Below the pieces are notes generated by a model, which was not told the origin of the DNA, ran no database searches, and saw nothing but the letters and a program-made list of their open reading frames with translations. Positions 1 through 64,000 of a DNA stretch of 64,000 bases are shown here, piece after piece. This stretch comes from a phage: NCBI GenBank assembly GCA_011911785.1, contig GCA_011911785.1_4084.1. One strand, 5' to 3'. Numbering within the stretch: position 1 is the first letter of the stretch; each line of letters starts with the position of its first letter. Position numbers and translations under genes: made by a program.

Positions 1-20
1 GTATACGGCAAAATCTGATA

Positions 21-365
21 ATGGACAAAGATATTATGCAATACGATCAAGAGAACTTACGATTATTGGATAGGCATCTTGCTATTCTTATCGACCTTGT
101 GATGAAAAGTGATGTAAAAATTTTTGAAAGTAGATTTCTTGAGGATTATAAAACACAATTACAAGAACTGTACAAAGGTAAAAAAGTATTACTTAGTACT
201 GGTGACTATGGTAAAATTGAGTACGTGTATTATGAATGGAAAAAGGTTATATATTTTATAAAAACCAAAATAAAATACCAAAATAAAACAAGAACCTATA
301 AAGCATATTACGATTCAAATGAGATAGAGATTATATATGACCAACACGTTAATAACAAAAAGTGA
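21..365 (+). CDS. hypothetical protein
   Basis: 114-aa ORF in a tightly packed co-directional array; no recognisable motif. Confidence 0.4.
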   Translation: MDKDIMQYDQENLRLLDRHLAILIDLVMKSDVKIFESRFLEDYKTQLQELYKGKKVLLSTGDYGKIEYVYYEWKKVIYFIKTKIKYQNKTRTYKAYYDSNEIEIIYDQHVNNKK

Positions 366-660
366 ATTAGATTATTTGAATTATATAAACAGATACTTTC
401 TGATTCTATATAATATACTTCTTGAAGAACAATGCACTAAATCAAACCATCAGTTATATAACTATATTAACTGTATAATTAGTGAAATATATGAATCATT
501 GGAAAAGAGATTTAAGTACAGAACTATTAAGTGCGAAGATGATATTGTATATATTCATGGTGTTTTTGGTACAGGATATGGAATATTCGTTGATTATAAA
601 ATACACCCATTTGATCCGTACATAGAAAATAGTATGTACATAGAAGAGATTGAACTATGA
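337..660 (+). CDS. hypothetical small protein (possible paralog of 657..974)
   Basis: 107-aa ORF; C-terminal 'GTGYGIFVDY' resembles 'GTDYGLMIDC' in the next ORF. Confidence 0.4.
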   Translation: MTNTLITKSELDYLNYINRYFLILYNILLEEQCTKSNHQLYNYINCIISEIYESLEKRFKYRTIKCEDDIVYIHGVFGTGYGIFVDYKIHPFDPYIENSMYIEEIEL

Positions 661-974
661 CACAAGAAGAATATAATAAATTAATAATGTACGAGAATCA
701 TTTTAATTATTGTCTGAAATGGTTATTGTACATTGATAACGTTGAGATGGATATGTACAGAAAAGAGGTGAATAAACGTGTTAAAGATTTCTATTACGAA
801 TTGACTGATCTTTTTTATAATAATGTAGTATATGAAGCAAATACCAGTCGTGATTATGACCTTTATATCAAGCAAATATGGGGTACTGACTACGGTCTGA
901 TGATTGATTGCAGTACTGGTCCTAATATAGACAGACCCAGTACTACATTGTATCTGGATGAGATTTTCATATGA
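657..974 (+). CDS. hypothetical small protein
   Basis: 105-aa ORF, ATGA-type overlap with upstream ORF. Confidence 0.4.
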   Translation: MTQEEYNKLIMYENHFNYCLKWLLYIDNVEMDMYRKEVNKRVKDFYYELTDLFYNNVVYEANTSRDYDLYIKQIWGTDYGLMIDCSTGPNIDRPSTTLYLDEIFI

Positions 975-1273
975 ATGAACTATTACTTTGTCATAAAACA
1001 TACATTATGCTATTCAGAACGTGCCATGATATGCGAATTGAAGGTATACTAGACTACCCAACTATGATGATTAACTTCAGGGTGTTAATGGATTCATATT
1101 CACAATCTGTCATTGATGCATTTGAAGGTAGAGAAATAAAGTTCAAAAATGCCAGGACAAATAATGAGCTATGTGATACAATTAAATCAGTGGGGATTTC
1201 GGTTCCAAATGTGTACGTAATCCCATTGATGTACGGAAAAGTAGTATCCACTAACGAAATTATTAGTATATGA
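971..1273 (+). CDS. hypothetical protein
   Basis: 100-aa ORF, overlapping stop/start with neighbours. Confidence 0.4.
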   Translation: MNELLLCHKTYIMLFRTCHDMRIEGILDYPTMMINFRVLMDSYSQSVIDAFEGREIKFKNARTNNELCDTIKSVGISVPNVYVIPLMYGKVVSTNEIISI

Positions 1274-1569
1274 TTAAAACATTATATGAAGCAGAAGAAA
1301 CATATAAACTTCTGTGGGAAACTTTTATTTTTGACAAATACTATAATAGAACTGAATGGTTAGAGGTAAGTAAAATATATCTTCAAATTTTAAATGATTA
1401 TTTTTGTCCGTTAGTTGCTGAATGTAAAAATAATCCAATTGAAGAAATTAATATAATCGAAATAGTAGATGGGTTTGGTGCGTGGTTGATATACCAAGAC
1501 AACTATCACTTTTCTAATTATATCGAAGATATCGGTAAAATAACTGTAATTAAAGGAGTCATACTATGA
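1270..1569 (+). CDS. hypothetical protein
   Basis: 99-aa ORF in operon-like array. Confidence 0.4.
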   Translation: MIKTLYEAEETYKLLWETFIFDKYYNRTEWLEVSKIYLQILNDYFCPLVAECKNNPIEEINIIEIVDGFGAWLIYQDNYHFSNYIEDIGKITVIKGVIL

Positions 1570-2180
1570 TTTATGCACTATACGTACTATACGTACTTGG
1601 TCTGGTTATTGGTTGGTTTTTGGCAAAATCTTACAACCGTAATGCACTGGCATACACAGTATTTGGTATTATTTTTACGCCAGTACTAGAACTAGGTTTA
1701 CTCATTATTATGGGTCGCCGTGACATGACACCAGTCATTGACGATAATCGTGATAAAGCAGTACATGATGTACCAGTTTTTGAAGGATATACGCCAACTT
1801 TAACAGTTGATGACGTTTACATTGATGGTGCTGAAGAAGTTAAATCAGTTCAGGAAGAAGTTGAAGAAGTTCCAGTAAAAGAAGAACCACAACCAAAAGC
1901 ATCAACAACTAAAACAAAAGCAAAAACTTCTAAGAAAACAAAAGGTCGCAAGACTAGCACTAAAAATACCAAAAAAACCAGTACAACTCGCAAAAGCACT
2001 AAAACTGATAAGGAAGCATCTTCCAGTACTACCAGTACTGATGATGGTACAAGCACTGTTCTACTGACAGCAGCAACAACTGCCGCAATTATCAGTACTT
2101 CATCCTATAGCGACTCATCTTCCTCTTATGACAGTGGCTCTTGTGATAGTTCAAGCTCAAGTTCAGGAAGCTGTGATTAA
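1566..2180 (+). CDS. membrane protein with low-complexity K/T/S-rich tail
   Basis: Two N-terminal hydrophobic segments (LYVLYVLGLVIGWFLA, VFGIIFTPVLELGLLIIMG) followed by a K/T-rich basic stretch and an S-rich acidic C-terminus. Confidence 0.45.
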   Translation: MIYALYVLYVLGLVIGWFLAKSYNRNALAYTVFGIIFTPVLELGLLIIMGRRDMTPVIDDNRDKAVHDVPVFEGYTPTLTVDDVYIDGAEEVKSVQEEVEEVPVKEEPQPKASTTKTKAKTSKKTKGRKTSTKNTKKTSTTRKSTKTDKEASSSTTSTDDGTSTVLLTAATTAAIISTSSYSDSSSSYDSGSCDSSSSSSGSCD

Positions 2181-2524
2181 TGGTTCCGTTATCATCTGAA
2201 CTAAGGTACTTCGAATCTCTCCTTGATCTTCAATCAGAATTCGTTAGTACCTTAAAAAATAAATTAATAGGCAAAAAAGTAAAATTCACTCAAGAGTATA
2301 TTGACCACATCAATAAGGCTAAGGAGGATGAAGTAGATTCTGACTGGATTTATTGTGATGATGAAGCTTCTCATATCAACGAAAATACAGTTATGTTTAT
2401 TACTTTGTTGCGAGTAAAGAATTCATCAATCTATGTTGATGTTGAATATGAAAATCCAAAAAGTTCTGAATGGTACGGATTCACTTACCGTTTAGATCGT
2501 TTAGAACTAATAGAAGAGGAATAA
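2180..2524 (+). CDS. hypothetical protein
   Basis: 114-aa ORF. Confidence 0.4.
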   Translation: MVPLSSELRYFESLLDLQSEFVSTLKNKLIGKKVKFTQEYIDHINKAKEDEVDSDWIYCDDEASHINENTVMFITLLRVKNSSIYVDVEYENPKSSEWYGFTYRLDRLELIEEE

Positions 2525-2767
2525 ATGATTTTATTTTTTGCTTTGTATGGTGTAGGAGTACTGAGTACATTTATCAGTACTTTTCTTATCATCAATTGGG
2601 GTTCTTTTAAAGATACCCCTACCACAATGATTAATATTAGTACCTGCTCTATGTTATCAGTACTGTGGCCTGTGTCGTTGGTGTATCTTTTCATTTCAAT
2701 CTGTAAAGATTTTTACGATACACTAACAAAATTCAAGAAGAAGAAACATGACAAAGACGGAAATTGA
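2525..2767 (+). CDS. small membrane protein
   Basis: 80-aa ORF with two hydrophobic helices. Confidence 0.4.
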   Translation: MILFFALYGVGVLSTFISTFLIINWGSFKDTPTTMINISTCSMLSVLWPVSLVYLFISICKDFYDTLTKFKKKKHDKDGN

Positions 2768-3002
2768 ACAGTTAAAGATGTTACAATCGTTATCTGATGA
2801 TTTTGTCCAACGTGCTAAGCACAAATATATTGGTCAAGAAATTCTTCTTAAACACTCCAGAGGTTGGCAAAAAATATGCATAAGAGATATGGGAACATAT
2901 TATGGTGATGTGCGATATTACGTAGATTGCTATGTTAATGACCAAATTGCCAATACTCAAGTTGTCACCTATGATAAAATTATATGGATTAAAGAACAAT
3001 GA
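2748..3002 (+). CDS. hypothetical protein
   Basis: 84-aa ORF; start uncertain (overlaps previous ORF by 20 nt). Confidence 0.35.
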   Translation: MTKTEIEQLKMLQSLSDDFVQRAKHKYIGQEILLKHSRGWQKICIRDMGTYYGDVRYYVDCYVNDQIANTQVVTYDKIIWIKEQ

Positions 3003-3742
3003 AACATTTCTTAGAAGTAACAGTTCCTGATGAAAAAGATTTGTATATAGTAGGAGACATTCACGGTAATGCAAAACTATGGGAACATACCAAGAAAGAA
3101 TTTGGTATTACTCCTGAAGATTATGTATTCAGTTTAGGCGATTTAATTGACAGAGGTGAGCAAAGTGCTCACCTTTTGTTTGAGTTTTTATTCGCTGAGA
3201 ATCGATATATGATCATGGGCAATCATGAATCGATGTGTGTTGATTCTGCAACTCATCGTGACTGGTATCATTGCTGGACACAGAATGGGGGCGATAAGTT
3301 CCTGGAAGAAGTTGGTGTATCAGGAGTGGAATTCTTCCGTCAGTACTTGAACCAGCTACCTATGATTATCCAAATCAATCACAGAGGACTCAAGATTGGC
3401 CTCGTACATGCAAGTGTAGACCTTAAGCACACTGACTGGAATAAGTTCATTACTGGGACAAAATCAATGTCCAATGATACAATTGAGTCATGCCTATGGG
3501 ACAGAAAGACATTTGATTTCTGTAAAGCCAACAACGTCTTTAATGCATCACGTATTACCAACGTAGATTATGTACTTAGTGGGCATACTGCCGTGTTTGA
3601 TCCCCTCATTTATGGTAACCGTATCTGGATTGACAGTCAGTTTCTTACTGGTGATTTGACTATTGCTACCCCACAAGGTGGTAAGATGCGTTATTTGCGT
3701 AAAGAAAAAGACGAATATTCATTTAGTCGATTCAAAAGGTAA
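2999..3742 (+). CDS. Ser/Thr protein phosphatase (PPP-family metallophosphatase)
   Basis: Metallophosphatase motifs GDIHGN, GDLIDRG, GNHE in canonical order. Confidence 0.8.
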   Translation: MKHFLEVTVPDEKDLYIVGDIHGNAKLWEHTKKEFGITPEDYVFSLGDLIDRGEQSAHLLFEFLFAENRYMIMGNHESMCVDSATHRDWYHCWTQNGGDKFLEEVGVSGVEFFRQYLNQLPMIIQINHRGLKIGLVHASVDLKHTDWNKFITGTKSMSNDTIESCLWDRKTFDFCKANNVFNASRITNVDYVLSGHTAVFDPLIYGNRIWIDSQFLTGDLTIATPQGGKMRYLRKEKDEYSFSRFKR

Positions 3743-3747
3743 TTATT

Positions 3748-4026
3748 ATGCATGACATGATTGATAGTGCATTAACCGAATTTAACTTTTTTAAAAAATC
3801 ACTCGATACAATAATCAATGATACCAACCAACAAATGAAAGACCATTTAAGTGATAAATTGGTTGGTCGTTGGGTTGAGCTACCATATATAGATGGAACT
3901 ACTGTTGGTGTGATTCATAGAATTGTAACAATTCATGAAGTGAAGGTGTATGTTGAAATTCTGGTTGACAATGAAACTAACAAATGTTTTGTACAATTAA
4001 GCACTGAAGATTTAACTTTTTTATAA
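3748..4026 (+). CDS. hypothetical protein
   Basis: 92-aa ORF. Confidence 0.4.
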   Translation: MHDMIDSALTEFNFFKKSLDTIINDTNQQMKDHLSDKLVGRWVELPYIDGTTVGVIHRIVTIHEVKVYVEILVDNETNKCFVQLSTEDLTFL

Positions 4027-4035
4027 GGATATAAA

Positions 4036-4263
4036 ATGAAAGTAATTTATGTTCAGGTTGAAAAATATCAAACTGAAGATGGTCGCATTTTTGATTCAGC
4101 TAAACAAGCTGAGCATCATGAACGTATTATTTCTGGTGTTCGTCGCATTTGTCCTAAATGTAACGGAACACAACAAGTTCCCGATGAAGAATTTCGTCGC
4201 TATTATGCATGTCCAGATTGTGATGGTAAAGGATATGTAGAAAAACAAGAGGTATGGAAGTGA
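4036..4263 (+). CDS. small zinc-ribbon protein (DnaJ-type CxxCxGxG repeats)
   Basis: CPKCNGTQ ... CPDCDGKG, two CxxCxGxG elements; RBS 'aagga' upstream. Confidence 0.45.
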   Translation: MKVIYVQVEKYQTEDGRIFDSAKQAEHHERIISGVRRICPKCNGTQQVPDEEFRRYYACPDCDGKGYVEKQEVWK

Positions 4264-4673
4264 AACTATATTGCTTAACAAACATGTACTGTCAGGGTGT
4301 TCAGGCTGGCATTCAGGCATTTCATGCTGGTATTAAACTCGTCAAAGATTATGAAGGTTCAGTATTCAGTACTCTAATCGATGAATGGTATAATGAGCAC
4401 GAAACTATTGTAATTCTCAATGCTGGCAACCAAGATAAATTAACCACTCATTACGAGAATCTATCCAAACAGGGCAAGGTTCCATTTGCTAAATTCAATG
4501 AACCAGGTTTGAACGATACCCTCACTAGTGTAGCAGTACTATGCACTGAAGAAATGATTGATGACATGGCACTGATGCGTACTAACGACCCAATGACTGA
4601 TTTACAGCTATGTCACAAATACGGTCATATGTACGAAACACTAAAAGCTATGAGTACAATGAGGACTATTTGA
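4254..4673 (+). CDS. hypothetical protein
   Basis: 139-aa ORF. Confidence 0.4.
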   Translation: MEVKLYCLTNMYCQGVQAGIQAFHAGIKLVKDYEGSVFSTLIDEWYNEHETIVILNAGNQDKLTTHYENLSKQGKVPFAKFNEPGLNDTLTSVAVLCTEEMIDDMALMRTNDPMTDLQLCHKYGHMYETLKAMSTMRTI

Positions 4674-5869
4674 TGAATTTTCCTGAAAAGATTTTCGTCG
4701 CAAGACGTTTTGTTAGTGGGGATCAGGTTGACGGATATATTATCGACGCAACTAAAATGCACACTAAAGCATTTGAAACCAAGAAAGAACGTGTTGAGTA
4801 CTGGGCAAGAACCAATAATATGCCGTCACTTATACTCGACAATGAACCGAAAAAAGGTTTTGCTATTGTTCAAAAATTGATTCACAGTGGGCGTGATACC
4901 TATTTTGTTTGTCGTCACCCAGAAGGATTTGAGTTCAATATCACCGCAAACAATATGCTGGACTTAATCACACACAATGATATCGTTAATGGTGTATTCC
5001 AAGATGCTATGTTCTTTAATAATAATCTTGAACTCATCAATGGTAATACAAAAACATTTGCTAAGATGCAAGAGAAGCAAGAAAAAGCTGAAGAACGTAA
5101 AAGCGTTGTTGGTGAGTTGAAAGTTGGTGATGGATTCCTTTATAACAAAAAAGAGTACTACTATTGTGGTCGAGTTCATGCTCTTTGTTTGAAGAAAACT
5201 AAAGAATTCTCTTTACCTAACAAAAGTTCTTTCTATCATATGGTGTATTGTATCGCTGATGGTACATATGGTGTATGTGCAAGCCTTGACCGTTACGAAT
5301 TAACACCCAGAGCACTCCATAACGTTAAAACGACAATGGAAGCTGAAATTGTTAAAGCAAATGCGTATTTCAATACGTACCGAATGCGAACTGAGAACGC
5401 ATTAGGTGAATGCAATAGACCAGTACTGATCAGTACTAAATCATTTAAAAGTACTGATATGAAAGTAAAATACACTGAAATCACTAAAGACGTTCTTGTT
5501 AATGGTCGTTTCAATGAAAACGTATTATTCATGACTGAACAGAATGGTCAAAAATATCGTGTATTCTTTGGTATTTCAGATAACAACAGCAGAAATTCCT
5601 ATGGATATTATCGCCATGATTATTCTATAGCGTACAAGGGTGATTTTGAAAAATACTGCGGATACCCAGTGGAAGTTGATGCGAATGGTGTAATGTCAAT
5701 GGATGTTGATATCGATAAACATACATCTTTCAATACATGGCGTGGTTATAATTCACCTTTCTATCCACCGACCAAACGATATAGTAATAATTCATCAGAA
5801 TCTAATAAAAAAACTATGGTTCATATTAGCACTGACTGTCCTATTTTTTATGGAACCTATTATCTATAA
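4673..5869 (+). CDS. hypothetical protein
   Basis: Start moved to in-frame ATG at 4673, which forms an ATGA overlap with the upstream stop; no motif recognised. Confidence 0.45.
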   Translation: MNFPEKIFVARRFVSGDQVDGYIIDATKMHTKAFETKKERVEYWARTNNMPSLILDNEPKKGFAIVQKLIHSGRDTYFVCRHPEGFEFNITANNMLDLITHNDIVNGVFQDAMFFNNNLELINGNTKTFAKMQEKQEKAEERKSVVGELKVGDGFLYNKKEYYYCGRVHALCLKKTKEFSLPNKSSFYHMVYCIADGTYGVCASLDRYELTPRALHNVKTTMEAEIVKANAYFNTYRMRTENALGECNRPVLISTKSFKSTDMKVKYTEITKDVLVNGRFNENVLFMTEQNGQKYRVFFGISDNNSRNSYGYYRHDYSIAYKGDFEKYCGYPVEVDANGVMSMDVDIDKHTSFNTWRGYNSPFYPPTKRYSNNSSESNKKTMVHISTDCPIFYGTYYL

Positions 5870-5878
5870 GGGAATATA

Positions 5879-7297
5879 ATGAGCATTTTAGCAATTCTGG
5901 AACAAATCAAAAAGACTTCAAGTACACTTGGTAAGAAAGCAATCCTTGAAGAAAACAAAAACAATGAAACACTCAAAAAAGTACTGAAATATACGCTAGA
6001 CCCTACTATCGTAAGTGGCTATAAGAAGCTACCAGACGCTGCTGACGTGTATCAACATATGACGTTAGATGAAGCTATTGATAAGCTAGAATGCATCTAT
6101 AAGCGTGGTGTGACGGGTAATACGGGGCGTGATTTCATTGCTTCAGTACTGGGTTCCGTATCTGAAGATGATCAGGAAGTTCTCCGTAAAATGCTCACGA
6201 AGAACCTTGATTGTGGTATTCAGGAAAAGAACTGTAATGATGTATTCGGTAAAGGCTTTATTAAAGATGAACCTTATATGCGTTGTTCATTGATTGACAA
6301 GAAAACTGCTAAGAACATCAACTTCAAAGATTATGGTTATGCCGTTGCTGAAGTTAAGATGGATGGTCAGTACTTGAACCACGTTGTTATCAATGCATCA
6401 TTAACATCCACTTCCCGTAATGGTAAGATTTATGACTTCCTCGGTTGTCGTGATGCTGAAATGGCTGGACTTGCTCATCATATTCAAAGTACAGATGAAC
6501 GTTTCAGTAGTGGTGTAGTCTTTATGGGCGAGGGTTTAGTACTGGATACTGATGGGGAAACTATTCTTCCACGTACAACTGGTAACGGCATCATTCAGAA
6601 AGCAGGTAAAGATACTATCACCCAAAACGAAGCAATGCGTACAGTATTCGTTCTCTGGGATGTAGTGCCATATGATGCTTATTGTGCTGGTATCTGGGAT
6701 GTGAAACGTAAGGAACGTCGCGAGATTCTTGAAGGTGCAATCAATGCATTAGGTAGTGAATTCGTGCGTATGGTTGGATATCGTAAGGTGAAGGATCTCA
6801 AAGAAGCCTTTGCTTACAACTCTGAACTCATGAGTTCAGGTGAAGAAGGTTCAGTACTGAAATGTGAAGATGGTATCTGGAAATCTCATACTTCTCCTAA
6901 GCAGTTGAAAATGAAATTGAAAATGCAACTGGACTTGCGTATTGTTGGTTTCAATGAAGGTGAAGGTAAGCGTAAAGGTATGCTTGGTTCTTTACAACTG
7001 GAAAGTGCTTGTGGTACACTAAAAGTAAGCGTAGGAACAGGCATTAAAGAGAAAGATGCTGAATGGACATTTAAAACCATTTGGGAAAGAATGCAAGAAC
7101 TCATTGGTAAAGTTGTTACAATTGAGTGCAATGACGTAGTATATGATAAGCGTACTGGTGAACCGTCACTATTCTTACCAGTGTTTATTGAATTTAGATT
7201 TGACAAAAACACTTGTGACGATTATACTCGTATCTTAGAAATTCGCGATAGTGCAGTTGAGGTCTTCTCAAACAGTATTATTGAATCACTTGGCTAA
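5879..7297 (+). CDS. lig: ATP-dependent DNA ligase (T4 gp30-like)
   Basis: KxDG adenylation motif (EVKMDGQ), EGLVLD, EGSVLK, DLRIVGF; N-terminus MSILAILEQIKK..AILEENKNNE matches my recollection of T4 DNA ligase. Confidence 0.9.
   Translation: MSILAILEQIKKTSSTLGKKAILEENKNNETLKKVLKYTLDPTIVSGYKKLPDAADVYQHMTLDEAIDKLECIYKRGVTGNTGRDFIASVLGSVSEDDQEVLRKMLTKNLDCGIQEKNCNDVFGKGFIKDEPYMRCSLIDKKTAKNINFKDYGYAVAEVKMDGQYLNHVVINASLTSTSRNGKIYDFLGCRDAEMAGLAHHIQSTDERFSSGVVFMGEGLVLDTDGETILPRTTGNGIIQKAGKDTITQNEAMRTVFVLWDVVPYDAYCAGIWDVKRKERREILEGAINALGSEFVRMVGYRKVKDLKEAFAYNSELMSSGEEGSVLKCEDGIWKSHTSPKQLKMKLKMQLDLRIVGFNEGEGKRKGMLGSLQLESACGTLKVSVGTGIKEKDAEWTFKTIWERMQELIGKVVTIECNDVVYDKRTGEPSLFLPVFIEFRFDKNTCDDYTRILEIRDSAVEVFSNSIIESLG
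6850..6861. repeat. 12-bp palindrome TTCAGTACTGAA
   Basis: Exact 12-mer, inside the ligase CDS; same word at 40883, 42123, 59188 and within 62365..62378. Confidence 0.6.
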
Positions 7298-7316
7298 ACA
7301 TTTATTGGAGGTAATT

Positions 7317-8108
7317 ATGAAATTTGTCGTAACATCTGATGTGCACGGTGGCACTGATTACCTCCACAGTGGTGATTACAGTGATACAGTACTGATCATT
7401 GCAGGGGATTTCGATGAAGTTAAACGCAGCCGTTATCGTACTGGTATCGAATCACTGTGTAAGCAGTTCAAGAATGTAGTACTGGTTCCTGGCAACCACG
7501 AGTACTACGGTTCGAACATTTACAAAACGCATCAAGTACTGTCCGATATGCAAGATGAGTTTCCTAATTTCATCTTTTTGCAAAACAAATTTGTATGGCT
7601 GGATGGTGTTTTGCTCGTTGGTAGTACTCTGTGGACAGACTTTGACAAAGGTAATTCCATGACGAAGTTTGATGCTCGTCAGAAGATGAACGATTACAAA
7701 CACATCCGTCATGGAACAACATCCGAGCCTTGGCGTAAGAAACTGACACCAGAAGATACTGAGTTCATGCATCACAAAGATAAACAATTTATCAAAAATT
7801 CAGTTGACACAGTACGCTTAATGCAGGATAATGATTTCAAGGTCATCGTGATTACCCATCACGCACCGAGTTTTCAAAGTGTTTCACCAAAATATAAAAA
7901 CGATTCACTGAATGGTTGTTACTGTTCAGACATGGATCAGTACATTGAAGATTTGGGTGCTGATGTTTGGATTCATGGTCATGTTCATAGTAGCTTTGAT
8001 TACCACATCGGTAAGACACGTATCATTTGTAATCCAAGAGGTTACGAATCTTATAGTGGAGCTTGTGAGAATTTCGATTACAATCCTAAATTGGTATTCG
8101 AAATCTAA
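7317..8108 (+). CDS. calcineurin-like metallophosphoesterase
   Basis: Motifs TSDVHGG, GDFDE, GNHEYY, ITHHAP, HGHVHS; start set to ATG 7317 preceded by 'ggag'. Confidence 0.7.
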   Translation: MKFVVTSDVHGGTDYLHSGDYSDTVLIIAGDFDEVKRSRYRTGIESLCKQFKNVVLVPGNHEYYGSNIYKTHQVLSDMQDEFPNFIFLQNKFVWLDGVLLVGSTLWTDFDKGNSMTKFDARQKMNDYKHIRHGTTSEPWRKKLTPEDTEFMHHKDKQFIKNSVDTVRLMQDNDFKVIVITHHAPSFQSVSPKYKNDSLNGCYCSDMDQYIEDLGADVWIHGHVHSSFDYHIGKTRIICNPRGYESYSGACENFDYNPKLVFEI

Positions 8109-8117
8109 GGGATTACT

Positions 8118-8513
8118 ATGATATATACATTGCATACAAAAGACAAAATGATCGTAATCAATGGAAGTACTCGTATGTTCCAAAGATATGGTATGCGTCT
8201 GGTGACATATTGTGATAAAGTTCAATTCTATGATGATAAGAAAGGAATCAACTCAGTACTGAAAGATAGGTATCACTATAGTCGTGATATCCAGAGAGCA
8301 GATGATTTGGATTCTTTTAGTGGTAAAGTGTACGTTGTTGTTTGTGATGATAGTAAAGGTGATGTGTTACCTTTCAGTACTTTTGCATGTAATATGTTCT
8401 TTAGAAATGAACTCCCTGATTCATTAAGAATGATTGAGGTTGATTTTGATACCATACCATGTGGAATTCGTTTAGAATTTCTTAACGCACTGGTATCAAT
8501 TAGGGAGTACTGA
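8118..8513 (+). CDS. hypothetical protein
   Basis: 131-aa ORF. Confidence 0.4.
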   Translation: MIYTLHTKDKMIVINGSTRMFQRYGMRLVTYCDKVQFYDDKKGINSVLKDRYHYSRDIQRADDLDSFSGKVYVVVCDDSKGDVLPFSTFACNMFFRNELPDSLRMIEVDFDTIPCGIRLEFLNALVSIREY

Positions 8514-8896
8514 TGAAAATTATTACTGTGTACACAATTGTATATAATAACGAAATCAAGTACGTGTTAAATGCAAACTTACACCACACTAGAGGTGAAA
8601 CAAAGTTACAACAGAACAGTACAGAAATCTCTCACTACTGGCTGGATGATGATTCAGTTGAAGTGTATATTGATGGTCGTGCTGAATACTATGATGCAGT
8701 TTTCTTTGAAGATTTAGATAAATCGAACGAATTCTTCATTTATGTCAGTACTGACCAATATTATACGCATTCTTTGTTTGACATTACCAACACTTCTGTG
8801 TATGATACAGGTATGGTTAGGTTACTGAAGATAGACCCAACTCTGTACAACAAAGAAACAATTTACGGTTTACTAGATTTTACAAGAAAATTGTAG
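8513..8896 (+). CDS. hypothetical protein
   Basis: 127-aa ORF. Confidence 0.4.
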   Translation: MKIITVYTIVYNNEIKYVLNANLHHTRGETKLQQNSTEISHYWLDDDSVEVYIDGRAEYYDAVFFEDLDKSNEFFIYVSTDQYYTHSLFDITNTSVYDTGMVRLLKIDPTLYNKETIYGLLDFTRKL

Positions 8897-8921
8897 ACAA
8901 ATACGAACACTGTGATATAAT
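8894..8921 (+). promoter_or_regulatory. sigma70-like promoter (TAGACA-16 nt-TATAAT)
   Basis: -35-like TAGACA at 8894..8899 and perfect -10 TATAAT at 8916..8921, about 35 nt upstream of the clpP-like start. Confidence 0.4.
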
Positions 8922-8956
8922 ACTCACATCAATGAAACAATAGAGGAAAATATACA

Positions 8957-9652
8957 ATGACTCAACAATTTATGTTTGGTGGTTATGCGAATGGTGAAAC
9001 AACTAACATTTCAATTCCATATGTAGTTGAAAAAGTTAATGGCAACGAACGTACTTATGATCTAGCATCTCGTATGATGCAAGACCGTATCATTTTCCTT
9101 GATACTGATTTCAACGACCAGATGGCACATATCATCAAGCAACAATTGGTGTGGTTGGATTCTCAAGGTTCTGAACCAATTACTCTTTATATTTCCTCGC
9201 CGGGTGGTAGTGTTCATGCAGGTTTGGGTATTTCTGATATTGCTAAATCTTGTGTATCACCAATCCGCACAGTAGTGATGGGTTATGCAGCATCAATGGG
9301 TTGCTACACACAATCAGTAGTGGGTACTAAAGGTTATCGTCTTGGTGGTAAACGCTCGTACTTTATGTGTCACCAAGTAAGTTCTGGTACACAAGGTCTG
9401 ATCACTGATCAGAAAATTGCACTAAAACACTCTGATGCATTGAACACATTGCTGACGAAAGAAATCGCTGAAGCTGTAGGTGTTTCTCATGAAAAACTAC
9501 TAGAAGATGCGGACCGCGATTTGTGGTTGAGTGCAGATGAAGCACTTGAGTATGGTGAACTTGGATTTATCGATGGTATTATCCTTGGTCCACGTAATGA
9601 AAAAGGTCAATACCTAGTTAAACGTCGCGGTGGCGTGGAAGAGTGGGTATAA
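8957..9652 (+). CDS. clpP: ClpP-family serine protease
   Basis: ISSPGGSVHAGLGISD and MGYAASMG match ClpP signatures (INSPGG / GQAASMG), followed by a His-containing HQVSSG segment. Confidence 0.75.
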   Translation: MTQQFMFGGYANGETTNISIPYVVEKVNGNERTYDLASRMMQDRIIFLDTDFNDQMAHIIKQQLVWLDSQGSEPITLYISSPGGSVHAGLGISDIAKSCVSPIRTVVMGYAASMGCYTQSVVGTKGYRLGGKRSYFMCHQVSSGTQGLITDQKIALKHSDALNTLLTKEIAEAVGVSHEKLLEDADRDLWLSADEALEYGELGFIDGIILGPRNEKGQYLVKRRGGVEEWV

Positions 9653-9681
9653 TTCAGTACTAAAAACTTAAAATATATTAT

Positions 9682-9704
9682 GCCTCACTATGTGGGGCAT
9701 TTTC
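9682..9704 (+). terminator. rho-independent terminator
   Basis: Hairpin gcctcac-tat-gtggggc followed by attttc; shares a 15-nt core (cctcactatgtgggg) with the terminator at 60744. Confidence 0.55.
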
Positions 9705-9716
9705 TAAGGAGTTAAA

Positions 9717-10010
9717 ATGTCAAAGAAACTTGTACGAAACTCTAGCACTGAAGAAGTTGAAATTCTTGATGATTCGGAATTCATCAGTACTGCACTAGAG
9801 CAGATCAGTACTCAAGCGTTAGCACTAAAAGACATTAATGAATCAGAAGACCTACTGGTTGGTATGGCTGAAATTCTTGAATTGATGCAAGAAGTTCTTA
9901 TGAAGAACAATATTAAACCAATTGATGCAGTGCAATATGCTGCAAATTTGCGAGCCGAACACGGTTCATTCAACGAGAAAAAAGCTGTCAGCACAGAAGA
10001 TAAGGAATAA
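9717..10010 (+). CDS. hypothetical acidic protein
   Basis: 97-aa ORF with 'aagga' RBS. Confidence 0.4.
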   Translation: MSKKLVRNSSTEEVEILDDSEFISTALEQISTQALALKDINESEDLLVGMAEILELMQEVLMKNNIKPIDAVQYAANLRAEHGSFNEKKAVSTEDKE

Positions 10011-10014
10011 TACA

Positions 10015-10461
10015 ATGGCTAATGAACAACACAAAGAAGGTTATGACGCGTTTAAAAACAAAGTAGTTTTTAACAATGAACAGCTAAAATCACAGCACCC
10101 ACTATTCCGTCAAGGCTATCGTGCTGCACAAGCTGACGCAATGAAGAAAAACAATGTAACCTTCCCAACTACATTGTTTGATATTCCTAAACGTCCTGAA
10201 GTGTTTAAGGCTGATTGGACTGATATTATGGCAGCAACTAAACGACCACGTTTTGCAAAACTACATACCGACGAAGGTAAATGGCTGCTAATGGGTATCA
10301 TGAAAGCTGTTGAAAAACGTGCACATACTATTGTCCGTTATCGTGATGTTGTTACTATGGTAGATGAAGCATTTGATATTGTACTTCAGTACGGCTACGA
10401 TGAAGGTGTATTAACTGTTGAAGATTGTCAACAATATAACTATACACCGACCGAAAAGTGA
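10015..10461 (+). CDS. hypothetical protein
   Basis: Start set to ATG 10015 (MANEQHKEG) with 'aagga' RBS, immediately after the upstream stop. Confidence 0.4.
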   Translation: MANEQHKEGYDAFKNKVVFNNEQLKSQHPLFRQGYRAAQADAMKKNNVTFPTTLFDIPKRPEVFKADWTDIMAATKRPRFAKLHTDEGKWLLMGIMKAVEKRAHTIVRYRDVVTMVDEAFDIVLQYGYDEGVLTVEDCQQYNYTPTEK

Positions 10462-10510
10462 TTAAATAAATGGGAGTCATTGTACTCCCTTTTCGCATAG
10501 GTAAATTTAT

Positions 10511-10864
10511 ATGAGTAAAGTTTACATTTCTGTTGATATGGATTATTCATCTGATCCTATATGGACTTCTAAAACAGGAGACTATTGGATTAATGATGAT
10601 CTTGATGGATACAAAAAACTTTTTAGTGCAGGTTTAATGCATAGCTTGTATGTTTACCAGCAAATTTGGGAGGCATCCAATTGGAGTTCATATCTGTCAC
10701 CATCGGATATGATAAATGTGGAAGCACCTGGGATGTTTATGATCCAACAAGCATCACATATATTAAGTCAAGCTTGTGCAGTACAAATAAAGAAGGAGTT
10801 TCCTGACTGGCACGTCTTTTATTGGTGCGACGCAAGTAACACTAGGAAGGAGGTAATACTTTAA
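10511..10864 (+). CDS. hypothetical protein
   Basis: 117-aa ORF. Confidence 0.4.
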   Translation: MSKVYISVDMDYSSDPIWTSKTGDYWINDDLDGYKKLFSAGLMHSLYVYQQIWEASNWSSYLSPSDMINVEAPGMFMIQQASHILSQACAVQIKKEFPDWHVFYWCDASNTRKEVIL

Positions 10865-11373
10865 TGATCTTTAAAATCACTAAAGAAAGCAGTATTGAGT
10901 TCTCAAAAAATATGTTTTTAATAAATGAGTACGCAAAAAATATCAGTACTGAAGCAATAGAAATAACCAAGAAATGGTACGATAATTATTTGAATACAAG
11001 AAAATGGTATCATAAAATTAATGATTACCAGTGGTTTCTTACTACTATAACTGAGGGAGATGGACTAGTATTAAGATATAATTGTATGAATTTTAATTAC
11101 ATTGGACTTGATTTCAATTCAACAATTGTTGGTATGGATATTAAAAAAATTAGAAAATTAACATCAATCAATACTAAGGAAATATATGAAGAATCGGGTA
11201 AAGTTTGGGAAGCTGTAACATTTATGATTAAGCACTCGTCATTTATGTATAGAAATTATGATATTAGTATGGATTTACAAGGTCGTAATATCCCATATAC
11301 TTTAGATGAAAAACAATATCATCACATGAAAATGTGTGAAGAGATGGTTGAATCTTTAAAATTAAAGGAGTGA
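10864..11373 (+). CDS. hypothetical protein
   Basis: 169-aa ORF. Confidence 0.4.
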   Translation: MIFKITKESSIEFSKNMFLINEYAKNISTEAIEITKKWYDNYLNTRKWYHKINDYQWFLTTITEGDGLVLRYNCMNFNYIGLDFNSTIVGMDIKKIRKLTSINTKEIYEESGKVWEAVTFMIKHSSFMYRNYDISMDLQGRNIPYTLDEKQYHHMKMCEEMVESLKLKE

Positions 11374-11374
11374 T

Positions 11375-11896
11375 ATGAACTATAATCAATTATCACAAGA
11401 AGATACTGATATTTGGCTAAAGAACGTAAACAATACGTTGGAACTTGTGCGACAATGTATTTCGGAAGCTGACCGTGTATCAGACGAAGCTAAAGAAAAA
11501 ACATACAAACACTTTCACCGTAATATCTTCATGAAAATTTATGCACTTACTATGTATAATATGTACAAACCATCTGATATTTTTATTGGGTTGTATAGTG
11601 GGGCGATGTTCACATTAGGTGGGATTTTTTCAGATACTGGTCGCACATTAGAACAAAACGAAAAAGATGTTATCGTGGCAGTTGATAAGATTATGAATAA
11701 GGAAGTAGATTTCATTCTGGAAATCGTTCGTTGCTGGAATGTTTATAGCTCAAAACCATTTGACATTACACAGAAAGATATAGTAGACTATATGCGTATT
11801 TTACGTACACATCAGATCTGTAAAGAACTATTAACCAATTTAGGGACATATGATGAAACATACAACGTGGTTGAAGATAGCCAGTGTCGTTGCTGA
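11375..11896 (+). CDS. hypothetical protein
   Basis: 173-aa ORF. Confidence 0.4.
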   Translation: MNYNQLSQEDTDIWLKNVNNTLELVRQCISEADRVSDEAKEKTYKHFHRNIFMKIYALTMYNMYKPSDIFIGLYSGAMFTLGGIFSDTGRTLEQNEKDVIVAVDKIMNKEVDFILEIVRCWNVYSSKPFDITQKDIVDYMRILRTHQICKELLTNLGTYDETYNVVEDSQCRC

Positions 11897-12332
11897 GGAA
11901 AGTAAGTGTCTTTCCCAGAAAGTAGGTTGTGTTATTGTAAAGAATAACCGAGTATTGAGTACTGGATATAACGGTACACCATCAAAGCAACCTAACTGTT
12001 GTGATGTTAATAAACATCTCGTAAACAATGGTCAGTTTCAGGATTGGATTGATGAAGATGCAAAACACTTACATCACGAGTGGAGCAACATTCATGAGAT
12101 CCATGCGGAAATGAATGCATTACTATATAGTTCACCACAAGAACGTCAGGGTGCAACACTTTACACCACACTCCAACCGTGCTATACTTGTTCTAAGTTA
12201 ATCGCTGGTAGTGGTATTTCTCGTGTAATTTACGAAAAATCGTATCCTCGCACTCCACCAGAAGCTATTAAAGTACTGGAAGATGCTGGGATTATTGTAA
12301 ATTGTATCTATGATAATGGACTCAATAAATGA
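11850..12332 (+). CDS. cd: dCMP deaminase
   Basis: Zinc-deaminase motifs HAEMNA and PCYTCS; N-terminus VGCVIVKNNRVLSTGYNGTP matches my recollection of T4 cd. Confidence 0.9.
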   Translation: MMKHTTWLKIASVVAEESKCLSQKVGCVIVKNNRVLSTGYNGTPSKQPNCCDVNKHLVNNGQFQDWIDEDAKHLHHEWSNIHEIHAEMNALLYSSPQERQGATLYTTLQPCYTCSKLIAGSGISRVIYEKSYPRTPPEAIKVLEDAGIIVNCIYDNGLNK

Positions 12333-12589
12333 CAATGGTATATTTGTTTCTAGGTTGTATTGTTATATTTGTATTGTTTGCTATCTATTGTTTAGTTGAT
12401 ACTGATTATTCAATGCGTGGTAATAAGAATTATCAAGTACGTTTTTCCCCGCATAATAACAAGTACTACATTGTGAATGTTATCCACACTACTGGTCGTG
12501 AAATGAAAGTAACTGGTAGATTTGGCTTTACAATTTACTATGATAACCAAATTGATGTTGATTATGTTGTTGAAAAGTTAAATAAATGA
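12329..12589 (+). CDS. small membrane protein
   Basis: 86-aa ORF with N-terminal hydrophobic helix. Confidence 0.4.
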   Translation: MTMVYLFLGCIVIFVLFAIYCLVDTDYSMRGNKNYQVRFSPHNNKYYIVNVIHTTGREMKVTGRFGFTIYYDNQIDVDYVVEKLNK

Positions 12590-12594
12590 GAAAA

Positions 12595-12616
12595 GGAGCC
12601 TATGGCTCCTTTTTTA
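12595..12616. terminator. bidirectional rho-independent terminator
   Basis: Hairpin ggagcc-tat-ggctcc flanked by A-run and T-run, between convergent genes. Confidence 0.6.
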
Positions 12617-13030
12617 TTATGCTTTTTTACGTAGGATGTATTGTCCATTATGTAATTTAATTTTGTGAATCATGTACATAGTGCAAAACCCTTCAATACC
12701 TGCTTCTTCATCTTTCAATTTAATGAAGAAAGTATTATCTCTTAGGCTTTCTACAAGGCTTTCATCTGAATCTTCGAAATTCATGATATATGAATCTTTA
12801 TTTCTATACACCATCTGAACATATTCATAAACCTTACCGCTTTCATCGATTAGATCATAAGTATGTGCTGAACGTTGTTTTAAAATATATAGTTTACCAA
12901 GAATAGCTGCTCCATTAATTTTAGCACCAGTAATTTCGATACCATTAATAGAAAAAGGAAGTCTTCCGGTTAATGCAATTGGTTTACCCATTATTATACT
13001 TCTCCAAGTAAAGTGCATGAAAATTATCAT
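12617..13030 (-). CDS. stand-alone paralog of the N-terminal module of the large Ig-like proteins
   Basis: 137-aa protein; LPFSINGIEITGAKINGAA..YILKQRSAHTYDLIDE resembles the N-termini of the 13049..15475 and 21833..27478 products. Confidence 0.45.
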   Translation of the reverse strand: MIIFMHFTWRSIIMGKPIALTGRLPFSINGIEITGAKINGAAILGKLYILKQRSAHTYDLIDESGKVYEYVQMVYRNKDSYIMNFEDSDESLVESLRDNTFFIKLKDEEAGIEGFCTMYMIHKIKLHNGQYILRKKA

Positions 13031-13048
13031 GCACTATATTATTAAAAA

Positions 13049-15475
13049 TTAAGCACTGATTGTTACAGTTGCAGTATCAGTTTTATTGCCATTCGCAGTA
13101 GTCACTGTAATGACTACAGTACCTTCTTCTAGAGCAGTTACTAATCCATCATCACTAATAGATACTTTAGTAGGTTCATCTGCACTATAAGTTACTGATT
13201 TGTTAGTTGCGTTAGCTGGAAGAACTTCTGGAACTAGTTGAACTGTTTTAGTACCTGATAGTGAAAGATCAGTGGCTTTAGGTGTTAAACCAACGCTGGA
13301 TACTGGTACTGGAATATTAACAGTTACAGCACATTTTGCAGTTTTTGCACCATCAGTAGTTTTTACAGTGATATCAGCAGTACCGTTTGCAACAGCAGTG
13401 ATTAAACCACTTGCACTAACAGTTGCGACACCAGCAGCAGAAGTACTATAAGTTACTGCTTTGTTAGTTGCATTAGCTGGTAGTACAGTTGGTGTTAGTT
13501 GTTGAGTTGCACCAACAGATGTTAAAGTTGCTGTTGTTGGAGAAACAGAAACACTAGCTACAGGAACTGGGATTGACACAGTAATGACACCTTGACCTGT
13601 TTTACCACTTCCATCAGCGGCAGTTGCGATAATGTTTGCAGTACCGTTAGTTAACGCAGTTACAACACCAGTACTAGCATCAACTTTCGCTACAGCAGGT
13701 GCACTAGAAGACCATGTTACAGCTTTATTAGTTGCGTTAGCTGGAAGAACTTCAGCAGCCATTGCTTGAGTTGCGTTAACAGCAGTCAATGTTTTAGTTG
13801 CTGGTGTAACATTAATAGTTGTTACTGGAACTGGAATTGCTACAGTTACTGCACAAACCGCAGTTTTTGCACCATCAGCGGTTGTTACGGTGATGTTAGC
13901 AGTGCCATTTGCTACAGCAGTTATCAATCCTGAAGTGCTAACAGTTGCTACACCCGCATTAGAAGTACTATAAGTTACTGCTTTATTGGTTGCATTAGTT
14001 GGTGCAACCGATGGTGTTAGTTGTTGTGTTGCACCAACAGATTTTAAAGTTGCTGTTGTTGGAGAAACAGAAACACCAGTTACTGGTACTGGAATATTAA
14101 CAGTTACAGCACAAACTTTACTAAAGCCACCATCAGCAGTAGTAGCCGTGATATTAGCAGTGCCATTCGCTACCGCAGTGATTAAACCACTTGTACTAAC
14201 GGTTGCAACACCAGCAGCAGAAGTTGCGTATGTTACTGCTTTGTTACGAGCATTAGCTGGTAGAACAGTTGCAGTTAATTGCTGTGTTGCACCAACAGAA
14301 GTTAATGAAGCGGTTGCAGGTGTTAGGTTAATACCAGTTACTGGGATCGTCACATCAATAATTGATTGTGCGGTTTTTTCACCATCAATAGTTGTTACGG
14401 TAATAGTGGCAGTACCATTATTAACAGAAGTTACTAAACCGTCATCATCAACTTCTGCTACTGTAGGTGCAGAAGATTCATAACGAACTTCCTGATTTGA
14501 TGCAGTTCTTGGTAGTACCGTTGCTGTTAATGGTTCATTTGCACCAATAGTAGTGAATGTATATGTTTCAGGTGTTAACGTAACACCAGTTACTGCTGTT
14601 TGAACTTTAATAGAAGAAGTATCAGTAAATGAACCATCTTCAGATGTTGCAGTAATAGTAACATCACCATTGGATACACCTGTTACCAACCCAGAATCTT
14701 TATCAACTGTTGCAACGGATGGAGCAGATGAAGTCCATGTAACTTTCTTGTCTGTTGCTGAGGCCGGAGTAACTTCAGCTAACAATTGTTGAGTTGCCCC
14801 AACGTTTACAGTTGCAGTTTTAGGAGAAACGGTAACACCAGTAACACCAGTACTGACAACGATAGAACACACATCTGTGAAATCACCATCGTGAGTTGTT
14901 ACGGTTACATCAGCATTGCCATTTGCAAGTGCAGTTGCTAGACCTGTTTGAGCATCAACTTCAACGATTGTAGGAGCAGATGAAGAGTAGGTTACGGTCT
15001 TGTCTTTTGCATTAGATGGAACTACTTGGGCTGATAGTTGTTTTGTTGCACCAACTTTAAGAGATGCATCTTTGGGTGTAATTACAACACCAGTTACGGG
15101 GATATCAGCATTAACATAATCGCGTTTTACGATACGACCATTATTTAATTTAATAACACGACCCATATAAAGCATAGTATATCCCATACTAATACCATCA
15201 TCAACATAGATCATGAATGAATTGTCTTGAACCATATTAATTGCGTCTGCTGGCTCAACAGAATTTGGAATGTCGATACCACGAGTATCATACCAACGCA
15301 TGGAAACTTTGTAATAGATATCACCATTATCATTGATGAGATCATACACGTTACCGGAACGTTGACGGTTAATATATAAAGTTTCGGTTAACACCTTACC
15401 ATCGATTTTAGCGACAGAAACTTTAATACCACCAATACCAAAAGGCAATTTACCTTCACTAGATATTGCTTTCAT
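13049..15475 (-). CDS. Ig-like (Big_2-type) repeat virion-surface protein, putative adhesin or decoration protein
   Basis: 808 aa; shared N-terminal module then about 8 tandem ~85-aa repeats of Big_2 character (VTGVxVSP..ATQQL..V.P.NAT.K.VTY.SS...VATV...GL.TAV..G.A.IT). Confidence 0.6.
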   Translation of the reverse strand: MKAISSEGKLPFGIGGIKVSVAKIDGKVLTETLYINRQRSGNVYDLINDNGDIYYKVSMRWYDTRGIDIPNSVEPADAINMVQDNSFMIYVDDGISMGYTMLYMGRVIKLNNGRIVKRDYVNADIPVTGVVITPKDASLKVGATKQLSAQVVPSNAKDKTVTYSSSAPTIVEVDAQTGLATALANGNADVTVTTHDGDFTDVCSIVVSTGVTGVTVSPKTATVNVGATQQLLAEVTPASATDKKVTWTSSAPSVATVDKDSGLVTGVSNGDVTITATSEDGSFTDTSSIKVQTAVTGVTLTPETYTFTTIGANEPLTATVLPRTASNQEVRYESSAPTVAEVDDDGLVTSVNNGTATITVTTIDGEKTAQSIIDVTIPVTGINLTPATASLTSVGATQQLTATVLPANARNKAVTYATSAAGVATVSTSGLITAVANGTANITATTADGGFSKVCAVTVNIPVPVTGVSVSPTTATLKSVGATQQLTPSVAPTNATNKAVTYSTSNAGVATVSTSGLITAVANGTANITVTTADGAKTAVCAVTVAIPVPVTTINVTPATKTLTAVNATQAMAAEVLPANATNKAVTWSSSAPAVAKVDASTGVVTALTNGTANIIATAADGSGKTGQGVITVSIPVPVASVSVSPTTATLTSVGATQQLTPTVLPANATNKAVTYSTSAAGVATVSASGLITAVANGTADITVKTTDGAKTAKCAVTVNIPVPVSSVGLTPKATDLSLSGTKTVQLVPEVLPANATNKSVTYSADEPTKVSISDDGLVTALEEGTVVITVTTANGNKTDTATVTISA
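13250..14330. repeat. intragenic tandem DNA repeats (~250 bp units) encoding near-identical Ig-like domains
   Basis: Identical 31-mer ctggtactggaatattaacagttacagcaca at 13313..13343 and 14084..14114; flanking sequence also closely similar. Confidence 0.6.
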
Positions 15476-15511
15476 ATACTTTCCTTTATAAATTGTATTG
15501 TAGTGTTATAT

Positions 15512-15519
15512 TATTTATA
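15512..15519 (-). promoter_or_regulatory. T4-type late promoter element (TATAAATA on minus strand)
   Basis: Plus-strand tatttata at 15512..15519, about 40 nt upstream of the minus-strand gene start at 15475. Confidence 0.35.
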
Positions 15520-15543
15520 TTATACCAAAAGTATTTTAGGATT

Positions 15544-15566
15544 AAAAAAAGGAGTCCGAAGACTCC
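15544..15566 (-). terminator. rho-independent terminator (minus strand)
   Basis: Hairpin ggagtc-cgaa-gactcc; on the minus strand it is followed by a 7-nt U-tract; lies just downstream of gene 15580..17283. Confidence 0.55.
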
Positions 15567-15579
15567 TTAAAATATAAAG

Positions 15580-17283
15580 TTATTGGAAACGAGCATACGG
15601 TGGAAATCTGGTTTGGTCAGGTTCATCTTGTTGGATTACACCGAATACAACAGGAACAGCAATAAATTTCTCATCTGGACAAATAACTTCAATTAATTGA
15701 CCACGCATTTTTACAAAATTATCAGTCATTATTGGAATTGTATAGTCGTATACACAGTCAACTGGTGTATAATTAACTGTAACATAACGTCTTTCATTAG
15801 GCGACATATCTGAAACTTTTGCAGGGTCTAACGAAATACCAGTCATTGGAGTACTAGTACAATTAATTATTAGTACATCTGAGTTAAAGTTTGCTGCTGA
15901 TGTAGGTGGACATACATACGACACAGTGACTGGAGAATATGGTTTAGTTGTACCAAAAAACTTCAATGTTAAATCTGTATTAGATGAACCATTGTGTTTT
16001 GCCACATCCGATGATGATTGCCAATGACCATCAGGAAGATATGAATATTCTGGAATTAACACATAATCAAATTTTACATTATTTTTGTTATACGATGATG
16101 TTGAAATATCCCCTTGTACTTTAATAGTATGTTTTTGGTCTGGGAATTTCAATCCAGTTGCTTTTGGTAATATACCAGATGCACGAACAGTGTTAGAAGA
16201 TACTTTTCCATCCAGAGATACCGCAGTAACCATGATTGAAGGTTGTGTTGGATTGTATGATGGTCCATCCCCAACTGGCTTAGTTTTAAAATATGCTCTT
16301 TCTGGAGTACTTTTATCTGCTAGATATACTAGATTCGGTGCATCATTGAACTTACAACCGTGGAATGTATTATCTGGAACATATGAGATATCAACATAAA
16401 ATTCATCACCAAAATTTAAAGTTCCAGGAACTGGATTTGATAGATTTATTATTTGAACTGATGGATAAGTTGTGTGGCATGTAAATGAAGCAGATGAACT
16501 ACCATCACTTGTGTGCCATGTAGAAACGACAGGAGTACTGGATTCTTCAATTACTGTAAAATGTGCACGGTATGGAGTACTGTCTGTTTCAAGACTCAAT
16601 ACATCTTTTGGGAAATCCCAATAACCACTTTCATTACCTAAGTATGGGTCATATAATATATCCACATAAAAATCAGTACCTTTTGGAGAAGACACTATTG
16701 ATGGATTAATTTTAACTTTAACATCAGGTTTGATAATATTACAGGTAACACCATCATAATCACCACCAACGTTACACACTAGTGTTTTAGGTTCACTATC
16801 TTTAGGTAAGACTAACGCTTTGAAATGAGCACGAGTGTCAGTACTGTCATTAATTTTCTCAAAATAAGTTGTATCAAATACCCAAGATGGATATCCTTTA
16901 TTCTTATCATATTCAACATCAATAAAGAAGTCATCCCCGACAATTACAGTAACATTCTTAGGTGTTAACTTAATTGGAACTGGTGCATCAGGATCAACAA
17001 CTGTAACATTACAAATTAGAGTTTGTGTTTTATCATAGGTTGGTACATATGAAACTGGAAATTTACCCGCTTTAATTGCAGTAAGGATTATCAGTGTTGG
17101 TGTTTCAGTGGTTGCAATTAAGCTTTTTTTATCATAATTCCAGTCCCCGACTTTCTGGTTATCAGGTGTATCAGAACTGAAATCTGCGAAAATTTGTTTA
17201 GTGTCACCAATTTTCATTTCCAAATGGGATGGATTTAATGTAACTGAAAACAAATTCTCTATATTTTTTACTTTCTTAGACAT
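15580..17283 (-). CDS. Ig-like repeat protein (second repeat class)
   Basis: 567 aa; several ~90-aa repeats with consensus GDxFxIDIxYxPDxAxHxGxW.YD...STxxRAHFKxxK and a conserved Cys. Confidence 0.5.
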   Translation of the reverse strand: MSKKVKNIENLFSVTLNPSHLEMKIGDTKQIFADFSSDTPDNQKVGDWNYDKKSLIATTETPTLIILTAIKAGKFPVSYVPTYDKTQTLICNVTVVDPDAPVPIKLTPKNVTVIVGDDFFIDVEYDKNKGYPSWVFDTTYFEKINDSTDTRAHFKALVLPKDSEPKTLVCNVGGDYDGVTCNIIKPDVKVKINPSIVSSPKGTDFYVDILYDPYLGNESGYWDFPKDVLSLETDSTPYRAHFTVIEESSTPVVSTWHTSDGSSSASFTCHTTYPSVQIINLSNPVPGTLNFGDEFYVDISYVPDNTFHGCKFNDAPNLVYLADKSTPERAYFKTKPVGDGPSYNPTQPSIMVTAVSLDGKVSSNTVRASGILPKATGLKFPDQKHTIKVQGDISTSSYNKNNVKFDYVLIPEYSYLPDGHWQSSSDVAKHNGSSNTDLTLKFFGTTKPYSPVTVSYVCPPTSAANFNSDVLIINCTSTPMTGISLDPAKVSDMSPNERRYVTVNYTPVDCVYDYTIPIMTDNFVKMRGQLIEVICPDEKFIAVPVVFGVIQQDEPDQTRFPPYARFQ

Positions 17284-17295
17284 AATAGTTTTACC

Positions 17296-19185
17296 TCATC
17301 TATTATTGATTGTTAATATACAAGCATCTACTTTTGAATTTAACGTAATATACGTAATAGGTGTAGTAGTATCACCTGTAGATTTTAATGTTCTGAACTT
17401 TGCCTTATTAATTATACTACCATCATCTAGTCTCTCAACTAATGTATCATCGAACACCCATCTCCCTGCTGGATTTGCATCACTAGGTGTAAATGTTGCA
17501 ATAACATTAAACTCTTGATACAAATCTTTTGTTAGAGATTTTGGTGTTACAGCTACTGCTGTTGGTGACGGTTGTGCTTTAATAAGACAATATGCATCTG
17601 CACTTTTACCCTCCGAATTGTAAGTTATTTGTTGAAATTGATCTGATTCTTTTAGTGCTGTAAAATATCCAACGTCAGAGGTACTAATATCTTCTTTTTG
17701 GATGTAATTAGAATCATATGTCCAAGTTCCGCTATGGGCAGCAGTATCTGGTATATAATCTATGTTTATTGCAAATGTGGATGAAACAGTTACTGCTTGT
17801 GTTTGTGGTGAAAGTTTAATACTATCCAAGGGTTTATAGGGTGATATTCTACATATATTAGAATCATTTACGGATGCAGATGTATTTGATATAAATGTAA
17901 TAGTCATAGGGTCTGTATTATATTTCAATACTGTAAAAACACCACAATCATCAGTACTGGAATCGCTTAATTCAAATGTTTCTTTATCATATATCCATAT
18001 ACCACCATGAATGGAATAATCCGGTGTATAATTTACATTAATTTTAAAAGTATCACCTACATATACAGATTCAGTTTTCGGACTTAATGAAACACTACTT
18101 GGTGGTGTACTTGAATCGATTTTACATGTATTATACCCAATTCTATTAAGGGTTGAATATGATATTTGTAATGGTGTTGGAGTTTCATCTAAAACGAAGA
18201 ATCTTACATATTGACCAGCATTTGATTTATCTACCATACGAAGCTTTGTTGCATCATATAGCCATGTACCTAATGGATATGTACCAGGTGGATCGTATTC
18301 AACATTTATTGTGAAGTAGTCACCTTTTTTAACTTCTTCGGTTCCTGGTGAAAGTGTAATAGATTTAAGTTTTTGAATGTGGCATTTATTTTTAGCAGAT
18401 ACATTTCCAGAAACAAAGTAAGTTAAATCTATTCCTTCTGGTGGTGTTTCTTCTATTGCTTTAAAATGTGCTCTTACTGTTGAGTCAGTATCATTAATCA
18501 AAGATACTTTTGTTTGGTCATAGTTCCATATACCATTCTTTTCAGCATTACTTGGAACATATGTTATGTCAATATAAAAATCTTCATCTTCCGATACTAT
18601 TTCACTACTTGGGGATAGTATAACTTCTGACGCTTCTGTACTGGAAATATGACATTGGTTAGTGTCCTTAATATCATTGTATGAAAAAGATATTAATGTA
18701 GTTTGTTGTTCTGATGATATTACTTCAAATGTACCAACATCCATATCATCATTAATTAGTTTAAGCACTGCATGATCATATGTCCATTCACCAACATGTG
18801 GTGCATCATTTGGTGTGTAAGTCACATTTACATCAAATGTATCACCAAATGAAACAACTTCATTCTTAGGAGATAGCGTGATTTTTTCAAGTGGTGTTGT
18901 ATTAATATTCACATAGCAAACCCCTGATAGTAATGGATTTGTGTCTGGAATATAAGTTATTTTTGTTGATCCTTGTTTGAGTGCAGTGAATGAAAATGTA
19001 GTCGATGTAATATCAGGTGAATCACTACTAATAAATTCTGAATCATAAACCCACTTTCCTTTTTTATATGGATAGTTGACTGGATTGAAAACAACTTCTA
19101 ATACATCAGATTCTTGTATATCTATGTTTTCATACCTAGGTATAATTCTAACACTTATTAAAGTGTCGCTATTTTGATTAGTCAT
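17296..19185 (-). CDS. Ig-like repeat protein (second repeat class)
   Basis: 629 aa; about 7 repeats of the same ~90-aa unit. Confidence 0.5.
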   Translation of the reverse strand: MTNQNSDTLISVRIIPRYENIDIQESDVLEVVFNPVNYPYKKGKWVYDSEFISSDSPDITSTTFSFTALKQGSTKITYIPDTNPLLSGVCYVNINTTPLEKITLSPKNEVVSFGDTFDVNVTYTPNDAPHVGEWTYDHAVLKLINDDMDVGTFEVISSEQQTTLISFSYNDIKDTNQCHISSTEASEVILSPSSEIVSEDEDFYIDITYVPSNAEKNGIWNYDQTKVSLINDTDSTVRAHFKAIEETPPEGIDLTYFVSGNVSAKNKCHIQKLKSITLSPGTEEVKKGDYFTINVEYDPPGTYPLGTWLYDATKLRMVDKSNAGQYVRFFVLDETPTPLQISYSTLNRIGYNTCKIDSSTPPSSVSLSPKTESVYVGDTFKINVNYTPDYSIHGGIWIYDKETFELSDSSTDDCGVFTVLKYNTDPMTITFISNTSASVNDSNICRISPYKPLDSIKLSPQTQAVTVSSTFAINIDYIPDTAAHSGTWTYDSNYIQKEDISTSDVGYFTALKESDQFQQITYNSEGKSADAYCLIKAQPSPTAVAVTPKSLTKDLYQEFNVIATFTPSDANPAGRWVFDDTLVERLDDGSIINKAKFRTLKSTGDTTTPITYITLNSKVDACILTINNR

Positions 19186-19205
19186 ATAATAACCTCCGGT
19201 ATAAA

Positions 19206-19231
19206 AGATGCCACCGAAATGGCATCTTTTT
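19206..19231. terminator. terminator-like hairpin
   Basis: agatgcca-ccgaaa-tggcatct followed by ttttt on the plus strand; lies between two minus-strand genes, so orientation and function are uncertain. Confidence 0.35.
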
Positions 19232-19243
19232 GTTTATTTGTAA

Positions 19244-21742
19244 TTAACGAATTATGAAACAGGTGGCATATGCTTCAGGTGGGGTTTGGTCAGGATTAAT
19301 TGGAGTACTGACAAATCTCATAGAGGTTGGACCTGTTGGAGCATTATCTTTAACTTTAAAGTGTGCAACATCCATAGTACTATCCTGTTGATATTCCAAT
19401 ATAGTTTCATCGACATACCATGTACCTTTATGTTGTGCACTTTCTGGTTCATATATAACTGTAACATAGAAATCACTTCCACTTGATGTTGGAATGCGGG
19501 ATGGTGTTATAGATACACTATCGGTGTTTGAAAATTCAATTGTACATGTATGCACTGCTTTATTTTTCCCATCACCATAATCATAAGTGATATCAGTATC
19601 CCCTGCCTCAACATTTTTTAAGACATAGAAACCAACTTCATCATGAGGGTAATCACTTGGCAAAAATGCAATCTTATCCATATCATAAGTCCATGTACCT
19701 TTATGTTTAGCATCGTCAGGATCGTAACTAACAACTATATTAATTGCGTCACCTGGTTTCAAGGTAGACTTCGGTGGAATTAATGAGATTGATTCAACGT
19801 CAGGATATTTCACTATACATTTATAATTCACTGGGTCAACACCATCTGGCTGGAATGAAAGAATTACACCATCTTCAGTTGTTGGTTTTAATGCTCTAAA
19901 CACAGTAACATCAGGAGTACATTTTTCTTTAACAAACTCAACGATGTCCGCTGGGTAGTTCCATTGTAGACGACCAGTATGTTGTGCAGTTAGAGGCATG
20001 TAGGTCATATTGATGGTAAATTCTTCACCAACTTCATGTGCACCATTATCGGGGGATATAGCAACACTGTCCAAATATGAATACCCAACTGTAATGTTAA
20101 ATGCAACAGCATTTTCCTCTTTCACACTTTCAGGAATAAAATAGACATTTGTTGATTTTGATGTTGATTTAGAACTCTTAACATACCCAACATCAGCAGT
20201 TGTTCCGGTCCCCATTGCTGCAACATCTTCATCTTCTATTTTCCATGTACCTGCATGTTTTGCTGTTTCTGGATTATAATTCACCTTAACAATACTGATA
20301 TCATCATACGAAATTACATCACTAGGTGGTGTATAGGAATACGATATCAAATCAGAATAATCTATTTTACAAGGATAAGAATACTTAGAATATCCAGAAT
20401 CGAAAGTTAGATTAATTGTATCATTTGGTAATCCTGCGGCAAATGTGGATTTAAGGGAAGAGAATGTATATAGATCATCTTGTGGTGCACCTGAAAGTTT
20501 CACATATTGTTCAACATCTTGTATATCCCAAATACCACTATGTCTAGCAGTGTCTGGATTATATTTCACTTTAACATTGAATACATCTAGTGCTTTGATT
20601 TCTTTTGATGGGGGATCAAATTCTATTGAAATTAAATCCGAATAGTCAGGAACTATATTGATTGCGTTTGATTGAACCCCACCAGATGATTGGAAATATA
20701 TTGGTAATGCTGAATCGAACGGTTTGATAGTACTGAAATATCCACGGGTATCAGTTGATTTAGCAGATTCAAATTTGAAATGCTCTTCATCAAAAACCCA
20801 TTTACCAGTTTTGTTTGCAGACGCTGGTTCGAATACCATATCAATGAAAAAGCCATTTGGTACTTTGACGATCTTATCATCGGATTGTGCTGTAATTGAT
20901 TTAACTGGTGAATAAGTTACAGTAACGTTACATTCAGCTTTTGCTTTATCATTACAAATATAGCTAATAGTACTGGCAGTTTGTGGTGGTGTACTTTTAA
21001 GTGCAATGAAGGTTGCACCATCTAAGCCACTTTTTGTTTCATTAAGACTGAAGACTTCCTCATCATATTTCCAAATTCCCATTTTATCCGCAGTTGTTGG
21101 ATCATATGTTAATGCTAGATAGAATGATTCACCAACTTCACAACTTACTGTTTGTGGGTCAATTGTAACTGAATTGATTGGGTTATTAGTTAAGAAGTAA
21201 TTACATTCTGCACTTACTGAACCTACTGATGCAGTTATTTTACCATTACAAGGGTCGGTTGATATAACATTAAACAATCCAGATTTTCTAGAACTAAGCA
21301 TTGGCACTAACGCAATTTGTGTGTTATCATAATCCCATACTGGTACGTCTATACCATTATCGGGTGAATATTCCACTTCAATGGTGAATTTATTAGGACT
21401 AAGCCCCGATGTCATTAAACTTGGGGTGAGTTTCATTGAACTCACTGATTGGTTTAATACTGTAATTGTACAAGTCGCTGATGATGATTTATTATCATCT
21501 GGTGTAAATGTAATGGTTGCTGTTCCTGTTTTTAGAGCAGTATAATCACATTGTAAACCACTTCTATATCCTATTTTAACAACGTCAGGATTATCACAAT
21601 CCCATTGACCTGCTTTATGTGTCCATGATTGTGGTTCATAGACTACGTTTAATTCAGATGTATCGTTAACATAGACCACTGAAGACCTACCTTCCTTAAA
21701 ATGAACGGAACGCAATGTTTCGAATTGATTTGTATTTTTCAT
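19244..21742 (-). CDS. Ig-like repeat protein (second repeat class)
   Basis: 832 aa; about 9 repeats of the same unit. Confidence 0.5.
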   Translation of the reverse strand: MKNTNQFETLRSVHFKEGRSSVVYVNDTSELNVVYEPQSWTHKAGQWDCDNPDVVKIGYRSGLQCDYTALKTGTATITFTPDDNKSSSATCTITVLNQSVSSMKLTPSLMTSGLSPNKFTIEVEYSPDNGIDVPVWDYDNTQIALVPMLSSRKSGLFNVISTDPCNGKITASVGSVSAECNYFLTNNPINSVTIDPQTVSCEVGESFYLALTYDPTTADKMGIWKYDEEVFSLNETKSGLDGATFIALKSTPPQTASTISYICNDKAKAECNVTVTYSPVKSITAQSDDKIVKVPNGFFIDMVFEPASANKTGKWVFDEEHFKFESAKSTDTRGYFSTIKPFDSALPIYFQSSGGVQSNAINIVPDYSDLISIEFDPPSKEIKALDVFNVKVKYNPDTARHSGIWDIQDVEQYVKLSGAPQDDLYTFSSLKSTFAAGLPNDTINLTFDSGYSKYSYPCKIDYSDLISYSYTPPSDVISYDDISIVKVNYNPETAKHAGTWKIEDEDVAAMGTGTTADVGYVKSSKSTSKSTNVYFIPESVKEENAVAFNITVGYSYLDSVAISPDNGAHEVGEEFTINMTYMPLTAQHTGRLQWNYPADIVEFVKEKCTPDVTVFRALKPTTEDGVILSFQPDGVDPVNYKCIVKYPDVESISLIPPKSTLKPGDAINIVVSYDPDDAKHKGTWTYDMDKIAFLPSDYPHDEVGFYVLKNVEAGDTDITYDYGDGKNKAVHTCTIEFSNTDSVSITPSRIPTSSGSDFYVTVIYEPESAQHKGTWYVDETILEYQQDSTMDVAHFKVKDNAPTGPTSMRFVSTPINPDQTPPEAYATCFIIR

Positions 21743-21832
21743 TATATAATCTCCTATAAATGAATTTGTATTATGGGGAACTTATAATTAAGCTCCCCGT
21801 CGAACGAGTTTATATTATACACCTCCGATATT

Positions 21833-24800
21833 TTAAAAATCTGCTGTTATGGTTATTGTCTTGGTAATCCCAGCCTCTTTAACTTCATACGTAAGCGTAA
21901 TTGGATTCTCTGGCTTCTTGATTAGATAAAAATGAACTATCGTTTTCATTGGAGGCCAGTTCACTGAAAGATACGTCTCGTCATAAGTTAATGTACCAGT
22001 ATATAACGCATCGTCAGGATGGTTTGTAAGGAATGCAACATACATTTTACCTAATGCTGTGATGTTTACATGATCAGACTTTGTGGTCTTTTCAATAAAA
22101 TCAACTGATACCAAAGGTGACGCAGTTGATACAATATGAACAGAATTAGTTGAATATGCATCATGACCTGTACCTTGGGTGTACTTAAATTTTACATCAA
22201 TCCCTTCTGGTGGAGTTTCTAATATTGTCATTAAGTTATGAGAATCACTAAAAACCTTATAATCATATGGAGGAAGTGCAACAACTGATTCATGTAATCT
22301 ACCATCACCTATTGCATCAGGTGGATTTACGGTCATAACTACATAGTTTCCATATGAGTTTGCTTTTGTTGTAAACGAATCTGGTGTTATGGTGAATGAT
22401 TCAACATATGGTCTTAGTGGAGTTATCTGTGCTGTTGCAGGAGCGTAACCAGGAATTGTATAAACTAAATCAAACGGAGCACCAAGCACTTCAGCAGTTT
22501 TATCCACTGGTATTTCATCCTCGTCAAAATAATCTATACCGTAAACTGGTTGTTGATAATAACTATCACCAACAGATGGATCGTAAGCTGTAACTTTAAA
22601 ATATGCTTCAGTCAATGTACTCTTAGCTGGGATATATTCGCAGTAGTTTAATGCCTCACCACTAAATGTACCAGCAAGTGGTATAACATTAGATGGTTTG
22701 AAAACAATATTAACTTTAAATTCCATACCTTTGTGGTAATCATTTTTACCAGGCAAACCAAGACTTATTGATTGTATAATATCATGAACAACCGTACATT
22801 TGTTTGTTGCAGTTTTACCCGAACTTGTATAAATCAATGAAATTGGATTTGGATCTGATTTCAATGCTTTAAAATGTGCACGGTCAGGGGTACTGTCTGA
22901 AAGTAATTCAAAATACCCAACTGCAACTGACCCATCAGATAAACTATAAGACCAAGAACCTTTATGATCTGCTGTATCAGGTGTATATGTGATATCAATA
23001 TAGAAATCATCACCAGCATCCAACTCTTCTGTAGCTGGAGATAATGAAATAGATTCCAATACACTATAATCAACATAACATATAGTTTTATTCGAAACAA
23101 TGTTACCACAAATAAACTGCAATTCTAACTCATCAACCGTTTTAATAGCTTTAAAGTGTGCACGGTCTGGTGTACTATCACTCTCAAGTGTTAAGTACTG
23201 GTCAAATCCAGATGTATTCCACGTACCAGTATGTTCAGCACTATCTGGTGTATATGTAATATCAATATAGAAATCATCACCAGTCTTCACTTCTATAGTA
23301 CTTGGCGAAATAGTAATTGCAGACAATGCACTATGTTGTATTGTACAAGTAGATGAACTAGATTTACCAGAACTGGTATATGTCAGTGTTATTGGTGAAC
23401 TGCTATATTTTTTAACTTGGAAGTGTGCTTTATCTGGAGTACTATCACTTTCAAGAGATAAGTATTCTTCAAAATCACTGGTATTCCATGTACCAATATG
23501 CTGTGCAGTATCAGGTGTATATGTGATATCAATATAGAAATCATCGCCAATAGCTGGAGTTACCGATTCAGGGGACAATTTAACATCAGTTAATTGTGAA
23601 TAAGGTATAACTGTTACATCAGCACTTTTCTTTGCACTAGTAAATGTTAACTTTTTAGAATCAGGTAGCTGTTTGATTACATCAAAATAAGCTTCACTTT
23701 CAGTACTTCTAGAGGTTAGATATGAGAAATAATCAGTTTCATAACTCCATTTACCAGATTTCAAAGCGGTATCCGGCACATAAGTTATAGTAACATCAAA
23801 CGTATCACCATCATTAACATTAATACTAGGTGGATTTACTGATACAGATTCTAACTTGTCATAAAGAATAGAGCATGTATTTTCTGTGGTTACACCAGCA
23901 CTAGAGAATGATATTTGTTGTGTACTTTCGGTTGATGGTGGCTTTGCAATAACTTCAAATACCCCAACATCGGCGGTGCTTTTTGATGTATCTAACTTAA
24001 GATATGTTTCATCATACGCCCAATCACCTTTATGTTCAGCAGTGCTTGGTTCGTATGTTATAGCAATATCAATAATATCACCAACTGATACGGTTTCATT
24101 ATCAGGTGATAATGTCAATTTAACCAACTTGTCATATTTCGCAGTACATGTATTTTCAGCATATTTTCCATTAGTACTGGTATATTTCAATACAGTTGGT
24201 GTATCTGAACGTTTGAGTACTTGGAATTGCTGCTGTTCATAATTAATTGGTTCAATCAATTTAATCATATCAGTATCATATTCCCATGTACCAATATGCT
24301 GAGCACTATCTGGTGTATAGGATATGTCTATTGTGAATGTATCACCATTCAAAACAGTTTCAGAATCAGGAGTTAAATCCACTGATGTTAATAAATCATA
24401 ACGTGCATCACATGTATTAGTTTTAGTGATTCCTGCACTAGTAAAAGATATTACCAATGGTGTATCAGATTTTTTCAGCACTTTAAATTGTGGTTTATCG
24501 TAATCATCTGGGTTCAATAACTCCAAATGGTCTTTATCATAATCCCATGTACCAATGTGTTGTGCTGTATCAGGTGTATATGTAATATCAATTACAAATG
24601 TTTCACCCAATGGGACAATTTCACTAGCTGGTGTTATTGAGAAATCGGTTAATTTATCATACTTAGCATCGCAAATACTATTACCCTTAACACTACCTTG
24701 TTCAAATGTTATTGTTAATGGAGTATCAGACTTTTTGATTACTGTAAAATTACCTTTCTCGTACTCAACACTTTGAGCCGCATTATATTGTAAGTACTCT

Positions 24801-27478
24801 TTGTCATAAACCCATTCACCAATGTGTTGAGCCGTATCAGGTTCATATTTCACTTCAATATCAAAAGATTCACCCAACGGAACAGTTTCATTTGCAGGTG
24901 ATAAAGTAATCCCAGTAAGTGCATCATAACTTGCAACACATGTGTTTGTTGCGGAGTGTCCAGTTGACTTATATGTTAATGTTAATGGAGTATCTGATTT
25001 CTTAATAACCTTAAATATCCCTTTTTCATATTCTCCATTATTAAGATGTTCCAAATATTCATGGTCGAATAACCAAACACCAAAATGATATGCAGTATCA
25101 GGTTCATATTTTATATCAATAGTGAATGTTGAACCTAATGGGGCAATTTCGGATGTAGGAGAAAGTGAAATCCCAGTTAATACATCATGTGATGAATCAA
25201 CGTTAACATATGCTGGATATGCATTACCATTTTGGTAGCTCATACTAACATTTGGTGATTTCTCAATAATTTTAAAGTGAGCACGTTCAGGTGTACTGTC
25301 ATCTAAATGAGTCAAATAATATTGATTGTAATACCACGCACCAGCATGTTCTGCATTATCAGGTTCATATGTTAAATCAATATAGAAATCAGTTCCGACT
25401 GGTGCAATAATTTTAGAAGGATTTGCTGTTATTATAGTTGGTGTTACAAAAGGAACACTACCATAAATGGTATTACTTGTAATGGAACCAGACTTATAGG
25501 TAAATGCAAGTTTATCTTGTGTATCTTTAATAGCTAAGAATCTTGCATAATTTGGTGCTTCTGGGTCCATTCCTTGATACTCAAAATGTTCTTTGTCATA
25601 TTCCCATGTACCAGTGTGTTCTGCTTCATCAGGTGTATAAGTTAGTTCAATATATGCAAGTTCACCAACAGTTAATATTTGGAATCGTATAGGGTCATAA
25701 GCAGCAATTGTAAGTGATTCCAAATCTTTATAATCAACTTTACACTCATTAGTTGCAGTAACTTTACCTTCTGAGTACACTAAATCAATTTTATCAATAT
25801 GTTTTAATGCTTTAAAGTGTGCTTTATCAGCAGTTGACTTAGTACTATCAAATGTGATATATTCTTTAAACGTATCAGTATTCCATGCACCTTCGTGTTT
25901 AGCGGTGTCTGGTACATAAGATATCTCAATATCAAATTCATCACCAATCTTCACAGTTTCTGATGTAGGATTCAGTACTAGTGAAGTTAAATCAGAATAT
26001 AGGACATTGAAGCTAACTGTTTTAGCATCACCACCACCATCTGGGGTAAATGTTGCAGTTGTGGTTCCTTGCTTCTTGGCTACGTAGTACATTACATCAT
26101 CGGTACTTTTAGTTGTATCTTCTTCAACGATCCCAACTGGTTCAAATGTCCAAGTACCACCTTTTTGTGCATTGTTTGGTGTATAAGTAATGTCAATTTT
26201 ACCAGTACTTTCTGGTTTGATATTGGATACAGTACTAGGTGTTAACACTACACTTTTCAAATCAGCATACTCAACCGTGAAGTTGACTTCTGGTAAATCT
26301 TTAGTATAATCTGCACTTGGTGTAAATGTAGCTTTTGTACTACCATGTTCAAGTAGCTGGTAATCAAATTTAGTATCTGTATGCGAAATACTTTTTACTA
26401 TATTAGTATCATCAATTGACCATGTTCCACCTTGTTTGGCGTTATCAGGGGTATAGATTATTTCAATCGTGCCAGATGAACCCGCTTTGTCATCTACAGA
26501 GGCAGGTTTGAGTTCTACATTGTCCAACGCAGCATAAGTTATGTCAATTGTTGCAGCCGCAGTTTTAGTTTTATCTTCATTTAATGTGAAGAGTACACTG
26601 GTGGTTGGGTGAACATTTTCTTTGACAGCTATTGCTTTAAACGTTATACTATTTTCGTCTTCACTTACAACTTCAAGAACATTTGTGTTGTATCCACTCC
26701 ATACACCACCACGTTTAGCTGGGGCATAATCGACTGGATCATAAACAACAGATACAGTAAATGTATCATTAAGTTTTACATCAATTGGGTTTGGGTTGAG
26801 AGAAACACTAAAGAGGACGTTAGGATCATCATGTAAATGACCGAACGCGGTTGATTTTAAATGAGGTTTGTTTGTGGGAGTGAATGATATTTCTACTGGA
26901 ATATCACCATCAATGACTCCTGCTTGGAGGATAATACTATTTTTATCACTATGTACTTCAGTTAAATGTTCAGTTGGGTATGTCCATGTACCAGATTGGT
27001 CAGGCCAATCTTTCGGAGAGAAGTAAGCAGTGAATTGCATTTTATCATTTGAATAAAGAACAAAATCATCTGGCTTTATTATAACTTTAGACAACGAATT
27101 TGGCTCCACGTTCGTTCTTCTGAAAATTATTTCACCATTATGTAATTTTATTTTATTACTTTGATATTGAATACCAAAACCATACTTATTATTAATAGCA
27201 TCAGCTTCTTTTATGCAAAATGTATTATTTGCTAAAGATTTAGCAATTTCAGCATCGTCATCATCATACAACAATGTTGATTTATCTTTATTTCTACCTG
27301 TGATTTTTATATCTTTGTAAATCTTGAAATTTTCAGATATTAAATCATATGAATCGAATGTTCTTTGTTTTATAACATACAATTCTTTAACAAATACTTG
27401 CCCTTCTATCTTTGCAGCAGTAACCTGCAATCCACCTATAACAAATGGAAATTGATCTAAGCCAGCTATTGGTTTCAT
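21833..27478 (-). CDS. giant Ig-like repeat protein with shared N-terminal module
   Basis: 1881 aa; N-terminus paralogous to 13049..15475 and 12617..13030, then about 18 repeats of the ~90-aa unit. Confidence 0.55.
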   Translation of the reverse strand: MKPIAGLDQFPFVIGGLQVTAAKIEGQVFVKELYVIKQRTFDSYDLISENFKIYKDIKITGRNKDKSTLLYDDDDAEIAKSLANNTFCIKEADAINNKYGFGIQYQSNKIKLHNGEIIFRRTNVEPNSLSKVIIKPDDFVLYSNDKMQFTAYFSPKDWPDQSGTWTYPTEHLTEVHSDKNSIILQAGVIDGDIPVEISFTPTNKPHLKSTAFGHLHDDPNVLFSVSLNPNPIDVKLNDTFTVSVVYDPVDYAPAKRGGVWSGYNTNVLEVVSEDENSITFKAIAVKENVHPTTSVLFTLNEDKTKTAAATIDITYAALDNVELKPASVDDKAGSSGTIEIIYTPDNAKQGGTWSIDDTNIVKSISHTDTKFDYQLLEHGSTKATFTPSADYTKDLPEVNFTVEYADLKSVVLTPSTVSNIKPESTGKIDITYTPNNAQKGGTWTFEPVGIVEEDTTKSTDDVMYYVAKKQGTTTATFTPDGGGDAKTVSFNVLYSDLTSLVLNPTSETVKIGDEFDIEISYVPDTAKHEGAWNTDTFKEYITFDSTKSTADKAHFKALKHIDKIDLVYSEGKVTATNECKVDYKDLESLTIAAYDPIRFQILTVGELAYIELTYTPDEAEHTGTWEYDKEHFEYQGMDPEAPNYARFLAIKDTQDKLAFTYKSGSITSNTIYGSVPFVTPTIITANPSKIIAPVGTDFYIDLTYEPDNAEHAGAWYYNQYYLTHLDDSTPERAHFKIIEKSPNVSMSYQNGNAYPAYVNVDSSHDVLTGISLSPTSEIAPLGSTFTIDIKYEPDTAYHFGVWLFDHEYLEHLNNGEYEKGIFKVIKKSDTPLTLTYKSTGHSATNTCVASYDALTGITLSPANETVPLGESFDIEVKYEPDTAQHIGEWVYDKEYLQYNAAQSVEYEKGNFTVIKKSDTPLTITFEQGSVKGNSICDAKYDKLTDFSITPASEIVPLGETFVIDITYTPDTAQHIGTWDYDKDHLELLNPDDYDKPQFKVLKKSDTPLVISFTSAGITKTNTCDARYDLLTSVDLTPDSETVLNGDTFTIDISYTPDSAQHIGTWEYDTDMIKLIEPINYEQQQFQVLKRSDTPTVLKYTSTNGKYAENTCTAKYDKLVKLTLSPDNETVSVGDIIDIAITYEPSTAEHKGDWAYDETYLKLDTSKSTADVGVFEVIAKPPSTESTQQISFSSAGVTTENTCSILYDKLESVSVNPPSINVNDGDTFDVTITYVPDTALKSGKWSYETDYFSYLTSRSTESEAYFDVIKQLPDSKKLTFTSAKKSADVTVIPYSQLTDVKLSPESVTPAIGDDFYIDITYTPDTAQHIGTWNTSDFEEYLSLESDSTPDKAHFQVKKYSSSPITLTYTSSGKSSSSTCTIQHSALSAITISPSTIEVKTGDDFYIDITYTPDSAEHTGTWNTSGFDQYLTLESDSTPDRAHFKAIKTVDELELQFICGNIVSNKTICYVDYSVLESISLSPATEELDAGDDFYIDITYTPDTADHKGSWSYSLSDGSVAVGYFELLSDSTPDRAHFKALKSDPNPISLIYTSSGKTATNKCTVVHDIIQSISLGLPGKNDYHKGMEFKVNIVFKPSNVIPLAGTFSGEALNYCEYIPAKSTLTEAYFKVTAYDPSVGDSYYQQPVYGIDYFDEDEIPVDKTAEVLGAPFDLVYTIPGYAPATAQITPLRPYVESFTITPDSFTTKANSYGNYVVMTVNPPDAIGDGRLHESVVALPPYDYKVFSDSHNLMTILETPPEGIDVKFKYTQGTGHDAYSTNSVHIVSTASPLVSVDFIEKTTKSDHVNITALGKMYVAFLTNHPDDALYTGTLTYDETYLSVNWPPMKTIVHFYLIKKPENPITLTYEVKEAGITKTITITADF

Positions 27479-27611
27479 AACATCTCCTTACCTTAAAAAT
27501 GGGATTGTAAACTGCCTCCCAATATGATACCATAGTTCAAATGGTCAATTGGTAAATCAATGAACTTAACAAAAACACTTGATACTACAGTCATAATTGT
27601 TCAGTTTTGCA

Positions 27612-27640
27612 CTTGACATAATTGATCAATTATTGTACTA
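27612..27640 (+). promoter_or_regulatory. sigma70-like promoter (TTGACA-17 nt-TACTAT)
   Basis: Perfect -35 TTGACA at 27612..27617, 17-nt spacer, -10-like TACTAT; in the divergent intergenic region upstream of 27677. Confidence 0.45.
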
Positions 27641-27676
27641 TTATTTATGTTCCTTAACTCAAATCCGAGGTAATCA

Positions 27677-28282
27677 ATGAAACGAATCTTGAAAGAGATT
27701 GTACAAACCGTTGTTTTAATCGCTGCATTAAACTTTCCGGCAGCGGCAGAAGTTTCAAAAAAATCATCTGTTTTTCTATTAAATGAACATGTTGTGTCAA
27801 TTGATGGTGAACTAAATGATGAAACTGTACAAGAAGTGAAGAAGTTGTGGAAAGAAACAAGATTTAAAATTTTAACAATTACATCACCTGGTGGAGATTT
27901 TGATGCAGGATTAGATTTGGGATTGTTTGTGGCTGCTAAAAAGTTAACTGTTTATGTCCCAAAGCAATGTAATTCGTCTTGTAGTCTGGTTTTTTTCTCT
28001 GCATCATCTGAACGTAGGGATATGAGTGATACCGCAGTGATGGGTTTACATAACATCTCACTAGTATCTACGAATGGTGCAGATCCAGATACGACATTCG
28101 TTTCAGTTAGACAGTTGATGGAGTTTACACATCAAGTCTCAACTAAAGTTGGGTATCTTTTTACACTGTACGCACATAACGGTATCCCCGCTGAAACACT
28201 CATTGATATCAGTACTAAACATGGTGAGGATATCGTTGTCTTACGAAGATCAGATCTCGTTAAATGGGGAATCATTCAATAA
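27677..28282 (+). CDS. secreted ClpP-like protein
   Basis: N-terminal signal-peptide-like segment (VVLIAALNFPAAAEV); ILTITSPGGDFDAG resembles the ClpP SPGG motif. Confidence 0.4.
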   Translation: MKRILKEIVQTVVLIAALNFPAAAEVSKKSSVFLLNEHVVSIDGELNDETVQEVKKLWKETRFKILTITSPGGDFDAGLDLGLFVAAKKLTVYVPKQCNSSCSLVFFSASSERRDMSDTAVMGLHNISLVSTNGADPDTTFVSVRQLMEFTHQVSTKVGYLFTLYAHNGIPAETLIDISTKHGEDIVVLRRSDLVKWGIIQ

Positions 28283-28409
28283 AAAGTTGTATTTTTTATG
28301 AAGCAATGATATAATCCTAATACTAATTCATGATTTTGGTTAAGGGTGGTGTACTGCCACCCGATTTTAAGATATAATGGTTGTACATTATCAACCAAGG
28401 AAACAAAAA

Positions 28410-28673
28410 ATGACAGAATTATCACATCTTCAAGGCTGGACAGAGTTCATCTTCTATGCTACTATAGTTACATATGGAATCATTGTTCTTTTATCAGTGA
28501 TTATGGCAAGTGATTTCAAGAGTGGTTTTCTTGAAGAAAATGGTGAGTTTTCTTCTAAAACTGAAAAGTACTTTTATTATTTCTTTAAAATTTCGTATAC
28601 AATTTTACTCATAATTTTGGGTTTACTATTGTATTTCATGTACACAATCTTAGATGTAATGCATCTTTTATAA
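28410..28673 (+). CDS. small membrane protein
   Basis: Two hydrophobic helices; start set to ATG 28410 with 'aagga' RBS. Confidence 0.35.
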   Translation: MTELSHLQGWTEFIFYATIVTYGIIVLLSVIMASDFKSGFLEENGEFSSKTEKYFYYFFKISYTILLIILGLLLYFMYTILDVMHLL

Positions 28674-28684
28674 CGGAGATATCA

Positions 28685-29287
28685 ATGACTTGTATTATTG
28701 CTTACACTGATGGTAACACATCTTTTATCGCGGGTGACAAACTGGGTAGTAATGGTTTCACTAAAGCAATTCAAACTGAACCAAAAGTGTTTGAAAAAGA
28801 ATTCATCAAAATCGATGAAAGTGGATTGAATCGCACCAAAGAAGTTATGGCAATGGGATACACGTCGAGCTTCCGCATGGGACAATTGCTGACGTATAAA
28901 CTTGATTTACCTGAACAGCAATCAAACCAAACATTCTCACAGTACTTAGTACTTGAGGTAATCCCACGTATTCGCACACTCTTCAAAGAAGAATGGGGTG
29001 CTCGTGATACAACTCAAGACGTTGGTGGTGGACAGTTTATTATTCTCCACAATCATACAATTTATGAAGTTCAAGAGGATTTTTCAGTACTCCAACCTAA
29101 GACACAAATTACATCTGTTGGTAGTGGTACATATCATGCAATTGCAGCTATGCAAGCATATATTGAAGTTCAAAAAGAAACAGGTGTTAAGATGGTTGAT
29201 CGCACCGATTCTATCTTCAAAATTGTAAGTGATAATGTTACCAGCGTTAGTGCTGAGTATGATTTACTAAGCTATCCTAAGCTGTAA
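28685..29287 (+). CDS. HslV/proteasome-beta-like Ntn hydrolase
   Basis: N-terminus MTCIIAYTDGNTSFIAGDKLG resembles HslV (TTIVSV..NG.VVIAGDGQ) with Thr at position 2; C-terminal SVGSGTYHAIAA resembles the HslV GSGG..A motif. Confidence 0.45.
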   Translation: MTCIIAYTDGNTSFIAGDKLGSNGFTKAIQTEPKVFEKEFIKIDESGLNRTKEVMAMGYTSSFRMGQLLTYKLDLPEQQSNQTFSQYLVLEVIPRIRTLFKEEWGARDTTQDVGGGQFIILHNHTIYEVQEDFSVLQPKTQITSVGSGTYHAIAAMQAYIEVQKETGVKMVDRTDSIFKIVSDNVTSVSAEYDLLSYPKL

Positions 29288-29296
29288 TACAAAAAA

Positions 29297-29321
29297 GGGG
29301 ATTCTTATAATCCCCTATATT
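29297..29321 (+). terminator. rho-independent terminator
   Basis: Hairpin ggggatt-cttat-aatcccc followed by a T-rich tract. Confidence 0.5.
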
Positions 29322-29347
29322 AATTTAATAAGGAGAGTATTATAACT

Positions 29348-29560
29348 ATGATAACTATCAATTACTTTTCACTATGCTTTGTTTATTTTGTTGTTGTATT
29401 TCTAGCAGTTGTAGCGTACAATAATATTAAATGTATATATAAAATTATCAAAAACAAAGAGAAATTCAATGGATGGATGATATATCACATTGTCATCTCG
29501 GTTGTGTGTATCTTATTTGTATACGATTTGAGTTCATTAGGTACAGTAGGTAAGCTATGA
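29348..29560 (+). CDS. small membrane protein
   Basis: 70-aa ORF with two hydrophobic helices. Confidence 0.35.
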   Translation: MITINYFSLCFVYFVVVFLAVVAYNNIKCIYKIIKNKEKFNGWMIYHIVISVVCILFVYDLSSLGTVGKL

Positions 29561-30309
29561 TTTCTGACTCTTTTATAAAAAATAAAGGTAATAAACGTGT
29601 ATTGGTTATTTCCGGTGCAGGTCTATCCGTTGAAAGTGGGATGGAACCGTTTCGCATGGACGATGGCCTATGGGATCAATTTCAAATAAATGATGTATGT
29701 AACATTGCACGTCTTAGTACTAAGTATCATTTAGTACACACTTTCTATAATACATTACGTGTTAAAATGAAAGATTGTGTTCCTAATGATATGCATTATT
29801 ATATCAAATCTCTAGAAGATACATACGGTGATAACTTTTTACATATGACTTCGAATATGGATGATCTCTATACTCGTATTGGTGGCAATGAATTAAAGTT
29901 ACATGGTAATTTAAAAGAAGTTATTGAGAATTTTACAATTGGTGGTGACGATTATAGTATTGTGGATTGTGGTTATGAACCGTACATTCCGAAAGAAGGT
30001 GTCTTTGCGAAACCAAACGTAGTGTTCATTGGTGAATATTATCGTTATGTTGATGGTGAAAAACTCCCAATATACGATGAGCGTAATTTAGTATTGCAAT
30101 CCTTAACAGAAGATGATACAGTTGTAGTCATTGGTAGCAGTGACACAGTACTGAAATGGTCACATCTGGTTGCGTGTTTACCATGCTTTAGTGTTAATAT
30201 CAACATCAGAAAAAATGATAACGATTTCATGTTCAATGAAAAAATTATAAAACCAGCTACAAAAGCGATTCCAGTACTGGAAACTATCATTAAGGATAGA
30301 ATGAAATGA
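29557..30309 (+). CDS. SIR2-family (sirtuin-like) NAD-binding protein, no zinc ribbon
   Basis: GAGLSVESGMEPFR..GLW (sirtuin GAGIS.ESGIP.FR..GLW), TSNMDDLYTRIG (sirtuin TQNID.LH.RAG), catalytic-His context LHGNL; no CxxC pairs. Confidence 0.7.
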   Translation: MISDSFIKNKGNKRVLVISGAGLSVESGMEPFRMDDGLWDQFQINDVCNIARLSTKYHLVHTFYNTLRVKMKDCVPNDMHYYIKSLEDTYGDNFLHMTSNMDDLYTRIGGNELKLHGNLKEVIENFTIGGDDYSIVDCGYEPYIPKEGVFAKPNVVFIGEYYRYVDGEKLPIYDERNLVLQSLTEDDTVVVIGSSDTVLKWSHLVACLPCFSVNINIRKNDNDFMFNEKIIKPATKAIPVLETIIKDRMK

Positions 30310-30854
30310 TTCGAGAAGTACCTCTAGGTGAGTATGGTAAACGAGCAAACTTTGTATTCTGTTACTTCTTTGCTCGAAATTGTAACCCATATAAAGGTTA
30401 TGATTTAAATGATATCCCTGTTGTGAATCTGGTATTACTCCAGCTTCGTTGGGATGGTTTACTGGGTGGTTGTGGTGGAACAGTTGAAGATACCGATGCC
30501 ACCTTAGAAGATGCACTATTCCGTGAAATTCAGGAAGAGATGGATTATAATATTTTCATCGAACAACTGAAACCATTGAAAACTTACGAACTATATCCAG
30601 GAGCACATACTCATAGCTATAGTTATGAAGTTACTTACGAAGAATTGAAAGCGATTCGCGATGGATACAGTACTGCTAAACATGCAAGTGCAGAAGTGGC
30701 TGGTGTTAATTTATGTCACATTTCTCGTTATTCAAAGGGACAAAACCGAGAAGCAGGATATAATAATCTTATGACACAAAACTTCATAGGAACTGCTAAA
30801 ATGGAATTAGAACATCTTGTTCAATCCGAGAATTTACTGATTAGTTACTTATAA
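30306..30854 (+). CDS. hypothetical protein, possible degenerate Nudix hydrolase
   Basis: GGTVEDTDATLEDALFREIQEEMDY contains REIQEE resembling the Nudix box core, but spacing is non-canonical. Confidence 0.35.
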   Translation: MIREVPLGEYGKRANFVFCYFFARNCNPYKGYDLNDIPVVNLVLLQLRWDGLLGGCGGTVEDTDATLEDALFREIQEEMDYNIFIEQLKPLKTYELYPGAHTHSYSYEVTYEELKAIRDGYSTAKHASAEVAGVNLCHISRYSKGQNREAGYNNLMTQNFIGTAKMELEHLVQSENLLISYL

Positions 30855-30865
30855 GGTGAATTATA

Positions 30866-31198
30866 ATGTCTTACTCAATGTTTCTGGATGATATTCGTGA
30901 TCCTGAAAAGTATTATCCAAATCAAAACATGGTTTTATGTCGTGATTATGAAAGTGCATGTGCTTATGTAAATGAACATGGTTTACCACAATTTATTAGC
31001 TTCGATCATGACTTAGGTGATGTTGGGGAGGATGAAAAAACAGGGTATTCATTTGCAAAATTTCTAATTGATTATATGGTCGAAAACAATATCAGTACTG
31101 GATTCGATTATATTATTCATAGCAGTAATCCTGTAGGGAAGGTCAACATTGACACATACTTACAGAATGGTTTTAGATTTTTGAGAGGGGACAATTGA
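30866..31198 (+). CDS. hypothetical protein
   Basis: 110-aa ORF. Confidence 0.4.
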   Translation: MSYSMFLDDIRDPEKYYPNQNMVLCRDYESACAYVNEHGLPQFISFDHDLGDVGEDEKTGYSFAKFLIDYMVENNISTGFDYIIHSSNPVGKVNIDTYLQNGFRFLRGDN

Positions 31199-31494
31199 CA
31201 AAACATCATATACAAAGCTTTATAATCACAAGTGTTATATTTCTTGTTGTGTTTTGGTTCTTCTATCATCAAGATCAAACCAAGCACCGAAATATATACT
31301 ACCGTACTGCTGTTGTTACTGACATAGGGCAGTGTGAAGAAAATACATGTTCATTTACTTATAAGACTGAAGATGGGTCTATTAAGTATGGAGCATCAAG
31401 GAAACCAGTTTCAGTTGGGCAAATTGTTTACAATGAATGCTGGACAGAAAAGGCTCGCGGTCACCGCTGCTACGTTGACTATGAGCCACAATAA
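31195..31494 (+). CDS. hypothetical membrane protein
   Basis: 99-aa ORF with apparent TTG start and N-terminal hydrophobic helix; start uncertain. Confidence 0.35.
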   Translation: MTKHHIQSFIITSVIFLVVFWFFYHQDQTKHRNIYYRTAVVTDIGQCEENTCSFTYKTEDGSIKYGASRKPVSVGQIVYNECWTEKARGHRCYVDYEPQ

Positions 31495-31558
31495 GAAGTG
31501 TCTGAGTCTATAATCTACCGTAGAGCACAAGGATGTGCTCATAACTCAAGGATGTTTT

Positions 31559-32998
31559 ATGAAAAAATACACAATTGACACAAACGTACTACTATCCGAT
31601 CCAAATGCAACCGTAGCATTTGATGGGGCAGCAGTGATTCTACCATTCACTGTTCTTGAAGAACTTGATTCAATCAAGAGCCGTAATGTTGACGTATCAC
31701 GTGATGCACGTTTCGCAATCCGTAACATCGATGCAATTCTGAAAGATGCTACTCATGAAGAAATCAGCAGTACTGGTGTTAATATTGCCAATATCCACAA
31801 AAATATGGATGCATCCAGTAAGCTATTCGTTATGACGAATGAAGAAGCTGAAGCACTTATTCGTATGGGCGGCAGTGAAGATAAAGTAGAAACTCTACTT
31901 AAAAGTACTGTACCAGATGACAAAATCATTCTAGTGGCTTTGGCATCACAATCAGTACTGGTAACTCGCGACATTAACATGCGTATCAAAGCAATGAGCT
32001 ACGGTGTTGAGGTACAAGATTACCGTCATGACGTTGCAATCGAAGATAGTGAGTTGATTCATATTGGTCAGCACCACCTTGATATTGATTTCTGGAAAAC
32101 ATTCAGTGAAGTTAATAATGCTGAAATTAAATCCCAACAAGAAGGTCGCCGTCTATATCACTATATTCCAACCGCATTGATTCAAGATGTTCTACCAGAT
32201 AATCTATGTATTGGTGATTATCTATATGATAATGCTGATGTACTATTCGTATACGAAGGTCAATCTGCTATCGAAGAAGAAGACGGTTCACTAACACCTG
32301 AAGATATTTTGGTATTCCAGGATATTGGTCAAAGTATCGCTCTTCGTGCTAAAGTTTGGGATATTAAAGCAAAGAATATTCAACAGGCACTAGCAATTAA
32401 CAGTATTCTTGACCCTGATGTACATTTGACAGTACTACTCGGTTCAGCAGGTACTGGTAAAACATTGATTACTGTTGCTACTTCACTCGAATTAGTACTA
32501 GAGAAGCGTAAATACGATCGTATAATCTTCTCCAAAACACAAGATTCTCAATTTGAAGAAATTGGTTTCTTGCCTGGTTCTGAAGCTGAGAAGGTCATCC
32601 CATTCTGTGGGGCTGCAATTGATGCACTAGAGTATCTACACAAAGACGATGCTAACCCACAAGGTAGTATTGAAGAGATTCTCAAACGTAACGTAATGCA
32701 GTTTAAAGCATTGAACTTTATTCGTGGTCGTTCTTTTACTAATACAATTCTAATTGTTGATGAATTCCAGAACATCACCCCTGCACAGGCAAAAACTATT
32801 CTTACCCGTGCAGGTCAAAACTGTAAGGTTATCATTATGGGTAACTTAGCACAGATTGATAGTAAGTTTATTAGTCCAGTTAATAGTGGTTTGACATATG
32901 TAACTGAAAAATTCAAAGATTGGGAAGGGTGTCGTATCATTGAATTGGAAGGTGTTGTACGTTCTGCACTTGCAGAGTTTGCAGAAGAAAATATGTAA
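31559..32998 (+). CDS. phoH: PhoH-like ATPase with N-terminal PIN-like domain
   Basis: Walker A GSAGTGKT, Walker B-like VDEFQN; start set to ATG 31559 with 'aagga' RBS. Confidence 0.85.
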   Translation: MKKYTIDTNVLLSDPNATVAFDGAAVILPFTVLEELDSIKSRNVDVSRDARFAIRNIDAILKDATHEEISSTGVNIANIHKNMDASSKLFVMTNEEAEALIRMGGSEDKVETLLKSTVPDDKIILVALASQSVLVTRDINMRIKAMSYGVEVQDYRHDVAIEDSELIHIGQHHLDIDFWKTFSEVNNAEIKSQQEGRRLYHYIPTALIQDVLPDNLCIGDYLYDNADVLFVYEGQSAIEEEDGSLTPEDILVFQDIGQSIALRAKVWDIKAKNIQQALAINSILDPDVHLTVLLGSAGTGKTLITVATSLELVLEKRKYDRIIFSKTQDSQFEEIGFLPGSEAEKVIPFCGAAIDALEYLHKDDANPQGSIEEILKRNVMQFKALNFIRGRSFTNTILIVDEFQNITPAQAKTILTRAGQNCKVIIMGNLAQIDSKFISPVNSGLTYVTEKFKDWEGCRIIELEGVVRSALAEFAEENM

Positions 32999-33005
32999 TC
33001 TATTA

Positions 33006-33034
33006 TTGACATTAAATGTGTTCATTGCTATAAT
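33006..33034 (+). promoter_or_regulatory. consensus sigma70 promoter (TTGACA-17 nt-TATAAT)
   Basis: Perfect -35 at 33006..33011 and perfect -10 at 33029..33034; RBS aaggaag and ATG 33067 downstream. Confidence 0.6.
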
Positions 33035-33066
33035 GAACACACCATTATCGAAGAAGGAAGTAAATC

Positions 33067-33255
33067 ATGGCTAAACAACCTAAGAAAAAAGAACCAGAAG
33101 TTAAAGTTAAAAAAGTGAAAGTTATTCAATCCAAAGAACAACGCACTTATGAGCTACGTAAAGCTGAAACTTTAAGTGGGCTTCAGTCTCTACGTAAGCA
33201 AGGTGTACTAACACGTGCACAATATCGTGAACTGGTTGCACAAAAAGGTTTTTGA
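33067..33255 (+). CDS. small basic protein
   Basis: 62-aa K/R-rich ORF with strong RBS directly downstream of the consensus promoter. Confidence 0.45.
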   Translation: MAKQPKKKEPEVKVKKVKVIQSKEQRTYELRKAETLSGLQSLRKQGVLTRAQYRELVAQKGF

Positions 33256-33271
33256 TTTAACGCGTTTTTTT

Positions 33272-33334
33272 GGAGTTCTTAATAAATACTTTCATAAGAA
33301 TAATAATACTTTTTATGAATTTAAAAAGAACTCC
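33272..33334 (+). repeat. long inverted repeat (nested stem-loop)
   Basis: 9-nt arms ggagttctt / aagaactcc around a 45-nt AT-rich loop that contains a second inverted repeat (ttcataa / ttatgaa). Confidence 0.5.
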
Positions 33335-33358
33335 ATGTGTTATTTCAGTAAGTTTTTC

Positions 33359-33387
33359 ATCCCTGTCAATTGGCAGGGATTTTTTAT
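33359..33387 (+). terminator. rho-independent terminator
   Basis: Hairpin atccctg-tcaattgg-cagggat followed by tttttt. Confidence 0.6.
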
Positions 33388-33399
33388 TGGTGGTAAACT

Positions 33400-34146
33400 A
33401 TGGATCTTGAAAAACAAACCGAAGCAATCATCACCGAACTAATCAAAATTGGTTATAAATGTCCATTCATCTATGGTTCATGGAATACTTTTTGTTTGTA
33501 TAAGTATGATGACAAATTGCCAAATGATATTGATGTTATTAATATAGTACCAGAAGAGTATGAAGAAGGTGAATTCTCTGTAAAATTAGATTGTATTGAT
33601 ATACCTGTCAATATAGAATGTATGACTCTAAATCATCTTCGTGTAGAATTAATGCGTGGGGATGTTAAATACTATACCATTGGTTTTGGTACTATTGTAC
33701 CGAAATGTGCAAATCATCTTTTGATGTACCTTGGTCATATCGGTTCGGTTATGATGACCCGCCGTAACAGTGAGATTCGTAAAATTTGCAGTACTGCATC
33801 AGATAAAGCCTTTAATAAAGGAAAAAAGAAGTTGACAGTACTGGAAGATTACGATAAGATGTTAGGACTAAAGAACATCTGGCATAGCATTCACTTCATC
33901 TATATCATTACGCATTATTACAATCTGTACAGATCTAACACTGAACATGAAATGAATATTGCGTCGATGAAACAAGAGTTTGATGTGCTTGAAATGCTGA
34001 ACATTCGCGACAACATCTATAAGATATATGATGAAACATATGGTGATTATCATGTAAAAGCACAAGCTGTTATTGATTACGCGAAACCGATTCGTAACAA
34101 ACTGATGACTGAATTTAGAAAATTATACCCCAAGGAGGATGTATGA
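33400..34146 (+). CDS. hypothetical protein
   Basis: 248-aa ORF; a weak GS...DxD-like segment (YGSW..NDIDV) is too loose to call. Confidence 0.4.
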   Translation: MDLEKQTEAIITELIKIGYKCPFIYGSWNTFCLYKYDDKLPNDIDVINIVPEEYEEGEFSVKLDCIDIPVNIECMTLNHLRVELMRGDVKYYTIGFGTIVPKCANHLLMYLGHIGSVMMTRRNSEIRKICSTASDKAFNKGKKKLTVLEDYDKMLGLKNIWHSIHFIYIITHYYNLYRSNTEHEMNIASMKQEFDVLEMLNIRDNIYKIYDETYGDYHVKAQAVIDYAKPIRNKLMTEFRKLYPKEDV

Positions 34147-34209
34147 AAGATACTTTCAGAGGTCGCATGACTTTCCATTAAGGAACTTTAACTTAATGGA
34201 GAAAATAAT

Positions 34210-34767
34210 ATGTTCTTTGACCAAACATTTACGTTGTACCATGATTCTGGAAAAGTAGAGATTGTTGATAATCTTCTACAATATATTGCTGACCACGAAG
34301 GGGTTGATCGATTTCACAGCAAAATGAAATTTGATTTATCCGAGTTCAACAAGAAGAATCGTGAATCATTCTGGAAAAATCGTTTCTATTACGAAATGTA
34401 TCCTGAAAAGTTTGTTGGTTATTATCTCTGTACTGAAAAAGGTTTATTAGTATCGCCTGATTTACTTATGGGTGAATACATGGTTCTCTATAATGAGTAC
34501 TGGGAACATAAACGTAAGGCCCGTGACACCGAATGGCGACACAAACGCTCTTACATGTACAAGCATAACCATTCTCGCTACAAACGTCCTAAGACACAAC
34601 AAGAGCGTCGTATGGCGTGTGCAGTACTGAAGGATGATGGTGAACCTGATATTCGTGGAAAACGCAAGATGCGTTCACTACCGACATATTGGGACGATTT
34701 TAGAACAAGACACAGTACTGGCTGGAAATACAGTACTAAGCGTAAAAAACAATACAAAGGGAGCTAA
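34210..34767 (+). CDS. hypothetical protein with basic C-terminus
   Basis: 185-aa ORF. Confidence 0.4.
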   Translation: MFFDQTFTLYHDSGKVEIVDNLLQYIADHEGVDRFHSKMKFDLSEFNKKNRESFWKNRFYYEMYPEKFVGYYLCTEKGLLVSPDLLMGEYMVLYNEYWEHKRKARDTEWRHKRSYMYKHNHSRYKRPKTQQERRMACAVLKDDGEPDIRGKRKMRSLPTYWDDFRTRHSTGWKYSTKRKKQYKGS

Positions 34768-34795
34768 TGCTCCCTATTTTTATAGGTTAAACGTT

Positions 34796-35125
34796 ATGAA
34801 CAAAGTTGATGTTGATGTAGTTATTGGCTATATTGAAATTGAACAGTGTTGTATTGATACATTGATTGACACTCTTAATAAGTACCGTGCAGAGTACAAG
34901 GGACACATTAGTCTTTCACCGGACGGTGGTTACGGCGGTTTCGATGGATACAATGTAATTTGGACACGAGAAGAAACGGATGAAGAATACAATATCCGTT
35001 TGCAGTTAGAATCACAACGTCGCGAAGAAATTGAACGTCAAGAAATGAAACATTTAATGAACAAGAAATCATTATGTGCTGAAGAGAAATCTAAACTTCT
35101 AAAATATATCAAGGATTACATGTAA
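34796..35125 (+). CDS. hypothetical protein
   Basis: Start set to first ATG after the upstream stop (MNKVDVDVV). Confidence 0.4.
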   Translation: MNKVDVDVVIGYIEIEQCCIDTLIDTLNKYRAEYKGHISLSPDGGYGGFDGYNVIWTREETDEEYNIRLQLESQRREEIERQEMKHLMNKKSLCAEEKSKLLKYIKDYM

Positions 35126-35775
35126 TGAAAAATGTAACTCAAGAAAAGATTCTGTATCACGCTAAACATAACGGTTCTTTCAATATTATTAGCCGAGAAT
35201 ACGTTGGTCATATGGCTAAGTTGATTGATAATTTATTGGAATTTGATTTCCTGAATTGGGAAACTAATGTTCTTTGGTATGAATACGCTGGAAAGCAATG
35301 GGAAAGTGATTATGATAATGCAACACATTCATATACTATCACCAAAGCAGGTGAAGTTCGTTTAGCCATTATGCGTTGTGCATATGCTTACAAAAATCAC
35401 AAAGGTGAAGAAAAACATATTCGCAGAAATGAAGAGCTATTGCTTCTCATGGAATCAGCGAAAGTTACAATGTATGATTTGTTCAACCATCCACGTTGGT
35501 ATGAAAATCTAACCAAAGCAGAGTGCAAAGCGTTGCGTTACATTGATGAACAGACCAAAACGCCAATTTTAGTAGATGATGTAAGTGACGGTGAACTAAG
35601 CCTCAAATGTGTATTTGACAATTCCAGTACTGAAAGTATTACAGACATTTCTGTACAGATGGCACTAAAAGCAATGGAACTTTTCAAGACACAATATGAA
35701 GGACACAGTGCCGATGAAATTGAACGTGAGTTCATTACACGCGTACAGATTGCATTAGCTAAGACCAAAACTTAA
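35125..35775 (+). CDS. hypothetical protein
   Basis: 216-aa ORF. Confidence 0.4.
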   Translation: MKNVTQEKILYHAKHNGSFNIISREYVGHMAKLIDNLLEFDFLNWETNVLWYEYAGKQWESDYDNATHSYTITKAGEVRLAIMRCAYAYKNHKGEEKHIRRNEELLLLMESAKVTMYDLFNHPRWYENLTKAECKALRYIDEQTKTPILVDDVSDGELSLKCVFDNSSTESITDISVQMALKAMELFKTQYEGHSADEIEREFITRVQIALAKTKT

Positions 35776-35793
35776 AAACATTGGAAAATAATC

Positions 35794-35979
35794 ATGAAAA
35801 GACTTGCATATGTATTAGTATTAATGTTAATATCATCTTGTTCACTAATGGACTTTAAATACAGTACACAATACTATTCAGTGTTTGAAGAAGCACCAGA
35901 TAACTGTTTACTAGAAAGTAATCAGATGTATGTCATTAATGGTGAAACAAAATTACAATACATTTGCAAAGAGGATTAA
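35794..35979 (+). CDS. small putative lipoprotein
   Basis: N-terminal hydrophobic signal followed by Cys (LISSCS). Confidence 0.35.
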   Translation: MKRLAYVLVLMLISSCSLMDFKYSTQYYSVFEEAPDNCLLESNQMYVINGETKLQYICKED

Positions 35980-35982
35980 TTC

Positions 35983-36216
35983 ATGAAAAAGATTATCATT
36001 TCTTGTTTAGTTGCTGGGTCAACCTTACTCGTAGGCTGTGCACCTAAAGTTAACGAGATGGATGCAGAAATGATCCGTAAGGACTTAACTAAACTGAATC
36101 ATAATGGCACACTCTATGCCTGTCATGAGATGCGTCACGGACAGGATCTAAATCTTATGTGTCGCAAAATTGTTAACCGCAAACGCTTAACAACAGTTCC
36201 AAAGGATGCTCAATGA
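35983..36216 (+). CDS. small putative lipoprotein
   Basis: Signal peptide with lipobox-like LLVGC. Confidence 0.4.
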   Translation: MKKIIISCLVAGSTLLVGCAPKVNEMDAEMIRKDLTKLNHNGTLYACHEMRHGQDLNLMCRKIVNRKRLTTVPKDAQ

Positions 36217-36238
36217 AAGACGTAATGGGATATAAACT

Positions 36239-36598
36239 ATGAGTGATTATGTTGCATTCCTACATCGTTTTGGTAAAGCTGAAGAAAAGCACATCATTCG
36301 TCTACCAGCTTATGGTGAGAAAGACTGGTACAAAAGTACTATCAGCGTAGGTGCATTCCGTGACCGTGAAGCTGAATTCTTTCTCGGTAAGCAACATGAA
36401 CGAGCAGTGCTTTGTTCCCTTTGGCGTTTAGACGAATGGGATGAAGATAATGCAAGAACTGCGGTATCAATGCTTAAAAGTGTTGGCATTGCAAACTATC
36501 AGCACCCATATGATCTATTACCTACGTTTACCCATGCTTCATTGTTTGACTTTTATAAAGCAATCGGGTATGATTATAAAAAGAAACGTTATATCTGA
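36239..36598 (+). CDS. hypothetical protein
   Basis: 119-aa ORF. Confidence 0.4.
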   Translation: MSDYVAFLHRFGKAEEKHIIRLPAYGEKDWYKSTISVGAFRDREAEFFLGKQHERAVLCSLWRLDEWDEDNARTAVSMLKSVGIANYQHPYDLLPTFTHASLFDFYKAIGYDYKKKRYI

Positions 36599-36608
36599 GG
36601 ATCAATCC

Positions 36609-37412
36609 ATGTCGAATCCAATCTGTAAGCATTGTTCAAAAACTAAATTCTACCATGAACCACATACATTGAAATGTCCTAAACCTTCTCGTTCTCTTCT
36701 CGTCACTTATGAAGATGTTAATGTATATGATGAAGTAGTTTCTGAACCAAACGTTTTAGTTATTCCAGAAATCAATCAAACCGTAAGTCCATTACTAGAT
36801 TGGAAAGAACAGATTACCAATGTTGATGATTTTGTTATTCCGTTACATGACAAACAATGGGTTTTTGATACGATTTATAAAAATGCCGATGTTGATTGTG
36901 AAGAAGAAGCAGATGACCTAAAATGTGCATTAAACAATTGTGATGGAACTGTCGTTTTAGGTAAACCGGATACTGCAAATGATGGAACTTATCTAATGTT
37001 TGGTATGAAAACCAATATCGGTGAACTTGAAGATGATTACTGCCTTCTTGATAATATTACATTAATAGAATGGAGTAAGCTTTCTAATTTAGAATTGATT
37101 GAAATTGGCACTTTTGAAAGTCATATGGATATTGATGAAAGTAAGAATAAAGGTATTAATGCCTTTATGTCTGAAGTTATTGGGCGTTCATTGTATAGTC
37201 CCGATTCCGTTGATATCAAAACGACTGCTGATTGTAAAGCATTCCTAAAGCAAGAATATGATGTTGAAAAAGCAAAACGCATTAAAAAAGAAAAATGGGG
37301 TCAAATCGAATACCGCTTATTTGAATCAGATGAAGGTAGACATTACACCTTAGTATCGTATAACGATAAACTAATTTCTCATTACGCTTTTGCATATAAC
37401 GAAGACTACTAA
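36609..37412 (+). CDS. hypothetical protein with N-terminal zinc-ribbon-like motif
   Basis: CKHCSK...CPKP near the N-terminus; start set to ATG 36609 with 'gagga' RBS. Confidence 0.4.
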   Translation: MSNPICKHCSKTKFYHEPHTLKCPKPSRSLLVTYEDVNVYDEVVSEPNVLVIPEINQTVSPLLDWKEQITNVDDFVIPLHDKQWVFDTIYKNADVDCEEEADDLKCALNNCDGTVVLGKPDTANDGTYLMFGMKTNIGELEDDYCLLDNITLIEWSKLSNLELIEIGTFESHMDIDESKNKGINAFMSEVIGRSLYSPDSVDIKTTADCKAFLKQEYDVEKAKRIKKEKWGQIEYRLFESDEGRHYTLVSYNDKLISHYAFAYNEDY

Positions 37413-37456
37413 TAGTTCAGTACTGTCCATGTGGCAGTACTTTTTATGGAGACTAT

Positions 37457-38074
37457 ATGACTACATCACAAAAGTACTGGTGGATTTTGGGACACCCTGA
37501 ATTTATCAATAAAGACTACGTTGATGCTCGCATTGATGTTGAGCCACACGATGTATGTCCTATCACCAATCGTATTGAAGATTATCCGGTACTGAATACA
37601 AAAACACAGTACTGGATCGAAATGCTAACTCCGTTTTTCGATGAAGACGAAGGGAAGTTCGTTCGTGGACATGAGTACGAGTTGGATTGTGGTGGTGATA
37701 CATATGAAGAAGCAATTGATAATTTATACACCAAGATCCTAGAAAAGTACGGTGATTACACACAAGAAGAAGCGGAAGCTAAGTATGATGCTGTACATCA
37801 GCGTGTAGTGACGAAAAGTGCTTTTCCTTCATCAATGTTCCAACCAGAAGAACTTCGTAACACATGGGAGAACTCAAAATTATCTGAAATTGAACTTGAT
37901 TATATTCCAGGTGATATTGAAAACATTAAAGGTACAATAAAAGCCTTGAAAGAATTCCTCAAAACTTGTACAATAGAAGAACAAGAAGAGGCAAACAAAC
38001 ATTTACAATCCGAGGAATGTAAACTATGGGTGCTTGAGGAATCACTTAGAAAAGGCATAGACTACAACATATGA
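37457..38074 (+). CDS. hypothetical acidic protein
   Basis: 205-aa ORF. Confidence 0.4.
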   Translation: MTTSQKYWWILGHPEFINKDYVDARIDVEPHDVCPITNRIEDYPVLNTKTQYWIEMLTPFFDEDEGKFVRGHEYELDCGGDTYEEAIDNLYTKILEKYGDYTQEEAEAKYDAVHQRVVTKSAFPSSMFQPEELRNTWENSKLSEIELDYIPGDIENIKGTIKALKEFLKTCTIEEQEEANKHLQSEECKLWVLEESLRKGIDYNI

Positions 38075-38439
38075 ACCCGAAATTGCTTAAACTGGTAGAA
38101 GAACTCCGTGAGATGCCGCCGATTGAACAAGTTGGCAATTACAAACGGTATAGAGTAATTGCTCGTGCACTGGATAAGAAAGGTCGAGTACTGGCTACTC
38201 GTACCAACTCTTACACACAGACTCACCCTAAGCAGAAAGGCTTTGCAATTCGTGCGGGTCGCCCTCAAGGGGAATTTTTACACGCTGAAATTTCGTGTCT
38301 TCTTGCTGCTCGTGCTGAAGTACATACTCTTCTTATCGCTCGTGTAAGTAAAGATGGAATTCCAGTTCCAGCAAAACCTTGTGAGATTTGTACATTAGCA
38401 ATTCAGGAGTACGGGGTAAAAGAGATTATCCATACATGA
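38071..38439 (+). CDS. CDA-fold zinc-dependent deaminase (TadA / cytidine deaminase-like)
   Basis: HAEISCLLAA and PCEICTL, the H[AC]E ... PCxxC deaminase signature, in a 122-aa protein. Confidence 0.55.
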   Translation: MNPKLLKLVEELREMPPIEQVGNYKRYRVIARALDKKGRVLATRTNSYTQTHPKQKGFAIRAGRPQGEFLHAEISCLLAARAEVHTLLIARVSKDGIPVPAKPCEICTLAIQEYGVKEIIHT

Positions 38440-38657
38440 AAATTGAACGATATCAGCACCATACTGTACTGTTTGGTGAATCAATAATGTACTATTATAT
38501 TTTTGAGCCAAAACATTCGTTACAAATAACTATATACGAAAATGGTAAATTTAAAGATACCAATTTCCCATTACATGAATTGGCATTATATTCCAGTACT
38601 GATCACTTTAAGCATTTAGTATTTGTATATTGTATTCCAAATGAAAACGAGGAATAA
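38436..38657 (+). CDS. hypothetical protein
   Basis: ATGA overlap with upstream stop. Confidence 0.35.
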   Translation: MKIERYQHHTVLFGESIMYYYIFEPKHSLQITIYENGKFKDTNFPLHELALYSSTDHFKHLVFVYCIPNENEE

Positions 38658-38659
38658 CT

Positions 38660-39070
38660 ATGTTAGAAGATGAGTTTCTAAAATTAAGTAGAAAGATATT
38701 TGATATACTAGGTGATGAAACAGATTTCAATCTAAGCGATAAAGATATCCCATTGGAAGATGGTGGTTTCTTTTTCGCATTTGGATCTACGTATAATCTG
38801 GATATTTCAAAGCCTATCAGTGATGATAGTGATTATACTGCAACAACATATTTTGATTTCCAGCTTAATGGACACAAAGAGCGTTTACTAACGTACAGAC
38901 GTAAAGGTAGTTTCAATAGAACCGAGATTACATTAATGGATTTTGAGAAACGCATCGAACTCGCGAAGAAACATCCATTCATCAGTACTCATGCGTTTAA
39001 TAGGCTAATCGATCTATTAGACAGTTATCCAGAGACAATACGAGGGTCATTACGTTTAAATGCAGATTGA
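38660..39070 (+). CDS. hypothetical protein
   Basis: 136-aa ORF. Confidence 0.4.
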   Translation: MLEDEFLKLSRKIFDILGDETDFNLSDKDIPLEDGGFFFAFGSTYNLDISKPISDDSDYTATTYFDFQLNGHKERLLTYRRKGSFNRTEITLMDFEKRIELAKKHPFISTHAFNRLIDLLDSYPETIRGSLRLNAD

Positions 39071-39245
39071 AATTTTAAAAAAAGAATATGATGGTGAAAG
39101 TCTATATGATATCCAAAGAGATGTGCATGAAGCTTTTGATTCAAGATTTAACCCATTAGCTGAACAAATCCCACAAGATGAATATGGCTTCCAACAAGGT
39201 ACATTTACTGTAACTATTACATGGAGTCCAGATAAGACTAATTAA
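39060..39245 (+). CDS. hypothetical small protein
   Basis: 61-aa ORF. Confidence 0.3.
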   Translation: MQIEILKKEYDGESLYDIQRDVHEAFDSRFNPLAEQIPQDEYGFQQGTFTVTITWSPDKTN

Positions 39246-39346
39246 ACTATTCATTGGTTGCAGTGCAATTGCAATTTATATGTTATGCCCAGCACCAATT
39301 AACACTGTTATGCTAATATGGTCAGTTGTTATTTTGTCTATTCTAT

Positions 39347-39372
39347 AAAGCACCCAAGTGGTGCTTTTTGTG
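39347..39372 (+). terminator. rho-independent terminator
   Basis: Hairpin aaagcacc-caagt-ggtgcttt followed by a T-tract. Confidence 0.6.
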
Positions 39373-39503
39373 TTTGTACAGTACTTAATCAATTGCACTT
39401 TTCCTTGATTTAGGTCAAGAGAAAAAGGCCAATATGAGGCTATAATGCTCTTTGTTGAAGTTAAATAAATTCACCCAAACGAATAACATACAAGGAATGT
39501 GAA

Positions 39504-41309
39504 ATGCAAATAGATAAATTATATACGGACGTAACTAACTTCCTCAACCAGAGTAACGCTGATTTAACAAACGAAAATGCAAATAAAGACGCTAAATGTG
39601 TTAATACACATCGTGATTTATTGGCAGGTATTCTTTCTAAACATTATTCCCAAGATGTGATTCCTGATGAATTGATGAAGTGGCATAATGAAGGTTACGG
39701 TCATATTCATGATTTAGACTATTACATTAGCCCATTAACAAACTGTTGTTTAGTTAATTATCCTGATATGCTTGCTAATGGCTTCATGATTGGTTGTGCC
39801 AAGATTGAAGAACCAAAAAGCTTTGGGGTAGCTTGTACAGTACTAACACAGATTGTTCAGGCTGTGGCAAGTTCACAGTACGGTGGTCAGTCGTTGGCTC
39901 ACATTGACACTGGCCTTGCACCATATGTACAAAAGTCATGGGATAAACTTCTAGAAAAACAAAAGAAATACAATCTTAGTACTGAATTCATCGAAGATGA
40001 GTTGCGTAAGGAAGTTTATGACGGTTGTCAAACAATTCTATATCAAACAAACTCAATGATCAGTACTAATGGTCAGGCTGCGTTCATTTCTTTGAGTTTA
40101 GGATTAGGTACATCTAAATTTGAAAAACTAATCACTGAACAATATTTGAAAGTACATGAAAATGGACTAGGTAAAGATAAGATTACTCCAGTATTTCCTA
40201 AAGTAATATTCTTTCTTCAGGATGGAATTAATATGAACAGTACTGATTGTAATTATGACTTAAAACAATTAGCTATGCGTTGTGCAGCTAAACGCATCTA
40301 TCCTGATTTTGTATCAGTACCTTTGAATCAAAAAGTTACTGGAAGCACAACTATTCCTGTTACTCCTATGGGATGCAGAAGTTTCTTAGGGAAATGGGAA
40401 AATACACAAGGAGAAGAAAAATACAATGGTAGATTCAACCTTGGCGTTGTGTCTATCAACTTACCACTAATTGCTCTTGAGAGTGAGTCTGATGGTGATT
40501 TCTTTGATAAGATTGACGAGCACATGAATATTGCTTACAGAGCACAGATGAACCGTGTAGAACGTTTAAAAGGTACAAAGGCAAAACAAAACCCTATACT
40601 TTTCGCTGAAGGTGCGATTGCACGTCTTGATCCTGAAGACACTATTGACCATTTATTTTATAATGGTTATGCTAGTATCAGTATTGGTTATGTTGGGTTA
40701 TCTGAGTGTTCAGAGATCCTCACTGGTTCAATTAGTAAAGAGTTCTGTATGAGTATTTTGAACTACATGAAAGCAAAATGTGATGAATTCAAAAAAGAGA
40801 GTAACATTGCATTTAGTCTTTACGGTACACCAGCAGAATCACTATGTTATAAATTTGCACGTTGTATTGAGGCAAAACATCCTTCAGTACTGAAACGTGA
40901 CTTTATCACTAACTCATTCCATCAACCAGTATGGGTTGAAAGTACACCTTTTGCTAAATGGGATTATGAGGAAAACTTTGCTTATCTAAGCAATGGTGGT
41001 AATATTAGCTATGTCGAAACACCAAATCTAGCTAATAATATACAAGCACTTGAAACATTAATAAATTTTGCTTATACTAAAATTCCATATTTTGGTATTA
41101 ATCAGAAGGTCGATAAGTGTTTTGAATGTGATTTTGAGGGTGAATTTAGTGTAGATAAAAATGGTTTCCATTGTCCGGTATGTGACAACCGCAATGAACG
41201 CACAATGTCGGTTATTCGCAGAGTATCAGGATATCTTAGTGCACCAAATAGTCGCCCGTTCAATAAAGGTAAACAAGCTGAAGTTATTCAACGTATACAA
41301 CACATGTAA
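39504..41309 (+). CDS. nrdD: anaerobic ribonucleoside-triphosphate reductase
   Basis: 601 aa; C-terminal zinc ribbon (CFECDF ... CPVCDN) followed by glycyl-radical motif RRVSGYL; adjacent nrdG. Confidence 0.9.
   Translation: MQIDKLYTDVTNFLNQSNADLTNENANKDAKCVNTHRDLLAGILSKHYSQDVIPDELMKWHNEGYGHIHDLDYYISPLTNCCLVNYPDMLANGFMIGCAKIEEPKSFGVACTVLTQIVQAVASSQYGGQSLAHIDTGLAPYVQKSWDKLLEKQKKYNLSTEFIEDELRKEVYDGCQTILYQTNSMISTNGQAAFISLSLGLGTSKFEKLITEQYLKVHENGLGKDKITPVFPKVIFFLQDGINMNSTDCNYDLKQLAMRCAAKRIYPDFVSVPLNQKVTGSTTIPVTPMGCRSFLGKWENTQGEEKYNGRFNLGVVSINLPLIALESESDGDFFDKIDEHMNIAYRAQMNRVERLKGTKAKQNPILFAEGAIARLDPEDTIDHLFYNGYASISIGYVGLSECSEILTGSISKEFCMSILNYMKAKCDEFKKESNIAFSLYGTPAESLCYKFARCIEAKHPSVLKRDFITNSFHQPVWVESTPFAKWDYEENFAYLSNGGNISYVETPNLANNIQALETLINFAYTKIPYFGINQKVDKCFECDFEGEFSVDKNGFHCPVCDNRNERTMSVIRRVSGYLSAPNSRPFNKGKQAEVIQRIQHM
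40883..40894. repeat. 12-bp palindrome TTCAGTACTGAA
   Basis: Exact 12-mer inside nrdD. Confidence 0.6.
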
Positions 41310-41318
41310 GGAGATATT

Positions 41319-41681
41319 ATGTCAATTCAAGGTAAACAAGTCATGTCTGGTGAGCACCGTGGAACTATCATGCTAATAGAAAATGATATTGCACGTATTA
41401 TTGTATCAAAGACCTTTTCCGAAGATGATGAAGTACTTTTGAGTACTTTTGATGGTGAGGTACTGCGTGATGTGGAAATTCAACACGCACCGAATATTGA
41501 AGGTGGTCAGCACTTGAATGTAAATGTTCTATCTAAAGAACAACTAATTGATGCACAAAATAATCCAGAAAAGTATCCGCAACTTACAATTCGTGTTAGT
41601 GGTTATGCAGTTCGTTTCAATTCACTAACAAAAGAACAACAAGATGATGTAATCAATCGTACTTTTACTAAAGGTCTATGA
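41319..41681 (+). CDS. grcA: autonomous glycyl-radical cofactor (GrcA/YfiD-like)
   Basis: C-terminus [42 protein letters not shown] closely matches my recollection of E. coli GrcA. Confidence 0.85.
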
Positions 41682-42013
41682 TGGACTTAAAACCAATTGT
41701 AGTTAACAAATATAAAGAACCATATGATGTGTATATAGGTCGTGGGTCCAAATGGGGAAATCCATTTACCCACATTAATGACAAACAAACAAAGGCAGAG
41801 TTTATAGTTCCGACACGAGAAGAGTCGATTGAGAAGTTCAGAGAGTATCTTATCCAAAGAATTGAAAATGGTGAGGTTACTATCGAAGAACTACTTGAAT
41901 TGGCTGGGAAGCGTCTTGGGTGCTTTTGTAAGCCAAAATCATGTCATGGTGATGTTCTTGTAGAAATAGTGAGTGCAATATTAGATGAATTACCAGACGA
42001 TAATCAAGGATGA
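41678..42013 (+). CDS. conserved hypothetical protein (DUF4326-like)
   Basis: Motif [10 protein letters not shown] plus C-terminal [11 protein letters not shown]; family assignment is from memory and uncertain. Confidence 0.4.
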
Positions 42014-42464
42014 TTTAGTTAATGGGGAGGGAGTTAGATGCTCCCTTTTTGTTTCAGGGTGTAGCCACGGATGTGAAGAATGCTTCAACGAAAAAGCATG
42101 GGATTATCGCAGTGGTTCAGAATTCAGTACTGAAACAGTTGAAATCATCCTGAATGAACTTAACAAGCCATATGTACAAGGATTATCCCTTTTAGGTGGT
42201 GATCCATTGATGCCAAAGAATATCAGTACTGTTATTGAGTTATGTAAAGTAGTAAAAGAAAAATATCCAAATAAAGATATTTGGTGCTGGAGTGGTTATA
42301 CTTTAGAGGAAATAATAAATAATCATGCCTCCGTAATACTAGAGTACATTGATGTATTAGTTGATGGTAAATTTATTCTTGAAGAAAAGAATTTAGAATT
42401 ACCATTTAGAGGCTCTAATAATCAACGTATTCTTCGTAAAGGAGTAGATTATGCGTTATCTTGA
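41985..42464 (+). CDS. nrdG: anaerobic ribonucleotide reductase activating protein (radical SAM)
   Basis: N-terminus [35 protein letters not shown] matches the NrdG signature. Confidence 0.9.
   Translation: MNYQTIIKDDLVNGEGVRCSLFVSGCSHGCEECFNEKAWDYRSGSEFSTETVEIILNELNKPYVQGLSLLGGDPLMPKNISTVIELCKVVKEKYPNKDIWCWSGYTLEEIINNHASVILEYIDVLVDGKFILEEKNLELPFRGSNNQRILRKGVDYALS
42123..42134. repeat. 12-bp palindrome TTCAGTACTGAA
   Basis: Exact 12-mer inside nrdG, preceded by AA (aattcagtactgaa). Confidence 0.6.
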
Positions 42465-42609
42465 TATTATTTCGGAAAAGATACAGAAACGTGGAAATGA
42501 GTGGGTTGTTACTGACCACACAGGGAAGAAAGTTCTCGGTCGTCACCCAACAAGAAAAGAAGCACTTAAACAATTAAGAGCAGTTGAATTTTCTAAACAC
42601 GGCGGTTAA
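42451..42609 (+). CDS. small hypothetical protein (52 aa)
   Basis: ORF below the track threshold; ATG 42451 overlaps the nrdG 3' end; followed directly by a terminator. Confidence 0.35.
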   Translation: MRYLDIISEKIQKRGNEWVVTDHTGKKVLGRHPTRKEALKQLRAVEFSKHGG

Positions 42610-42616
42610 TATGAAG

Positions 42617-42641
42617 AAGCACCCTTTGGGTGCTTTTTTTA
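42617..42641 (+). terminator. rho-independent terminator
   Basis: Hairpin aagcaccc-ttt-gggtgctt followed by ttttt. Confidence 0.65.
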
Positions 42642-42647
42642 TACTAT

Positions 42648-42655
42648 TATAAATA
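42648..42655 (+). promoter_or_regulatory. T4-type late promoter element TATAAATA
   Basis: Exact tataaata 32 nt upstream of the ATG of the tail-fibre-like gene at 42687. Confidence 0.4.
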
Positions 42656-42686
42656 CACTATGGATATCTAGATAAAAGGGATATAT

Positions 42687-45386
42687 ATGGCAAAGAAAAT
42701 ATATGGTGGCATTGATGTTACACATAATGTAACAGTCAAAGGTAAGAGAAGTGTTCAGAGCATCAATGATAACGTATTTGATGAAAATGGCAATCTCACA
42801 ATAGATGCATATACACAAGATGATATGCTGGAAATGGTTGGTATGTTACCCATTTCTCGTTATGGTACACAAAACTATCTACCTGCTGGTGTCAATGGTA
42901 CAACAGTTGGTTCTTCAGAAAATGCTAGTTCCAGAAATACAAAATTATTTTTGGAAGATGATAACACTTTAGTAATGTTACGTCCGGGTACTAATGGAAG
43001 TTCACAGGGGATTTATTATAGTTATATGACCCAGGCGGTTGGTACAACAAATACAAGTCGTATGGTTAATACTACTCGTGCATATAAACCAAATTATTTT
43101 GGTGCTGGGTATGCAGTTTATTTGTATCCAAGCAGTGATGATATTACTTGTGGTTTGGTGAGAACTGAAAATTCTGATGGTACATATATTGATAGAGTTT
43201 TTGTTTCAGTCAATAATGGTACTATGAATGATACAATGCACACTGGTATTATTCTATCAGACCATACAGCCGTACAACCTTTTGGTGCAATACAATTTGT
43301 TATTCGTGCTGAAGATGGTTCATTATACTTTTTCAGTTTAGATACACCAAGCAATACTCTTAAAATATCCGTTACTAAAGTTACTTTTAGTCCAAGTAAT
43401 AACCCAGGTGGTGGTACTTATAGTACTACTAGAATTACTGGTTGGGCCACAAGAACTTTTTATAATGCAATGGTATATGATGACAATATTGTTCCAACTA
43501 TGAAAATAAATTCAACAAATACCAATGATAATCCATACGTTTTAATTCCAAGTGGTATTATTGGGTTTGGTGTTTATATGACAGATCCAGATTTATATGT
43601 TGCACAGAAATCTGGTACATCCGAATTCAGATTTAGATTATGTGGTGATATGTGGATGACAAATGGACGATATGACACACGCCCACAACACAGTTTTAGT
43701 ATGACTTTTGATGTTGTGACAAAACAATGTAAATTGGATAATATGTTAACGACTACACCAGTTGCTGTTAATGACACGGGTTCAAGTATGAATGTAACGG
43801 GTCAATGCATAACAAAAGATCCATTTTATCTTCACGCGGGTGGTCGTAATATTTTTAGTAATTATTGCTATGTACCATCAACTGGTGATGCATTTTGTTC
43901 ATTCTCACCAAACCTCGCAGAAGCATTGAATTTATCATACGCGAAATATCCACCACAGTCATTGTTTAATTTAATGAATGTTAGAAGTGTATCAGCAACT
44001 AATTTTATTAATGGTGTAGTATCACCAAGATTTGGTTCAGCAGTTGGATCATACCAAGTAGGCGTAGAGTTATTACCAAATAACAGTACTAAACAATATT
44101 CAAGACGTTCTGGTGATGGTCGTTTTTATCCATCCTATGCTGTACATAAAGCTACACCGAACTTCACATTTAAGTCTCTAGACTATGGTACTGTTCCTGG
44201 TTATGAACCAACACCAGACCGAGCGTTTATAACTACACCAGAATCTAGAATTTTTATAAGTTCAATTTCTGGATCAACGGTAACGACTAATGGTGGTGTT
44301 TTGGTGGCTGATAATAGAACATCAACTCCTATTAGTTTTGATTATAAAGGTAATGTACTGAATAATGGTACAATCAGTATGTCTCAAGATATAATGAATG
44401 CTATTCGAAATTCCGAATTTGCTAAAGTTGCTAGTTCATGGAATATATCACCAGAATCAATAAAAACATTATCTGTATTTGTTCCACAACAAACTGATAT
44501 TCCTGTTTTTGGTGTTCTTGCAGCATCTACTACAGCCCGTGGTTTATATGTACGAGTTGTTGAATTGAATGTCAATACAAGAACTGGTGATATTACAACA
44601 TGGTCGTTCAAACGTTTAGTACATGAAAGTGTTCAAGCTGGGGATTACAAAACAGATACCGCATATCATCTTGATAGTGGAAGTATTGGTATTACTATAT
44701 ATGATGCTGGTTCTTTCTACTTCATCGGTGGTGGTATTCCTGGGTTCTTTAATACTGTTGGTAATACAGCTTCACCATTTTTCCGTGCTACAGTAGATAA
44801 AGCAACTGCCCAATTTAATAATTTCCATATAGCGGGTCAGCGTCCGATCTATGCATTAGATGGTCAACCATTCGCTTTACCTAATATTGGGTTTGGTATT
44901 CTTCAAAGTATAGATAATACAAACAAAACAATTTTTAGAACATATGGTACTACATTAGCGGATTATAATGCATGGACTGATAAAGGAAATCCATTTATAT
45001 GTCTTGTTTCCCAAGATGTTGCTCAAGGTTTTATTATATACTTCACCGAAGAGACACCAGTACTGATATCCGGTAAACACTATACATTACCAATATCAAA
45101 TATAGATTTAACAACTGTGAAAGCAAATCCTGCCAATACTACATTTTATGTGTATATTAAATTAGTACAGGGTATTGCAAACTATCATATATCAACAACT
45201 GAATTAGCTGAAACTCATTCAATATTCTGGATTGGTACAGTGAAAACTGATAATTTACAAATAACCGAAATTAATATAGAAAAACGTTCTCGTTTAGACC
45301 TGTTTGGTTCATCATTCAACGCTGCCGGAAGTTCCTTCCCAGTAAGTTCTGGGTTCCCTTCAAGTTCTGGTAATGTGAATTGGTAA
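42687..45386 (+). CDS. putative tail fibre / receptor-binding protein (paralog A)
   Basis: 899 aa, Gly/Ser/Thr/Asn-rich; N-terminal (MLPISRYGTQNYLP) and C-terminal (SSGFPSSSGNVNW) modules shared with 45998..48739. Confidence 0.45.
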   Translation: MAKKIYGGIDVTHNVTVKGKRSVQSINDNVFDENGNLTIDAYTQDDMLEMVGMLPISRYGTQNYLPAGVNGTTVGSSENASSRNTKLFLEDDNTLVMLRPGTNGSSQGIYYSYMTQAVGTTNTSRMVNTTRAYKPNYFGAGYAVYLYPSSDDITCGLVRTENSDGTYIDRVFVSVNNGTMNDTMHTGIILSDHTAVQPFGAIQFVIRAEDGSLYFFSLDTPSNTLKISVTKVTFSPSNNPGGGTYSTTRITGWATRTFYNAMVYDDNIVPTMKINSTNTNDNPYVLIPSGIIGFGVYMTDPDLYVAQKSGTSEFRFRLCGDMWMTNGRYDTRPQHSFSMTFDVVTKQCKLDNMLTTTPVAVNDTGSSMNVTGQCITKDPFYLHAGGRNIFSNYCYVPSTGDAFCSFSPNLAEALNLSYAKYPPQSLFNLMNVRSVSATNFINGVVSPRFGSAVGSYQVGVELLPNNSTKQYSRRSGDGRFYPSYAVHKATPNFTFKSLDYGTVPGYEPTPDRAFITTPESRIFISSISGSTVTTNGGVLVADNRTSTPISFDYKGNVLNNGTISMSQDIMNAIRNSEFAKVASSWNISPESIKTLSVFVPQQTDIPVFGVLAASTTARGLYVRVVELNVNTRTGDITTWSFKRLVHESVQAGDYKTDTAYHLDSGSIGITIYDAGSFYFIGGGIPGFFNTVGNTASPFFRATVDKATAQFNNFHIAGQRPIYALDGQPFALPNIGFGILQSIDNTNKTIFRTYGTTLADYNAWTDKGNPFICLVSQDVAQGFIIYFTEETPVLISGKHYTLPISNIDLTTVKANPANTTFYVYIKLVQGIANYHISTTELAETHSIFWIGTVKTDNLQITEINIEKRSRLDLFGSSFNAAGSSFPVSSGFPSSSGNVNW

Positions 45387-45396
45387 TGGAGATAAT

Positions 45397-45987
45397 ATGG
45401 CTTATAAATTTAGATCTGATGTGGAAGCGTATGCTTCCGTTAAATCACAAGGAAAAAATACTGGGACCACGATAACTGATCGTTCTGGTAATGTGTATCA
45501 AGCTGATGCTAATGGGAATGTTGATGTACCACTCATGAGTACAGATGATGTGAATTACATTACCAGTTCCTTTCCGTTATCACAATTTGGTTCACTTTAC
45601 AGTACTGAACCATTGGGTATTTCTGCTGCTGGTTTCAATTTAACTTTCAGCAAAGAATTACCGTTATTCATGGCGGGAGCGGCGTATACCCTCCCAGCTA
45701 AAACAATAACAGATCCCGGTGTTTCTGGTACTAATATTGAAACACATTATGTATATGTTATATTAGATGTTGGGGTAGCTGACTACCTCATTTCTAAAAC
45801 TCAACGCCCTGAAAGTAGTGTTAATATGTACATAGGACAACTGACAGTTTTCCCAGATGGCATTACAGGGGTCAGTATAAATAAAGTGTCAAGATTTGAC
45901 GACTTCAGAGTAAGTGCTACAAAAATTGGTTCAGCTATCCCTATCAGTTCTGGTACACCAGATGTGAATAGTGGGACAGAATGGTAA
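45397..45987 (+). CDS. short tail-fibre-related protein
   Basis: 196 aa; C-terminus SSGTPDVNSGTEW is paralogous to the C-termini of both flanking large proteins. Confidence 0.4.
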   Translation: MAYKFRSDVEAYASVKSQGKNTGTTITDRSGNVYQADANGNVDVPLMSTDDVNYITSSFPLSQFGSLYSTEPLGISAAGFNLTFSKELPLFMAGAAYTLPAKTITDPGVSGTNIETHYVYVILDVGVADYLISKTQRPESSVNMYIGQLTVFPDGITGVSINKVSRFDDFRVSATKIGSAIPISSGTPDVNSGTEW

Positions 45988-45997
45988 AGGAATATAT

Positions 45998-48739
45998 ATG
46001 GCTTCGAGACGAATTATAGGAAACGCAGAAATACTAGGGAATTTGAAAATTAATGGAAAGTATGCATTACGTTCCTTTAATGGATTCCCTGCTGATTCTG
46101 CTGGTAAAATCACTTACCAATATTATGACAAAGCGGAAGTAGATCAGATGTTTGATATGCTTCCAGTTTCAAGGGTAGGTGATCAAGATTACCTACCGAT
46201 GAGTATTAACGGTACATTTGAAGGTGCTTCTTCCTTTTCATTTGAAAAAATAATGCAACCTTGTATCATTGAAAATGATGGTACTGGTGTAATTTTACGT
46301 GCAGGTACAAATGGAAGTTCTTATGGTTACTATTATGCTTATATTAAAAATATAAGAGATATAGAAACACTAACTCAAGATAATATAATTATAACCAACA
46401 CGATGTATAGACCTTCTGTGCTACCAAGTACTGATTACATTTATGAATTTTATGGGTCAAATGCATATGAATTACTATTTTGGGAATCAACTGATAGAGC
46501 ATCATACTACCTTACATTAACAAATGAAACATTAAATGAATCAGCACACAAACATTGCAGAATTCCAAAAACAGCAATAACAAATAAACCAATCTATGCA
46601 CACATCGTAAATGATTCAGTTTATATATGGTGTATGGATTCAAGTGTATTGAGTAGTGTTCGCGGGTGTGCATTTATCATATACACAGTACCTTTAACTG
46701 CATTTAATACTGGTTCAGTTTCGACAGTAACACAGATTAGTGGTTATTCAGGAAGAACTATAAGAAATGTAACATACACTGCATCTAATAATATTCGTGT
46801 TTATGATAGTTATTCAGTGTTGGGTTCAGGTGGTGATGCACTAATAGCATATGATAATGGTGTTTCCAGAATAGATTATTGGGAAAATAACGCATTTAAT
46901 ACCCAAGCAGTTCTTAGCCCTGATGGTACAAAAATAAGAGTAGCGATATATCCAGGGTTTCGTGTCTTTACCGCAACAAAAACATCTAGTGTATATGCAC
47001 TTGGTATCAGCTTTACATATGATATCAGTACTAAAACAATGACACTTGACGGTTCTGAACGTGGTCCAATCAGAGTATCAGCTAATACATCAACTGGTAG
47101 TATAACAGTGAGTAACCCGTTTTCAATCAATATGGAAAACTTTACAGGGTTTTATGATGGTGCACTTGGTAACTATGGTTCAATCTGTCAAACTTCTGAT
47201 GGTTTTGTTTTCACTACCAAAGCAAGATGGTCATCCATGCCGACCTATGCAGTACAAACATACAAAGTTTCTGGTACACCTTATGATAGTTGGGTTGCTA
47301 AAACACGTACTGGTAGTAATTTAAAACGTGTAGAAGTAATGCCAGTTTATGGCTCCCCTGTCGGTGAAAACTTAATAGGTGTTCGTTTCGTAGATAAACG
47401 TAAGATACTTGTTGCATGTTCTGGTACTGCTGATGGAATTTCTTATGGTTATGATAGTACAGTTTTTACTGAAATAGGTGAGAATCCAACTTATAGTTAT
47501 AAAAACTTGGAACAAAATACCACAATGAATGGTTTTGCACCATCAGGTAATAGACACTATTTAAGTACTGATTACAAATATGCAGGTATGGTAACATTGG
47601 TTGATGCCAATGGAAATGTCAGCACTTATGGATCTTCTTTAATAGAAGGTATCGATAAACCAGCTTATGGAAAATTCGACCCTGTTACAATGGACTTTAA
47701 CAGTGATAGATATGAAATTTCAGGAACTACATTATCAGGTATAGGTTATAATGCCGTTGCTAAAGCTGGATTGACTGGAATAACTGAACATAAAACTGTT
47801 TTTTATTATGTACCTGATACTACATATTCTAAATCTATTGCAGTCACTTCTGCACTAAACGGTACTACCAACGTGTGTTATATTATTTTTTCCGAAATAT
47901 CATGTAGTGCACTGGGTACAAGTGGTACTATAATTTTACGTGGTATTAGTGTTGATACAGCAAGATATACATCAATCACGAATACATTCCAAATTTCACC
48001 AAATGAAATGATCAAACGTTGGGCTGGTATGACTGTTGCTAAGTTTAGTGGTTTTAACTACTTAGGTGTGAACATTTTATATGGCATTGATACCCCAGGT
48101 TGGACTCGTTATCCTAACATGATTGCTAAAGTGAAAAATGGTATTATTTCAAGTCAACGATATATGGAAACAACTTATATTTCAAACGCACAATTTGATA
48201 TAGGTACAATTCCAGGGATTGGGTTTGGATATTACCAAATGAACAAAAACGATTATCAAACTAAATCAGTTTTTGCTGTATGTGGTACTACTGAAGCAGA
48301 TATGGATAAACTAATATCTGGTAATGAAACGATATCACAGTACTTAGTTGTTGCTTCACAGGATGTGGCACAAGGGTTCAACGTGTACTTTTCACAAGAA
48401 GTACCAGTTTTCTTGGGTGGAAAGTTTGCAAAGATACCACCGACTATGATAGACTTATCTACCATAAGTACTACACCAGATAATTCAACATTCTACATAT
48501 ATGCGGTTATGGATAGAGGTACATCTACAGCATCGTATCAGATATCACTATATCAATTATCAGAAACTATGACATCAACCTACATTGGTAAGATAGTAAC
48601 TGATGCTAATGGTATTGCATCAATCGAGTCTGAAAAAGTGTCCAGATTCTTGCTATACCGCCCAAGTACCTACAATCGTGGTTCTGCTATCCCAGCTAGT
48701 TCTGGGTTACCATCACAATCTGGTACTCGTTGGAGTTAA
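45998..48739 (+). CDS. putative tail fibre / receptor-binding protein (paralog B)
   Basis: Start set to ATG 45998 (MASRRIIGN) with aaaggaa RBS; MLPVSRVGDQDYLP and C-terminal SSGLPSQSGTRWS. Confidence 0.45.
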   Translation: MASRRIIGNAEILGNLKINGKYALRSFNGFPADSAGKITYQYYDKAEVDQMFDMLPVSRVGDQDYLPMSINGTFEGASSFSFEKIMQPCIIENDGTGVILRAGTNGSSYGYYYAYIKNIRDIETLTQDNIIITNTMYRPSVLPSTDYIYEFYGSNAYELLFWESTDRASYYLTLTNETLNESAHKHCRIPKTAITNKPIYAHIVNDSVYIWCMDSSVLSSVRGCAFIIYTVPLTAFNTGSVSTVTQISGYSGRTIRNVTYTASNNIRVYDSYSVLGSGGDALIAYDNGVSRIDYWENNAFNTQAVLSPDGTKIRVAIYPGFRVFTATKTSSVYALGISFTYDISTKTMTLDGSERGPIRVSANTSTGSITVSNPFSINMENFTGFYDGALGNYGSICQTSDGFVFTTKARWSSMPTYAVQTYKVSGTPYDSWVAKTRTGSNLKRVEVMPVYGSPVGENLIGVRFVDKRKILVACSGTADGISYGYDSTVFTEIGENPTYSYKNLEQNTTMNGFAPSGNRHYLSTDYKYAGMVTLVDANGNVSTYGSSLIEGIDKPAYGKFDPVTMDFNSDRYEISGTTLSGIGYNAVAKAGLTGITEHKTVFYYVPDTTYSKSIAVTSALNGTTNVCYIIFSEISCSALGTSGTIILRGISVDTARYTSITNTFQISPNEMIKRWAGMTVAKFSGFNYLGVNILYGIDTPGWTRYPNMIAKVKNGIISSQRYMETTYISNAQFDIGTIPGIGFGYYQMNKNDYQTKSVFAVCGTTEADMDKLISGNETISQYLVVASQDVAQGFNVYFSQEVPVFLGGKFAKIPPTMIDLSTISTTPDNSTFYIYAVMDRGTSTASYQISLYQLSETMTSTYIGKIVTDANGIASIESEKVSRFLLYRPSTYNRGSAIPASSGLPSQSGTRWS

Positions 48740-48746
48740 AAAAATT

Positions 48747-48777
48747 AAGCCTGTCTATTGACAGGCTTTTCTTTTAT
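48747..48777 (+). terminator. rho-independent terminator
   Basis: Hairpin aagcctgtc-tatt-gacaggctt followed by a T-tract. Confidence 0.6.
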
Positions 48778-48786
48778 CCGTATAAT
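48758..48786 (+). promoter_or_regulatory. consensus sigma70 promoter (TTGACA-17 nt-TATAAT) overlapping the terminator
   Basis: Perfect -35 at 48758..48763 (inside the terminator 3' arm) and perfect -10 at 48781..48786; RBS aggagg and ATG 48809 downstream. Confidence 0.55.
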
Positions 48787-48808
48787 GCTAAAAAACTAGG
48801 AGGAAACT

Positions 48809-49369
48809 ATGGTACAATCACGTTTTAGACCACCGCTGTCACCAGCACAGTTACAACGTTTAAAAGAAAAAGAGCAGCACTTTCAGAATACCCTAGTAGT
48901 TCGTTTGCTATGCAAAAGTGTAACTCTTAAAGATTTTGTGAAAACCGATAATGAACGTAAATCACTTATCGAACTTAAGTACAAGTTAAGTAAGCATAAA
49001 CTATATGGATTACTAGCAGAATACACCCAAAATCCATTCAGTGATCGTTGGTCTATGGTTCAAAAAAAACTGTGGGGTGGTGATGAAGAATTCACACTAC
49101 GTGATTTAAAAAATGCAATCATGTTTAAGGTCGATTATACACCAGCAGGGATTGAACACAGAACCGAAGAAACTATCATTCAATCAAGAGATTTATCATG
49201 TGTTGTTTCTTCAAACTTCGGTGTTCATTATGATATGCTTGATGACGATGAGTTAATGATCCTGTTCCATGTGATTATTGGTGCTGAAGATATTAAAGAA
49301 AAGTTATCACAAATTGAAGAAGAACAGCGTAAATTCAAAATCCAAAAGAGAATAACTGATTTATATTAA
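48809..49369 (+). CDS. hypothetical protein, tandem paralog family member 1
   Basis: Shares DNERKSLIELKYKLSKHKL and LFHVIIGAEDIKEKLSQIEEEQRKFK with the next two ORFs. Confidence 0.45.
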   Translation: MVQSRFRPPLSPAQLQRLKEKEQHFQNTLVVRLLCKSVTLKDFVKTDNERKSLIELKYKLSKHKLYGLLAEYTQNPFSDRWSMVQKKLWGGDEEFTLRDLKNAIMFKVDYTPAGIEHRTEETIIQSRDLSCVVSSNFGVHYDMLDDDELMILFHVIIGAEDIKEKLSQIEEEQRKFKIQKRITDLY

Positions 49370-49378
49370 GAGGTTACT

Positions 49379-49879
49379 ATGTTTTTCAAAAAGAAAAATA
49401 ATGATCACAAAAGAGAAAATGTAGAGTGGTGTACATTAATTCTTCCAGTACTGATGAAAAGCTATTCTTTAAAAGAAATTATCCGTACTGATGAAGATCG
49501 TAGAACTATACTTAAAATTAAAGAAATGTTAAGTTCTCATTCTCTAATGAAACTAATCACAGACCTAGTTAAAGAACCATACGGTGAACGTTGGTTATAT
49601 GAACCAGTATTCATATATGGTAATCATATCAACCGTGTAAAATTGTTTGATACCGAAACTAAGGTTGATTTTAATGCAGTAACATATTCATCTAAAGATT
49701 ATGATGAAAAACATACATTTGTTTATATTAACGGAGATGCGAATATTCTACCTAAACATGAACAAATGTTTTTGTTTCATTTACTCGTTGCACTTCGTGA
49801 GCTTGAAACAAAGTACAAGAAGTTAGAATACGAGCAGCATAAACTTAATGAATTTAATAAATTAAAAGGATTATACTAA
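49379..49879 (+). CDS. hypothetical protein, tandem paralog family member 2
   Basis: DEDRRTILKIKEMLSSHSL and LFHLLVALRELETKYKKLEYEQHKL. Confidence 0.45.
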   Translation: MFFKKKNNDHKRENVEWCTLILPVLMKSYSLKEIIRTDEDRRTILKIKEMLSSHSLMKLITDLVKEPYGERWLYEPVFIYGNHINRVKLFDTETKVDFNAVTYSSKDYDEKHTFVYINGDANILPKHEQMFLFHLLVALRELETKYKKLEYEQHKLNEFNKLKGLY

Positions 49880-50385
49880 TGTTCTTCGGTAAACATAAAG
49901 TAAAAGATGATGGTATTCTTCAGTACTTAGTTGCGTTGATTTTAAACAAAAGTACTTTATTAGTACCTAATATTAAATCAGACAAAGATCGCAGAGAAAT
50001 TATTCAAAACAAATATCTTCTTTCAAAATGTGATCCTGTTATCTATGCATTTTGTAAGTACTGTTCAAAAAACTTGTTCAGTATTCATGTAGATTTTGAA
50101 AGACAAGAAAGCAGCACACGAAATTCTTGTTTTAAAGTGTATATGATTAATGATTTAAATCGTGGGAATCGAGGGTTCATGTTCTGGATGGACGGACGTG
50201 ATATACGTGTGCGTATTAAAATGTCAGTTGGGTGGAAGGATTTTTCAACTTCTGTATCTGATTTTCTTGTACTTCACGCACTATATAACAGTATTACTAA
50301 CGTGAAAGATATCGACAAGAAAATTCAGGAACAAAAAGAATTGGATGATGCAAAGAACGAATACTTACAACATTACAGGAGTTAA
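49879..50385 (+). CDS. hypothetical protein, tandem paralog family member 3
   Basis: DKDRREIIQNKYLLSKCD and LVLHALYNSITNVKDIDKKIQEQKEL. Confidence 0.45.
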   Translation: MFFGKHKVKDDGILQYLVALILNKSTLLVPNIKSDKDRREIIQNKYLLSKCDPVIYAFCKYCSKNLFSIHVDFERQESSTRNSCFKVYMINDLNRGNRGFMFWMDGRDIRVRIKMSVGWKDFSTSVSDFLVLHALYNSITNVKDIDKKIQEQKELDDAKNEYLQHYRS

Positions 50386-50388
50386 TAT

Positions 50389-50790
50389 ATGGATCTTGAT
50401 GATGTGTATAGCACCATAAGACAGATGGATTCGTATAAAAAAGTATATAGTGGTTACAAGAGTGATAAACAATTTTATGGAATCGGGGAGTATGATGTAA
50501 TATCATTCGAATACGATGATACTGGTGAAAGTTCCATTAATATTGTTTGTCCTCGTGACCGTGAAAATAACTTCATGTACGTTGAAATCAATAATGATGG
50601 TTTACACTTTACTAAAATATTAAATGGTGGCAAACAATCTATTTCTCTGGATTTATCCGAAGAAGAAAAGTTCTTTCAAGAAGATACTATAATCAATCTA
50701 GGTTTTAGTTTATCAGAATACAAAGTTCTTCATAAAGATTTCATGAAGTACTATAATGGGTTTCTTAAGGAGCTAACATTACATCTATGA
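50389..50790 (+). CDS. hypothetical protein
   Basis: 133-aa ORF. Confidence 0.4.
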   Translation: MDLDDVYSTIRQMDSYKKVYSGYKSDKQFYGIGEYDVISFEYDDTGESSINIVCPRDRENNFMYVEINNDGLHFTKILNGGKQSISLDLSEEEKFFQEDTIINLGFSLSEYKVLHKDFMKYYNGFLKELTLHL

Positions 50791-53066
50791 ATAATAACAA
50801 ATTTCTTGAACAAACAATTGTGAAGCACTTAGCAGGTTCACAAGCGTATGGAACCAGTACACCTGAAAGTGATACGGATTATCGTGGTATTTTTCTTGCT
50901 AACAAAGAATTTATCCTTACACCTTTTTATAATGTCAAGGAAGTTTCTGATAAAAAAGAAGAAGATACTAAATTCTATGAACTAAATCAGTACTTAAGAC
51001 TATACACAGAGGCTAACCCAAATATCCTTGAATCACTATGGGTTGATCCTGAACACATCGTAGAAAGTACTGAAATCTATGATTATCTACGTACATTCAA
51101 TCAACAATTACTTAGTTCTAAGATTGCATTCTCTTATACCGGTTATGCATATAATCAGGTTAAACGTATGTCCAATCACCACGGGTGGATGGATAAAGAG
51201 CGTATTGCTGAAAAACGTCTAAATGAAATCTTAGAAGATTTTCCAGTAGATGAAACTTTAGCATGGATGTATGAAAACTTCCCACACTATTTGGTAGAAC
51301 GTTTAGATACTTCTAAACTACATCCATTTAATGCTAAGAAAATAGATTTTGAAAAATACATGCGTGATACTTCATTGCAGTTAGTTTCGACTCATCCGTT
51401 GAAACAGTATCATTTTGTACGTTTAGTACATAATTACAGTACTGATAAAGTACTAGACCGTGATTTCAACTTATTGGATTATAACAATGGGTACGAATTA
51501 ATTCATTACGGTGAAAATATCTTTGGTGTTATTATCAATCCTAATGAAAGTACAATTAACGCTGATGGTTCTTTACGTTATTTCAACAAAGAACGCAGTA
51601 CTGAAGAATTGAAAGTACGACCTGAACTCATTGTCAAATTCAATGAAAAAGAATACAGTGAGAACAGTGAGAACCGTAAAAGTTATCACAAATGGAAAGA
51701 GAATCGTAATGCTAAACGTGCAATTCTTGAATCCAAACACGGCTATGACTGTTATAGTTTTGATACTGAATTCTTAACTAAAGATGGTTGGAAATTGTTT
51801 GATGATATCACTGAAAATGATCTATTAGCAACATTTGATAAAAATCACAAAATAGAATATCAGAAATATACTGAACGTTTTGATAATTTATATAATGGCA
51901 ACCTATATCACTTCACTGGTTATCACCAAGATACTTTAGTGACTGCTAACCATCGAATGTATGTTAAGGATTATGCACGTAATCAGAAAAAAGATATGTC
52001 TGATTGGAAATTTGTGGAAGCTGCACAATTAAAAGAAACATATAAAATTTTGAATACATTATCCCCAATAACAAACGAATACCAAGATAAAAAAAGTCCA
52101 TTTGACTACATGGATATCAAAGTTTATCTTCAACTTATGGGATGGTTTATTTCAGATGGTAGTATAAGTTTCAGAGATGGTAAAGTAAAATCATTATATA
52201 TTTCCCAATCAAAAGCAAGTCCAGGTATGCGTTGTGCTTTAACAAAATACAAACAATCTGGTCAATTGGTTTTCCATGAATACATTGTAGAAAAGAAAGA
52301 TTATCAAGCGAATGATGAATCAAGATTTACATTCCCACGTGAAGTGGCTGAAGCATTATATAATGATTGTGGACATGGTTCATATAATAAACGAATTCCA
52401 AATTGGGTATTTGATTTAACAAAACGCAAAATGGATTTTCTACTGAAAGGTTTGTTACAAGGTGATGGTACAAAACGCAATTTAGTTAATGATAATGATA
52501 CATATGTATATTATACTGCGAATTCATTATTAGCAGATGATGTTCAAAAACTAGCATTACTGTGCGGGTATGAAACATCAAAATGGGGGCCGTACACAAA
52601 CGAGACTAATTTTGGACGTGTTGATATGTATCAAATTCATATCAACATGAAACCGAAATCCGAAAAAATGAACATGAAACAAAATCTTGAAAAAATTCCA
52701 GTTACTAATTACAGAACTGTTTGTTTTTCTGTTCCCAACGGCACACTCGTTACTCGTAGAAATGGTAAAATAGCATTACATGGAAACTGCAAACATGCTA
52801 TGCATACGATCAGACTTTTGAATACAGCCGAAGAAGCATTACAAAGCGGTATTATCCTCGTGAAACGTCCTGATGCTGATATGCTAATGGATATTCGCAA
52901 CGGTAAATGGAAATATGAAGAAGTCATGGATTATTTCAATGAAAAGGTTGACTATATTCGTAATGTAGTGTATCCTAAGTCAGTACTACCAAAGAAACCA
53001 GATATTGCATTAGCAGCGAAAGTACTTTTAGATATTCGTGAAATGCAATGGTATAGTTCAAAATAA
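50787..53066 (+). CDS. Pol-beta-superfamily nucleotidyltransferase-domain protein interrupted by a putative intein
   Basis: N-terminal NTase signature GS-x10-DTD (HLAGSQAYGTSTPESDTDYRG); central ~346-aa insertion with intein-like blocks. Confidence 0.55.
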   Translation: MNNNKFLEQTIVKHLAGSQAYGTSTPESDTDYRGIFLANKEFILTPFYNVKEVSDKKEEDTKFYELNQYLRLYTEANPNILESLWVDPEHIVESTEIYDYLRTFNQQLLSSKIAFSYTGYAYNQVKRMSNHHGWMDKERIAEKRLNEILEDFPVDETLAWMYENFPHYLVERLDTSKLHPFNAKKIDFEKYMRDTSLQLVSTHPLKQYHFVRLVHNYSTDKVLDRDFNLLDYNNGYELIHYGENIFGVIINPNESTINADGSLRYFNKERSTEELKVRPELIVKFNEKEYSENSENRKSYHKWKENRNAKRAILESKHGYDCYSFDTEFLTKDGWKLFDDITENDLLATFDKNHKIEYQKYTERFDNLYNGNLYHFTGYHQDTLVTANHRMYVKDYARNQKKDMSDWKFVEAAQLKETYKILNTLSPITNEYQDKKSPFDYMDIKVYLQLMGWFISDGSISFRDGKVKSLYISQSKASPGMRCALTKYKQSGQLVFHEYIVEKKDYQANDESRFTFPREVAEALYNDCGHGSYNKRIPNWVFDLTKRKMDFLLKGLLQGDGTKRNLVNDNDTYVYYTANSLLADDVQKLALLCGYETSKWGPYTNETNFGRVDMYQIHINMKPKSEKMNMKQNLEKIPVTNYRTVCFSVPNGTLVTRRNGKIALHGNCKHAMHTIRLLNTAEEALQSGIILVKRPDADMLMDIRNGKWKYEEVMDYFNEKVDYIRNVVYPKSVLPKKPDIALAAKVLLDIREMQWYSSK
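51750..52787 (+). mobile_element. putative intein with LAGLIDADG-type homing endonuclease domain
   Basis: Block A CYSFDTEFLT, block B TANH, two LAGLIDADG-like motifs (LMGWFISDGSIS, LLKGLLQGDGTK), C-terminal NGKIALHGN followed by Cys; in frame with the host ORF. Confidence 0.5.
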
Positions 53067-53078
53067 GAGGATATTGAT

Positions 53079-53504
53079 ATGCTGAATTCAAACATTGTTG
53101 AAGCTCTTCGTGTACTGAACCGTGAAGTTAGCCGTATCCATAAAAGTACTGATCGTTATAAAGTAATGCATGAAATTAAACTAGAATTAGAAGCTATCAA
53201 TAAGGGTGAATGGTTCCTTGAACCAGAATACCGTACACGTGGACCAACTGACGTTGAGAAAGCAATTGCAAAATTCATTTCTGGACGTTATGGTGATGTA
53301 TCAGAGGCAGATGTACTGATGAATTTACATTTAACCTCCTTAGAAATTGAAGATAAATTCAAATTTGATTCACTGGACTGGGTAGAAATGATCATGGAAC
53401 TTGAAGATGAATTTAAGGTTGAGATCGAAGATAAGTATGAATCAGGTGATACCAGAATCGTGCATCTCGTTGAACATGTACAAACAATGATCGATAAACG
53501 CTAA
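53079..53504 (+). CDS. hypothetical acidic protein
   Basis: 141-aa ORF. Confidence 0.4.
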   Translation: MLNSNIVEALRVLNREVSRIHKSTDRYKVMHEIKLELEAINKGEWFLEPEYRTRGPTDVEKAIAKFISGRYGDVSEADVLMNLHLTSLEIEDKFKFDSLDWVEMIMELEDEFKVEIEDKYESGDTRIVHLVEHVQTMIDKR

Positions 53505-53549
53505 TTTTAAGCACTCTAAATAATATCATCATCTATAGGAGATATTATT

Positions 53550-53924
53550 ATGAGTGTACTAGATATTATTGTTTCAAAAGTACTGATACCGTTCTGGAAA
53601 CCAATTGCGTTTGTTCTCCTGATGGCATCATGTACTTTTGGAGGCTGGAAGGCTAATACTTTTTATACTGGGTATAAAGAAAGTATTGAATTAAAAATAG
53701 AGAAGAAAGTAGATGCGGCTTTAAGTAAAATTGAAAGCCAAAATACTAAAAACTATGTAGAAACTAAACAGATAATGCAAAATAATGCAAAGGTAATAGA
53801 AACTAAAGTACCAGTTATTATTGAGCGTGAAGTGTATAGAAATGTATGTTTAGATGAAGAAGGGGTAAAACTTTTGAATGATCTAAAACAAAATTCACTT
53901 GCAGCTAGAGAGAAATTTAAATGA
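53550..53924 (+). CDS. putative i-spanin (Rz-like)
   Basis: Single N-terminal TM helix then charged periplasmic region; overlaps the downstream lipoprotein gene. Confidence 0.45.
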   Translation: MSVLDIIVSKVLIPFWKPIAFVLLMASCTFGGWKANTFYTGYKESIELKIEKKVDAALSKIESQNTKNYVETKQIMQNNAKVIETKVPVIIEREVYRNVCLDEEGVKLLNDLKQNSLAAREKFK

Positions 53925-54235
53925 AATACATATTAACATTCTTGATTACTTTTATGCTTATCACTGGGTGTTCTAATAAGGTTCCAGTTCAAGCGTCACC
54001 AATAATCACCCAGGAAATATTATTAGAACGATGCGAAGAAGATACACCAATTCCTAAAAAAATTGTTGTTGACTCACATGGTAATAGAGGATATGCTGGT
54101 GATGAAATTCTTAACGTTCTGACGCGTTGGGATTCCATGTACAATGAATGTGCACTGAGATATGATGCACTAATTGATACAATTCGCAAACTCCAAGACC
54201 AAAATATTCGTGTTAACATAAAAGTTAAGGAATAG
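53921..54235 (+). CDS. putative o-spanin (Rz1-like lipoprotein)
   Basis: Signal peptide with lipobox LITGC; ATGA overlap with the upstream TM protein gene. Confidence 0.5.
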   Translation: MKYILTFLITFMLITGCSNKVPVQASPIITQEILLERCEEDTPIPKKIVVDSHGNRGYAGDEILNVLTRWDSMYNECALRYDALIDTIRKLQDQNIRVNIKVKE

Positions 54236-54236
54236 T

Positions 54237-54848
54237 ATGTCTAAATATCATGTTTATTATGTAACCAAATTGAGTTTACTAGATGAACTCAATCATACTA
54301 GTACCAAAATGAAACGTTATACTTATAATGGTATTACTTTCAGATACTTTCCACAAAAAGTACTAACATTCGTTAAGAATTGTAAGTGCGTTGCTTGTGG
54401 CATCGAGGCTACAGAAGTTCGAATCGAACGTTCCAACTGTAGTGATCCGGTATATGGTAAACCGCATTTAAATGTGTATGCAGTATGTGGTCTTTATGAA
54501 GTTATGATGACTGTAGATCATAATCATCTTGCATCTAAAGGTGGTGCTGATTTGGAGTCAAACTTTAATACAATGTGTGCGAGATGTAATCAGTTGCGTT
54601 CAAATAAAACTGAAACGGTTGATGAATTCCTTGAGAAAGTCAAAAACCGAAATCTACTTGAAGAACATATGAATCGTTATTTCAATAAGATTGAGAAGGA
54701 AAGTAAACGTCCTACACCAGAAATGCTCGAAGAACGTAGATTGCGTCAAGAGCTATGGGATAACGATCATCTGTGGCATGTTCGTGAGTACGGGCGACAC
54801 ATGAAAGCATTAAAAAAGGCACAAAAGCTGTTGGATAAACATGAGTAA
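54237..54848 (+). CDS. HNH homing endonuclease
   Basis: HNH core VDHNHLASKGGADLESNFNTMCARCNQLRSN with upstream Cys pairs. Confidence 0.7.
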   Translation: MSKYHVYYVTKLSLLDELNHTSTKMKRYTYNGITFRYFPQKVLTFVKNCKCVACGIEATEVRIERSNCSDPVYGKPHLNVYAVCGLYEVMMTVDHNHLASKGGADLESNFNTMCARCNQLRSNKTETVDEFLEKVKNRNLLEEHMNRYFNKIEKESKRPTPEMLEERRLRQELWDNDHLWHVREYGRHMKALKKAQKLLDKHE

Positions 54849-54860
54849 TATCTTATAATA

Positions 54861-54888
54861 GGGACTTGAGAAATCAAGTCCTTTTTTA
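54861..54888 (+). terminator. rho-independent terminator
   Basis: Hairpin ggacttga-gaaa-tcaagtcc followed by tttttt. Confidence 0.65.
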
Positions 54889-54901
54889 ATGGAGAAAATA
54901 A

Positions 54902-55258
54902 ATGAAATCAAAAATCTTTTTACCACAGTTAATGTGGCATCTTGCAGAGTTAGATGAAGATGATGTGTATACTGACTATGGTACATGGGATGACAGTACT
55001 GAAACCTTTGGTCCAGATGTGCAGTACAAAATCATTTACAATGAAAGTAAAGGGCATAGACGATTTACTGAAGAATTTGATCTTGTTTTTCTTGACATGA
55101 ACGAGAACAAGTATTATCATTGTACGTATGAACGAGGTTTAACAGAATATCGACCACAACGACCATTCGAGTATGAAACGGATGGTGTTAAGTGCAATGA
55201 AGTTTCTGTTACCAGAGAAGAAATTATCACTTATAGAACTTTGTGGAAATATGTGTAA
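54902..55258 (+). CDS. hypothetical protein
   Basis: 118-aa ORF. Confidence 0.4.
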   Translation: MKSKIFLPQLMWHLAELDEDDVYTDYGTWDDSTETFGPDVQYKIIYNESKGHRRFTEEFDLVFLDMNENKYYHCTYERGLTEYRPQRPFEYETDGVKCNEVSVTREEIITYRTLWKYV

Positions 55259-55656
55259 TGCTTAAAGATTTAGATTTTTCAAACTTAGAAATTGTTAGTG
55301 CTGTGAAAAATATCTCTGACATGGGAGACGAAAAGACAGTACTGTTAACTATTACATTTGTCAAAGAAGAAGATAGTTATTTACATCTTACAGGTATTGA
55401 AGAACTAATTCATAAAACTAATCTACAAGATAATGGGAAGTTTATTAAGCTTCAGGCTTCCTATACGAAAAAAACGTCAAATTTTGTAGACCTAAATAGT
55501 GTAGTCAAGGTGGTATTCAATCACCCTGAACAAAAGTACAGAAATGTGTCACGTAATGAGACAGATGCCAGTACTCTACAGCTTCTTCAGGATATTGAGT
55601 TCATTGAAACAGTATTTGAACGAAGCAGCAAAGAATTGAAAAAAGTTTATATGTAA
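55258..55656 (+). CDS. hypothetical protein
   Basis: Start set to ATG 55258 (TAATG overlap); the track start at 55243 is a GTG. Confidence 0.4.
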   Translation: MLKDLDFSNLEIVSAVKNISDMGDEKTVLLTITFVKEEDSYLHLTGIEELIHKTNLQDNGKFIKLQASYTKKTSNFVDLNSVVKVVFNHPEQKYRNVSRNETDASTLQLLQDIEFIETVFERSSKELKKVYM

Positions 55657-55657
55657 T

Positions 55658-55686
55658 TGGGACAATACTTTATATTGTGCTATAAT
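55658..55686 (+). promoter_or_regulatory. candidate promoter with extended -10 (TGcTATAAT)
   Basis: tgctataat at 55678..55686 with a weak -35 (TGGGAC); points into the ORF-free region. Confidence 0.35.
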
Positions 55687-56232
55687 TATATTGTAATGGA
55701 AAATGTCAGTGGACGTTTTAACAACGGACAAGAAGAACCTACTTCTCTTGAAAATGTAAAGGATAGATGAGCCTTCCCACTGAGGCGATGAGCAAAAGAA
55801 ACCCGTTAGTACCATCCAAGTGCATTCATACAAACGCGAAATAAGACACGGATCACACGGCGACACGGCTCAATAAAGAACTCCGATAAGCATACAGAGA
55901 GTTCCTCGATAGATGTATAAGGATCGCACCTTACCAGATTTGCTAAGGGAGTTTTACTTAAAACCAGCGGTCAATTTTTCTACGGGAAAGTTGCACCCAA
56001 AATTTGAGTAAAACGAGTACTGAATTGATCGAATAGTTCCAGTACTTTAGTGCAGGGGATGAAAATACCTGCGACCGTTGCATATGACTGCGATAGAGAG
56101 AAACAGAGCAACCCGCTTTCGTTCTCCAAAAATTGGACACCCTTGATCCGTCCAAAATATGGAGAAATTCGCAATTCGATAAATTCCGATGCCATCAGCG
56201 TCAAAATCAAGAACCTTCATTGGTTCTTTTTT
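55687..56232 (+). ncRNA. candidate non-coding RNA locus (ORF-free, GC-elevated, highly structured)
   Basis: About 0.7 kb without a credible ORF on either strand, visibly more GC-rich than flanks, with multiple stem-loops and a repeated gggatgaaaat word; bracketed by a promoter-like element and a terminator at 56210..56232. Confidence 0.25.
56210..56232 (+). terminator. rho-independent terminator
   Basis: Hairpin agaacc-ttcatt-ggttct followed by ttttt. Confidence 0.5.
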
Positions 56233-56376
56233 AATATCATTCCCCTGCGGGGGGATGAAAATGTCCTCAACAAATCCCGTCAATCTTTAAAAGTACAATA
56301 TAATATTAATTAACATGAATGAGTGAGTTATCGTAGATAACGAAACGAATTCTTGAGTTACGAGAGAACGAAGTGA

Positions 56377-56793
56377 ATGAGTAACGCAACGAATATTAAA
56401 AATTCATCTGATTTAACCAAAGAATTGTTTAAAAAGTTTTTTGAGTATCAAATCAATGAAGAGCACGGAATTAAACAGAATTACATAAGTACAATAAAAA
56501 CCAATAATATCCGTACTGAAATCTATGATAGTGTAATCGAATTTATTAATGCTTTGAGTACTGAAAGACCTATAGTAGTTTTGTTTTTTAAACGAGATTA
56601 TCCAGTACAAGTCAACAGGAATGTTCATTTCATTACAGAAAATGATTTAAGTACTTACACAACGAGTTCTATTAGGAATTGTATACTGATAGTATGTGAT
56701 GACTCCGAGTATTTTAGTAAAGTTGTATGGGATAGAAGACGTAATTCAGTAATAAGAGATATGAATCCCGAATTTACATTTCTGATCAAATAA
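56377..56793 (+). CDS. hypothetical protein
   Basis: 138-aa ORF. Confidence 0.4.
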   Translation: MSNATNIKNSSDLTKELFKKFFEYQINEEHGIKQNYISTIKTNNIRTEIYDSVIEFINALSTERPIVVLFFKRDYPVQVNRNVHFITENDLSTYTTSSIRNCILIVCDDSEYFSKVVWDRRRNSVIRDMNPEFTFLIK

Positions 56794-56804
56794 ATAGACA
56801 TAGA

Positions 56805-57266
56805 ATGACTCCCTGGAGAGATTTTATGGAAAATATTAACGACTTGCGACATGTTATGGACTTCATTGGCTGTACTGAAGAAGACAGTGCTTATGATGAA
56901 GTACTATTGACATTTATTGAAAACAGCATTATACTACCAGCAATTGCACATAGCTGGCATTTACAAAGTAAACACTACACAAAACATCTACAATTAGATG
57001 AGTTGTATAAAGAGTTACCAGAATATGTCGATGCGTTCATTGAAGGCATTATGAACACTCGTGGTGCTTTACAAATTGGTACTGGACACAGTTATAAGTT
57101 CACACCAATTGAACAGTGTATTCCTATTCTTGAAGAATACTGTGAACAATGTAAGTACGTTCATGCTATGCTTGAAGAAGCTGAAGACTATGGCAGTACT
57201 AATACCCTTGAAGATATAATGAGTTTCATTGAGGGTACTTTATATAAACTTAAGTATCTTGAATAA
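56805..57266 (+). CDS. hypothetical protein
   Basis: 153-aa ORF. Confidence 0.4.
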   Translation: MTPWRDFMENINDLRHVMDFIGCTEEDSAYDEVLLTFIENSIILPAIAHSWHLQSKHYTKHLQLDELYKELPEYVDAFIEGIMNTRGALQIGTGHSYKFTPIEQCIPILEEYCEQCKYVHAMLEEAEDYGSTNTLEDIMSFIEGTLYKLKYLE

Positions 57267-57275
57267 TATAAACAT

Positions 57276-57305
57276 GGAGAGTCATTTTGACTCTCCTTTT
57301 CTTTT
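57276..57305 (+). terminator. rho-independent terminator
   Basis: Hairpin ggagagtc-atttt-gactctcc followed by a T-tract. Confidence 0.65.
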
Positions 57306-57320
57306 ACTATAAAAAAGAGG

Positions 57321-57680
57321 TTGACTATGAGTGATTATCGCATAACAGCAGGTCTTATTGCACGTTTAGTAGATCCAGTACCACGAGAAGATTGGGAATC
57401 TATCACTGACCGTCTGTTTCAAGCAGATGTAAACCTTCATATTTCTTATGATGGTATGCTAGTGTATAGTACTGATAAAGATGTTACAATGTACGAGTTT
57501 GATATTCTCATTGGAGAACCAAGTGACAGTACAGAATTCAGTACTAAATGTGAACGAGAAGGTCTTTGCATTGATACTTCTTCTATTAAGCCTTATGTAT
57601 CTTTATGGTATGATGGTGCTGATAGTCCAATGTCAACTACTGAAATCGGTGATTTCCTGAATGCAAATCAAAAAAATTAA
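57321..57680 (+). CDS. hypothetical protein
   Basis: 119-aa ORF. Confidence 0.4.
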   Translation: MTMSDYRITAGLIARLVDPVPREDWESITDRLFQADVNLHISYDGMLVYSTDKDVTMYEFDILIGEPSDSTEFSTKCEREGLCIDTSSIKPYVSLWYDGADSPMSTTEIGDFLNANQKN

Positions 57681-58053
57681 ATTCCATCAGCATTGCTCAA
57701 TTCATGAATGTGATGACTGTGGTATGTGTATGAGTGATATTTTTACAGTTTCCTGTAAAGGATTCAAATTCACACATGGTGAACCTGCGTATTGTTATGG
57801 TACTGAAGAAGGTGATATTGAAGTAGTACTGAAAGAGTTGTTCCAGTACTTGCAAAGTGCAGGGCATGATGTTACAATGCCCACATATTATGAAGATGAA
57901 TATGACACTCATGTGGAAGAAAACATTTACTATAATCAATTCGTTTATGGTAATGGTTTTATCACATACCTTCACGAGAATGGTATTGAGGTAAAAACTA
58001 AGTACACAAGTGACGATTATGATGATGATAATTCTATGGAGATTGAAGATTGA
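57661..58053 (+). CDS. hypothetical Cys-rich acidic protein
   Basis: 130-aa ORF with CSIHECDDCGMC at the N-terminus. Confidence 0.4.
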   Translation: MQIKKIKFHQHCSIHECDDCGMCMSDIFTVSCKGFKFTHGEPAYCYGTEEGDIEVVLKELFQYLQSAGHDVTMPTYYEDEYDTHVEENIYYNQFVYGNGFITYLHENGIEVKTKYTSDDYDDDNSMEIED

Positions 58054-58619
58054 AAGCAAAAGACTTAGCAGCGTTATTGATGCAAAATCCTGAAATGGAA
58101 GTGTATCATGAGCACATGCACATTGATGATATGTGTGAGGTTTACTATTCTGCTGAAAATGTCACTGGTATTGAAATTACTCCAAGTGGTGTATTCATCA
58201 GTACTGAACGTGTTGATTTCAATTCCCAGCAAGAAATCAAAACTCCACATAATAAACCTCGCATTGGTGCTATTGACCTAGTATTTCATCAGGACCGTTT
58301 GGTAGAATATGATGAAGACGATGGTACTACCAGAACTGATGTTGAGAATGTTGTTTTTCGTTTTTATAATGCATACGAAGACCCAACTACTGGGGAAGAC
58401 TTCTTCCGTGAGCTATTCGAGGATGGTCAAGTTTATGGTCAGGATGGAACAGTTTTTGTTCTGGACCCTAACTATGAGCCAGATCACAATACATGGCAAT
58501 TCTATACACCACAAGATGTAATGGAAGTTAAAGTACTGACTTCTGTTGACGATGCGTGGAATCCAGTATATACTTCAATGACCTTTGAAGAAGCACGTAA
58601 TTTCTTTGTAAACAAATAA
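58050..58619 (+). CDS. hypothetical protein
   Basis: 189-aa ORF. Confidence 0.4.
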   Translation: MKAKDLAALLMQNPEMEVYHEHMHIDDMCEVYYSAENVTGIEITPSGVFISTERVDFNSQQEIKTPHNKPRIGAIDLVFHQDRLVEYDEDDGTTRTDVENVVFRFYNAYEDPTTGEDFFRELFEDGQVYGQDGTVFVLDPNYEPDHNTWQFYTPQDVMEVKVLTSVDDAWNPVYTSMTFEEARNFFVNK

Positions 58620-58634
58620 TAAGGATTCAAATAT

Positions 58635-58916
58635 ATGAAAATTGTTGGCGTAGCATGGATGTTGATGAATGATGGTACTAAAGGCTTTGAAGAATATGCA
58701 ATTCTTGAAAATGTAAATGATTTAAAGCATTTCAAGAAAACCACTGACGATGATACATTCGATATCGTCTATACGTACCAGCTTATCCCTAATGACACAG
58801 ACTACGAAGCATTTGAGTATGATTCTGATTTGTTTAACTCTGTAATTATGGATTCAGCAGAGTCCCTTGATGAAAATGCAGTACTTCTAATGTTGAGTAC
58901 AGTACCAGCAATGTAG
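58635..58916 (+). CDS. hypothetical protein
   Basis: 93-aa ORF. Confidence 0.4.
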   Translation: MKIVGVAWMLMNDGTKGFEEYAILENVNDLKHFKKTTDDDTFDIVYTYQLIPNDTDYEAFEYDSDLFNSVIMDSAESLDENAVLLMLSTVPAM

Positions 58917-58923
58917 AGGTTTT

Positions 58924-59421
58924 ATGTATACAATTATATTATTGCGTAGTTCATATGGTGAATCTGATTGTGCAACTGATGGTATAATGAGTTTTGATTA
59001 CGCACATAGTACATCAGATGCGATTGATACCATTAAAGAGATTGTACGAACTGAACATTACCGTGTACGTTCTGAACCAACGAATGTATTTGCTGATATT
59101 GCAATCACTGCCTTGTATAATGGTAAAGTGTTCAGCACGTATCCACAATATTCTGAAGATATCTATATAGTTGCTGAAGCACCAGAATTCAGTACTGAAG
59201 AAGAAAAGTACATTTTCGATGTTGGTGATATAATGTTATCAGAAAGTAAGAAATTCTCAAAAAATTATGTTTTCTGTGAGCGAATTAAAAACGAAGAAAA
59301 TGTATTAGGTATAAAGTTAAAAACACTATATTCTAATAGCTTACTTGAAGAACAAGAACGTAAACGTCTTACTGAACTAATGGAAAAGTATCCTGATATG
59401 GTGAAAAATTATGGCACTTAG
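58924..59421 (+). CDS. hypothetical protein
   Basis: 165-aa ORF. Confidence 0.4.
   Translation: MYTIILLRSSYGESDCATDGIMSFDYAHSTSDAIDTIKEIVRTEHYRVRSEPTNVFADIAITALYNGKVFSTYPQYSEDIYIVAEAPEFSTEEEKYIFDVGDIMLSESKKFSKNYVFCERIKNEENVLGIKLKTLYSNSLLEEQERKRLTELMEKYPDMVKNYGT
59188..59199. repeat. 12-bp palindrome TTCAGTACTGAA
   Basis: Exact 12-mer inside CDS 58924..59421, preceded by GAA (gaattcagtactgaa). Confidence 0.6.
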
Positions 59422-59743
59422 AGGTAGTAAGAAATATAATGCTTTTGAAACATACGTTTCGAAAGATGGAAAACTACACCGAGATTTAAAGCCTGAGTGT
59501 AAGGTATTACTTGATACAGTGCGTGATGCACCTTATGGCGGGAAACGCCGCAAATTGATTTATGAAATTCTGAAAAGCGGTGCAGAATTACAGGTTAATG
59601 GTAAACATTGTGTCCAAACGAAGAATGATCCTGATATTTTACGTCTTCTTAAAGAAGGTAAGATTGAAATGTTCAATGAAGGTGTTTCTTATTACGGACA
59701 AAGAGTAAAATGTAAACATACTTTTTTGAGAATTAAAAATTGA
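59411..59743 (+). CDS. hypothetical basic protein
   Basis: 110-aa ORF. Confidence 0.4.
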   Translation: MALRGSKKYNAFETYVSKDGKLHRDLKPECKVLLDTVRDAPYGGKRRKLIYEILKSGAELQVNGKHCVQTKNDPDILRLLKEGKIEMFNEGVSYYGQRVKCKHTFLRIKN

Positions 59744-59917
59744 TGAAACAGATATAGAATTACTAATTCGAAATAATCTTAGTGTAGAAATAGAATCAGA
59801 AGATGTAGAACTGTGGAATAGTGATGGTAGTACTTCACCACATAAACGCATTACTGTAAAATTACTATACGGAGGTAGTGTAATTAGTACAACAGAAACA
59901 AGTTTATAAACTAAGGA

Positions 59918-60508
59918 TTGGTTATGGGTAAACTTATTTTCTTTAGTGGGAGTATGTCATCAGGAAAGAGTACACATCTTTTACAGAACGCATATAACCA
60001 CAAGAAGAACGGGATGAAAGTCATCTACTTAACGAGTGCATTAGATGATCGTTATGGTACTGGTAAAATAACATCGAGAATCGGTATAGAATCTGAAGCT
60101 CAAGTTATTCCAAAAGATGACCTAAGCGTTATTCATGACGTAATAAAACTATTACAGGTTGACAATGATTATAATAGTATCTACGTTGATGAATGTCAGT
60201 TTTTAAATCGAAAACAAATTGATTTATTAGCCGATATTGCTGATGAGCATATGGTTGATGTATATTGTTATGGTATTAAAACCGATTTTGAATCAAATAC
60301 ATTTGAAGGTTCTCAAAGGCTATTTGAAATAGCAGATGAGATCCATGAATTAAAGAACGTATGTGAAAATCAAAAGTGCGGAAGAAATGCTATAATGAAT
60401 GCTCGCATCGTAGATAGTACTGATAAAGTGTTTATTGGTGGTGATGAATCATATAAGAGCCTGTGTAGAAAATGTTATAAAAACTATATGAGGAATAAAA
60501 ATGGTTGA
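59918..60508 (+). CDS. tk: thymidine kinase
   Basis: P-loop GSMSSGKST, DECQFL, C-terminal zinc ligands (CENQKCG ... CRKCY); collinear with my recollection of T4 Tk. Confidence 0.9.
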   Translation: MVMGKLIFFSGSMSSGKSTHLLQNAYNHKKNGMKVIYLTSALDDRYGTGKITSRIGIESEAQVIPKDDLSVIHDVIKLLQVDNDYNSIYVDECQFLNRKQIDLLADIADEHMVDVYCYGIKTDFESNTFEGSQRLFEIADEIHELKNVCENQKCGRNAIMNARIVDSTDKVFIGGDESYKSLCRKCYKNYMRNKNG

Positions 60509-60734
60509 TAAACTACTTAAAAATATTGCAGTACGCTTGTTGGATGGTTTTGTTGATACAGTGAAACTACTATTCAGTACTGCAATGAGCATTTTAGTAA
60601 TATTGATGTTCGCATTAGTATTACATTTCGTACCAGTATGGATTGTAATTACTGCAATTGTCGTTCTACTTATCATCATCTCGTATTTCACATATCGTGA
60701 AGAATTGCAAGAGTTGCTTGATAAAGATGACTAA
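60501..60734 (+). CDS. small membrane protein
   Basis: 77-aa ORF with two hydrophobic helices. Confidence 0.4.
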   Translation: MVDKLLKNIAVRLLDGFVDTVKLLFSTAMSILVILMFALVLHFVPVWIVITAIVVLLIIISYFTYREELQELLDKDD

Positions 60735-60743
60735 AACTTTATA

Positions 60744-60769
60744 TTCCTCACTATGTGGGGAATATTTTT
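60744..60769 (+). terminator. rho-independent terminator
   Basis: Hairpin ttcctcac-tat-gtggggaa followed by tattttt; same 15-nt core as the terminator at 9682. Confidence 0.55.
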
Positions 60770-60780
60770 AAGGTAATATT

Positions 60781-61242
60781 ATGATTAATCGTGAAATATT
60801 GCAATGCTTGTATCGTTTGGTTGATGTTTGTAAAGATACTAATCTATTGAAAATGGATTTTTATGAACACAAAGCTAATATATTAGCTGAAATTCTTGGA
60901 TATACAAATCCTCAATTCCGATACTATGACGGTGCGATGTTTAGTGCATTTGATGGTGATTATTCAGTCCAATGCGTAGCACAAGAGTTATTTTATGTGT
61001 GGGATGACACAACGAATTGTCAGGTTATGATCGAAGTTAGATATCCAGATGGGAGTAATACACCAATGGGTGAATATAATAGATTAGATACATTTTATGC
61101 ATTACAACCATCCACACCTACACCTGTTCCATATCCTAATATTGAATCTGAAATTATCCATTATGAGATGATTCAGAAATGTAAATCACTCTCAACTTAT
61201 GATGAGATATATTTTCCATTAGTTTTTATAGGATCTAAATGA
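60781..61242 (+). CDS. hypothetical protein
   Basis: 153-aa ORF. Confidence 0.4.
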   Translation: MINREILQCLYRLVDVCKDTNLLKMDFYEHKANILAEILGYTNPQFRYYDGAMFSAFDGDYSVQCVAQELFYVWDDTTNCQVMIEVRYPDGSNTPMGEYNRLDTFYALQPSTPTPVPYPNIESEIIHYEMIQKCKSLSTYDEIYFPLVFIGSK

Positions 61243-61625
61243 TGAGATGGAAAAAGAGACATACTAAACGATTTACTGAGATCGTCAAAAAGTATTATAA
61301 TTCTAAAGATAGTTTTGCATCTATGTTGTATGAAAGTATTACACCTAGACGTTATCCACAATGCTATGTTAATGTAAGAAACAAAAGTAAGAACCGATAT
61401 ACAGTAGAGTTATATGGGGAAGGTACTACATTTCTTGGGACTCGTATTTCAGTACCTTCTTACCTGTACTCAAGAGTTAAACGCAGTCGTGTTCAGGGTG
61501 TACTAGTCGGATATCAAATGTTGTCCATTGATGAAGTTAATGATAAGCTCACACGAAACTTTTCTTACACAGATTTCGAAATTCATGATATAATCTTAGA
61601 TATCTTATCAGATTTGGGGAATTGA
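61239..61625 (+). CDS. hypothetical protein
   Basis: 128-aa ORF. Confidence 0.4.
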   Translation: MMRWKKRHTKRFTEIVKKYYNSKDSFASMLYESITPRRYPQCYVNVRNKSKNRYTVELYGEGTTFLGTRISVPSYLYSRVKRSRVQGVLVGYQMLSIDEVNDKLTRNFSYTDFEIHDIILDILSDLGN

Positions 61626-61674
61626 CCGTGGTATACGTAGAAGTCTTTATGTTTGATGTTAAAAAAGGAAAAAA

Positions 61675-61809
61675 ATGATGAAAGGATTAAAGAAATTTGG
61701 ATCGGATTTTGTTAAGTGTATTCGCTACACTTATGATGCAAATCCAGAAATGACCGCCATTGTCGGTGTGTTTATTACATTAGTTGTGTTAAGCTTTGTA
61801 GTGGTGTAA
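61675..61809 (+). CDS. small membrane protein (44 aa)
   Basis: Below track threshold; aaggaaaaaa RBS, C-terminal TM helix; ends 4 nt before the next gene. Confidence 0.3.
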   Translation: MMKGLKKFGSDFVKCIRYTYDANPEMTAIVGVFITLVVLSFVVV

Positions 61810-61812
61810 AAT

Positions 61813-62223
61813 ATGATTGAAATGGAAGGAACTCTGGTGTATGATCCAGACCGTGGCACTATGAAAAAGAAGAAGGACTTCTGGTTAGTACTGCAACTTC
61901 CATTACAGTTGGTTAGATACTACCAGTACTTCATCAGAACTGATCTCCACATTGATGTTAAAGACCCACAATGGGGAGCACACGTCAGTATTGTTCGTGG
62001 TGAAGTGCCACCAAATCCAGAGTACTGGAAAAAGTACGATGGTCAAAAAATTAAAATAAAATTCAATCCTGATATTGTTCAAGTGAAAGATAAAAAGAAA
62101 CCAGGCTCGTTCTTTATCATAGAGTTCGATGATGAATTCATTGGACACATTCGCAATGAACTAGGATTACAATCAAAGTACTTACGTTATCACCTCACAG
62201 TAGGGAGAACGTACTACGACTAA
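61813..62223 (+). CDS. 2H-phosphoesterase-like protein (candidate Acb1-like or LigT-like)
   Basis: Two H-x-S/T-x motifs (HVSIV and HLTVG) about 70 residues apart in a 136-aa protein. Confidence 0.45.
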   Translation: MIEMEGTLVYDPDRGTMKKKKDFWLVLQLPLQLVRYYQYFIRTDLHIDVKDPQWGAHVSIVRGEVPPNPEYWKKYDGQKIKIKFNPDIVQVKDKKKPGSFFIIEFDDEFIGHIRNELGLQSKYLRYHLTVGRTYYD

Positions 62224-62364
62224 CCTATAGGTTTGTCATACAATTGGCTAAATAAAATGGGTATTAATATACCCATAATTATAACCAAAAGAAATATCAA
62301 GATTTTACTTGATATGAAATTGAAAGATGCTATACTACTTACATGTACAGAATGAAAGTTACCT

Positions 62365-62378
62365 TTTCAGTACTGAAA
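62365..62378. repeat. 14-bp perfect palindrome TTTCAGTACTGAAA
   Basis: Intergenic, upstream of the lysozyme gene; extended form of the recurrent AGTACT core. Confidence 0.6.
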
Positions 62379-62470
62379 GTATTGTAGAAAGTCCGATGAG
62401 GCTTTTGCAAATGGCCTCATAAGCCCTCTTTGTAATTGCTCATCATAACACGCAAACAAAGGAGGCGTTT

Positions 62471-63397
62471 TTGACAATAGCGATACAAACACCTAAAACT
62501 AAGACAGCTATAGGCTTATTAGTTTCACTTGTTATCATCGCTGCGTTTGGATTTTATGGTTTTTCTCAACATGATCGTGCATCATCATCGGGCGAAAGTC
62601 AGGTGCACAATTTAAAACCGCAAGTTACACAAATTCAAAAGCAGGAATTACCTAAAGGGTATACACCTAAAGTAGTTCCAGGCAGCGAGAAACATTATAC
62701 TGTTGAATACGGTGATAGTTATCATTCGATAGCTAAGAAGTTTAAACCGCATAATGTGTTGTTTGAAGATTACGTTACAGTATTGAAGAATATCAATCTT
62801 AATGCTAAACTTCATACATCGCAGGGTATCTTTATCCCAACAAAAGAGGATTTGAAAGACGTACTGTTACCTGATGTGGTAGTACTTTTCGATTATAATG
62901 ATCCTGAAATAGTAGCACACATCAAAGAAGCTGAAGGTTCAATTGAATTTCAGTCCAAGAACAAAAGACGTTTACTTGGGGGAAAAGTTGGAGTTCCTTT
63001 CTACAATTCAAAATTTCATCCTTATAAGGATATGAAAGGTAATTATACAATAGGTTATGGACATTACTTAGGTAAGAACGAATCTGATGCAATTAAGTAC
63101 AGAAACGGTATTACCAAAGCACAAGCACATAAACTATTACTTCAAGATTTGAAAAGGACATATAATGACTTTACAACTCTAATGAAGAAAAAAAATGCAG
63201 TAAATCTTACAAAAGACCAACAACGTATTCTCTTTGACATGGCTTACACGATGGGTGTTGATAAGTTGGCCTCATTTAATAAACTATGGAGAAGTGCTGA
63301 AGCTGAAAATCATAAGAAGTTTAAAAGAGAAATCAAAAATTCCTTATGGTATAGGCAAGTAACAAACAGAGCGGATACTTTGTTAAGCTCAATCTAA
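62471..63397 (+). CDS. membrane-anchored LysM-domain lysozyme (T4-lysozyme-like)
   Basis: N-terminal TM helix, LysM-like HYTVEYGDSYHSIAKKF, C-terminal YTIGYGHYL and SLWYRQVTNRADTL resembling T4 lysozyme; apparent TTG start 5 nt after aaaggagg. Confidence 0.75.
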   Translation: MTIAIQTPKTKTAIGLLVSLVIIAAFGFYGFSQHDRASSSGESQVHNLKPQVTQIQKQELPKGYTPKVVPGSEKHYTVEYGDSYHSIAKKFKPHNVLFEDYVTVLKNINLNAKLHTSQGIFIPTKEDLKDVLLPDVVVLFDYNDPEIVAHIKEAEGSIEFQSKNKRRLLGGKVGVPFYNSKFHPYKDMKGNYTIGYGHYLGKNESDAIKYRNGITKAQAHKLLLQDLKRTYNDFTTLMKKKNAVNLTKDQQRILFDMAYTMGVDKLASFNKLWRSAEAENHKKFKREIKNSLWYRQVTNRADTLLSSI

Positions 63398-63411
63398 AAG
63401 GAAGGTGAAGT

Positions 63412-63744
63412 ATGCTAAATCTAGTTATTCAAGGTAATGTTGATATTACTCCAGCAATCCATGACGCAATTCATCAAGAAGCAAACACTCTAAATAAATT
63501 TAGTGATTCTTCAGTACTGAATATTGGTGTTCATGTGAAAAAAGAGCATAAGACACAGTACGCAGTAACTTTAACATCAGGTGGTAAGTCTGTTACTGCC
63601 GATGATGCAGATTTATACAAGGCGATTGTCGATTCATTCGAAAAAATGGAAACTGTATTCAGTAAAGACAAAAGCATTAAATTGCACCGCCGAAACCATC
63701 CAGACCGTCCAGTTGTAGTTGATGTAACTGACGAAGAAGAGTAA
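63412..63744 (+). CDS. hpf: ribosome hibernation / translation inhibitor factor (HPF/RaiA family)
   Basis: VDITPAIHDAI ... TLTSGGKSVTADDADLYKAIVDSFEKME and acidic C-terminus match my recollection of E. coli RaiA/HPF (ITPAI, HEDMYTAI). Confidence 0.8.
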   Translation: MLNLVIQGNVDITPAIHDAIHQEANTLNKFSDSSVLNIGVHVKKEHKTQYAVTLTSGGKSVTADDADLYKAIVDSFEKMETVFSKDKSIKLHRRNHPDRPVVVDVTDEEE

Positions 63745-63753
63745 TATAATAAA

Positions 63754-63781
63754 GGGACAGATTGATTCTGTCCCTTTTCTT
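63754..63781 (+). terminator. rho-independent terminator
   Basis: Hairpin gggacag-attgatt-ctgtccc followed by a T-tract. Confidence 0.65.
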
Positions 63782-63795
63782 ATGGAGTTTTAATT

Positions 63796-64000
63796 ATGAA
63801 TTATGCTTGGATGGAAATTGTAAAATCTCTCGTATCAACACATGATGTTGATTTACCAGATAGTCTAGTATTTAATAGATGGTACTATCCATATCCAGAG
63901 GACCGTAGGGTTGGAATTGGATTTTTTATTAATGATAAATCTAATTTGATTGGATTAATTGAAGATATGAAATCCAACGCAGTATCAATCTCTATTGAGT
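63796..64000 (+). CDS. hypothetical protein (3' end beyond window)
   Basis: ATG 63796 after a ggag RBS; ORF runs to the window edge. Confidence 0.3.
   Translation, partial: MNYAWMEIVKSLVSTHDVDLPDSLVFNRWYYPYPEDRRVGIGFFINDKSNLIGLIEDMKSNAVSISIE

What the first reader, a model, noticed from the sequence alone, without database searches (positions are those of the whole stretch)
63412..63744. Phage-encoded ribosome hibernation / translation inhibitor factor (HPF/RaiA homolog)
The 110-aa product matches the RaiA/HPF family along its length as I recall it (conserved ITPAI, the central beta-sheet segment and the acidic C-terminal tail). A phage copy suggests direct manipulation of host ribosome state, either shutting down host translation or preserving ribosomes in stationary-phase hosts. 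It sits just downstream of the lysozyme gene with its own terminator.
Basis: partly seen in the sequence, partly recalled or inferred. Interest (0 to 1): 0.65.

Follow-up and report, generated by a model that had tools for sequence, protein, structure and literature searches.

The report
Jumbo-phage copy of ribosome hibernation factor
This is a real but highly diverged phage copy of the bacterial HPF/RaiA ribosome-silencing protein; genes of this kind in phages, including this phage's close relatives, are already known and annotated, but what they do during infection has never been shown.

Summary
The 110-aa ORF at 63412..63744 (+) exists as described. It is a true HPF/RaiA-family protein: Pfam PF02482 scores 40.8 bits against a cutoff of 23.7, the model has the β-α-β-β-β-α fold, and the 34 best PDB fold matches (E ≤ 1.4e-3) are all HPF/RaiA/pY-family factors. 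The window is Escherichia jumbo phage A4 (Asteriusvirus), where the gene is mislabelled 'putative sigma factor'. Orthologues in 121Q and PBECO4 are already 'HPF/RaiA family' in RefSeq, and phage HPFs were published in 2019. The protein is far from the host's own RaiA (24% identity) and HPF (no significant match), and from the rV5-type phage HPF. It lies in a conserved lysozyme–HPF–…–CCA-enzyme–Nudix block, is under purifying selection (ω 0.12–0.27), is the second gene of a promoter-to-terminator unit, and was not reported in the phAPEC6 virion proteome. Its architecture resembles RaiA: an Arg-Arg pair aligned to RaiA R95-R96, then a tail ending in acidic residues. Such tails also occur on non-RaiA cellular HPFs, and conservation is not enriched at known ribosome contacts (p = 0.43). 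Best guess: it parks vacant host ribosomes as protected 70S. Ribosome binding is untested. Interest is low to moderate.

The parts
62309..62336 (+). Sigma-70-like promoter with extended -10 (TTGATA-16 nt-TG-c-TATACT), upstream of the lysozyme-HPF unit
   Evidence: Consensus scan gives 10 of 12 matches with TG. The -10 and -35 are conserved in six of seven Asteriusvirus genomes aligned. EJP2 and Munch have their own sigma-70-like hexamers. Function is not shown; the region as a whole has no excess of promoter-like sites over shuffles.
62384..62470 (+). Conserved 5' leader of the operon: invariant GTAGAAAGTCC, a GAGGCU..GGCCUC hairpin, and a predicted helix pairing CCUCUUUGU with the lysozyme Shine-Dalgarno
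   Evidence: The motif is invariant in 8 phages, including Munch and Hallingskeid. Five pairs of the SD-sequestering helix change on both sides. The motif occurs once in the window and has no Rfam match. It is a side observation and concerns the upstream gene.
62471..63397 (+). Upstream cistron: 308-aa membrane-anchored lysozyme with a weak LysM match (A4_528)
   Evidence: Pfam Phage_lysozyme E = 1.7e-12 and a weak LysM hit. phrog_15410. The phAPEC6 orthologue gp293 was not detected in virions.
63398..63408 (+). Shine-Dalgarno sequence of the HPF-like gene (AAGGAAGGTGA), in the 14-nt gap after the lysozyme stop codon
   Evidence: Read from the sequence. Conserved across Asteriusvirus, with GAGGTG-type equivalents in EJP2 and Hallingskeid.
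63412..63696 (+). HPF/RaiA-family folded domain, residues 1-95 (β1 2-8, α1 14-30, β2 36-46, β3 49-56, β4 59-65, α2 68-95), including K29-F30, the invariant HVKKEHK β2-β3 hairpin, D67-L-Y69, and K78/K85/K87/K90/R93-R94 on α2
   Evidence: Pfam PF02482 at 40.8 bits. AF2 model with pLDDT 79. Foldseek: the 34 best matches (E <= 1.4e-3) are all HPF/RaiA/pY-family factors, TM up to 0.79. Family invariants. Mapping to RaiA and HPF contact positions.
63697..63744 (+). Disordered C-terminal tail, residues 96-110 (HPDRPVVVDVTDEEE), plus the stop codon. The end is acidic, and D104, E109 and E110 are invariant within Asteriusvirus
   Evidence: pLDDT is below 50 from residue 101. Tail conservation. It aligns with the RaiA tail ...ANFVEEVEEE. 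Similar tails occur on non-RaiA cellular HPFs.
63750..63781 (+). Intrinsic terminator closing the lysozyme-HPF unit: stem GGGACAGA/TCTGTCCC, then TTTTCTT
   Evidence: Free energy -18.8 kcal/mol, z = -5.4, and none of 200 shuffles folds as well. The hairpin is kept through compensatory substitutions in EJP2, Hallingskeid and Munch. The scan reports it on the - strand because the AAA/TTT extension makes it look bidirectional.

Best explanation
**Shown**
- The gene encodes a diverged but genuine member of the HPF/RaiA (Ribosomal_S30AE) family.
- It has been inherited vertically in a lineage of ~350-kb jumbo phages of Enterobacteria and is kept under purifying selection.
- It is transcribed as the second cistron of a lysozyme-HPF unit that lies between a sigma-70-like promoter and an intrinsic terminator.
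- The phAPEC6 virion proteome paper does not report its orthologue, so it probably acts inside the infected cell.

**Inferred**
- Like RaiA (protein Y), it inserts into the mRNA/tRNA channel of the 30S subunit of vacant host ribosomes. The proposed contacts are K29 and aromatic-30, the basic β2-β3 hairpin, the basic face of α2, and R93-R94.
- Its 15-residue tail then runs toward the RMF site. Ribosomes would therefore be held as inactive, nuclease-protected 70S monomers rather than RMF-dependent 100S dimers.

**Proposed benefit**
- A slow-replicating jumbo phage would keep a reusable ribosome pool in stressed, slow-growing or stationary hosts.
- This fits the phage's other translation-maintenance genes: RNA ligase with polynucleotide kinase, a CCA-adding enzyme and an IF3 homologue.
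For: **Family and fold**
- Pfam 40.8 bits, above the gathering score of 23.7.
- PDB sequence hits are all HPF or protein Y.
- The AF2 model has β-α-β-β-β-α topology.
- The 34 best Foldseek matches (E <= 1.4e-3) are all HPF/RaiA/pY-family hibernation factors, most solved on ribosomes.
- The syntenic Munch orthologue passes TIGR00741 (55.8 against 40.9).

**Selection and inheritance**
- ω is 0.12-0.27 at unsaturated dS, compared with 0.11-0.18 for the neighbouring lysozyme.
- The lysozyme-HPF-...-CCA-enzyme-Nudix order is conserved in A4, 121Q, Hallingskeid and Munch.

**Ribosome-contact features retained**
- K29 and an aromatic at 30 (RaiA K29-W30; position 30 stacks on A790).
- K78, K85 and K87, plus R93-R94 aligned to RaiA R95-R96, which contact rRNA and uS7.

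**Tail**
- The tail length and acidic end resemble RaiA.
- The RaiA tail points toward the RMF site.
- No RMF homologue exists in any phage record.

**Context**
- The gene is absent from the text of the phAPEC6 virion-proteome paper.
- It lies in a non-structural block with tRNA-repair genes.
- A4 encodes an IF3 homologue.
Against: - No binding or activity data exist for this clade.
- The only phage HPF tested, rV5's, was absent from salt-washed 70S and 100S particles and did not change 100S levels. It is a different lineage, though: 27% identity over 66 aa.
- Conservation within the phage clade is not enriched at positions aligned to published HPF/RaiA contacts (0.695 against 0.688, permutation p = 0.43).
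- Two α2 contacts are replaced in Asteriusvirus: R83 becomes T and K91 becomes I. The α1 residue K26 is also lost in A4.
- Scores against the RaiA and HPF equivalog models are tiny and do not discriminate (17.3 and 20.1 bits).
- A basic-then-acidic tail also occurs on cellular proteins that score closer to HPF than to RaiA. The tail therefore does not establish RaiA-type behaviour.
- Expression timing is unknown.
Confidence: 0.5

Rival explanations
1. Anti-hibernation decoy. The phage protein competes with host HPF, RaiA and RMF for the same 30S site but binds weakly or reversibly. Its tail excludes RMF. Host-imposed hibernation (100S formation) is therefore prevented or reversed, and ribosomes stay available for phage mRNAs.
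For: - Mizuno et al. proposed this for viral HPF.
- Loss of several basic contacts (R83T, K91I, K26T) and of the basic α1 face fits weaker binding.
- The RaiA-like tail points toward the RMF site.
- rV5 HPF was washed off ribosomes by high salt.
- The phage also supplies IF3, which acts on free 30S subunits.
Against: - A protein that occupies the A/P channel blocks translation itself, so a net gain needs fast release. No evidence for that exists.
- Invariant basic residues (K29, K43-K44, K47, K87, R94) argue for real affinity.
- No data exist on timing or stoichiometry.
Confidence: 0.2
2. Host shut-off factor. The protein is made early from the sigma-70-like promoter and blocks initiation on host ribosomes. 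Phage messages escape by some selective route, for example with the help of phage IF3.
For: - A host-type promoter lies upstream.
[quoted passage not shown] This rests on established knowledge (Vila-Sanjurjo 2004; Agafonov 2001), not on anything retrieved here.
- A phage IF3 is present.
Against: - HPF/RaiA proteins bind empty ribosomes without regard to the mRNA, and no known mechanism would spare phage mRNAs.
- The gene is co-transcribed with a lysozyme rather than with typical early host-takeover genes.
- The promoter call is only a consensus match, and the region has no excess of such sites over shuffles.
Confidence: 0.1
3. Neofunctionalised fold. The Asteriusvirus branch kept the HPF fold but no longer acts on the ribosome decoding centre. 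It binds another RNA or a phage or host protein through the invariant HVKKEHK hairpin and the conserved acidic C-terminal motif.
For: - This branch is the most derived of its clade: TIGR00741 scores are 34.8 for A4, 37.6 for Hallingskeid and 55.8 for Munch.
- Conservation is not focused on known ribosome contacts.
- The clade-specific invariant motifs (HVKKEHK, and Φ-D-Φ-T-E/D-x-E-E at the C-terminus) have no described role.
- rV5 HPF was not found on ribosomes.
Against: - All significant structural neighbours are ribosome-bound factors.
- The key aromatic and basic contacts and the RR pair are retained.
- The β2-β3 loop and the C-terminus are ribosome-contacting elements in bacterial HPF and YfiA.
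Confidence: 0.15
4. It is not an HPF at all. It is a sigma factor or sigma-54 protein, as the A4 record says, or a dodecin-like flavin binder, as the weak second Pfam hit might suggest.
For: - The deposited product name is 'putative sigma factor / putative sigma 54'.
- Pfam Dodecin gives E = 6e-4 and 20.5 bits.
Against: - No sigma-factor family matches even at E <= 1. The label is a corruption of the legacy family name 'sigma 54 modulation protein'.
- Dodecin is below its gathering score (20.5 against 22.5).
- No dodecin appears among the significant fold matches.
Confidence: 0.02

Closest known systems
E. coli RaiA (YfiA, protein Y; PDB 4V8I, 1N3G)
   Same: - Same β-α-β-β-β-α fold, and almost the same length (110 against 113 aa).
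- Shares the EITPAI-type start of α1, the K29-aromatic30 pair, the D-M/L-Y start of α2, and K80 and K87 equivalents.
- An Arg-Arg pair (R93-R94) aligns with R95-R96.
- The tail is flexible and ends in an acidic cluster: VTDEEE against EEVEEE.
   Different: - Only 24% identity over 79 aa, at E = 1e-3.
- The RaiA equivalog model gives 17.3 bits against a cutoff of 158.
- R83 and K91 are not conserved.
- The basic β2-β3 hairpin HVKKEHK is specific to the phage clade.
- RaiA is a young lineage restricted to part of the γ-proteobacteria, and nothing shows descent from it.
E. coli HPF (YhbH; PDB 6H4N, 2RQL)
   Same: Same family and fold. Foldseek TM-score to 6h4n_x is 0.69 normalised to the query and 0.79 to the target. 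Expected to use the same 30S binding site.
   Different: - No significant BLASTP alignment (E = 1.4).
- The HPF equivalog model gives 20.1 bits against a cutoff of 125.
- E. coli HPF ends at residue 95 with no tail and works with RMF to form 100S particles.
- The phage protein has a tail, and no phage encodes RMF.
rV5-type phage HPF (Vequintavirinae; Mizuno et al. 2019, PMC6375957)
   Same: Also a phage-encoded PF02482 protein of about 105 aa in a large virulent coliphage. It is considered an auxiliary translation gene.
   Different: - A separate lineage. rV5-type is about 44% identical to E. coli HPF and scores 65 bits on the HPF equivalog model. It is 27% identical to the A4 protein over 66 aa.
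- The genomic context is different.
- rV5 HPF was tested and not recovered from salt-washed ribosomes. The A4 clade is untested.
Syntenic orthologues in related jumbo phages: 121Q gp533, PBECO4, phAPEC6 gp292c, Sharanji, Munch gp216, Hallingskeid
   Same: - Same gene in the same slot: lysozyme, HPF, small ORFs, CCA-adding enzyme, Nudix hydrolase.
- Same tail motif and same downstream terminator.
- Already annotated as HPF/RaiA family, ribosome-associated inhibitor, or S30EA.
   Different: - Identity is 73-88% within Asteriusvirus, 44% to Hallingskeid and 34% to Munch.
- Munch has one extra gene and a terminator between the lysozyme and HPF genes.

Membership tests
HPF/RaiA superfamily (Pfam PF02482 Ribosomal_S30AE) | Profile match above the curated gathering score | tested here: met
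   40.8 bits against 23.7, E = 3.8e-10, covering 80 of 88 profile positions. All 13 full-length close homologues carry a precomputed PF02482 hit; the 74-aa SD-15_S21 fragment P0014 has none.
HPF/RaiA superfamily (Pfam PF02482 Ribosomal_S30AE) | β-α-β-β-β-α fold with two helices packed on one face of a four-stranded sheet | tested here: met
   AF2 model: pLDDT 79, pTM 0.67, elements E2-8, H14-30, E36-46, E49-56, E59-65, H68-95. The 34 best Foldseek PDB matches (E <= 1.4e-3) are all HPF/RaiA/pY-family factors, with TM-scores up to 0.79.
HPF/RaiA superfamily (Pfam PF02482 Ribosomal_S30AE) | Retention of residues that contact 16S rRNA, uS7 and uS9 | tested here: inconclusive
   K29, aromatic-30, K78, K85, K87 and R93-R94 are kept. 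R83 becomes T, K91 becomes I and K26 becomes T. Conservation is not enriched at contact-aligned positions, p = 0.43.
HPF/RaiA superfamily (Pfam PF02482 Ribosomal_S30AE) | Binds the 30S decoding centre and inactivates vacant ribosomes | not testable with these tools
   This needs biochemistry or cryo-EM. The only phage HPF assayed (rV5, a different lineage) was not found on salt-washed ribosomes.
NCBI TIGR00741 (HPF/YfiA family equivalog) | Score at or above the curated cutoff of 40.9 bits | tested here: not met
   A4 scores 34.8 bits and Hallingskeid 37.6. The syntenic Munch orthologue passes at 55.8, so the A4 branch is a diverged member rather than a non-member.
RaiA / YfiA / protein Y subfamily (NF007654) | Orthology to enterobacterial RaiA (equivalog score at or above 158 bits) | tested here: not met
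   17.3 bits and 24% identity by BLASTP.
RaiA / YfiA / protein Y subfamily (NF007654) | Single domain plus a flexible C-terminal tail of about 15-20 aa, with an Arg-Arg anchor and an acidic end | tested here: met
   R93-R94 align with R95-R96. The tail is 15-16 aa and ends DVTDEEE, against FVEEVEEE in RaiA, and it is disordered in the model. The feature is not unique to RaiA.
RaiA / YfiA / protein Y subfamily (NF007654) | Stabilises 70S monomers and antagonises RMF/HPF-driven 100S formation | not testable with these tools
   Inferred only from the tail architecture and the published direction of the YfiA tail toward the RMF site.
Short HPF / YhbH subfamily (NF007780) | Equivalog score at or above 125 bits, about 95 aa with no tail, and co-operation with RMF | tested here: not met
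   20.1 bits and no significant BLASTP alignment. The protein has a tail. No RMF homologue is found in any phage record, although the host supplies RMF.
Long HPF (Gram-positive type) | C-terminal dimerisation domain after a linker, total length about 180-190 aa | tested here: not met
   The protein is 110 aa. Pfam finds only the N-terminal S30AE domain, and the tail is disordered.
Sigma factor / sigma-54 (the deposited A4 annotation) | Match to any sigma-factor domain family | tested here: not met
   No sigma-factor family appears in Pfam or NCBIfam even at E <= 1. The label derives from the old name 'sigma 54 modulation protein'.
Dodecin (PF07311) | Profile match above the gathering score, and a dodecin fold | tested here: not met
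   20.5 bits against 22.5. No dodecin appears among the significant fold matches.

The most novel reading that the evidence does not exclude
The HPF-like protein may be a determinant of persistent (carrier-state) infection.

**Proposed mechanism**
- The protein puts the ribosomes of infected, non-growing cells into a protected 70S state.
- A slow jumbo phage can then wait inside colony or stationary-phase hosts and resume when nutrients return.

**The lead**
- A survey of 267,092 Escherichia assemblies counted genomes of 'persistent virulent phages'. The two clusters with the most were Vequintavirinae (68) and Asteriusvirus (54).
- My searches show these are the two coliphage groups that encode HPF-family genes, acquired independently.
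- That preprint never mentions ribosomes.

**Counter-examples**
- Goslarvirus and Seoulvirus have higher persistent fractions, and T4-like phages also persist. None of these appears among the HPF matches that were listed.
- Only 40 of the 130 records matching E. coli HPF were listed, so absence was not verified.
- The link therefore rests on two coinciding lists.
Probability: 0.15. Interest if true: 0.7.

Novelty: already known. Interest (0 to 1): 0.3.

Why it matters
**Why the question is open**
- Hibernation factors decide whether idle ribosomes survive stress.
- Viruses that carry their own copy are presumably tuning that decision, and nobody has shown how.
- The only experiment so far, on rV5 HPF, was negative.

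**What this clade offers**
- The jumbo-phage clade is an independent, older and more diverged acquisition.
- It has a RaiA-like tail and sits in genomes that also encode IF3, tRNA-repair enzymes and a CCA-adding enzyme.
- Showing that it parks, protects or releases host ribosomes would explain how very large, slow phages cope with starved hosts.
- It might also bear on their tendency to persist in bacterial cultures.

**As a database finding, it is ordinary**
- The gene class is published.
- Orthologues are correctly named in RefSeq.
- The only concrete correction is that the A4 record's 'putative sigma factor' label is wrong.

Tried and rejected
1. **Sigma-factor reading of the deposited annotation.** Rejected: no sigma-factor family matches.
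2. **Dodecin.** Rejected: below the gathering score and no fold support.
3. **Recent capture of host raiA or hpf.** Rejected:
   - Identity is 24% to RaiA and not significant to HPF.
   - GC is 36.6%, close to the window's 34.8%.
   - Synteny is conserved across genera.
4. **Same lineage as the tested rV5 HPF.** Rejected: 27% identity over 66 aa, in a different context.
5. **Assigning the protein to the RaiA or the HPF subfamily by equivalog HMMs.** Uninformative: 17.3 against 20.1 bits.
6. **Using the tail as a RaiA-lineage marker.** Rejected: cellular proteins that score closer to HPF carry similar basic-then-acidic tails.
7. **Conservation enrichment at ribosome-contact positions.** Null result, p = 0.43.
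8. **Phage-encoded RMF partner.** None found in 50,697 phage records.
9. **Truncated copies in Salmonella SD phages as evidence of dispensability.** Rejected: the neighbouring genes are fragmented too and the genomes are shorter, so sequence quality is the likelier cause.
10. **Recurring promoter or leader motifs as a guide to temporal class.** TGTAGAAAGTCC occurs once in the window, and TGCTATACT is not over-represented.
11. **Rfam match for the conserved leader.** None found.
12. **Pfam domains in the small conserved ORFs next to the gene.** None linked to translation.
13. **Virion packaging.** The orthologue is absent from the text of the phAPEC6 virion-proteome paper.
14. **P0015, a 1605-aa hit made of tandem repeats, in the profile search.** Treated as spurious.
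Full report

Yes. An ATG-initiated ORF of 110 codons runs from 63412 to 63744 on the + strand. A strong Shine-Dalgarno sequence (AAGGAAGGTGA, 63398-63408) sits in the 14-nt gap after the stop codon of the upstream 308-aa ORF. That upstream ORF matches Pfam Phage_lysozyme (E = 1.7e-12) and has a hydrophobic N-terminal anchor and a weak LysM hit.

**2. Is it an HPF/RaiA homologue?**

Yes, on four independent lines of evidence.
- Pfam PF02482 (Ribosomal_S30AE) matches residues 8-87 over 80 of 88 profile positions. The score is 40.8 bits against a gathering score of 23.7, with E = 3.8e-10.
- phmmer against all PDB chains returns only HPF, protein Y and RaiA entries, with a best E of 5e-7.
- An AlphaFold2 model built on 14 family sequences has pLDDT 79 and β-α-β-β-β-α topology, with a long α2 helix (residues 68-95). 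Confidence drops after about residue 96 (mean pLDDT 52 for residues 91-100), and the tail is disordered, with pLDDT below 50 from residue 101.
- In a Foldseek search of the PDB, the 34 best matches (E ≤ 1.4e-3) are all HPF/RaiA/pY-family hibernation factors, most of them solved on ribosomes. TM-scores reach 0.79.

The match is diverged, however. It misses NCBI's TIGR00741 cutoff (34.8 against 40.9 bits). It scores only 20.1 bits on the enterobacterial HPF equivalog model and 17.3 on the RaiA model, whose cutoffs are 125 and 158. A weak Dodecin hit is below threshold and has no fold support.

**3. Where is it from, and is it already known?**

The window is Escherichia phage A4 (ON286972.1), a 355.5-kb jumbo phage of the genus Asteriusvirus. 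The match is 99.7% identical at the DNA level and the protein is 100% identical. In that record the gene, A4_529, is labelled 'putative sigma factor / putative sigma 54'. This is a corruption of the legacy family name 'sigma 54 modulation protein'; no sigma-factor family matches.

Orthologues are already named correctly elsewhere:
- 'HPF/RaiA family ribosome-associated protein' in the RefSeq records of 121Q and PBECO4.
- 'Ribosome-associated inhibitor A' in phAPEC6.
- 'Ribosome hibernation promoting factor' in Turkey5.
- The Sharanji paper lists the orthologue among translation factors.

Phage-encoded HPF as a class was published by Mizuno et al. in 2019 (PMC6375957). They listed rV5-like phages and the jumbo phage GAP32. 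They expressed rV5 HPF in E. coli, found it in lysates but not in salt-washed 70S or 100S particles, and saw no effect on 100S levels. I found no later functional study.

The finding is therefore already known at the level of identity. Function remains open.

**4. Evolutionary anatomy**

*Distribution.* tblastn finds the A4-type protein in 43 phage records. All are jumbo phages of about 310-386 kb infecting Escherichia, Salmonella, Klebsiella or Erwinia. Identity falls from 73-88% within Asteriusvirus to 44% in Erwinia phage Hallingskeid and 34% in the Salmonella phage Munch group.

*Nearest relatives.* An exhaustive profile search of 1.84 billion representative proteins gives only 62 hits at E ≤ 1e-3 and 6 at E ≤ 1e-10. 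The nearest lie on metagenomic contigs of 258-351 kb, which is jumbo-phage size.

*Distance from host proteins and from rV5 HPF.*
- The host's own proteins are distant: 24% identity to RaiA (E = 1e-3) and no significant alignment to HPF.
- The rV5-type phage HPF occurs in about 130 records, mostly Vequintavirinae, and is about 44% identical to E. coli HPF. It is a separate lineage, 27% identical to A4 over 66 aa and in a different context.
- Coliphages have therefore acquired HPF-family genes at least twice.

*Synteny and selection.*
- Gene order is conserved from A4 and 121Q to Hallingskeid and Munch: lysozyme, HPF, small ORFs, CCA-adding tRNA nucleotidyltransferase, Nudix hydrolase. The gene is thus old and vertically inherited in this lineage.
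- Pairwise dN/dS within Asteriusvirus at unsaturated dS (0.44-0.99) is 0.12-0.27, compared with 0.11-0.18 for the neighbouring lysozyme. That indicates purifying selection.
- The syntenic Munch orthologue passes TIGR00741 (55.8 bits), Hallingskeid scores 37.6 and A4 34.8. The A4 branch is therefore the most derived.

**5. Expression unit**

- A sigma-70-like promoter with an extended -10 (TTGATA-16 nt-TGcTATACT, 62309-62336) lies upstream of the lysozyme gene. It is conserved in six of seven Asteriusvirus genomes aligned, and EJP2 and Munch have their own sigma-70-like hexamers.
- No terminator lies between the lysozyme and HPF genes.
- After the HPF gene there is a hairpin (63753-63773) followed by TTTTCTT. 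Its free energy is -18.8 kcal/mol and z = -5.4. The stem is maintained by compensatory substitutions in EJP2, Hallingskeid and Munch.

The gene is therefore the second cistron of a two-gene unit. 'Its own terminator' is only partly right.

The phAPEC6 orthologue, gp292c, appears nowhere in the text of that phage's virion proteome paper, which lists 62 virion proteins. The lysozyme gp293 was explicitly not detected in virions. An intracellular role is therefore likely. Temporal class is unknown.

**6. Which kind of HPF does it resemble?**

Published cryo-EM contacts for enterobacterial HPF and YfiA place the interface on four elements:
- the centre of the β-sheet;
- the β2-β3 loop;
- an aromatic residue at position 30, which stacks on A790;
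- a basic track on α2 (positions 80, 83, 87, 91 and 95). In YfiA, R95-R96-A97 also contact rRNA and uS7.

The same work shows the YfiA tail heading toward the RMF site, with its last 12 or so residues unresolved.

In my alignment the phage clade compares as follows.
- It keeps K29 and F/Y30, K78, K85, K87 and an Arg/Lys-Arg pair (R93-R94) aligned to RaiA R95-R96.
- A 15-16-residue tail follows, whose end (Φ-D-Φ-T-E/D-x-E-E) is conserved across the whole clade. It resembles RaiA's ...FVEEVEEE.
- E. coli HPF stops before this tail.
- No phage record encodes RMF.

Three results weaken the case.
- R83 and K91 are replaced by T and I in Asteriusvirus.
- A permutation test finds no enrichment of conservation at contact-aligned positions: 0.695 against 0.688, p = 0.43.
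- Basic-then-acidic tails also occur on 110-127-aa cellular proteins that score closer to HPF than to RaiA. This fits the report that RaiA is a young lineage and that ancestral γ-proteobacterial HPFs were about 120 aa.

In conclusion, the architecture is RaiA-like, but membership of the RaiA lineage is not supported.

**7. Most likely mechanism**

Family membership, selection, operon structure and non-virion status are shown. The rest is inferred.

I propose that the protein occupies the A/P-site channel of vacant host 30S or 70S particles, as RaiA does. Its tail would exclude RMF. Ribosomes would then be held as inactive, protected 70S monomers rather than 100S dimers.

The setting fits translation-apparatus maintenance:
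- The gene ends a long same-strand block of non-structural genes that includes RNA ligase and polynucleotide kinase/phosphatase.
- A CCA-adding enzyme lies just downstream.
- A4 encodes an IF3 homologue elsewhere in the genome, at record positions 262644-263144.

I put this explanation at about 0.5. The rivals are:
- a weak-binding decoy that prevents host-imposed hibernation, which is Mizuno's suggestion (0.2);
- a fold that has taken on a new function and no longer acts on the ribosome (0.15);
- a host shut-off factor (0.1).

**8. A lead found while reading**

A 2025 preprint surveyed 267,092 Escherichia assemblies for genomes of virulent phages that persist in bacterial isolates. The largest clusters were Vequintavirinae (68) and Asteriusvirus (54), and Asteriusvirus had a persistent fraction of 0.76. 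These are the two coliphage groups that carry HPF-family genes.

Consistent with this, several orthologues in the protein database are labelled '[Escherichia coli]' but sit on contigs of 352-371 kb. The preprint does not mention ribosomes or translation.

The coincidence suggests that phage HPF could support persistence in non-growing hosts. There are counter-examples, however. Goslarvirus, Seoulvirus and T4-like phages also persist, and none of them appears among the HPF matches that were listed. Only 40 of the 130 records matching E. coli HPF were listed, so I did not verify their absence. I rate this hypothesis at about 0.15.

**9. Verdict**

- The identification as an HPF/RaiA homologue is supported.
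- The deposited 'sigma factor' label is wrong.
- The gene class and its orthologues are already known and annotated.
- Function is unresolved and testable.

Interest is 0.3.

Noticed in passing
window 62384-62470 (5' leader of the lysozyme gene, same transcription unit): GTAGAAAGTCC is invariant about 77-80 nt upstream of the lysozyme start codon in all 8 phages examined. That includes Munch and Hallingskeid, whose coding regions are saturated at synonymous sites. A GAGGCU..GGCCUC hairpin follows. A predicted helix then pairs CCUCUUUGU with the lysozyme Shine-Dalgarno; five of its pairs change on both sides in EJP2 and Hallingskeid, but six of its nine pairs are broken in Munch. This may be translational control by SD sequestration. 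There is no Rfam match, and the motif occurs once in the window.
   Followed up: partly
L004 (121Q) versus L007 (SP27), lysozyme and HPF genes; equivalent to window 62471-63744: 121Q and SP27 have nearly identical lysozyme genes (dS 0.005) but diverged HPF genes (dS 0.55, dN 0.08). This implies a recombination breakpoint at the gene boundary and mosaic exchange of the HPF gene within Asteriusvirus.
   Followed up: no
window 63412-63744; GenBank ON286972.1 locus tag A4_529: The deposited product name 'putative sigma factor / putative sigma 54' is an annotation error that has spread from the old family name 'sigma 54 modulation protein'. Several other records carry 'putative sigma 54' or 'putative sigma'.
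   Followed up: yes
ON286972.1 262644-263144 (outside the window); 121Q gene 47 (L014 283-786): A4 and the wider RaK2-like jumbo-phage group (89 records) encode an IF3 homologue. In 121Q it sits next to a ClpS-like gene. IF3 is more widespread in this group than the HPF-like gene, which is found in 43 records. RaK2, K64-1, Serratia phage BF and the Erwinia pEa_SNUABM phages showed no HPF match.
   Followed up: partly
literature: bioRxiv 10.1101/2024.12.31.630880 set: The two coliphage clusters most often found as 'persistent virulent phages' in E. coli assemblies are Vequintavirinae (68) and Asteriusvirus (54). These are the two groups that encode HPF-family genes. The preprint does not discuss ribosomes.
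   Followed up: partly
L011 (OR699188.1) 1501-1725 and L012 (OR699183.1) 1493-1645: Salmonella 'SD' Asteriusvirus records carry internally deleted or N-terminally truncated HPF genes; P0014 is 74 aa and lacks residues ~22-57. The adjacent lysozyme is also split into fragments, and the genomes are 25-40 kb shorter. This looks like a sequence or assembly quality problem rather than gene decay.
   Followed up: partly
protein P0015 (from the representative-protein search): A 1605-aa predicted protein made of 29 tandem copies of a 53-aa unit scored E = 3e-34 against the HPF profile, by summing weak matches to profile positions 45-81. It is probably an assembly artefact or a spurious hit.
   Followed up: no
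window 4474-5619 and 6693-7625; also 26867-27619: The window encodes an RNA ligase and a 3'-phosphatase/5'-polynucleotide kinase, the classic tRNA-repair pair. It also encodes a Sir2-like protein, Clp protease subunits, PhoH, and NrdD/NrdG. ARAGORN finds no tRNA genes in the window.
   Followed up: no
L001 5979-7046 (A4_535, just beyond the window's end): A4 has a 355-aa ORF with a DUF4379 treble-clef zinc-finger domain, inserted immediately upstream of the CCA-adding enzyme gene. 121Q has no ORF at that position.
   Followed up: no
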